32,000 nt of DNA from Nitrospinota bacterium (GCA_029881495.1 JAOUMJ010000008.1:7160-39159); one strand, 5' to 3'. Numbered from the stretch's first letter, positions 1 to 32,000 are shown. The notes: generated from the letters alone by a model not told the origin. Translations and numbers: made by a program.

Positions 1-1784
1 CCTTCTTTCAGCTTGTCGGGCTTCCGGCGGATGAAAGGGCAATAACTAACACCGTCTACTCGTGGATAGAGGTCGGCGATATGAACGTAAACGTATCGTT
101 CCTCCTCGATCCGCTTTCGGGATTGTGGCTTCTTGTCGTTACCGGCGTAGGGTTCCTCATTCATGTCTACTCGGTCGGTTACATGGATCACGACCATTCG
201 TATTGGAGATTTTTCACATACCTAAATCTCTTCATGTTCTCCATGCTGATGCTCGTGATGGGTGACAACTACCTCCTGATGTTCATCGGGTGGGAAGGGG
301 TGGGGCTCTGCTCATACCTCCTTATAGGATACGACTATCACCGTGATGCCGCCGCCGTTGCCGGAAAGAAGGCGTTCGTGATGAACAGGATCGGTGATTT
401 CGGATTCATACTCGGCATATTCCTCATCTTCGTGACGTTCGGCTCAATCAACTATCACGACGTTTTCGGCTCGGCCCACAACGTGTTGACAGAAGGGGGC
501 GTTATAGTCACGGCGATTGCGTTGCTTCTGTTTGTCGGCGCGGTCGGTAAATCGGCGCAGATACCGCTTTACACATGGCTTCCCGACGCGATGGAAGGCC
601 CTACTCCCGTTTCTGCTCTCATTCACGCGGCGACGATGGTTACCGCTGGTGTATATATGGTCTGCCGCTCCGCCGTTCTCTTTAATATGGCGCCGACAGC
701 GATGATGGTTGTCGCCGTTATCGGATGCGCGACCGCAGTGTTCGCGGCGACCATCGGTCTTTTTCAGAAAGATATTAAACGCGTCCTCGCATATTCGACA
801 GTTTCACAGCTCGGCTACATGTTCATGGCGGCTGGAATAGGGGCATATGTTGCCGCGGCGTTCCACGTTATGACCCACGCGTTTTTCAAGGCGTGCCTCT
901 TTCTTGGCTCCGGCTCGGTTATTCACGGACTTTCCGGCGAGCAGAATATGGACAAGATGGGGGATCTTAAAAAGCATATGCCGAGAACTTACTGGACGTT
1001 CCTTATCTCAACGCTCGCTATCTCCGGCATATTCCCTTTTGCCGGGTTCTTCAGCAAGGACGAAATTCTCTACTCTACATACAATTCAGGGAGCCTGGTG
1101 CTTTGGGGTATCGCATCGGTAGCCGCCGGAGTGACGGCGTTCTACATGTTCAGGGCGGTATTTATGACCTTCCACGGCGAGAGCAGGGTGGAGCCGGAGG
1201 CGATGAAGCATCTTCACGAATCTCCAAACGTGATGACAATGCCGCTGATAATCCTCGCCGGTCTCGCGACAGTCGGAGGTTTCCTCGGTATACCGATGAT
1301 TGAGGGGGCGAACGTGCTTCATAATTTCCTCGGGCCGCTCTTTGAAGCGGGGCGCCACGAAGCGGCGCATGACACCGCGCATCACTCCGCCGCTCTTGAG
1401 CTCGGCCTGATGGGGCTTTCACTCGGCATCGCGATCATCGGCATTTCGCTGGCGTACTACTTCTATATAAAGAATACGGCTCTGAGGGACAGCCTGTACG
1501 GCACGTTCAAGGGAATACATAAAGTTATCTTTAACAAATACTATGTGGATGAGATCTACGACGCGATATTCACGAATCCGATAGTAAGCGTCTCAAGGGA
1601 ATTCCTGCACAAGGTTATTGACGTAGTAATCATCGACGGCCTTGTGAACGGAGTCGGCTCTTTCTTCACGACGCTCAGCGAAATGGCTAAAAGGATGCAA
1701 CCCGGCATGGTCCGCCACTACGCGCTTACGATGCTTGTCGTTTCGATCATGATGGTCAGCTACTTTCTCTGGGGAGCAAAATGA
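1..1784 (+). CDS. nuoL: NADH-quinone oxidoreductase subunit L (5' partial, continues left of the window)
   Basis: The frame starting at nt 3 is open to the window edge (..YSWIEVGD precedes the first Met at 81). It carries ND5/NuoL antiporter-like motifs: LLVVTGVGFLIHVYSVGYM, GWEGVGLCSYLLIGY, SAQIPLYTWLPDAMEGPTPVSALIHAATMV. A C-terminal long amphipathic helix region is present. The stop overlaps the next start (ATGA). Confidence 0.95.
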   Translation, partial: FFQLVGLPADERAITNTVYSWIEVGDMNVNVSFLLDPLSGLWLLVVTGVGFLIHVYSVGYMDHDHSYWRFFTYLNLFMFSMLMLVMGDNYLLMFIGWEGVGLCSYLLIGYDYHRDAAAVAGKKAFVMNRIGDFGFILGIFLIFVTFGSINYHDVFGSAHNVLTEGGVIVTAIALLLFVGAVGKSAQIPLYTWLPDAMEGPTPVSALIHAATMVTAGVYMVCRSAVLFNMAPTAMMVVAVIGCATAVFAATIGLFQKDIKRVLAYSTVSQLGYMFMAAGIGAYVAAAFHVMTHAFFKACLFLGSGSVIHGLSGEQNMDKMGDLKKHMPRTYWTFLISTLAISGIFPFAGFFSKDEILYSTYNSGSLVLWGIASVAAGVTAFYMFRAVFMTFHGESRVEPEAMKHLHESPNVMTMPLIILAGLATVGGFLGIPMIEGANVLHNFLGPLFEAGRHEAAHDTAHHSAALELGLMGLSLGIAIIGISLAYYFYIKNTALRDSLYGTFKGIHKVIFNKYYVDEIYDAIFTNPIVSVSREFLHKVIDVVIIDGLVNGVGSFFTTLSEMAKRMQPGMVRHYALTMLVVSIMMVSYFLWGAK

Positions 1785-3337
1785 ATTTACCGATACTTTC
1801 AATTCTGACCTTCGTGCCGCTGGTTGGCGCGCTCATCATACTCTTCCTCAAGAGCGAGAATAAAAAGCTGATAAACGGAGTGACATTCGCGACCGGCGTT
1901 ATCGATTTCATTCTCTCCATTCCGCTCTTCTTCATGTTCAAGGACGGGACTTCGGAGATGCAGTTCGTTGAGAGGCACGAGTGGATAAAGAGCTTCGGCA
2001 TTGAATACTACATGGGGGTAGACGGAATTTCTCTCTTCATGGTGCTTCTCACCACGTTCACCTGCATGATCTGCTACCTCTCCACATGGACGGCAATAGA
2101 AAAGAACGTGAAAGAGTTCAATATCATGATGCTGGTGCTTCAAACGTCGATGATAGGCGTTTTCTGCGCGCTTGATTTTGTGCTCTTCTACTTCTTCTGG
2201 GAGCTGATGCTCATACCGATGTATATCATCATCGGCGTGTGGGGCGGTCAGCGAAGGATCTACGCCACTGTAAAGTTCTTCATTTTTACTATGGCAGGCT
2301 CGGTGCTGATGCTTTTGGCCATTCTAGTTCTTTATGTTGAAAAGCACGCGCAGACGGGGGTCTACACTTTCGATATTCTTTCATATCACGGAATCTCGCT
2401 TAACCCTGTTGCGCAGATGTGGCTCTTTCTTTTCTTCTTCATCGCGTTTGCCATAAAGGTTCCGCTCTGGCCGGTGCATACATGGTTGCCGGACGCGCAC
2501 GTGGAAGCGCCTACCGCCGGGTCGGTGATTCTTGCCGGCATTCTCCTGAAGATGGGGACGTACGGATACCTGAGATTCGCGGTACCGATCTTCCCCGAAG
2601 CGGCCTACTCATCGATCTGGTGGGTGTCGTGGATAGCGATAATCGGAATCATTTACGGCGCGCTCGTCGCGATGGTACAGGATGACATCAAGAAACTTGT
2701 CGCTTACTCATCCGTGAGCCATCTCGGTTTTGTGGTGCTTGGAACATTCGCATTCAACGTGAGGGGGATCGAAGGGGCGCTGATGCAGATGATAAATCAT
2801 GGTATATCCACAGGCGGGCTCTTCCTCCTTGTAGGCGTTCTATATGAAAGACGGCACACAAGGCTCATCAAGGAATACGGCGGGATCACGAAAGTGATGC
2901 CGAAGTTCGCCGTGGTATTCATGATAGTCACGCTGTCGTCCATCGCGCTTCCCGGCACGAACGGCTTTATCGGCGAGTTCCTTATACTGCTCGGCGTGTT
3001 CGAGGCGAACAAACTTTACGCCGTCTTCGCATCAACGGGTGTGATCTTCGGAGCGGTATACATGCTCTGGATGTATCAGCGCGTGATGTTCGGCGAAGTG
3101 ACGAACGAAAAGAATAAAAATCTGCCCGACCTTACAAAGAGGGAGATGGCCTATTTCGCTCCGCTCATATTCGTGATCTTCTGGCTCGGCGTCTATCCGA
3201 ATCCGATATTGAAAAAGATGGAACCGTCGGTAAAGGCGCTTATCTCAGATGTGGACAAGGCGCGCAATGCCTCCGCGGAAAAGCGCGAATTTCTTCTCGC
3301 GAAGGCCGACAATATCAGCACGGATGAGGTGAAATAG
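1781..3337 (+). CDS. nuoM: NADH-quinone oxidoreductase subunit M
   Basis: 518 aa polytopic membrane protein. ND4/NuoM motifs are present: KVPLWPVHTWLPDAHVEAPTAGSVILAGILLKMGTYG and VAYSSVSHLGFV. Positioned between nuoL and nuoN with translational coupling. Confidence 0.95.
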   Translation: MNLPILSILTFVPLVGALIILFLKSENKKLINGVTFATGVIDFILSIPLFFMFKDGTSEMQFVERHEWIKSFGIEYYMGVDGISLFMVLLTTFTCMICYLSTWTAIEKNVKEFNIMMLVLQTSMIGVFCALDFVLFYFFWELMLIPMYIIIGVWGGQRRIYATVKFFIFTMAGSVLMLLAILVLYVEKHAQTGVYTFDILSYHGISLNPVAQMWLFLFFFIAFAIKVPLWPVHTWLPDAHVEAPTAGSVILAGILLKMGTYGYLRFAVPIFPEAAYSSIWWVSWIAIIGIIYGALVAMVQDDIKKLVAYSSVSHLGFVVLGTFAFNVRGIEGALMQMINHGISTGGLFLLVGVLYERRHTRLIKEYGGITKVMPKFAVVFMIVTLSSIALPGTNGFIGEFLILLGVFEANKLYAVFASTGVIFGAVYMLWMYQRVMFGEVTNEKNKNLPDLTKREMAYFAPLIFVIFWLGVYPNPILKKMEPSVKALISDVDKARNASAEKREFLLAKADNISTDEVK

Positions 3338-3339
3338 AG

Positions 3340-4788
3340 ATGCCTATACAGATACCATCGGTAAATCTTCTGGCGATCGCGCCGGAGCTTCTCCTCACGG
3401 CTGTTGCGTGTTGCGTGCTGATAATGGACGTCTTCTCCACAAAGAAGGGTGGAGCATATCTTGCCTATTTCACCTTTGCCGGTCTCGCGACCGCAATGGC
3501 GATAGCGCTTGCGCCGCAGGCGGAGACGTTCTCCACGTTTTCGGGGATGTACTCGGTTGACAGGTTCAGTCAGTTTTTCAAAGTGATCTTTCTGATGGGG
3601 ACGATGCTCACGGTTCTGATATCGGTGAGATACGCTCATGACAACCGGATAAATCACGGAGAGTATTACGCGCTCCTTCTTTTCGCTACGACCGGCATGA
3701 TGTTCATGGGCGCCGGCAAAGATATGATGACCATCTTCCTCGGGCTGGAGCTTCTCTCCATTTCGCTTTACGTCCTTGTAGGATATACAAGGACAAGGCT
3801 GGAATCGAACGAGGCGTCGCTGAAATACTTCCTGCTTGGCGCGTTCGCTACCGGTTTCCTTCTGTACGGCATGGCGCTGATCTACGGGATAACGGGTGAG
3901 ACCAATCTTCCGAAGATCGCCGCAAAGCTCGCGGAGAATACTGAGAACAGGGTCATCCTCACCATCGCGATGGGTATGCTTCTGGTTGGTTTCGGCTTCA
4001 AGATAGGCGCGGTGCCTTTCCATCAGTGGACGCCAGATGTCTATCAGGGCGCGCCGATCCCGATCACCGCATTTATGTCGGCAGGGCCGAAGGCGGCTGG
4101 GCTCGCCGCGCTCCTCAGGGTTTTCGTTGAGGCTTTCAATTACTCCCAGGTGAGCTGGACCATCTGGATAGCCCTCCTCGCGGTCCTTACCATGACGGTC
4201 GGAAACGTGGCGGCGCTGGTTCAGAAGGATCTAAAGAGAATGCTCGCATTTTCATCGATCGCCCACGCGGGGTACGCTCTTGTCGGTGTTTCCGCGGCGA
4301 ACAGCGACGGCCTGTCGTCGGTCATGTACTACCTCCTTGTATACACCTTCATGAATATCGGCGCGTTCGGGATCTTCACCCTTGTGGCAAGACAGAACGA
4401 GCAGGATACGAGCGTGGAGTCGTTCAGGGGATTCGCATATACAAATCCGCTCCTTGCGGCGGCAATGACGATATTCATTTTTTCACTTGCGGGAATACCG
4501 CCAATGGCCGGGTTCCTGGCGAAGTTCTATGTATTCATGTCGGCGGTCGCCGCAGGTAAGGTAGGTCTCGTTCTTGTTGCCGTGCTGAATTCGGCGATAG
4601 GGGTGTACTACTATTTGAGGGTCGTTGTCGTCATGTACATGAAGGATGCCGAATCGGGGGTCGAGATTCCCAAAGCGTCACCTTCTCTCGTGGCCGCGAC
4701 TATCCTTGCGGTCTTCGCCATAATGAAGCTAGGCATTTCACCGGGGTATTATCTCGAGATGGCCAGCAAGGCGTTCTTGACCTTCTAG
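3340..4788 (+). CDS. nuoN: NADH-quinone oxidoreductase subunit N
   Basis: 482 aa. ND2/NuoN motifs are present: GAVPFHQWTPDVYQGAPIPITAFMS and LAFSSIAHAGY. The ATG lies 2 nt after the nuoM stop. Last gene of the nuo operon. Confidence 0.95.
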   Translation: MPIQIPSVNLLAIAPELLLTAVACCVLIMDVFSTKKGGAYLAYFTFAGLATAMAIALAPQAETFSTFSGMYSVDRFSQFFKVIFLMGTMLTVLISVRYAHDNRINHGEYYALLLFATTGMMFMGAGKDMMTIFLGLELLSISLYVLVGYTRTRLESNEASLKYFLLGAFATGFLLYGMALIYGITGETNLPKIAAKLAENTENRVILTIAMGMLLVGFGFKIGAVPFHQWTPDVYQGAPIPITAFMSAGPKAAGLAALLRVFVEAFNYSQVSWTIWIALLAVLTMTVGNVAALVQKDLKRMLAFSSIAHAGYALVGVSAANSDGLSSVMYYLLVYTFMNIGAFGIFTLVARQNEQDTSVESFRGFAYTNPLLAAAMTIFIFSLAGIPPMAGFLAKFYVFMSAVAAGKVGLVLVAVLNSAIGVYYYLRVVVVMYMKDAESGVEIPKASPSLVAATILAVFAIMKLGISPGYYLEMASKAFLTF

Positions 4789-4900
4789 CCCCCTCTCTTT
4801 TCGCATCCGCCGGGCAGTGCGGGCAAAATACCATTTGCGCCGTCTGCTGTTTTGAAAAGAGAAAAAACCGTGTAGAATCTTGGCTAACAAACTCCAATGT

Positions 4901-4987
4901 GCCGGAGTGGTGAAATTGGTAGACGCAGGGGACTCAAAATCCCCCGGGGGCAACCTCGTGTCGGTTCGATTCCGACCTCCGGCACCA
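4901..4987 (+). tRNA. tRNA-Leu (anticodon CAA), class II with long variable arm, encoded CCA
   Basis: Hand-folded cloverleaf. Acceptor gccggag/ctccggc. Anticodon stem gggga/tcccc with loop ctCAAaa. Long variable arm cgggggcaacctcg. T arm gtcgg-ttcgatt-ccgac. Discriminator A followed by CCA. Confidence 0.9.
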
Positions 4988-5210
4988 TTTCCATAATCAA
5001 TCTCAATCAGTTCAGCCGCTTCCTCATATAAGGGTATCAAATTCAAACGAGGTTGCTGCTTTGGCCATTCTTTTTGTCTATAGAAGATTCTGGGAGTTTC
5101 CAGCTTACAGTACCCGGAGTAACCCCCGTAGCCGCAAGGATATATAGATAGATTCAGGTTCATCAAGATGAAATTCTAGTATGTGATGTTTTGATGAGAA
5201 AAAGGAGGTT

Positions 5211-5241
5211 GCCGGGTCGGTGGTTATAGTACCGACCCGGC
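5211..5241 (-). terminator. GC-rich hairpin downstream of flgE (probable operon terminator)
   Basis: Perfect 10-bp inverted repeat gccgggtcgg / ccgacccggc with an 11-nt loop. On the minus strand it is followed by AACCUCC then UUUUU, so the U-tract is displaced by 7 nt and the terminator is not fully canonical. Confidence 0.45.
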
Positions 5242-5319
5242 AGAGAACAGGGCGATTAGGGCATTAAAGGGAGCCGGGCGAGTGTTTTATTTACTCACCC
5301 CGGTCTTCCCTGATGGTCA

Positions 5320-6573
5320 CTAACGTTTCAGGTTAACTGCTTCTGTAAGCATATCGTCTGTCGTCGTGATGATTCGCGACGCGGCCTGGTAGGCGCGCTG
5401 GTGCTGTATCATCTTTACGAACTCAGACGCCAGATCGACGTTTGAAAGTTCAAGCGCGGAACCGAGGATGGTGCCAAGACCGCCGATACCCGCGGAGCCG
5501 AATATCGGCTGACCCGAATCGGCTGTTTCCGCGTAGAGCGATCCGCCCATCCTTTCTAGTCCCCACGGACTTGTGAATTTCGTCACGACAAGCTGGTAGA
5601 GAGGATCGGTCTGTCCGTTTGAGAATAGCCCGGTCACGACCCCGTCGGTACCTACCGAAAGGCCTTTCAATACTCCGTTCGAGTATCCGTCCTGTTCGAT
5701 AAATGTTGTTGTCGAAGGGGCGACATAGCTTGTTATGTCGGCATACGATGTTCCGTTCGGCTGAAGCGTCAGCCAGTTCATGCTGATCGCACCCGCGCCG
5801 GTAGTCGTAAAGTTGTTTATGGCGACCGGAGGGGGAGTAACGCCGCCTGAAGCGGACGAGAGGAGGTTGCCAGTTGTGTTGAATACAAGGGTTCCGGTCG
5901 CGCCCGAAGTAATAGTGCCTGACGATGATGTGATCGCGTAATCCCAGTTAAGCGCCGACGCTTTTGTGAGAGCGAAGTTCAGAGTGATCCTTTCACCAAG
6001 ATTATTGTATGTATCGAAGCTTGTATTGAATGTGGTGCCAGCGCTTGCCGATGCGTTCAGGTTCAGCCCGATTTTGAAATTCGACGTCGCGCGCGGCATC
6101 GACTGCACGCCCGCCAGATCGATATTGGACTGGAGGCCGGAAACAGTGGAGCTACCGGCTATGGTTGTAGTGATCTTGCGCCCCTGAACAACGAAATTGT
6201 TCGGATTCACAAGTCTTCCTCTGTCATCTATCGTAAACTGTCCCGCTCTTGTGTAATAGAAGGACTGGTTGGGCTCATCGTATACACGGAAAAACCCGTC
6301 ACCCTGAATGGCGACGTCCGTGGCGTTTCCGGTTGTTTCAAACGAGCCTTGTGCCCAGCTCGGTGAGATATCGTGGGTATAGACGCCGCGTCCCATCTGC
6401 ATGATGGTGCTTCCATTCGCCAGCGAGTTGGCAAGTATGTCGGAAAATATAGACCGGTTGGCCTTGTATCCGATCGTGTTCACGTTGGCGATGTTATCGC
6501 CTATTACGTTCATAGAGTTTCCCATTGTCAGTATGCCACTGACTCCGGTTCCCATTGCGCTTTGTAGACTCAT
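5320..6573 (-). CDS. flgE: flagellar hook protein FlgE
   Basis: 417 aa. N-terminal rod/hook motif GVSGILTMGNSMNVIGDNIANVNTIGYK. C-terminal LSNVDLASEFVKMIQHQRAYQAASRIITTTDDML. SD AAAGGAGG lies upstream of the ATG. Follows flgD. Confidence 0.93.
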   Translation of the reverse strand: MSLQSAMGTGVSGILTMGNSMNVIGDNIANVNTIGYKANRSIFSDILANSLANGSTIMQMGRGVYTHDISPSWAQGSFETTGNATDVAIQGDGFFRVYDEPNQSFYYTRAGQFTIDDRGRLVNPNNFVVQGRKITTTIAGSSTVSGLQSNIDLAGVQSMPRATSNFKIGLNLNASASAGTTFNTSFDTYNNLGERITLNFALTKASALNWDYAITSSSGTITSGATGTLVFNTTGNLLSSASGGVTPPPVAINNFTTTGAGAISMNWLTLQPNGTSYADITSYVAPSTTTFIEQDGYSNGVLKGLSVGTDGVVTGLFSNGQTDPLYQLVVTKFTSPWGLERMGGSLYAETADSGQPIFGSAGIGGLGTILGSALELSNVDLASEFVKMIQHQRAYQAASRIITTTDDMLTEAVNLKR

Positions 6574-6610
6574 TGTATCCTCCTTTTATAACCTTTGTTC
6601 CCTGTTCTGT

Positions 6611-7315
6611 TTATATTTTTGGCTTGGCCTGGGTTGCGCCAGGCTCAGTTATTTGATTTACATCACCCATCATTACCCTGTTGCCTCCAACGTGGAGCTG
6701 GGTGATACCGTTCACCATGCTGATACCGGTCACTAATCCACGGGTGTATGTGCTTGCATCGATGGATGTGCCGTTGCCGTCAACGGCATTCACGCTGTAA
6801 GCGTATATTCCGGCCGGTACCGGATTTCCTTTGTGATCTTTCGCATCCCACTTGATGGTCTGTTTGCCGGCGCGGGTGTGGCCCTGATCCAGGCTTCTTA
6901 TCACGTTGCCGTCCTTGTCCAAAATGTTGACTGTAACTGCGGACGCTTCAAATGGAAGTTCATATGAGATATCAGAAGCGATGCCGCTTCCGACGTGTAT
7001 CGAATTTCCGTTTGCTTCAATCTCTTTGCCGATGATGTTCAATGCCTGTGTGTTGTTAAGCGAGCTTGAAAGCGTCTGCAGTCCTACAAGGTTGTCGTTC
7101 ACGCTGAACAGCTGTTCAAGCGAGCTGAACTGCGCCATCTGTGCGGTGAATTCAGTATTGTCCATCGGGGAAAGAGGGTCCTGATTTTTCAACTGCGCGA
7201 GAAGAAGAGTCAGAAACTGATCCTTCCCCATCATCGCCTCTTTTCTAGCTTTGCTTGCCGCCGTTGTTGCGCTTGCGCCAGCTGTTTGAGTACCTGTTGT
7301 TGCCGCCGTATTCAT
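6611..7315 (-). CDS. flgD: flagellar hook assembly/capping protein FlgD
   Basis: 234 aa. FlgD N-terminal motif DQFLTLLLAQLKNQDPLSPMDNTEFTAQMAQFSSLEQL, with a FLgD_ig/tudor-like C-terminal half. SD AAGGAGG. Confidence 0.92.
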   Translation of the reverse strand: MNTAATTGTQTAGASATTAASKARKEAMMGKDQFLTLLLAQLKNQDPLSPMDNTEFTAQMAQFSSLEQLFSVNDNLVGLQTLSSSLNNTQALNIIGKEIEANGNSIHVGSGIASDISYELPFEASAVTVNILDKDGNVIRSLDQGHTRAGKQTIKWDAKDHKGNPVPAGIYAYSVNAVDGNGTSIDASTYTRGLVTGISMVNGITQLHVGGNRVMMGDVNQITEPGATQAKPKI

Positions 7316-7332
7316 CTAAATAACCTCCTTGA

Positions 7333-8829
7333 TTACGCGGTGACGTACACCGTGGAATTCCTTACCGCTCTTCGCGCTTCCGCTTTTTCGGAAACGATAG
7401 TCTCTTCGCTCTTTACAGCTTCAGAATCTTTAAATCCATCCAGATATGCTGCTTTTTCCCTGTAATCATCATTCGCGTTCCCGGACTGTGAAAATTTGGT
7501 CTGCTTGTCATTTATATCGACAGTTATCTCTTCCACGTTCACGCCCTGGTCTGCAAGGATCGCCTTAAGCGAGTTGATGTTTTCCTCTACGATCTTCTTT
7601 ACCTGGCTGTTTTCAACTACTATCGAGCCCTTCACTATCGCGTCCTGAACAACTATTTTGATATCAACAGAGCCGAGATTCGCGGGGGTAAGGGATATTC
7701 TCGCTTCAGTTTTGTTCGGAAGAGAAAGGATCTTCGCCTTTTCAACTATCTGGTTGAATACCTTGTCGGCTGTTGTCTGCCTTGGAACGTCCCTAAGCTC
7801 TTTGGTTTGGCCCGCGGATTCAACGGTGTTTGTTAAGCCTGTCTGCGCGGCTGAACCGAGCGCGTTGCCTTTATTATCAGTGACTGTTCCCTTTGCCGCG
7901 GAGTTTTGCACCGCTCCATGGAGAGCGGTCTTGACATCTTCGACCATATTTCCGGTAGAAGAAGTATTTTGCTTGCTGTTTTCATTTACGCTGTTTTTAA
8001 ATTCATCCTGCGTAACCTTGCTCTCAGCCGCCTTTCCGGAAAGGAATGGACTGTTGTTGCGTTCTTTTGTGTCGTTGCCGCTTGCCGATTTGTTTTCGAT
8101 TTGGATCGACTCTATTTTCAGTTCGCTTGCAAGCGCGTCAGCCTGTTCGGTCGATAGATCGAGGAGCTTTGCAAGCTTTTCCGTTGCGTCGGCGCCTGCG
8201 ACCAACTCTGCGTCAGTTTGTATGTCCATCTGTGAGGCGATCAATTCATTGAGATCTATCGTCTCGCCGTTTTGAAGGACGGCCATGAGTGAATTATTCG
8301 AATTTTTATCTATCTGAATTTCAACTTCGGCAAGTTCCTGAACGGAAATCCCCAGGAGTGCTGAGAGTTTTGATAGCTGTTCGTCGCTCAGATTGAGCTT
8401 TTCTGCAAGTTCTGCCATTGTGATCGTTTTTTTGTCAACACTCTTTACCGCTTCGGTGGCGGTATTTTCTGTATTGGATGTTTCCGACACAGTCTTTACA
8501 TCCTCTCCCTGCGGGTTCACGGTTTCGGTTTGAGCATTATTTTCAGTTGCTGGGCTGTTTTCGGATTTTTCGATTACGCTTTTTGCTCTCTCCATGACCG
8601 ATCTTTTAGGATCAATGTTTCTGCTCTTGTGTGTGTTTTCAGAAGAGGTCTTGGGTTTTACCGATTCCCTGGCTTCTAACCTGTGGTTTGCGGAGCTTTC
8701 CAGCGAGTTTTCGAAAACTGCCTGGAAGCTTTCGTTTGCATTGCTCTTCCCCATGCTGTTGCTGAATAAACCGGCCTGCTGGGCAACACCCATGAACATG
8801 TTTAAATCAACTTTCATATCCTGTTTCAT
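7333..8829 (-). CDS. fliK: flagellar hook-length control protein FliK
   Basis: C-terminal Flg_hook-type region (ARISLTPANLGSVDIKIVVQDAIVKGSIVVENSQVKKIVEENINSLKAILADQGVNVEEITV) after a long low-complexity acidic/polar N-region. Start set at the internal ATG (MKQDMKVD, 8829), which has SD AAAGAGGA. The longer ORF to 8910 would swallow the sigma54 promoter at 8871-8886. Confidence 0.85.
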   Translation of the reverse strand: MKQDMKVDLNMFMGVAQQAGLFSNSMGKSNANESFQAVFENSLESSANHRLEARESVKPKTSSENTHKSRNIDPKRSVMERAKSVIEKSENSPATENNAQTETVNPQGEDVKTVSETSNTENTATEAVKSVDKKTITMAELAEKLNLSDEQLSKLSALLGISVQELAEVEIQIDKNSNNSLMAVLQNGETIDLNELIASQMDIQTDAELVAGADATEKLAKLLDLSTEQADALASELKIESIQIENKSASGNDTKERNNSPFLSGKAAESKVTQDEFKNSVNENSKQNTSSTGNMVEDVKTALHGAVQNSAAKGTVTDNKGNALGSAAQTGLTNTVESAGQTKELRDVPRQTTADKVFNQIVEKAKILSLPNKTEARISLTPANLGSVDIKIVVQDAIVKGSIVVENSQVKKIVEENINSLKAILADQGVNVEEITVDINDKQTKFSQSGNANDDYREKAAYLDGFKDSEAVKSEETIVSEKAEARRAVRNSTVYVTA

Positions 8830-8870
8830 AAATTCCTCTTTAGTTTTTCGTTTCGTTAGCCGAATATATA

Positions 8871-8886
8871 AACAACGTCTGTGCCA
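8871..8886 (-). promoter_or_regulatory. sigma54 (-24/-12) type promoter for fliK-flgD-flgE
   Basis: The minus strand reads TGGCACagacgTTGTT, against the consensus TGGCACG-N4-TTGCW. GG at -24 is conserved. The -12 element is GT instead of GC. It lies about 40 nt upstream of the fliK ATG. Confidence 0.6.
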
Positions 8887-9205
8887 ATTCCATAACAGGC
8901 AAAAAAACAATAAGATATCTGCTCACGTCTCTTAATACAGGCAGATGAAATGAGGAAAAAGTTGCCTCCGGGGGCAAAAAATACCGTTTCTGGCCTCCTT
9001 TCCCACTATGCCAGGGAGTTTTTGCCTACCCCACCACCTGGTCGATATTCATGCTTCTTTGGCATGAGAATTTCACTTGCTGATGTATACAGTTGTAAAG
9101 CTGGCTTTTTGACGAATTTGGCATTTTTTCGGGTGAAGGACAAGTGTGATTAGAACATGGTATCTAACGCATTGAAATATAAAGATATATATAAAAACAC
9201 AAATT

Positions 9206-9221
9206 AGGCACGTTGATTGCT
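9206..9221 (+). promoter_or_regulatory. sigma54 (-24/-12) type promoter for the flgB operon
   Basis: The plus strand reads AGGCACGttgaTTGCT, a near-perfect match to TGGCACG-N4-TTGCW. It lies about 40 nt upstream of the flgB start. Confidence 0.75.
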
Positions 9222-9256
9222 TATTAATAAGGAAGAAATGGTTTTTTATAGGAATT

Positions 9257-9679
9257 TTGACGGTAATGAATATATTTGGACTTGAATCAAGGGCGCTTAA
9301 GGTTGCGGAGCGGTCGCTAGACCTGGTCTCGAAGTCGACCATGGCGGTAACCTCCAATATTGCCAATAGCGAAACGCCCGGATATACGGCGATGAAAGTG
9401 GAATTTGAAAAGAATTTCGACCGGGCTTTGAGTTCAGGGAGCAACCCGGATATTGGAAGGGGCGGGATGTTATTAACGGATCCAAAACATATCCCGCTTT
9501 CAGGAATTGAAGATGTTCAGGGAATGGTAGATTCGGTAAAGACGGGCGAAAGGATAGACGGAAACACGGTAAACCTCGACGAAGAGATCACCGCGCTAAA
9601 GGAGCTCAACCTGAAGTACTCGCTTTACAGCAATATTTCGGGCATGGAGCTAGGCAGGCTGAAAGAAGCCATTAAATAA
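9257..9679 (+). CDS. flgB: flagellar basal-body rod protein FlgB
   Basis: Rod-protein N-terminal motif VTSNIANSETPGYTA. Size about 137-140 aa. The start is ambiguous between TTG 9257 and ATG 9266 (MNIFGLE..). Followed by flgC. Confidence 0.9.
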   Translation: MTVMNIFGLESRALKVAERSLDLVSKSTMAVTSNIANSETPGYTAMKVEFEKNFDRALSSGSNPDIGRGGMLLTDPKHIPLSGIEDVQGMVDSVKTGERIDGNTVNLDEEITALKELNLKYSLYSNISGMELGRLKEAIK

Positions 9680-9714
9680 CGAAATTGATTTATTAAGAAT
9701 AAGGAGAAACCGCA

Positions 9715-10146
9715 ATGGATCTATTAACCGCAATGAAAATAAGTTCTTCAGGTTTAAGCGCACAGCGGACGAGGATGAATGTGGTTTCAAGCAACCTCGC
9801 AAACGTGAACACCACACGGACGCCTGAAGGGGGTCCATACCGCAGGAAACAGGTGATGATGGGCGCCGTCCCGGTGGAGCAGAACGGTTTTCAAAAGGTC
9901 TTGTCGAGCGAGATAAGCGAGCCGAAGGTTCTTGGGATCGAAGAGGACCAGAGTGAATTCCAAAGGGTATACGACCCTTCGCATCCCGACGCGGATGACA
10001 AGGGCTACGTCTATCTTCCAAATGTAAATGTAATGAAAGAGATGGTGGATATGCTTTCTGCCACCAGGGCGTATGAGGCAAACGCGGCCGTTATTGGAAG
10101 CGTGAAGGATATGGCACAAAAGGCCATTGATATTGGAAACAGGTAA
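9715..10146 (+). CDS. flgC: flagellar basal-body rod protein FlgC
   Basis: 143 aa. Motifs SSSGLSAQRTRMNVVSSNLANVNTTRT and a C-terminal EMVDMLSATRAYEANAAVI. SD AAGGAGA. Confidence 0.93.
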   Translation: MDLLTAMKISSSGLSAQRTRMNVVSSNLANVNTTRTPEGGPYRRKQVMMGAVPVEQNGFQKVLSSEISEPKVLGIEEDQSEFQRVYDPSHPDADDKGYVYLPNVNVMKEMVDMLSATRAYEANAAVIGSVKDMAQKAIDIGNR

Positions 10147-10178
10147 ACGGGTAGAGCAGGGCGAATTAAGGAGGGAAA

Positions 10179-11780
10179 ATGATTGACCAGTTGAGAGAAG
10201 CGCTTTTGGCTTTCATCAGAGTATTCAATGGTTTGCCTATCGGCAAACGGATAGCGCTTTCGGCCGTCGGCGTATTTATGATAGTAGGCATTCTGCTGAC
10301 GGCTTATCTTTCGGGGGGGGATAATTACACTCTCCTTTACAGCAATCTTTCCCAGGAAGACACGCTTGCCGTTACCGAAAAATTGAAGGAGAGACTGGTT
10401 CCATTCAGGCTTGATAATGGCGGTAAGGTCATAATGGTATCCACAAAGAATATTTACCAGCTAAGGCTGGAGCTTGCTGGCGAAGGCATCCCTTCCGGTG
10501 GCGGCATCGGGTTTGAGCTTTTCGATCAGTCCACTTTCGGAATGACGGAGTTCATACAAAACCTGAATTTCAGAAGGGCGTTGCAAGGGGAACTTCAACG
10601 CACAATAAATTCAATCGGCATTGTAAAGTCGTCAAGGGTGCATATAGTAATTCCAAAGGATTCCTTCTTTGAAGAAGACAGGAAAAAAACTACCGCTTCT
10701 GTAGTCCTTGAACTCCGCGGAAACAGAAGACCGTCGGATGAACAGATACAGAGCATACTGAATCTGGTGGCCTCTTCTGTCGAAGGTCTTGATCCGAACA
10801 GCATCACGGTGGTCGACCACAAGGGTAACCTTTTGAGCTTCCCCGAAGAGGACAACGATGTTCACCGGCTTACCGTAAAACAGATGGAGTACAAAAGCGC
10901 GATAGAGAACAACCTCGAAAGCCGAATCCGCACAATGATAGAGCGGATATCGGGCAAAGGAAAAGTTGTGGTGCGCGTAAGCGCTAAAGTGAATTTTAGG
11001 CAGACACAGCAGACCGAAGAGATATACGATCCAAACAGCCAGGTGGCGCGGAGCGAACAGAGGCTGGAAGAGAAATCGACCGGCGCGTCGATGCCGTCTG
11101 GTATTGCGGGCGTGCAGAGCAATCTTCCTGCAGAGGCGCAGGCAGAGGCGGCTTTATCAAGGCCTGCAACAGCCAGCAAGGTAAATGAAACCGTAAATTA
11201 CGAGATCAACAAGACGGTGAAGACCATAATGGAGCCGACATCGGAACTCGAAAAACTCTCCGTTGCGGTTTTGGTTGACGGAAAATATACAGAGACGCAA
11301 AATAGTGATGGAGCGATGGTGCGCACTTTCCAGCCACTTGGCGACGAGGAGAGGGCGCGAATAGACAGTTTGGTACGGTCAGCTATCGGCTTTGATCCTG
11401 CAAGGCAGGACAAGGTGACGATTGAGAGCATGCAGTTTGATACATCCGATATCATGGGTGAAATAGGAACGATGGGAACTATGGCTGAAGGCGACTTTAT
11501 AATTTCGATGGTTAAATATGCCGGCGTGGGCATATTGGGAATTGTCATATTCCTCATGGTTGTCCGCCCGATAATGGGGTGGGTATCCGGTTCTACCGCG
11601 GAAGTTGAAGAGCTTAAGACCTTCCCGAAGACATTGGCAAAGATGGAAGAGGAGCTTGAAAACCTCATCATCAAGGAGGAGTCGGCTGTTCCGTTCAAGG
11701 AGAGGGTTTCCCAGCTTGTTGCTGAGAATCCCGAAGCCGCGGCAAATCTTGTAAGGGCATGGCTGAAAACCAGAGGGTGA
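10179..11780 (+). CDS. fliF: flagellar M-ring (MS-ring) protein FliF
   Basis: 533 aa. An N-terminal TM segment, YscJ/FliF-type periplasmic domains (LYSNLSQEDTLAVTEKLKE.., IGIVKSSRVHIVIPK), a second TM near the C-terminus, and a FliG-binding tail. SD AAGGAGGG. Confidence 0.93.
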   Translation: MIDQLREALLAFIRVFNGLPIGKRIALSAVGVFMIVGILLTAYLSGGDNYTLLYSNLSQEDTLAVTEKLKERLVPFRLDNGGKVIMVSTKNIYQLRLELAGEGIPSGGGIGFELFDQSTFGMTEFIQNLNFRRALQGELQRTINSIGIVKSSRVHIVIPKDSFFEEDRKKTTASVVLELRGNRRPSDEQIQSILNLVASSVEGLDPNSITVVDHKGNLLSFPEEDNDVHRLTVKQMEYKSAIENNLESRIRTMIERISGKGKVVVRVSAKVNFRQTQQTEEIYDPNSQVARSEQRLEEKSTGASMPSGIAGVQSNLPAEAQAEAALSRPATASKVNETVNYEINKTVKTIMEPTSELEKLSVAVLVDGKYTETQNSDGAMVRTFQPLGDEERARIDSLVRSAIGFDPARQDKVTIESMQFDTSDIMGEIGTMGTMAEGDFIISMVKYAGVGILGIVIFLMVVRPIMGWVSGSTAEVEELKTFPKTLAKMEEELENLIIKEESAVPFKERVSQLVAENPEAAANLVRAWLKTRG

Positions 11781-11794
11781 TAAAGGAATAAAAG

Positions 11795-12826
11795 ATGGCG
11801 AAAAAACAGGACAGGATAGCGCAGCTCTCCGGCCCGGCAAAAGTGGCCGTATTGATGGTCGCTCTCGGTGACGAGCTGGCAGCGAAGGTTCTAAACGGTT
11901 TGGATGAAAAAGAGGTCAGTCAGGTCGGTAATCAGATGTCCTTCATGGAAAGCGTTACCCCTCCGATGATAGAAGGAGTTTCAAAGGAGTTTTTCGAATC
12001 TCTTGAAGGTGGGGAAGGGGGCGTTCTTCGCGGAGGCTCCGATTTCCTTCGGAAGATGCTTTTGCGGAACATGGATCCTGACAAGGTGAACGAGCTTCTC
12101 GGAAGAATTACCGCCAGCGGCGGAACGGAAGAGTTGTCGGGCGGCCTTGAAGCGGTGCGCCATCTTGAGCCGAAGATACTTGCCGGCTTTTTGAAGAGCG
12201 AACATCCGCAGACAATAGCGATAATTCTCGCCCATCTTGATGGGAGCATGGCGGCAGAAACGCTAAAACTGCTTCCTGAACGTTTCCAACCGGAGGTAAT
12301 TTTACGGCTTGCCACTCTCGACAGGGTAGGGCCGGGCGTTCTAAAGGATCTTGATACTGCGCTTGCGGTGGAGTTTCAAACTACTGGTGCCGCTGAAGGG
12401 AGCCAGCTTGGCGGTGTTGAGAAGTGCGCTGAAGTAGTCAACGCTCTCGACCATAATCTTGAAGTCACCATCCTTTCGGAGATTGAATCGACGCACCCCG
12501 AGCTTGCGGAAAATATCAGACAGCTCATGTTCGTCTTCGAAGATCTTAGTTCGGTGGATGATCGGGGCATGCAGACCATTCTCAAGGAAGTTAATAACGA
12601 GGATCTTATTCTTGCTTTGAAAACTGCATCCGATTCGTTAAAGGAGAAGATATTCAACAACATGTCCAAGCGCGCAGCAATGATGATGCAGGAAGACCTT
12701 TCAGCTATGGGGCCTGTGAAACTGGCCGATGTTGAAAAGGCTCAGCAGTCGATTATAAGAACCGTAAAGGGCCTTGAAGAGGAAGGAAAGATAGTCCTCG
12801 CGGCGGGAGGAGAAGAGCTTGTCTAG
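11795..12826 (+). CDS. fliG: flagellar motor switch protein FliG
   Basis: 343 aa. Motifs GPAKVAVLMVALGDELAAKVL, EHPQTIAIILAHL, and the C-terminal torque-helix region RAAMMMQEDLSAMGPVKLADVEKAQQSII. Confidence 0.95.
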   Translation: MAKKQDRIAQLSGPAKVAVLMVALGDELAAKVLNGLDEKEVSQVGNQMSFMESVTPPMIEGVSKEFFESLEGGEGGVLRGGSDFLRKMLLRNMDPDKVNELLGRITASGGTEELSGGLEAVRHLEPKILAGFLKSEHPQTIAIILAHLDGSMAAETLKLLPERFQPEVILRLATLDRVGPGVLKDLDTALAVEFQTTGAAEGSQLGGVEKCAEVVNALDHNLEVTILSEIESTHPELAENIRQLMFVFEDLSSVDDRGMQTILKEVNNEDLILALKTASDSLKEKIFNNMSKRAAMMMQEDLSAMGPVKLADVEKAQQSIIRTVKGLEEEGKIVLAAGGEELV

Positions 12827-13631
12827 CAGAAACAAAAGGGTATCTTCGGATTCCACATATTACGCAAGGGTTTATCCCACTCCCGAAGAGGGTATATTCA
12901 AACCGTTCGGTCTTGGCCGTTTCGAGGAAGTCGAAGTTGAACGCCTGGAAAAGAAGGTCATTGCCCAAAGGGAGTTCAAGCCGGAGTTTGAAGGGAGAAA
13001 GGAAAAGGAGTTCATTCTCGGTGGATTCGAGTTTGAATACCACGGCGGTTATCAGATAGACCAGCTCCTTAAAAAGGTTGAAGACGAGGCAGAGGCGATG
13101 ATGAATGAGGCCAAGGCGAGGGTCGAAAGCATCGAATCGGAAGCAAGGGAAAGGGGCTATAACGAAGGTTTTGAAAAAGGGAGAGCGGACGGCTACAAGG
13201 AGGTCGAGTCTCTCATGGAATCGATAAGCAACTCGATAAAACTCCTTGAAGGCGAAAGGGAGGCTTTTTTCAATAAATCGGAAAAGGAAATGGTGGATCT
13301 GGTCGCCCTCACCGCTTCGGAGGTTATCGCTGGAGAGATAAAGACCGGCCCCGAAGTCATAAAGAACATAATCCGTGATACGGTGAAAGACGTCCATTCA
13401 AGACAGCAAATCACAATAAAGATGAATCCCGCCGATCTCGGTTTGGCAAAGGACCTTTCCGGAGAGCTGATACAAAGTTTTGAGGCTATAGAAGGGGTGA
13501 GCCTTGTAGGCGATCCTTCCATAACAGCGGGCGGCTGTGTTGTGGAAACAAACATTGGAGTGCTTGATTCAACACTCGAAAACAGGCTGATGTCCATTTA
13601 CAAGGACCTTCGCCAGAAAGTATATCTGTGA
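12819..13631 (+). CDS. fliH: flagellar assembly protein FliH
   Basis: 270 aa. Central acidic coiled coil (EAKARVESIESEARERGYNEGFEKGRADGYKE) and a FliH C-terminal domain. TTG start after GGGAGGAG, overlapping the fliG stop. Positioned between fliG and fliI. Confidence 0.85.
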   Translation: MSSRNKRVSSDSTYYARVYPTPEEGIFKPFGLGRFEEVEVERLEKKVIAQREFKPEFEGRKEKEFILGGFEFEYHGGYQIDQLLKKVEDEAEAMMNEAKARVESIESEARERGYNEGFEKGRADGYKEVESLMESISNSIKLLEGEREAFFNKSEKEMVDLVALTASEVIAGEIKTGPEVIKNIIRDTVKDVHSRQQITIKMNPADLGLAKDLSGELIQSFEAIEGVSLVGDPSITAGGCVVETNIGVLDSTLENRLMSIYKDLRQKVYL

Positions 13632-14947
13632 GCAAGGAAATAGATTTTTCAAAATTCAAAGAGGCTGTTCGCGGCGCAAAAGAAGCCACGCATGTCGGCA
13701 AAGTTACAAGAATAGTAGGTCTTGTTATAGAAGGTGAAGGCCCGGATGTACCCCTGGGGTCGGTTTGCAGGATATTTCCGCGTGACGGTAGCAAACCGAT
13801 CGAGGCGGAAGTTGTAGGTTTCCGTGAGGACAGGGTTTTGATGATGCCTCTTTCGGCACCGGGCGGGCTAAGTCCAAATTGCAGAATTGAGGCAAAGCAG
13901 TCCAGGGCCTCGATAAAAGTTGACGATTCAATTCTTGGAAGAGTTCTTGACGGGCTTGGAAATCCTATCGACAACAAGGGGCGCCTCACATGCGAGAATG
14001 AAATGCCTCTCTATGCAGAGCCTATAAATCCGCTGCAAAGAAAAAGAATTAAAGAGCCTATTGATCTTGGAGTTAAGGCCGTCAACGGGCTTTTAACGGC
14101 AGGCCGCGGACAGAGGATCGGTATTATCGCCGGCACAGGCGTAGGCAAGTCGGTACTTCTGGGGCAGATGGCGCATTTTACCGACGCGGATGTAACCGTG
14201 ATAGGTTTCGTCGGAGAGCGTGGAAGAGAAGTAAGGGAATTCATTGAGAAAAATCTCGGTGAAGAGGGGATGAAGAAGACTGTAATAGTTACAGCAACGT
14301 CTGACAATACGCCGCTCGTAAGACTTCGCGCGGCGTACACTGCCACTGCGATAGCGGAATATTTTCGCGAAGAGGGGAAGGATGTCCTTCTCATGCTTGA
14401 TTCACTTACGCGATTTTCAATGGCGCAAAGGGAGATAGGGCTTTCGATCGGCGAGCCCCCTGCAACAAAGGGTTATCCGCCGTCTGTGTTCGCTTTGTTG
14501 CCGAGACTTCTCGAACGAGCGGGCACAAAAGGTGATGAACAAGGTAGCATCACCGGGATCTACACGGTTCTAGTGGAGGGAGATGACCTTGCGGAGCCGA
14601 TAAGCGACGCCTCTCGCGCCATTCTGGACGGGCACATTGTTTTATCAAGAAGCCTTGCTTCTCGCGGGCATTTCCCGGCGGTGGACGTTCTCGGTTCCAT
14701 CAGCAGGGTCATGGTTGACGTCGTTCAGCCGGAGCATATGGGAGCGGCCATGAAACTTAGAAAACTTGTCGCGGTTTACAAGGACGCGGAGGAACTTATT
14801 AATATCGGAGCCTATGTTAAAGGTTCCAATCCTGAAATAGACAACGCCATAAACAAAATGGGAAAGATAAACTTGTTTTTACAGCAGGGGATGCACGAAA
14901 AATCTACTTTACAGGAATCGATCACCGGCCTGATGGGGATAGTGTAA
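13628..14947 (+). CDS. fliI: flagellum-specific ATP synthase FliI
   Basis: 439 aa. Walker A GIIAGTGVGKSVLLG, Walker B VLLMLDSLTRF, and F1/T3SS ATPase architecture. GTG start overlapping the fliH stop. Confidence 0.95.
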   Translation: MSKEIDFSKFKEAVRGAKEATHVGKVTRIVGLVIEGEGPDVPLGSVCRIFPRDGSKPIEAEVVGFREDRVLMMPLSAPGGLSPNCRIEAKQSRASIKVDDSILGRVLDGLGNPIDNKGRLTCENEMPLYAEPINPLQRKRIKEPIDLGVKAVNGLLTAGRGQRIGIIAGTGVGKSVLLGQMAHFTDADVTVIGFVGERGREVREFIEKNLGEEGMKKTVIVTATSDNTPLVRLRAAYTATAIAEYFREEGKDVLLMLDSLTRFSMAQREIGLSIGEPPATKGYPPSVFALLPRLLERAGTKGDEQGSITGIYTVLVEGDDLAEPISDASRAILDGHIVLSRSLASRGHFPAVDVLGSISRVMVDVVQPEHMGAAMKLRKLVAVYKDAEELINIGAYVKGSNPEIDNAINKMGKINLFLQQGMHEKSTLQESITGLMGIV

Positions 14948-15388
14948 ATGTATAAATTCAAACTGGCTCCACTACTCAGGCACAGGAAAAGGCAGGAAGA
15001 CGAGAAGATGCGCGAGATGTCGGTGATAAACAGGAAAATGGTGATCAACACCGAGCTGTTGCATAAACTCACCGAGGGAAGGGAGAGCGAGCTGGACAAG
15101 TTCACGCAAGCGAGCGGAACGGCTCACAACGTGGCGCTACTTAGGGTTTACCAGGATTTTCTAGCGGGGAGGGACTCCGATATCCTGCACAAAAAGATGG
15201 AGTTACGCCAAGTTGGCGAACTGCTTGAAAAGAAGCGGAGCGAGCTGGCTGAATATGTAAAAAGACGACGAGTGTTGGAGATCCTGCGCGACAGGCAGGA
15301 GGAAGAGTACAACCTTGAAGCGGAGAGGCGCGAGCAGAAGGAGCTCGACGATATTTCAAACCAGCTATTTCTGCGGGAGGCATGGTGA
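14948..15388 (+). CDS. fliJ: flagellar export chaperone-like protein FliJ
   Basis: 146 aa, all-helical and charged coiled coil (FKLAPLLRHRKRQEDEKMRE...). Canonical position immediately after fliI. Confidence 0.8.
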   Translation: MYKFKLAPLLRHRKRQEDEKMREMSVINRKMVINTELLHKLTEGRESELDKFTQASGTAHNVALLRVYQDFLAGRDSDILHKKMELRQVGELLEKKRSELAEYVKRRRVLEILRDRQEEEYNLEAERREQKELDDISNQLFLREAW

Positions 15389-15915
15389 TAAAAAGATTTT
15401 TTCTGATCATACTTCTGGTGAAGGCATCTCTTGTGCTGTTTCTTCTTTTTGGAGGGGAAGATCTGCTTCCGGAAGCATCCGCACAGAATGAAGGAGCCTC
15501 TGCCCAAACTCCCCAGGAGAAACTCAAGCTGGAACTTTTCGAGGAGATGAAAAAGAAACAGGAAGAACTCGACAAGAGAGAAGAGATGTTAAACCGCAGA
15601 GAGGACAGGACCCGCGCCCTCGAGCTTGATATGAGCAAAAAAATAGACGAATTGAAAAGATTGCAGGTAAGGATAGACGACCTGATAAGGATGAGGGACG
15701 ATTTGGAGAAAACCAATGTTGCGAATCTTTCAAAAACATACTCAATGATGGCCCCAGATGAGGCCGCGGCGAGATTGAAAACTATGGATAGAGCAATTGC
15801 CCTTCAGATAGTCGGACAGATGAAGAGTAAAAATTCAGCGAGAATACTAAGCAGCCTTGACCAGGCGACCGCGACCGAATTTTCCGAACAGCTTGCGAAA
15901 AGAAGATTTGAATAG
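15382..15915 (+). CDS. YlxF/MotE-like flagellar-locus protein (N-terminal membrane anchor, coiled coil, MgtE_N-like helical domain)
   Basis: 177 aa. Hydrophobic N-terminus FFLIILLVKASLVLFLLF, a charged coiled coil, and C-terminal LSKTYSMMAPDEAAARLKTMDRAIALQIVGQMKSKNSARILSSL resembling the MgtE_N fold seen in B. subtilis YlxF and MotE. The ATG overlaps the fliJ stop and has SD GGGAGG. Confidence 0.7.
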   Translation: MVIKRFFLIILLVKASLVLFLLFGGEDLLPEASAQNEGASAQTPQEKLKLELFEEMKKKQEELDKREEMLNRREDRTRALELDMSKKIDELKRLQVRIDDLIRMRDDLEKTNVANLSKTYSMMAPDEAAARLKTMDRAIALQIVGQMKSKNSARILSSLDQATATEFSEQLAKRRFE

Positions 15916-15988
15916 ACGCCTGAAGAAAAATCTTTTCAGCGCTGGTAGAAATTTGATATTCGCGTGAAAAGTTGATAAAACATATCCC

Positions 15989-16210
15989 ATGGCAACAAGC
16001 GAGGATAGTTTGGAAAAAAAGGTTGAGAGAGTGTTTTCCGACGAGGAAAACAGGAGAGTTGACGGGATTCTTTACCGGGAGCTGGATTTTGGCGGAATGA
16101 CCACCCAGTTTCTGTTGCATATCGTCTCATCAGGGGTGATTATCAGCGACAAGAATATTGAGCCCCTCATGGAGTACATGGAAAAGCACGGCCCGAAAGG
16201 AAACGCCTGA
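15989..16210 (+). CDS. hypothetical 73-aa protein (weak call)
   Basis: An ORF only. No convincing SD (aaaacatatcccATG) and no family recognised. It sits between the flagellar operon and aspS. Confidence 0.3.
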   Translation: MATSEDSLEKKVERVFSDEENRRVDGILYRELDFGGMTTQFLLHIVSSGVIISDKNIEPLMEYMEKHGPKGNA

Positions 16211-16453
16211 CATAGTTCGGCGGCTCCTTTGGCCCTGTAATCCCTGTTCCCCCTTTCTTTATCGCAATCTCGGCAGGAGAATAATGTGCGTAGCGCAGGG
16301 GTAACCTGTTGTATATATAGGTGATATCCTGATCTATGAGTGCTGATGGTTAAACATATTCAGAACTTTTCCGGATATTCACTAATATTGGTCTCCGCTC
16401 TTCAACCTTTGCCCCTAAGTAGGATATCCCATTCTTTTTGGATGAAAAAAAAG

Positions 16454-16459
16454 TATAAT
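16454..16459 (+). promoter_or_regulatory. perfect -10 hexamer TATAAT upstream of aspS (poor -35)
   Basis: TATAAT lies 25 nt upstream of the aspS ATG at 16485. The -35 region (ttcttt) is weak. Confidence 0.35.
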
Positions 16460-16481
16460 ACCCACTTTAATTTTCGGGAGA

Positions 16482-18263
<1,782 letters not shown>

Positions 18264-18273
18264 CGGTATCGAC

Positions 18274-19674
18274 ATGGATCACCTGAATCCGGCAGGAGAG
18301 GTAAAGACAAGGTTCGCGCCAAGCCCTACAGGGACGCTACATCTCGGCGGAGCGCGCACCGCCCTTTTCAACTGGCTCTATGCCCGAAACAGAAAAGGGA
18401 AGTTCGTCCTCAGAATAGAGGATACCGACACCGAGCGTTCCACCCGTGAATCTGTGGATGAGATACTCGAATCGATGAAGTGGCTCGGCCTTGACCACGA
18501 TGAAGGCCCCTATTTTCAGAGCGAGCGCACCGGCCTATATTCTGAAAAGGTTGATACGCTCTTGAAAGAAGGTAAAGCGTATCGCTGTTATTGCACAAAG
18601 GAGGAGCTGGACGCCAAGCGCGAAGCGATCCAGAAGGCGGGGGGCAAACCGCTGTATGACAGGAAATGCAGGGAGCTGGGCGAAGGGGATGTCTCAAAGC
18701 CTCATGTGATACGTTTCAAAATGCCGCTTAAAGGGAGCACCGTTTTTATCGATTCCCTGCGGGGCGCGGTTGAAGTCGAGAATTCGGAGATGGACGATTT
18801 CGTAATAAGACGCACGGACGGCGGTGTGATCTACAATCTTGTTGTCGTTATCGACGACGCCGAAATGGGAATAACAAACGTCATACGGGGGGACGACCAT
18901 ATTGCGAATACGCCAAAGCAGGTGAATCTGTATAAGGCGTTCGGATATCCGGTGCCGGAGTTCACTCACGTTTCGATGATCCTCGGTAAGGACAAGAAGA
19001 GGCTGAGCAAGAGGCATGGAGCCGATTCGGTTCTGGCCTTGCGCGACTCCGGGTACGTGAGCGACGCGCTTGTAAACATGCTAGCAAGGCTTGGCTGGAG
19101 CAGTGGCGATCAGGAGGTATTCTCCCGCGAAGAGATAGTGGATAAATTTTCTCTGGCGAACATCACCATGTCGTCCGCGGTTTTCGATATGGAAAAGCTT
19201 CTGTGGCTGAACGGTCAGCACATCATGCGCATGGATGATGGCCGGCTGGCGGACGAGGCGTTGCCGTTTGTGAAAAAAAATCATCCGAACGCCGACCGGG
19301 AATCGCTGATAAAGATCCTCCCGCTCCTAAAGGAGCGCGCGAAAACGCTTGTCGATCTTGCGGATGGAGCGGAATTTTATTTTGCCAACGAAGTCGTTGT
19401 AGACAAGGGCGCAAGGGAAAAGTTCCTGACAGCCGCGCACCTCCAGTATCTGAAGGATGTTGCGGAGCTGATTGAGAAGCATGGCGTTTCGGACGCCGAG
19501 GTGTTGAATGGCGAGTTCAAGAATCTTGCCGAACGAAATTCCACAAAGATGAAGGATATCGCGCAGCCGGTACGCGTCGCCCTCACGGGGAAGACGGTCT
19601 CTCCGGGGATATTCGAAATGATGTCGATCATCGGCAAGGATGAATCGTTGAAGCGAATACGTGCTTTGCTGTAA
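18274..19674 (+). CDS. gltX: glutamate--tRNA ligase
   Basis: 466 aa. The class I HIGH motif appears as PSPTGTLHLGGART and the KMSKS motif as RLSKRHG. Also contains VRIEDTD and VIRGDDHI. Confidence 0.95.
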   Translation: MDHLNPAGEVKTRFAPSPTGTLHLGGARTALFNWLYARNRKGKFVLRIEDTDTERSTRESVDEILESMKWLGLDHDEGPYFQSERTGLYSEKVDTLLKEGKAYRCYCTKEELDAKREAIQKAGGKPLYDRKCRELGEGDVSKPHVIRFKMPLKGSTVFIDSLRGAVEVENSEMDDFVIRRTDGGVIYNLVVVIDDAEMGITNVIRGDDHIANTPKQVNLYKAFGYPVPEFTHVSMILGKDKKRLSKRHGADSVLALRDSGYVSDALVNMLARLGWSSGDQEVFSREEIVDKFSLANITMSSAVFDMEKLLWLNGQHIMRMDDGRLADEALPFVKKNHPNADRESLIKILPLLKERAKTLVDLADGAEFYFANEVVVDKGAREKFLTAAHLQYLKDVAELIEKHGVSDAEVLNGEFKNLAERNSTKMKDIAQPVRVALTGKTVSPGIFEMMSIIGKDESLKRIRALL

Positions 19675-19781
19675 TATCTGATTGCGATAGTTCATTTCGC
19701 ATATGGTTTTTTCGGAGCGATTTGTATGCCGGATTGGCGCGGAAAAGAATCCGTACGAGCTCTCCAGAGCGAGGGGTGGAG

Positions 19782-20150
19782 ATGGTAGTATCAGAGATCG
19801 AATATCAAATTGTTCTTCTCTTCTGCATCGAGGAATATTTCGAACCTGAAATGGAAGATGAGCTTTCCATCATTGTGCCGGATGTAATCTCTGAATATAA
19901 CGGGAGTGTTCTGGAGATGAAAGTTAACCGGGATTACCTGTATGTACACTTCAGGTCATCCCCGGATCACTCCCCTTCGGAGGTAGCGCGGGGTCTTGCC
20001 TTGCTCACTTCAGCCAGGCTTATAAACCTGCATAATGGATTGAAAGGGTACGAGACCGTTTTTAGGCCGGATTTTTGCGTTAAAACCGGGGAAAAAATGG
20101 GAGAGTATGAAATAGAAGATTTTATGGCAATTGCGAAATCGAGACTTTGA
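19782..20150 (+). CDS. small protein with IS200/IS605 TnpA (Y1 transposase)-like fold but substituted catalytic residues
   Basis: 122 aa from the ATG preceded by GAGGGGTGGAG. By-eye alignment to remembered IS200/IS608 TnpA sequences: YQIVL aligns with YHIVF/W; LEMKVNRDYLYVHFRSSPDHSPSEV..L..TSARL aligns with LE....DHIHML...PP..S.S...LKG.SSR.L; FCVKTGEKMGEYEIEDFM aligns with Y.V.TVG.....I.DYI. The HUH histidines read Y-L-Y and the catalytic Tyr reads F. Confidence 0.5.
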   Translation: MVVSEIEYQIVLLFCIEEYFEPEMEDELSIIVPDVISEYNGSVLEMKVNRDYLYVHFRSSPDHSPSEVARGLALLTSARLINLHNGLKGYETVFRPDFCVKTGEKMGEYEIEDFMAIAKSRL

Positions 20151-20175
20151 TTAAACCCGAAAATAGGTATATAAT
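20147..20175 (+). promoter_or_regulatory. sigma70-type promoter for the bactofilin gene
   Basis: TTGATT (20147-20152), a 17-nt spacer, then TATAAT (20170-20175). It lies about 60 nt upstream of the ATG at 20235. Confidence 0.6.
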
Positions 20176-20234
20176 GTTACGAAAGAATAAACTATTGTTA
20201 CGTTAACTTTAACCTGCAAACATGGGGCAACTAA

Positions 20235-20657
20235 ATGGCAAGTAAAAAATTCGCCGACTTGGGAAACATAAAGGCGTTTCTCGGTCACGGCACAGAATTC
20301 GAGGGTCTTCTCAGTTTTGAAGGTACGGTTCGTCTTGACGGAGTTTTTAAAGGTGAGATCCAGTCAGCCGACTGTCTGATTATCGGCGATACCGCGAGGG
20401 TTGAGGCTGAGGTTAACATAGGCCGTCTTGTTGTAATGGGGAGACTGCAGGGCAACGTGAGGGCCAGCGACAAGGTGGAGATTTCTTCCACGGGCAATAT
20501 CGAAGGTGATATCGTCACACCGATAATCATGATTGAGGAAGGGGCAAATCTTGAGGGTAGCATCCACATGCACAGTCAACAGCCTGCCACATCGAAACCT
20601 CAAAAGGAGACGCTTATAAAAACTCAGTCTTCTCAGGCGGAAGAGAGTATCAACTGA
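20235..20657 (+). CDS. bactofilin (polymer-forming cytoskeletal protein, DUF583)
   Basis: 140 aa. Beta-helical repeat pattern typical of bactofilins (FEGLLSFEGTVRLDGVFKGEIQSADCLIIGDTARVEAEVNIGRLVVMGRLQGNVRASDKVEISSTGNIEGDI) and a polar disordered C-tail. Confidence 0.88.
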   Translation: MASKKFADLGNIKAFLGHGTEFEGLLSFEGTVRLDGVFKGEIQSADCLIIGDTARVEAEVNIGRLVVMGRLQGNVRASDKVEISSTGNIEGDIVTPIIMIEEGANLEGSIHMHSQQPATSKPQKETLIKTQSSQAEESIN

Positions 20658-20806
20658 CCCGGATAGATATCCTGGCGGAGTAAAGATTCCCGCCCTGTCC
20701 GCTACTTTGTATTCTGTTTGCCGTGCGGCAGTTTCTTTTTATCCCAGCTGAAAAACCACTTTGTAAGAGGTGGTAAAGCCATTAGTATGGTCATGAATTT
20801 GATTTT

Positions 20807-20883
20807 GCGCCCGTAGCTCAGCTGGATAGAGCATCTGACTTCGGATCAGAGGGTCGGGAGTTCGAATCTCTCCGGGCGCGCCA
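20807..20883 (+). tRNA. tRNA-Arg (anticodon TCG), encoded CCA
   Basis: Hand-folded. Acceptor gcgcccg/cgggcgc. D arm gctc-agctggata-gagc. Anticodon stem tctga/tcaga with loop ctTCGga. T arm gggag-ttcgaat-ctctc with one G-U pair. Discriminator G followed by CCA. Confidence 0.88.
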
Positions 20884-20951
20884 TTTTTCAATTTGCGTAT
20901 TTTCCCCGCCATAGATATGCCGGATAGGGAATTCGAACTTTTCATAACTTG

Positions 20952-20988
20952 AAATTTGGCGCGGTCGGTTCCGCATCGCCAAATTTTT
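20952..20988 (+). terminator. hairpin plus short T-run downstream of tRNA-Arg
   Basis: Perfect 10-bp inverted repeat aaatttggcg / cgccaaattt around a 15-nt loop that contains an inner gcgg/ccgc pairing, followed by TT. The outer stem is AT-rich, so strength is uncertain. Confidence 0.4.
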
Positions 20989-21061
20989 CATGGTTTTAAA
21001 TCCGGTTAAATAGTTATAAACTCACTCCTAAGGGTCTCTTTCGTGGATTGTAGGAGTGGAA

Positions 21062-22294
21062 ATGATTAAAAAGATTCCGGTGGAACAGTTGAAGCCTGGG
21101 ATGTTCGTCCATGATTTCAACTGCGGGTGGCTTGACCATCCGTTCCTTAAAAATGCGGTTCTCATCAAAAACGACTCCATGATCAAAAAAGTCATTGAGG
21201 TAGGCATAAGGGAAGTCTATATCGACGCATCAAAAGGCCTTGATTCGGGAGAAGCGCCTCTCAAGGAGGAAGAAGACAAAAAAACAGCGGCGTCCGTAAA
21301 AAGAATAGTCGATGAATATCCGCAGGTGGAGAACCTCGTTCCTATGATGCAGGAGATAGAAAAGGCGGCGGAGATAAAGGAAGAGGCCAAAAAGGCGATC
21401 ACCGGCGTGATGGAAGACTTGCAGGCGGGCAAGGAGCTTGAAAAAGAGAAGATAGACCTTGTAGTCGAGGAGATGGTCGAATCCGTCATAAGGAACAAGC
21501 ATGCGCTGACCAGCCTCAGCCGGGTGAAAAAGAAAGACGAATATACATATATGCACTCTGTGAACGTATCGATACTGATGATATCGTTTTGCAGAACCAT
21601 GAAGATGAGCAAGTCTGATATCGCGGTTTTCGGAACCGGAGCCTTGCTGCATGACATAGGGAAGATGAAGGTCTCTCAGGCACTCCTTAACAAGCCTTCC
21701 AAGCTGACGGATGATGAGTTTGCGCAGATGAAAATGCATGCGGTATACAGCGGGGAGATACTGACGGAGACGGGCGATTTTTCTCAGAAGGCTATTGACG
21801 TCGCTTCACAGCATCACGAAAGGTTCGATGGTACCGGATACCCAAAAGGGTTGAAGGGGGACAAGATAAGTCAGGGGGGGCAGATGTCCTCGATAGTAGA
21901 TGTTTACGATGCCATCACCTCGGACCGATGCTACCATACCGGAATGGACCCTTCGGAGGCATTAAAGAAGATATTTGAGTGGAGCAAATACCACTTTGAT
22001 CCGAAACTTGTGCAGTACTACATACGGAGCGTGGGGATATATCCTGTTGGTACGCTTGTCAGGCTCGAAAGTGATTACCTGGCAGTTGTTATGCAACCGG
22101 GAGAAGAGGATTTAACGAAGCCAAAAGTGAAGATCATTTATGATGTTGACCGGGATTGGCCGGTAGAGCCGAGGGTCCTTGACCTGGCAAAACCTGCCGT
22201 TGGCGTTTCGACCCAGGACAGGATCGTTTCAACTGAATCACCGCTGAAATGGAAAATCAATCCGCTGAAATATATCGATTTTCTGAATCAATAG
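21062..22294 (+). CDS. HD-GYP domain protein (putative c-di-GMP phosphodiesterase) with DUF3391-like N-domain
   Basis: HD motif GALLHDIGK and HHERFDGTGYPKGL (GYP). N-terminal KIPVEQLKPGMFVHDFNCGWLDHPF is typical of the DUF3391 domain that precedes HD-GYP modules. ATG 21062 with SD AGGAG is preferred over GTG 21056. Confidence 0.9.
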   Translation: MIKKIPVEQLKPGMFVHDFNCGWLDHPFLKNAVLIKNDSMIKKVIEVGIREVYIDASKGLDSGEAPLKEEEDKKTAASVKRIVDEYPQVENLVPMMQEIEKAAEIKEEAKKAITGVMEDLQAGKELEKEKIDLVVEEMVESVIRNKHALTSLSRVKKKDEYTYMHSVNVSILMISFCRTMKMSKSDIAVFGTGALLHDIGKMKVSQALLNKPSKLTDDEFAQMKMHAVYSGEILTETGDFSQKAIDVASQHHERFDGTGYPKGLKGDKISQGGQMSSIVDVYDAITSDRCYHTGMDPSEALKKIFEWSKYHFDPKLVQYYIRSVGIYPVGTLVRLESDYLAVVMQPGEEDLTKPKVKIIYDVDRDWPVEPRVLDLAKPAVGVSTQDRIVSTESPLKWKINPLKYIDFLNQ

Positions 22295-22342
22295 CCTAAT
22301 CAGTTCATGCAGGTCGCATGGTAATGACTGTTTTATTACAAA

Positions 22343-22768
22343 CTAAACTGCACTGCCGGCAAGATACCGCTCAAAAGCTCTTTTGCCACGCCTTGCTCTT
22401 GCGGGATTTCCAGGGTGCTGAAACGCATAGACAACGCTGTAAATATACTTCAGCACAAAGTTCAGTATTTTGTAATACGGTATTTCCCGTAATGTTTGTC
22501 GTATATCAAGCACTATCTTCAGCGCTGGTGAGATAAAGCTAGACAAAGTCATAAGCAACACATAGTTGATAACACCCAAACTATGGGTTATTTCCATCTC
22601 ATTTGATCCCTTATCAGTTCTAACGCTCTCTTTTCCCTGAGGCCCGATTTTACTACAAATTTCTTCTGTGACAACCGGCAAATTGTCATCATGGTAGCGA
22701 GGCCCCTTTTTTGCCTCAATTCCAGAAAGATCTATTATTTCAACTTTTAACATTTCGGTTGTTTTCAT
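22343..22768 (-). CDS. orphan 141-aa protein, polar N-half, at least one predicted TM segment, basic C-tail (island gene P1)
   Basis: ATG at 22768 preceded by AGGGG. It has its own perfect sigma54 promoter about 85 nt upstream. Hydrophobic segment LGVINYVLLMTLSSFISPALKIVL. No family recognised. The 3' third is more GC-rich and Arg/Ala-rich, so the true C-terminus is uncertain. Confidence 0.5.
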   Translation of the reverse strand: MKTTEMLKVEIIDLSGIEAKKGPRYHDDNLPVVTEEICSKIGPQGKESVRTDKGSNEMEITHSLGVINYVLLMTLSSFISPALKIVLDIRQTLREIPYYKILNFVLKYIYSVVYAFQHPGNPARARRGKRAFERYLAGSAV

Positions 22769-22851
22769 AAACACCCCTATTGGTTTTAAGTATTTATATC
22801 TTCTTTGTTCCTATGATCTCTTTTCGGTATTTTCGATAATAACTAAAGGGT

Positions 22852-22867
22852 TGCAAAGTACGTGCCA
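22852..22867 (-). promoter_or_regulatory. sigma54 (-24/-12) promoter, perfect consensus, upstream of P1
   Basis: The minus strand reads TGGCACGtactTTGCA, matching TGGCACG-N4-TTGCA at every conserved position. Confidence 0.8.
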
Positions 22868-22905
22868 CAGTTGAAGACATTGTATGTCATTGATAATATA
22901 GGGCA

Positions 22906-23063
22906 ATTATTTTCAGATTCAAAAGAATGACGGTATATTCTATTTTTTCTGACTATTTTCAAATGTTTACGAAATCATTAATTAAAGGATCATGTTTATA
23001 TATTGATGCCAGTAGCCAAATATGTTGCTAGTGGTTTGAATATTAAATAAAAACCACTTTTTT
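22906..23063 (+). ncRNA. candidate small plus-strand transcript (orphan promoter to intrinsic terminator); may instead carry a 34-codon ORF at 22927..23031
   Basis: TTGAAG (22871-76), a 17-nt spacer, then TAATAT (22894-99) on the plus strand. About 130 nt later comes a hairpin (stem 23030-37 / 23051-58) followed by TTTTTT-type run (23058-63). No annotated plus-strand gene is present here. Confidence 0.25.
23030..23063 (+). terminator. intrinsic-terminator-like hairpin plus T6, oriented for the plus strand
   Basis: aGTGGTTT, a 13-nt loop, AAACCACt, then a T-run. On the minus strand (downstream of P2) the same hairpin is preceded by an A-tract and is not followed by a U-tract. Confidence 0.4.
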
Positions 23064-23076
23064 CAGCTCGGGAGCG

Positions 23077-23313
23077 CTAGTTTGCTGCGAGGTCGAACCT
23101 GTCTACTTCATGCGAAAAAGGATTGTTGATTCTGTGAATATGGTTTGCCAAAGCCGGATATTTTGCCGCTACATGCGCGATTACAACCTGTTGGCGCATG
23201 GCTTTTGCCTCCAATTCGATCTTCCTTTTGATCTCCTTTGAAGTTCCGTTCCCGCTAAGTTCGACTAGCTGAGTCAGTTTTACAAGTTCGAGAAATTCAT
23301 TTTCGTTTAGCAT
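23077..23313 (-). CDS. orphan 78-aa predicted all-helical protein (island gene P2)
   Basis: ATG at 23313 with a strong SD (AGGATGAGGTGAT). A sigma54-type promoter lies about 85 nt upstream. No family recognised. Confidence 0.55.
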   Translation of the reverse strand: MLNENEFLELVKLTQLVELSGNGTSKEIKRKIELEAKAMRQQVVIAHVAAKYPALANHIHRINNPFSHEVDRFDLAAN

Positions 23314-23395
23314 TTTATCACCTCATCCTTTTTATCGGTTATTGGCAACCGACGCATAAATTATTCTAGTTACTTCTTCTCATGCCCGTTGTAAT

Positions 23396-23411
23396 TGCAT
23401 ACACCGTACCA
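23396..23411 (-). promoter_or_regulatory. sigma54 (-24/-12) type promoter upstream of P2
   Basis: The minus strand reads TGGTACGgtgtATGCA. GG and GC are at the correct 10-nt spacing. There are two mismatches to consensus outside the core dinucleotides. Confidence 0.6.
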
Positions 23412-23587
23412 AATTTACCCAGGTAAATGCCTATAAAAAACAATATCTTACGATAGTGATTCTGAGTATCTGTTTATTTTCTTGCGGGGTATCTACAAAT
23501 GTTGATGGTTTGATGCGGTCATACAAATAATCTCGTCCGCATGGCAGATTATGATTGTCCGGCTTTATTTTTAGCGGATACCGGTAT

Positions 23588-23773
23588 TTACCCGATCTGG
23601 GTTACGCATCCTTCCCACCATCGGCAACCGATTTTTTGGCATCCTCTGTTCTGTTTGTAGCAGTCGTTATGGCCATTTAAGAGTTGGAGTTTTCTGATTT
23701 TGTCAGGATTTTTCTGGGCCCATTCAATTGTATGTCTCCAGCTATCTTGACCTTTTTCGGTAGTATTTAGCAT
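23588..23773 (-). CDS. orphan 61-aa protein with C-terminal four-cysteine cluster (island gene P3)
   Basis: ATG at 23773 with SD AGAGGTGG. The upstream GTG at 23818 would sit at the predicted transcription start. C-terminus is DCYKQNRGCQKIGCRWWEGCVTQIG (C-x6-C-x4-C-x5-C). No family recognised. Confidence 0.55.
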   Translation of the reverse strand: MLNTTEKGQDSWRHTIEWAQKNPDKIRKLQLLNGHNDCYKQNRGCQKIGCRWWEGCVTQIG

Positions 23774-23826
23774 AGCCACCTCTTTCCTATTGTGTATATC
23801 GGTTAATTTTGCTTCCACCTTTATTT

Positions 23827-23842
23827 TGCAGACTTTATGCCA
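23827..23842 (-). promoter_or_regulatory. sigma54 (-24/-12) type promoter upstream of P3
   Basis: The minus strand reads TGGCATAaagtCTGCA. GG and GC are at the correct spacing. It lies about 55 nt upstream of the ATG at 23773. Confidence 0.6.
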
Positions 23843-23908
23843 AAGATAAGCGGTTTATCATATTGATATATAAAGAGATAAATCGGCATATTTCCGGTTT
23901 AAAGGTGA

Positions 23909-23937
23909 TTTTGCACAAAATCATAACAAATGCAAAA
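23909..23937. promoter_or_regulatory. inverted repeat TTTTGCA-N15-TGCAAAA, candidate enhancer (bEBP) site for the P3 promoter
   Basis: Perfect 7-bp inverted repeat centred about 83 bp upstream of the -24 GG of the P3 promoter. This distance is typical for sigma54 activator sites. Confidence 0.35.
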
Positions 23938-23944
23938 GTAGGAT

Positions 23945-23964
23945 AAAAAACCAATTTTCATTGG
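23945..23964 (-). terminator. weak hairpin plus U6 after moaA
   Basis: The minus strand reads CCAAT-gaaa-ATTGG followed by TTTTTT, 22 nt after the moaA stop. The stem is only 5 bp. Confidence 0.35.
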
Positions 23965-23986
23965 CAATACAGGCGGGAACTGCGCG

Positions 23987-24976
23987 TTATCCGCCGATCG
24001 AGGCCATCCCTTTTCCGGTAGTAGTCATGGAGTCCGTTTCCAGTCCATGTCCGCGCGGTTTGCAGAGTATTGCTTCGCTGAATTTTTCAAGGAACCAGCT
24101 GTCCTCCATTTGTTCCCTCAGACCGTATGCCAGGTCAATCTCGCTATCTGAAAAGAGGCATGATCGAAGGCTCCCTTCCGCTGTCAGCCGCAAGCGGTTA
24201 CAGCCATCACAGAATTTCTCGGTCATCGGGGAGACGAAGCCGATCTTCCCGGTTCCACCCCCTAACTTGAAAACTTTTGCAGGGCCATTATGCTTGCCAT
24301 AATTCCCATCCGGCATAAGCTCGTATTTCTCACGGATCAATCTTTCAATATCACGATTCGGCAGCTTCTCCTTCCCGTTCCAGAGGCGGTTGTGAGCTGT
24401 CGGCATCATTTCAATAAACCTTATTTCCACCGGCAGTCTCCTTGCCAGTTCAGCGAATGCGGGGATCTCGTCATCGTTGAATCCTTTTATGCCGACGACA
24501 TTGATCTTTACCGGAAAGATATCTTCTTCGCAGATCTTTTCTATTGAGTCGAGCACCTTTCCTAGAACATCCGAGCCCGAAAGCTCCTTCATCCGGTCTG
24601 TTTTCAGGGTATCAAGTGAAATATTAATCCTGTCGAGACCGGCTCTTTTAAGTTCGCCGGCCATTTTCCCCAGGAGTACGCCGTTCGTAGTAAGCGTTAC
24701 CTCCTCAATACCGCTTATATTTTTGATATCCCTTACCAAAGTGACGATCCCCTTGCGGATAAGGGGTTCACCGCCGGTAAGGCGGATTTTCCTTACACCG
24801 GCGCCACTGAAAATTCTTATAAGCCGGGTGATTTCCCTTATCGTAAGGATGTCCCCCTGAGGGTAGATGTTCTGCCCGGACGGCATGCAATAGGCACATT
24901 TCAGGTTGCACCGGGGGGTCACCGATACGCGCAGATATGACACGCTTCTCCCGTATTGATCCTTCTGCTCATTCAT
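23987..24976 (-). CDS. moaA: GTP 3',8-cyclase MoaA (radical SAM, molybdenum cofactor biosynthesis)
   Basis: 329 aa. YLRVSVTPRCNLKCAYCMP (CxxxCxxC). C-terminal auxiliary cluster motif FCDGCNRLRLTAEGSLRSCLF. Terminal GG. Same length and layout as E. coli MoaA. Confidence 0.93.
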   Translation of the reverse strand: MNEQKDQYGRSVSYLRVSVTPRCNLKCAYCMPSGQNIYPQGDILTIREITRLIRIFSGAGVRKIRLTGGEPLIRKGIVTLVRDIKNISGIEEVTLTTNGVLLGKMAGELKRAGLDRINISLDTLKTDRMKELSGSDVLGKVLDSIEKICEEDIFPVKINVVGIKGFNDDEIPAFAELARRLPVEIRFIEMMPTAHNRLWNGKEKLPNRDIERLIREKYELMPDGNYGKHNGPAKVFKLGGGTGKIGFVSPMTEKFCDGCNRLRLTAEGSLRSCLFSDSEIDLAYGLREQMEDSWFLEKFSEAILCKPRGHGLETDSMTTTGKGMASIGG

Positions 24977-25018
24977 GAAATATATCCATTGCCTTCTTTA
25001 ATCTGTAAAATGTTTCGC

Positions 25019-25264
25019 ATGAAGATATTGTACTTTGCATCGCTCCGCGAGCATCTTGGCCGCTCAGAAGAGTATTTCACCATAGATACAAAAACAACCG
25101 TTAAGGTTTTTTTCATGGAGAATATTTCGGGCAGGGTAAAGGGGCTAAACCCGGAAAAATTTCTCTACGCGATCAATGAGGAGATGGCAGATGCCGACGC
25201 GGAGCTTTCAGACGACGATACGCTCGCTATCATGCCCCCTCTGTCGGGCGGTTCCCGCGAATGA
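25019..25264 (+). CDS. moaD: molybdopterin synthase sulfur-carrier subunit MoaD (with 3 residues after the Gly-Gly)
   Basis: MKILYFASLREHLG.., a ThiS/MoaD beta-grasp of about 81 aa, ending ..MPPLSGG-SRE. The stop overlaps the moaE ATG (gaATGA). The start could also be ATG 25010. Confidence 0.85.
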   Translation: MKILYFASLREHLGRSEEYFTIDTKTTVKVFFMENISGRVKGLNPEKFLYAINEEMADADAELSDDDTLAIMPPLSGGSRE

Positions 25265-25677
25265 CAAGGATTCAGCAGGACGATTTTTCTATGGACAGGG
25301 AGATCGCCCTCTGTCTCGGCGACAGGAGGGACGCCGGTGGTGTGGCAACCTTTGTCGGAATAGTTCGCGACATATCGAAGGACAAAAAGATCTTGAAAAT
25401 TGAATTTTCTCATTATGGCGCGATGGCCGACAAGGAGCTTGCAGGGGTGCGCCGAACCGCGATGGAAAGATTCGACATAATCAATCTGTCGATAGTTCAC
25501 CGCGTTGGCACTCTTTTCCCAGGCGACAGAATTGTCGGCATCGCCGCCGTCGCGCGCCACAGGGGACCTGCCTTTGAGGCTTGCGAGTTTGCCATTACGG
25601 AGCTGAAAAAAAAAGTTCCTATCTGGAAAAAGGAATTTACAGAAGAGGGCGAAGAGTGGGTCGAAGAGACGCCGTAA
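25261..25677 (+). CDS. moaE: molybdopterin synthase catalytic subunit MoaE
   Basis: 138 aa. Motifs GGVATFVGIVRD, EFSHYGAMADKEL, HRVGTLFPGDRIVGIAAVARHRGPAFEACEFAITELKKKVPIWKKE. Confidence 0.92.
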   Translation: MTRIQQDDFSMDREIALCLGDRRDAGGVATFVGIVRDISKDKKILKIEFSHYGAMADKELAGVRRTAMERFDIINLSIVHRVGTLFPGDRIVGIAAVARHRGPAFEACEFAITELKKKVPIWKKEFTEEGEEWVEETP

Positions 25678-25707
25678 AGCAAGTTCAAATTTAATAGGAT
25701 TGGATAA

Positions 25708-26925
25708 ATGAAAAAGGAAAGATTGATGGCCCATGCCCGCGCAGTCTCGCTGATGCTCGGTAGAGTTCCTCTTATCGCAACGGAAAATATCTCATTGAAC
25801 TGCGCGGAGGGGAGAGTTCTTCGCGAAGATATCAGGTCCGACAGGCCGCTCCCCCCCTTCAACCGCTCCGCCATGGACGGCTACGCTGTCAAGTATTCGG
25901 ATCTTTCCGCAGGAAGAAAGATATTCAAACCGGTGGGGATGATCGAAGCAGGTTCAAACTTTTTAGGGAAACTGCAAAAGGGTGAGGCAATAAAAATAAT
26001 GACAGGCGCGCCGGTACCCGATGGGGCCGATATGGTGGTCAAGGTAGAACATTCAAAACTCTCGGGCAAGCATGTCGAGCTGATCGAGACAAAGCCGGAA
26101 AGATGGCTGAATGTACACCGCCACGGCTCGGATACGAAAAAAGGGGCCGTTGTCATGAAGTCGGGGACGGAGTTGTCGCCGTTGAACCTAAGCGTCGCCG
26201 CATCCGTAGGCGCGGTGAAGCTAAAGGTGTCGAAAAAAATAAAAATCCTGGTTGTCACTACCGGTAATGAGATAATCTCCCCGTCGGCATCGCCAAAACC
26301 ATCACAGGTGCGGGATAGCAATGCGAGTTTTCTCCACGCCCGATTTTCATCTCTCAATCTTGTCGAGGCCGATTTCAAGGGGCCTATCAGAGATGAACCC
26401 GGTTTGCTGGAGAAAACTTTCAGAAATGGAATTGAGAAATACGACATGCTCATCGTCACCGGCGGAGTTTCGATGGGGGATTCGGATTTTACTCACGGCC
26501 TGATGGAGAGAATAGGTGTAAGCAAGGTTTTTCATCGCCTTGCGATAAGACCGGGGAAGCCTGTCTGGTTTGGCGCCAGGGGGAAGAAGGTTGTATTCGG
26601 CCTTCCGGGAAACCCCGTTTCCGTTTCGGCGACATTCCATGAGTTCGTACTGCCGGCGATCCGCAGGATGTCGGGGATGGAAAGAATTCTCCCCTTCTCG
26701 GTGCGCCTCCCACTGGCTGTGGATGTAAATAAGAAAAACGGTCTAAAGGAGTTCCGCGTGGGGAATATTTCTGCGGACAGTACGTCCGTTGCGCCCGTGA
26801 AAAGCTACAAGGGGTCGGGTGATTTTTATTCGGCTTCTTTCAGCGACGGCCTTATAGTTTTTCCAGAAGAATCCCGCCTGTTCAAGAGCGGGGAAGTGTT
26901 GGAATTTCATCCATGGCGATTTTGA
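25708..26925 (+). CDS. moeA: molybdopterin molybdenumtransferase MoeA
   Basis: 405 aa. Motifs PLPPFNRSAMDGYAV, IMTGAPVPDGADMVV, a MoCF_biosynth domain (VTTGNEI, VTGGVSMGDSDF), and GLPGNPVS. Confidence 0.93.
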   Translation: MKKERLMAHARAVSLMLGRVPLIATENISLNCAEGRVLREDIRSDRPLPPFNRSAMDGYAVKYSDLSAGRKIFKPVGMIEAGSNFLGKLQKGEAIKIMTGAPVPDGADMVVKVEHSKLSGKHVELIETKPERWLNVHRHGSDTKKGAVVMKSGTELSPLNLSVAASVGAVKLKVSKKIKILVVTTGNEIISPSASPKPSQVRDSNASFLHARFSSLNLVEADFKGPIRDEPGLLEKTFRNGIEKYDMLIVTGGVSMGDSDFTHGLMERIGVSKVFHRLAIRPGKPVWFGARGKKVVFGLPGNPVSVSATFHEFVLPAIRRMSGMERILPFSVRLPLAVDVNKKNGLKEFRVGNISADSTSVAPVKSYKGSGDFYSASFSDGLIVFPEESRLFKSGEVLEFHPWRF

Positions 26926-27938
26926 AAGATCGCTTTCCCCCCAGACTGGGATTCTGCGGATACAGCGATTCTGGCAAAACCACTCTTATTGAAAAGCTGA
27001 TCCCCGCGCTTGCGTCGGCAGGGTTGACTGCGGGCTATCTGAAGCACGACGCGCACAGGCTCGATGTCGACAGGGAGGGGAAGGATACATGGAGAATATA
27101 TAAGGCCGGAGCCTCGGTCGTCGCCGCCAATTCTGAAGAGGAGACATTTGCGCGCACGTCATCAGTTATGGATGGTTCGATCTTCGCTGGTTGCGACCTG
27201 GTGATAGTTGAAGGCTTCAAGAATGCGGAGTGGGACAAGTTCTGGGTTCACCCGTATGACGGCGATTCGGGAAATATGCCGAACCTTGTTAATGTGATAG
27301 GGGAGATAGGGGGAGGCGGATTTCGTCACGACGATGTTACGGCGATTGCCGGTAGAGTTGAAGAGTGGTTGCGTGGCAAGGTGTCGGACAGGGAGATCTA
27401 CGGCGGACTCCTTATCGGGGGGAAGAGCGAGCGGATGGGGAGCCCCAAGTCGCTGATGGTTGCGGATGGAGTGACACTGGCGGAAAGGAATTTTGCCCTG
27501 CTGAAGGGGCATTGCGATGCTGCCTATCTACTGGGTACCGGGCCGGTTCCTGAAAATATGAAAGATGAAAAAAGGATTGCGGATCTGCCGGGTGTGGAAG
27601 GACCGCTTGGCGGGATACTCTCGGCTTCGCGTCTCGCGTCATCCGTCGACTGGCTCATCCTCGCGGTCGATATGCCGAATGTAACGGCAGAATATTTAAA
27701 AGTGATCATTGATAGCAGGGGGCCTGGCTACCGTTTCATCGGCGCAGGCAAGCGCGGCGGCGGTTTACTGGAGCCGCTCTGCTCGCTCTACTCCCCCCAG
27801 ATACTGCATTGGATGGATTCCAACCGGGGTGAAGAGCTCTCTCTCAACCGGCTTTTGAAAAGCTATGGTGTGGAGGGGGATGAATCGCTCTTCGATGGCG
27901 AGATCCTTAAAAACCTAAATTCACCGGCAGACCTCTAG
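26913..27938 (+). CDS. mobA: MobB-MobA fusion (MobB GTP-binding domain, then molybdenum cofactor guanylyltransferase domain)
   Basis: The N-terminal approximately 160 aa carries GFCGYSDSGKTTLIEKLIPAL..GYLKHDAH (MobB P-loop). The C-terminal approximately 180 aa carries GGLLIGGKSERMGSPKSL and ILAVDMP (MobA nucleotidyltransferase). Confidence 0.85.
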   Translation: MAILKDRFPPRLGFCGYSDSGKTTLIEKLIPALASAGLTAGYLKHDAHRLDVDREGKDTWRIYKAGASVVAANSEEETFARTSSVMDGSIFAGCDLVIVEGFKNAEWDKFWVHPYDGDSGNMPNLVNVIGEIGGGGFRHDDVTAIAGRVEEWLRGKVSDREIYGGLLIGGKSERMGSPKSLMVADGVTLAERNFALLKGHCDAAYLLGTGPVPENMKDEKRIADLPGVEGPLGGILSASRLASSVDWLILAVDMPNVTAEYLKVIIDSRGPGYRFIGAGKRGGGLLEPLCSLYSPQILHWMDSNRGEELSLNRLLKSYGVEGDESLFDGEILKNLNSPADL

Positions 27939-27950
27939 TATAATTTTTAC

Positions 27951-28424
27951 ATGAGCAAGGAATTCACACACCTGAGCGAAAAGGGGGAGGCAAGGATGGT
28001 AGACATCTCCGGCAAGACTGAAACCTCACGCCGGGCAGTTGCTTCGTCCTTCGTAAAGATGAGCGCCGATACTCTGAACGCCATAAGGGATGAGAAGTTG
28101 CCGAAAGGGGATGTATTTGCCGCCGCACGGATAGCCGGGATAATGGGGGCGAAGCGCGTGGCGGAGCTAATTCCCCTTTGCCATCCGCTGAACATCGATC
28201 ATTGCGAAATAGTGTTTGAGATGAAGGAGGGCGGAATAGCTGTGCGCTCGGAGGTGAAGGTGAGGGGGACCACCGGCGCGGAGATGGAAGCAATAACGGC
28301 TGTATCAATCGCCGCCCTTACAATTTACGATATGTGCAAGTCGATGGAGAAGGGGATAGTGATAACCGATACGATGCTCCTTGAAAAGGATGGCGGGAAG
28401 TCCGGCAGTTTCAGGCGCAAATAG
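27951..28424 (+). CDS. moaC: cyclic pyranopterin monophosphate synthase MoaC
   Basis: 157 aa. Motifs THLSEKGEARMVDISGKTETSRRAVA, IPLCHPL, TGAEMEAITAVSIAALTIYDMCK. Confidence 0.94.
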   Translation: MSKEFTHLSEKGEARMVDISGKTETSRRAVASSFVKMSADTLNAIRDEKLPKGDVFAAARIAGIMGAKRVAELIPLCHPLNIDHCEIVFEMKEGGIAVRSEVKVRGTTGAEMEAITAVSIAALTIYDMCKSMEKGIVITDTMLLEKDGGKSGSFRRK

Positions 28425-28427
28425 CGG

Positions 28428-28919
28428 ATGATAAGGACAGCCATCCTTGTGGTCTCTGATACGAGAGGCGATAAGGCTTCCAATAAACCTGATCTCTGCA
28501 TCCCGGCGATTGCCGGGTTTCTGAATGGGAAAGATTTCGAGGTAGTCGCCTCGAAGATCGTGAAGGACGAGATAGGCGAGATCCAGCAGGCGATAAGGGA
28601 TTGGGTCGATGATAGATCGATCGACCTTGTTCTCACCTCCGGCGGTACCGGTGTTTCGCCGCGCGATGTTACCCCCGAAGCGACCAGGCCGCTCCTCACA
28701 AAGGAACTCCCTGGAGTTGCGGAGGCGATGCGCGCATATTCATTGAAGAAGACCGTCAGGGCGGTGCTCTCAAGGGCCGTTGCGGGACTTGCAGGGGATA
28801 CGCTTGTAGTGAACCTCCCCGGCTCTCCGAAAGGGGCGGTGGAAAATCTCGAAGCGGTCTTTGAATCATTCGCGCACATCATTGAGAAAGGGCGGGGGGA
28901 CAACAGCGACTGCGCATGA
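28428..28919 (+). CDS. moaB: MoaB/MogA-family molybdopterin adenylyltransferase-like protein
   Basis: 163 aa MoCF_biosynth domain. Motifs AILVVSDTR, LVLTSGGTGVSPRDVTPEAT, VVNLPGSPKG. Confidence 0.88.
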   Translation: MIRTAILVVSDTRGDKASNKPDLCIPAIAGFLNGKDFEVVASKIVKDEIGEIQQAIRDWVDDRSIDLVLTSGGTGVSPRDVTPEATRPLLTKELPGVAEAMRAYSLKKTVRAVLSRAVAGLAGDTLVVNLPGSPKGAVENLEAVFESFAHIIEKGRGDNSDCA

Positions 28920-29011
28920 AACTCCGTCATCCCACGGGAGGAGATGAAAAAATCTTGGTCTTACGGCCGATTTCATGGTAATTTATCGCTCTTTAGAGGG
29001 GGATTAGAGGG

Positions 29012-29518
29012 TTGTCTTTTGTAAACAGGTTCAGACTGCGGATGAAGGAACGCCGCGCCGTAATGCCGGGTGCGAGTGAATTCAAGCAGGCGGCCATTGT
29101 TTACGTCGCCCTTAAGAGCGTCATCATCTTTCTCACCGCGAATTACATCCACTGCGCGACATGCGGGGATACCACTTTTCTAAGACAGGCTATCCACCTT
29201 ATACTCTTCAGCCATTTTCTCTGGGCGGGGATGCGGTTGACGTCGCTCACCATCGGCCTTGCGTGCGTTGCCAGGGGGATAGCCTATATGGTGAACTATT
29301 TTTTCAAAACGACTTTCCTGCTATATCTTCCGATTACCGGTACGAAGCTTTCCGTGCTGAATGAAGGGGCCGCCGGGAATTCCATCTTTCTTGTAAATTC
29401 CCTTCTCCTTTTCGCGATAGCGGGGATGATATTCCGCGCAGTGAAGGCAAGGAGTTCAACTAGCGTTGAAGAGGAGCCGGAGTCGGCCCCCGTTGAGCTT
29501 CCCGCCAGATCCTTCTGA
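29012..29518 (+). CDS. hypothetical integral membrane protein (about 4 hydrophobic segments, acidic C-tail)
   Basis: An ORF with several hydrophobic stretches (AAIVYVALKSVIIFLTANYI, HLILFSHFLWAGM, LTIGLACVARGIAYMV, IFLVNSLLLFAIAGMIF). The start is uncertain (TTG 29012 after GAGGGGGA, or internal ATGs). No family recognised. Confidence 0.5.
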   Translation: MSFVNRFRLRMKERRAVMPGASEFKQAAIVYVALKSVIIFLTANYIHCATCGDTTFLRQAIHLILFSHFLWAGMRLTSLTIGLACVARGIAYMVNYFFKTTFLLYLPITGTKLSVLNEGAAGNSIFLVNSLLLFAIAGMIFRAVKARSSTSVEEEPESAPVELPARSF

Positions 29519-29529
29519 CGCCTCGGCGA

Positions 29530-30258
29530 TCAGGTTTCGTGCTCCGTAAGTTTCAGGAAGATAGCCTCCAGCTGATTTGAATCTGAATCTGCTTTCTTTT
29601 GCAGTTCGTCGACCGTACCGCTGGCGATTACCTCACCCTTTTCGATTATCGAAATCCTGTGGCAAAGCTCCTGCGCCACCGCAAGGGTGTGAGTCGACAT
29701 GAAGATGGTTTTCCCTTCCTCGCAAAAGCTTCTGAAGAGGTCCTTTACAATCTTATGTCCGTGCGGATCGAGGCCGACCATCGGCTCGTCGATAATCAGA
29801 TATTTCGGATGGTGTATCAGTGCGCCGGTGATAACCAGTTTCTGTTTCATCCCGTGTGAGTAGTTTTCAATAAGCTCATCGATCCGGTCGGCAAGGGAGA
29901 ATATCTTCAGCAGTTCGCTCCTTTTCTGTTTCACGCTCTCCCTCGGTATTTCGTAGATGTCTAGCATGAAGTCGAGAAATTCCCTCCCAGTCAGTTTTTC
30001 ATATACGAAAGGCTTGTCGGGGATAAAGCCTATCAGCTTCTTGGCTCTCTTCGGTTCTTCCTGAATGTCGAATCCGCCGATTGTGATCCTCCCCGAAGTG
30101 GGGATGAGGAGCCCAACCATCATGTTTATGGTCGTAGTCTTTCCTGCGCCGTTCGGGCCGAGGAATCCAAAACAGACCCCTTCTTCGATCGCGAAGGAGA
30201 GGTTCTTTACAGCCTTTACGCTGCCGTAATCCTTGCTGACGTTCTCGAAACGAATCAT
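29530..30258 (-). CDS. ABC transporter ATP-binding protein (ABC-2/DrrA-like), no adjacent permease
   Basis: 242 aa. Walker A GPNGAGKTT, signature YSHGMKQKL, Walker B YLIIDEPMVGLD, and an H-loop STH. Confidence 0.9.
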   Translation of the reverse strand: MIRFENVSKDYGSVKAVKNLSFAIEEGVCFGFLGPNGAGKTTTINMMVGLLIPTSGRITIGGFDIQEEPKRAKKLIGFIPDKPFVYEKLTGREFLDFMLDIYEIPRESVKQKRSELLKIFSLADRIDELIENYSHGMKQKLVITGALIHHPKYLIIDEPMVGLDPHGHKIVKDLFRSFCEEGKTIFMSTHTLAVAQELCHRISIIEKGEVIASGTVDELQKKADSDSNQLEAIFLKLTEHET

Positions 30259-30388
30259 ATCTAGATTATATATGACGACAGCCGCCTCTGCCGGTGCCGG
30301 TGAATCTCCCCTGCGGGCCGACAGATAGCGACGTTAGTCCAGAAGCTATCTCTCTTACGGGGAGGCGATCTCGCTGTATAATGCGGAG

Positions 30389-30991
30389 ATGATCCGCGAT
30401 CTGATATTGAAAAGCCGTTCCTATCGCCGGTTCCATCAGGAGGTGGCGGTTGGAGAGTCGACGCTTAGAGAGCTTGTCGATCTTGCGCGTCTGTCGCCTT
30501 CCGCCGCGAATAAACAGCCGCTCAAGTATGTTCTATCGCATGAGGGGGAGAAGAACGCGAAAATATTTCCGCATCTCGCATGGGCGGGGTATTTGAAGGA
30601 TTGGCCCGGCCCTGAGGAGGGGGAGAGGCCGTCCGCGTATATCATTATCCTGCTCGATACGAGGATAAGTAAAAAGGTCGATTGCGATCATGGTATTGCG
30701 GCGCAGTCGATCATGCTGGGGGCCGTTGAAAAAGGATTTGGCGGGACGATAATTTCGTCCGTGAAGAGAGAGGAACTTTCCAAATTGTTGGGGCTGCCGG
30801 ATTATCTGGAGATCCTTCTTGTCCTCGCGATCGGCAAGCCGAAGGAGGAGGTAGTTATAGAGGAGAGCGGCGAGCTTGGCCCCGACGGCGACATAAAATA
30901 TTGGCGCGACGAAAACCAAACCCACCATATCCCCAAACGCCCTCTGGATGAGGTTTTATTTAACGATCAACTAAAAAGTTCGAGTTATTAA
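30389..30991 (+). CDS. nitroreductase family protein
   Basis: 200 aa. SRSYRRFHQE..LRELVDLARLSPSAANKQPLKYVL is the typical nitroreductase N-terminal FMN-binding motif. Confidence 0.85.
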   Translation: MIRDLILKSRSYRRFHQEVAVGESTLRELVDLARLSPSAANKQPLKYVLSHEGEKNAKIFPHLAWAGYLKDWPGPEEGERPSAYIIILLDTRISKKVDCDHGIAAQSIMLGAVEKGFGGTIISSVKREELSKLLGLPDYLEILLVLAIGKPKEEVVIEESGELGPDGDIKYWRDENQTHHIPKRPLDEVLFNDQLKSSSY

Positions 30992-31059
30992 ATTAATCCT
31001 CTGCTGTCCATAGATGAATAGTTTGCTCCATCCTTGCCATTGCTTTCGGTTTACAAAAA

Positions 31060-32000
31060 TCAGGTACCCGTTGCGGGTGGTTCAATGCTTTCGGTTTTCT
31101 TGTGCAATTTTTCGTTTAAAGTAAATTCGGCAATTTGTTTTTTTAGATTCTCAATTGTCTCTTGTTTAAGTTTTAATTCATCCTCCGCTTTCTCCGCTTT
31201 CTTTTCAATATCATAAAGCTGGTCTTTTACTTTTTTAAGCTCGGTGTTGGCTTCTGAAAGTTGGTTTTTAAATATTTCCGCGGCATCAGTAGCTTCTTTG
31301 ATTTTTAAGTCTTTTTCCGATAATGCCGCTTTCAAGTCGTTGGCTAGATTCTTGCTATTAGAAATGTTTTTGGCAAGTTCATCAATGTCTTTTTGTTTTG
31401 CTTTGTTCTTTTCAAATAACTCTTCAACCTGTTTGTTTTTAGCTTCGATTAGTTTATTGTTTTCTCTTTTATCTTTTTCGAGTTCGGCCACCTGTTGTGC
31501 GTATTGGTCTTTTGTTTGTTCAGCTATTCTAATTTTCTCTTCAATCAGCTTTCTGGCATTAGCATCTTTTTTTGAATTGGTATCCAGTTGTTCAAGTTCT
31601 CTTTTTAGGGCATGAATATTCTCATCGGACTTTTGTTTGTTTTTTTCTAGCTCAGAGATTGTTTTGGTTTTTTGGGCGTTTTCTTCCTCAAGGTTGATAA
31701 TGCCCAAATGTTTATAATTTTTCTCGATTTCATCGAATTTCAAAGAAGCTTCCCTGAAATTCAGATGAAAAAGCGGCTCATTTTCATTTACCATTTTTGC
31801 GAATAGGCCGGCCTTTAAAACGCCGCTGGTAGTTTTGAAATCCGAACTGTTTGTTAGTGTCAAAACGTCAGTCATGACTTTTGCTTGCAACTTTTTTAGT
31901 TCAATGTCGTTAATAGCATTTTGGACCGTGCATGGGCCGAAAAGCGCAGTTATGGCAACAGCCATGAATGAAGGTTTTAATATTGAATCAATTATTCTGT
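31060..32000 (-). CDS. coiled-coil protein, probable lipoprotein; N-terminus may lie beyond the right window edge
   Basis: The frame remains open to nt 32000 upstream of the first in-window Met. ..SILKPSFMAVAITALFGPC resembles a signal peptide ending in a lipobox-like FGPC. This is followed by about 200 aa of heptad-rich Lys/Glu coiled coil. The gene is strongly AT-rich. Confidence 0.6.
   Translation of the reverse strand, partial: RIIDSILKPSFMAVAITALFGPCTVQNAINDIELKKLQAKVMTDVLTLTNSSDFKTTSGVLKAGLFAKMVNENEPLFHLNFREASLKFDEIEKNYKHLGIINLEEENAQKTKTISELEKNKQKSDENIHALKRELEQLDTNSKKDANARKLIEEKIRIAEQTKDQYAQQVAELEKDKRENNKLIEAKNKQVEELFEKNKAKQKDIDELAKNISNSKNLANDLKAALSEKDLKIKEATDAAEIFKNQLSEANTELKKVKDQLYDIEKKAEKAEDELKLKQETIENLKKQIAEFTLNEKLHKKTESIEPPATGT

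Follow-up and report, generated by a model that had tools for sequence, protein, structure and literature searches.

Three putative sigma-54-type promoters in tandem on small orphan units of an uncultured Nitrospinota bacterium

An AT-rich spacer in the genome of an uncultured Nitrospinota bacterium probably carries a tandem array of three co-oriented transcription units dependent on sigma-54. It was found in a stretch of 32,000 nucleotides, which is referred to below as the window. Two of the units contain small genes, coding for proteins of 141 and 78 amino acids, which are preserved by purifying selection, and the third contains an open reading frame (ORF) of 61 codons, which may either code for an overlooked small protein or lie within a non-coding transcript.

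The spacer and its promoter boxes

The whole array is located at positions 22295–23986, between the gene of an HD-GYP-type phosphodiesterase (21056–22294, plus strand; Pfam domains DUF3391 and HD_5), which is convergent with the 141-aa gene, and moaA (23987–24976, minus strand; Radical_SAM and Mob_synth_C), which is co-oriented with the array and lies upstream of it. The G+C content of this island is 38.4%, against 49.7% in the upstream and 50.0% in the downstream flank, and the values of 14, 26 and 33 G+C given in the original prediction for three 60-nt lines proved exact on recounting. Three minus-strand ORFs of 141, 78 and 61 aa are present as had been described. The non-coding gaps are 308, 274 and 213 nt long; the first two agree with the earlier figures of about 300 and 275 nt, while the third, put at about 170 nt, comes close to it (about 168 nt) only when the GTG at 23818 is taken as a start. 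As claimed, the ORFs could not be placed in any family, with no matches for all three in Pfam, NCBIfam, PHROG or PADLOC, and no paralogy among them was found. The island also contains 11 sigma-70-like hexamer pairs, which is somewhat more than expected (5.7 ± 2.4).

All three –24/–12 elements read as originally given and are situated on the minus strand: P1, TGGCACGTACTTTGCA, at 22852–22867; P2, TGGTACGGTGTATGCA, at 23396–23411; and P3, TGGCATAAAGTCTGCA, at 23827–23842. In comparison with the consensus TGGCAC-N5-TTGCW, having GG and GC exactly 10 nt apart, P1 is perfect, P2 has two mismatches and P3 has three, and TGG..A and TGC are intact in all of them. The –12 C is separated from the ATG of the 141-aa, 78-aa and 61-codon ORFs by 84, 83 and 54 nt, respectively, and each ORF has a Shine-Dalgarno sequence (GGGGTG in the first case, GAGGTG in the other two), in line with the predicted leaders.

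The claim that three such promoters in a row exceed chance was also borne out. The pattern TGGYAYN6TGCW, fitted to P1–P3 post hoc, after the sites had been seen, has exactly three matches in both strands of the 32 kb, namely P1–P3, at an expectation of 0.20, and none of 100 shuffled sequences reached three. A scan with a sigma-54 weight matrix, which is rough and approximated from the published consensus but independent of the fitted pattern, placed P1 first (19.0 bits), P3 second (15.5) and P2 fourth (14.2) among approximately 64,000 positions, the third rank belonging to a flagellar rod promoter at 9206. Four sites in the window score at least 14 bits, with 0.34 expected, and three of the four best scores lie within 1 kb, all on one strand.

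In lineage B, represented by contigs L004 and L025 merged via an identical overlap of 111 nt, P1 has the form TGGCATGAACATTGCA and P2 the form TGGTATGAAGTATGCT, both changed at degenerate positions only. P1 gives the top matrix score of that 9.2-kb contig and, together with P2, makes up its two best matches, amid nearby non-coding DNA that is diverged or scrambled. L004 extends only 164 nt upstream of its 78-aa gene, and the comparison of P3 covers only the near-identical relatives L002 and L027, in which the box is identical within surroundings of about 99% identity, with one change on each side of it.

It is also conceivable that P1–P3 are fortuitous matches or sites to which sigma-54 binds unproductively, and that the small genes are transcribed with another sigma factor. 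This is favoured by the slight excess of sigma-70-like hexamer pairs, by the widespread non-promoter binding of sigma-54 in E. coli, with many intragenic sites, reported in one study (PMC4591121), and by the consensus with three mismatches allowed, which shows no enrichment in the window (31 matches against 39 expected). However, the strict pattern is far above expectation, the top scores are clustered on one strand, each suitably spaced from a ribosome-binding site and a start codon, and two boxes are kept in lineage B where the non-coding DNA around them is not, so that we consider this explanation very improbable. Sigma-54-type boxes also precede the flagellar rod operon (AGGCACGTTGATTGCT, 9206–9221, plus strand) and, in a weaker form (TGGCACAGACGTTGTT, 8871–8886, minus strand), the hook operon fliK-flgD-flgE, and therefore the organism very probably uses sigma-54. 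In our opinion, P1–P3 are likely to be tandem co-oriented promoters of the sigma-54 type, which would depend on this factor and on an activator.

The original prediction called the genes monocistronic. This point did not find support, as no convincing terminator separates the units (a consensus scan of the minus strand gave none) and only weak AU-rich hairpins are present between them. One of these, GCCAAU-GAAA-AUUGGU followed by U6AU (23943–23965, minus strand), is terminator-like and located 22–44 nt after the moaA stop; it has only two G–C pairs and hence was missed by the scan. Another hairpin, AGUGGUUU-N13-AAACCACU, follows the 78-aa stop at 23030–23058 (minus strand) and has a fold z-score of –2.96.

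Two orphan genes and a third unit

The 141-aa gene (OEY64_05085; 22343–22768, minus strand) and the 78-aa gene (OEY64_05090, MDH5542322.1; 23077–23313, minus strand) had been described as small orphan genes, with decayed fragments of larger genes as the alternative to be checked. Both turned out to be full-length genes under purifying selection and with codon use of the coding type. The codon-frame scores are +34.9 and +36.1 bits, and the omega values against L002 are 0.27 and 0.10, respectively. In comparison with lineage B, pN is 0.30 and pS 0.78 for the longer gene, and pN is 0.145 and pS 0.95 for the shorter one. Length is constant or nearly so among the orthologues (141, 141 and 147 aa; 78, 78 and 78 aa). 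The 141-aa protein has only two relatives among billions of proteins, with 88% and 50% identity, and evolves fast, since it retains 50% where neighbouring proteins keep 77–91%. Neither product matches any protein family, solved structure, phage or plasmid. Judged from codon use and substitution patterns, both genes are genuine, and their relatives are confined to this clade.

Structure prediction, which had been proposed as a check, and a fold search were carried out with AlphaFold2 and Foldseek, respectively. The model of the 78-aa protein (pLDDT 77.5) contains helices at residues 4–19, 25–51, 53–63 and 68–77, and according to it the product is a soluble four-helix protein; its segment IAHVAAKYPALANHIHRINNPFS is invariant. 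No structural match better than E = 3 was found for this model in the PDB, and the flagellar-protein entry 1vh6 (E = 5.7, probability 0.03) was dismissed as noise. The model of the 141-aa protein (pLDDT 54) was too poor for a fold search. The N-terminal 60 residues of this protein are predicted to be disordered, except for the conserved motif RYHDDNLPV, while the C-terminal part comprises three predicted helices and one probable membrane segment at residues 69–87 by hydropathy. This hydrophobic helical part probably sits in the membrane.

The 61-codon ORF (23588–23773, minus strand), with four cysteines at residues 38, 45, 50 and 56, had been claimed as a third gene, which is not supported by its codon use of the non-coding type and by the lack of a gene-caller prediction in any assembly. 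The P3 unit could be a sigma-54-dependent non-coding or dual-function RNA in which the ORF is fortuitous; we regard this as a tentative alternative, rather less likely than not. The codon-frame score is –10.5 bits, and the G+C values at the three codon positions are flat (0.44/0.41/0.46), which resembles spurious control ORFs. The ORF was never called in NCBI (where it has no annotation), ENA, JGI or Logan assemblies, is not among 15 billion predicted proteins and has three 5-residue words in common with none. By a hand estimate, about one ORF of such length is expected by chance per 1.7 kb of AT-rich DNA. Moreover, a run of 350 nt (23476–23825), from the –12 box to 112 nt beyond the stop, is identical to L002 without any synonymous change, at pS of 0.18–0.26 in the adjacent ORFs. 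L002 and L027, which alone among the relatives span the ORF, are identical to the window throughout its 186 nt, so that codon change is uninformative there.

On the other hand, a strong Shine-Dalgarno sequence, GAGGTG (AGAGGTGG), is situated 4 nt before the ATG, as in both proven genes, and a codon test has little power for an unusually composed ORF of only 61 codons. Folding of the putative RNA is no better than that of shuffled sequence (z = –0.53), its pairing with the translation start regions of 18 genes of the window is at the level of shuffled RNA, and Rfam 15 covariance models gave nothing credible in the island even at E = 5, only the two tRNAs reaching the gathering score in the window. 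Equally long identical runs also occur inside ordinary genes, for example, one of 515 nt between the window and L002 at 27969–28483. For the same reason, the near-identity of the non-coding DNA (1–3% divergence compared with 8% in ORFs) was rejected as a sign of selection, because identical runs reach synonymous sites and occur elsewhere; a recombination mosaic fits these data. A role of the Cys-rich ORF as a precursor of a ribosomally synthesized peptide (RiPP) was considered and rejected: the neighbouring radical-SAM protein is a standard MoaA with Mob_synth_C, and there were no matches to RiPP precursor families of Pfam and NCBIfam. The ORF may be translated into a small protein that gene callers missed, or it may belong to a non-coding RNA. 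The strong promoter and ribosome-binding site, together with the lack of a called gene, indicate a probable annotation gap.

Position in relatives and origin of the island

The island was found at the same position and in the same order in lineages A, A' and B, which are all three related lineages found. A check of synteny, as recommended in the original prediction, showed that the 141-aa and 78-aa genes keep their place in a relative with about 85% amino-acid identity. In lineage B, the neighbouring genes have 77–91% protein identity, and synonymous sites are saturated. From these comparisons we judge that vertical inheritance of the array goes back beyond the split of two lineages, at the genus level as estimated from the identity of about 85%.

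The prediction had also left room for a horizontally acquired module; this might be an accessory one, such as a remnant of a phage or plasmid or a defence system. Several features point in this direction: the G+C content of 38%, third-position G+C of 0.39–0.47 in the genes of the island against 0.605 in core genes, the orphan status of these genes, the absence of the island downstream of moaA in L005, the only more distant Nitrospinota genome found, and the presence of a tRNA-Arg gene and an IS200/RAYT-type transposase gene 1.4–2.5 kb away. However, the position is shared by lineages A, A' and B in spite of saturated synonymous divergence, neither an integrase or transposase gene within the island nor flanking direct repeats were found, and searches of PHROGs, PADLOC, IMG/VR and PLSDB gave no phage, plasmid or defence relatives. 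L005 lacks the HD-GYP neighbourhood, so the absence of the island there says little, and low G+C is also expected of promoter-dense non-coding DNA and young genes. The tRNA-Arg gene, 1.4 kb from the island, lies beyond the HD-GYP gene. Of the usual marks of mobile elements, atypical composition is present, while mobility genes, repeats, insertion at a tRNA gene and patchy presence are not observed. It may be concluded that an acquired module is quite improbable, and that the island, by its place in the relatives, is not a recent mobile insertion.

Regulation, related systems and meaning

By analogy with established sigma-54 biology, RNA polymerase with sigma-54 would bind each GG-N10-GC box as a closed complex, which would stay silent until an AAA+ enhancer-binding activator remodels it using ATP, and bending of the AT-rich upstream DNA may help this activator. 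Because the closed complex needs an activator, the genes would remain silent until a specific signal activates them, either jointly or individually. Two units would then express the small clade-restricted proteins, the soluble four-helix one and the one with a disordered N-terminal half and a membrane part, and the third would give a transcript of about 340–380 nt carrying the 61-codon ORF behind its strong ribosome-binding site.

Activator sites of sigma-54 promoters are commonly located about 100–150 bp upstream, separated from the promoter by a bend or an IHF site, and IHF often assists the looping of the DNA (PMC7057263). The suggestion of a dedicated enhancer-binding protein did not find support here, as the regions upstream of P1–P3 have no common site beyond chance (no shared word beats shuffles) and no rpoN or activator genes were found in the 32-kb window, 0.8 kb beyond its 3' end and 8 kb beyond its 5' end, the 5' flank containing only the nuo operon. 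The word CATTTG, present about 90–98 nt upstream of all three boxes, was rejected as an activator motif, being not kept in lineage B. A perfect palindrome, TGATTTTG-TG-CAAAATCA (8+8; 23906–23923), 64–81 nt upstream of the P3 box, is a candidate activator-binding site; about 0.03 such palindromes are expected per region by hand calculation, and it has no counterpart at P1 or P2.

The array may belong to the flagellar and c-di-GMP hierarchy of sigma-54, sharing an activator with the rod and hook operons at a distance of a few kb, with its products serving as flagellar or motility accessory factors; this is possible, though doubtful. Such a reading competes with the functional assignment only and is compatible with the anatomy of the array. 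When five regions (P1–P3, flgB and fliK) were searched without bias, the best shared word was of the ATTGTTTTTTAT type and outdid each of 40 shuffled sets for words of 10, 11 and 12 nt. A copy TTGTTTTTTAT at 23433–23443 (minus strand) precedes the P2 box by 22–32 nt. Lineage B retains this copy with unchanged spacing (L004, positions 3–12), and at P2 it matches the copy in the flgB leader of the rod operon (TGGTTTTTTAT, 9239–9249) at 22 of 25 nt. Another copy, TGGTTTTTAT (23047–23056), lies inside the hairpin after the 78-aa gene, about 180 nt upstream of P1, and one more forms the U-tract of the hairpin after moaA. A relaxed copy, TTGTTTTTTTG, is found at 8901–8911, upstream of the fliK box, the distance between their first bases being 25 nt. 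With 0.31 expected, four copies of the pattern T[GT]GTTTTT(T)AT were counted, each of them on the sense strand of a sigma-54 unit, and 9 kb of additional flanking sequence contains no more. The array adjoins the HD-GYP gene and is 7 kb from fliJ, and known flagellar activators use sites at variable positions, some of them downstream of the promoter, as reported for DVU1063 (PMC4641369) and for FleQ (Jyot et al. 2002).

Against this link, the motif is mostly a T6 run, of which the window has 40 and which mononucleotide shuffles underestimate, and the pattern was defined after the sites had been seen. Its positions are scattered (–189, –111, –32 and +33, measured between the first bases of box and motif), and two copies fall just after stop codons and could be terminator tails. 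The three proteins match no flagellar family, and the HD-GYP gene is transcribed towards the array and not as part of it. The connection is a possibility, with the shared T-tract motif as a weak lead. An extended version, in which the array is an unrecognised clade-specific branch of the Nitrospinota flagellar/c-di-GMP sigma-54 hierarchy, with all three units fired via the T-tract in common with the rod and hook promoters, and the P3 product is not an ordinary protein but a sigma-54-dependent RNA of regulatory or dual function with constraint on each nucleotide, seems improbable to us.

Our best guess for the function, by analogy, is that the array provides accessory or stress proteins, induced by a signal, for the cell envelope or the flagellar apparatus. 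Sigma-54 regulons are reported to be dominated by cell-exterior and flagellar functions (PMC3162934), and they include single hypothetical genes (PMC4641369). A close parallel is pspG of the E. coli PspF regulon, coding for a small inner-membrane protein and co-regulated with pspABCDE from its own sigma-54 promoter (PMC2763126). Both systems combine small helical and membrane proteins with a stand-alone sigma-54 promoter on a single small gene, and the array, like the PspF regulon, would be silent by default and presumably stress-induced. In contrast, the proteins of the array have no similarity to Psp proteins by sequence or profile (no Pfam or NCBIfam match to PspA/B/C/D/G at E ≤ 1 for the three ORFs and orthologues), no PspF-like activator or PspA is encoded nearby, and the three promoters stand in tandem at one locus, whereas pspG is a distant satellite gene.

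With the flagellar regulons of DVU1063 of Desulfovibrio vulgaris and of FleQ/FlrA, the region has in common sigma-54-type boxes at the rod and hook operons, as well as the proximity of the array to flagellar genes and its position next to a gene of the c-di-GMP phosphodiesterase type. Activator sites of those regulons can be up- or downstream of promoters, which the scattered T-tract motif would match. As differences, the three ORFs and their orthologues give no Pfam or NCBIfam match to flagellar structural, chaperone or regulatory families, and the shared motif is weak and dominated by T runs.

The small Qrr RNAs of Vibrio are several short transcripts driven by sigma-54 and LuxO. The array resembles them in having several short units, each with its own sigma-54 promoter, which is relevant to P3 if it is non-coding. 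However, protein coding is clear for two units of the array, and P3 is without an Rfam match, conserved structure or target pairing. Finally, the genes are similar to other taxonomically restricted prokaryotic orphan genes in being short, low in G+C and found only in a narrow clade, with fast evolution of the 141-aa gene, but differ from most of them in that purifying selection and conserved specialised promoters give stronger evidence of function for the 141-aa and 78-aa genes.

The presence of single hypothetical genes in sigma-54 regulons has already been known, and nothing is overturned by these data. To our knowledge, Nitrospinota is an uncultured phylum of marine waters and sediments with almost nothing known on its regulation; our search for literature on sigma-54 in Nitrospina or Nitrospinota gave essentially none. 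Sigma-54 promoters are recognisable from sequence and silent without a dedicated activator, and thus they mark genes deployed only on a specific signal. Two of the units offer a clean example of orphan genes that are demonstrably functional, by purifying selection together with a conserved specialised promoter, and the succession of three such promoters on neighbouring, very small genes suggests that Nitrospinota possess a set of small proteins under the control of a signal.

Sigma-54-type promoters of the AT-rich island

The studied region belongs to a Nitrospinota metagenome-assembled genome (contig ERZ27296367:k141_1236879, 189 kb). Its gene order begins with nuoL, nuoM, nuoN and tRNA-Leu, followed by the minus-strand fliK-flgD-flgE operon, divergent from flgB-flgC-fliF-fliG-fliH-fliI-fliJ, two unknown genes, aspS, gltX, an IS200/RAYT-type gene, a bactofilin gene, tRNA-Arg and the plus-strand HD-GYP gene, which adjoins the AT-rich island (22295-23986). 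On the other side of the island lies minus-strand moaA, divergent from moaD-moaE-moeA-mobAB-moaC-moaB. The two genes between fliJ and aspS (approximately 15385-15912 and 16010-16207, plus strand) are conserved; their products, 176 and 66 aa long, show 86% and 80% identity to those of lineage B (a relative at about 85% amino-acid identity), have no Pfam match on record and may be uncharacterised flagellar components. The IS200/RAYT-type gene separating gltX from the bactofilin gene codes for a Y1 transposase (19782-20147, plus strand) and keeps its position in all lineages; the window showed no REP-like repeats.

The island contains 38.4% G+C against 49.7% and 50.0% in its flanks, and the three base counts on which the original prediction relied are exact. 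Another AT-rich stretch (30900-32000, 34-39% G+C) is coding, unlike the intergenic island, and belongs to a minus-strand gene of 343 aa (about 31060-32091) with no Pfam match on record.

Three minus-strand open reading frames and three minus-strand -24/-12 boxes were found where they had been predicted: P1 (22852-22867) upstream of a 141-aa ORF (22343-22768), P2 (23396-23411) upstream of a 78-aa ORF (23077-23313) and P3 (23827-23842) upstream of a 61-codon ORF (23588-23773). Each box shares the strand of its ORF and is followed after 54-84 nt by an ATG with GAGGTG or GGGGTG in front of it. The strict pattern TGGYAYN6TGCW, fitted to P1-P3 post hoc, has no match in the window besides these three, with 0.20 expected. 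Since it was fitted after the sites had been seen, every window position was also scored with an approximate sigma-54 matrix modelled on the published consensus. P1 ranked first (19.0 bits), P3 second (15.5 bits) and P2 fourth (14.2 bits), the third being the flagellar rod promoter at 9206 (15.1 bits); by this approximate matrix, 4 sites reached at least 14 bits, with 0.34 expected. A sigma-54-like match at 31341 (plus strand), antisense inside the 343-aa gene, is probably spurious.

The divergent flagellar operons have one sigma-54-type box each, at 8871-8886 (minus strand, hook operon fliK-flgD-flgE) and 9206-9221 (plus strand, rod operon flgB...). The hook-operon box has a perfect TGGCAC, but a -12 element TTGT in place of TTGC.

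Conservation of two orphan genes and their promoters

In NCBI annotation, the 141-aa ORF is OEY64_05085, the 78-aa ORF is OEY64_05090 (MDH5542322.1) and moaA has the next accession, MDH5542323.1, so no gene is annotated between the latter two. Relatives were sought by exact-protein look-ups and homology searches, and very few were found. Besides an identical Logan contig (L001), they comprise a lineage with about 95% DNA identity (L002 and two JGI fragments, L003 and L027), where the order moaA, 61-codon ORF, 78-aa gene, 141-aa gene, HD-GYP gene is the same, and lineage B. The latter is represented by L004, with a 78-aa homologue 78% identical, and L025, with a 147-aa homologue of the 141-aa protein, 50% identical and adjoining the HD-GYP gene; these share a 111-base identical overlap and were merged into a single 9.2-kb contig. 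Between lineage B and the window, neighbouring proteins show 77-91% identity, the transposase 61%, and synonymous sites are saturated. Searches of 5.8 billion clustered proteins and of 1.84 billion representatives yielded no further homologues of the 78-aa and 141-aa proteins. With moaA (59% identity), only one other Nitrospinota genome was retrieved; there, moaA is immediately followed by a convergent glycosyltransferase gene, and as it has no HD-GYP neighbour, this genome is uninformative on insertion of the island.

Both L025 and L028 come from sample ERZ27296367, which thus contains the window lineage and lineage B as two coexisting, related Nitrospinota populations. The convergent stops of the 141-aa and HD-GYP genes are separated by a highly variable spacer (22295-22342), whose 48 nt compare with 112 nt in L002, owing to a 64-nt indel, and with about 180 nt in lineage B. 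Directly upstream of the HD-GYP gene is tRNA-Arg(TCG); about 260 extra bases beside it in L002, including a called 53-aa ORF, mark this part of the window (20807-20883 and 20886-20951) as an indel hotspot adjoining the tRNA.

The 78-aa and 141-aa ORFs, predicted as orphan genes, proved to be real. The first has an omega of 0.10 against L002, pN/pS of 0.145 / 0.95 against lineage B and a codon-frame score of +36.1 bits; the corresponding values for the second are 0.27, 0.30 / 0.78 and +34.9 bits. Because start, stop and length are also kept in relatives, these ORFs are not spurious, nor are they pieces of larger genes. The 78-aa protein has four predicted helices (pLDDT 77.5) and an invariant C-terminal segment, with no structural neighbour better than E = 3. 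In the 141-aa protein, the N-terminal 60 residues are variable and poorly predicted, with one conserved motif RYHDDNLPV, and the C-terminal part is conserved and helical and includes a single hydrophobic segment (residues 69-87). Its 50% identity in lineage B, against about 85% in neighbours, indicates fast evolution.

In lineage B, little of the non-coding sequence upstream of the two genes is conserved, but the boxes survive: P1 reads TGGCATGAACATTGCA there against TGGCACGTACTTTGCA in the window, and P2 TGGTATGAAGTATGCT against TGGTACGGTGTATGCA, the changes being confined to Y, spacer and W positions. In an alignment-free scan of the lineage B contig, P1 and P2 were the two best matrix matches. 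Short leader blocks are kept as well, namely CTTTAGTnATTAT and CCGAAAAG after P1 and TAACCGATAAAA before the Shine-Dalgarno sequence of the 78-aa gene.

Each of the three leaders contains the word ACCGA(T/A)A, at about 23798-23802, 22823-22827 and 23335-23339 (all minus strand). In P1 and P3 it lies exactly at +39 from the first base of the box, where lineage B keeps CCGAAAAG; this coincidence, with a chance of about 0.05 by hand estimate, is not significant alone.

The P3 unit

Of the three small genes originally predicted, the third is the doubtful one. P3 is a good box and the 61-codon ORF has a strong Shine-Dalgarno sequence, but this ORF is predicted in none of five assemblies, has neither an entry in a collection of 15 billion proteins nor a homologue, and resembles spurious control ORFs in its codon-frame score (-10.5 bits) and flat GC1/GC2/GC3. 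A stretch of 350 nt (23476-23825) that reaches from the -12 box to 112 nt beyond the stop of the ORF is the same in all three close relatives, which could reflect constraint at the nucleotide level. The window and L002, however, differ in a strongly mosaic pattern, with 0 to 18 differences per 100 nt, suggesting that recombination is frequent in this population. Their longest identical run (515 nt, 27969-28483) lies inside the Moco genes, and another identical run in the island crosses synonymous sites of the 141-aa gene, so the recombination mosaic explains the 350-nt identity equally well. The putative P3 transcript showed no unusual fold, Rfam match or obvious target, and a protein and an RNA are about equally probable as its product.

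Regulation and origin of the array

The units had been proposed to be monocistronic and to share a dedicated activator. A weak hairpin with a U-tract follows moaA and a hairpin follows the 78-aa gene; no convincing terminators were found between the island units. Neither an rpoN nor an activator gene is present in the window or about 9 kb of flank examined, and no upstream word common to P1-P3 exceeds chance. A perfect 8+8 palindrome (23906-23923), TGATTTTG-TG-CAAAATCA, nested in TTTTGCA-N15-TGCAAAA (outer dyad 23909-23937), lies with this dyad 64-95 nt upstream of the P3 box and has no counterpart at P1 or P2; judging by its geometry, it is a candidate activator-binding site.

A link of the array to the flagellar regulon, also proposed originally, is viable but weak, and we consider it rather doubtful. 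When repeats were sought across the whole window, the flgB leader and the region upstream of P2 matched at 22 of 25 nt. Four copies of the motif T[GT]GTTTTT(T)AT, frequently with an A-run in front, occur in the window against 0.31 expected, all on the sense strand and beside sigma-54-type boxes only: one in the flgB leader (9239-9249, plus) and three in the island (23047-23056, 23433-23443 and 23943-23953, minus). A further 9 kb of flank contained none. Lineage B retains the P2 copy, and a relaxed copy TTGTTTTTTTG (8901-8911, minus) precedes the fliK box by 25 nt, counted from first base to first base. A de novo search for words shared by the five promoter regions returned the T-tract word, which beat 40 of 40 shuffles at three word lengths. 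For flagellar activators, sites in varying positions, also downstream of the promoter, are documented (PMC4641369; reportedly also by Jyot et al. in 2002). There are serious caveats, however: the motif is mostly a T6 run, 40 of which occur in the window, its positions relative to the boxes are scattered, and in two cases it may be the tail of a terminator. Possible roles of the motif are an enhancer, an intrinsic DNA bend and a terminator tail.

Horizontal acquisition, the alternative suggested originally, is disfavoured: despite the atypical composition of the island, the array keeps its synteny at saturated divergence and carries no mobility signatures. No phage, plasmid, viral or defence relatives of the island were found.

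The array would work like any sigma-54 unit (PMC7057263). Its closest likenesses include pspG of the PspF regulon, a stand-alone sigma-54 gene for a small protein (PMC2763126), and flagellar sigma-54 regulons, which contain single hypothetical genes (PMC4641369); when tested for membership, the island proteins fell into neither Psp nor flagellar protein families. The proteins are new; the regulatory kind is already known. Three sigma-54-type promoters do stand in tandem here, two of which probably drive genuine orphan genes for small proteins, and the array is vertically inherited in a narrow Nitrospinota clade.
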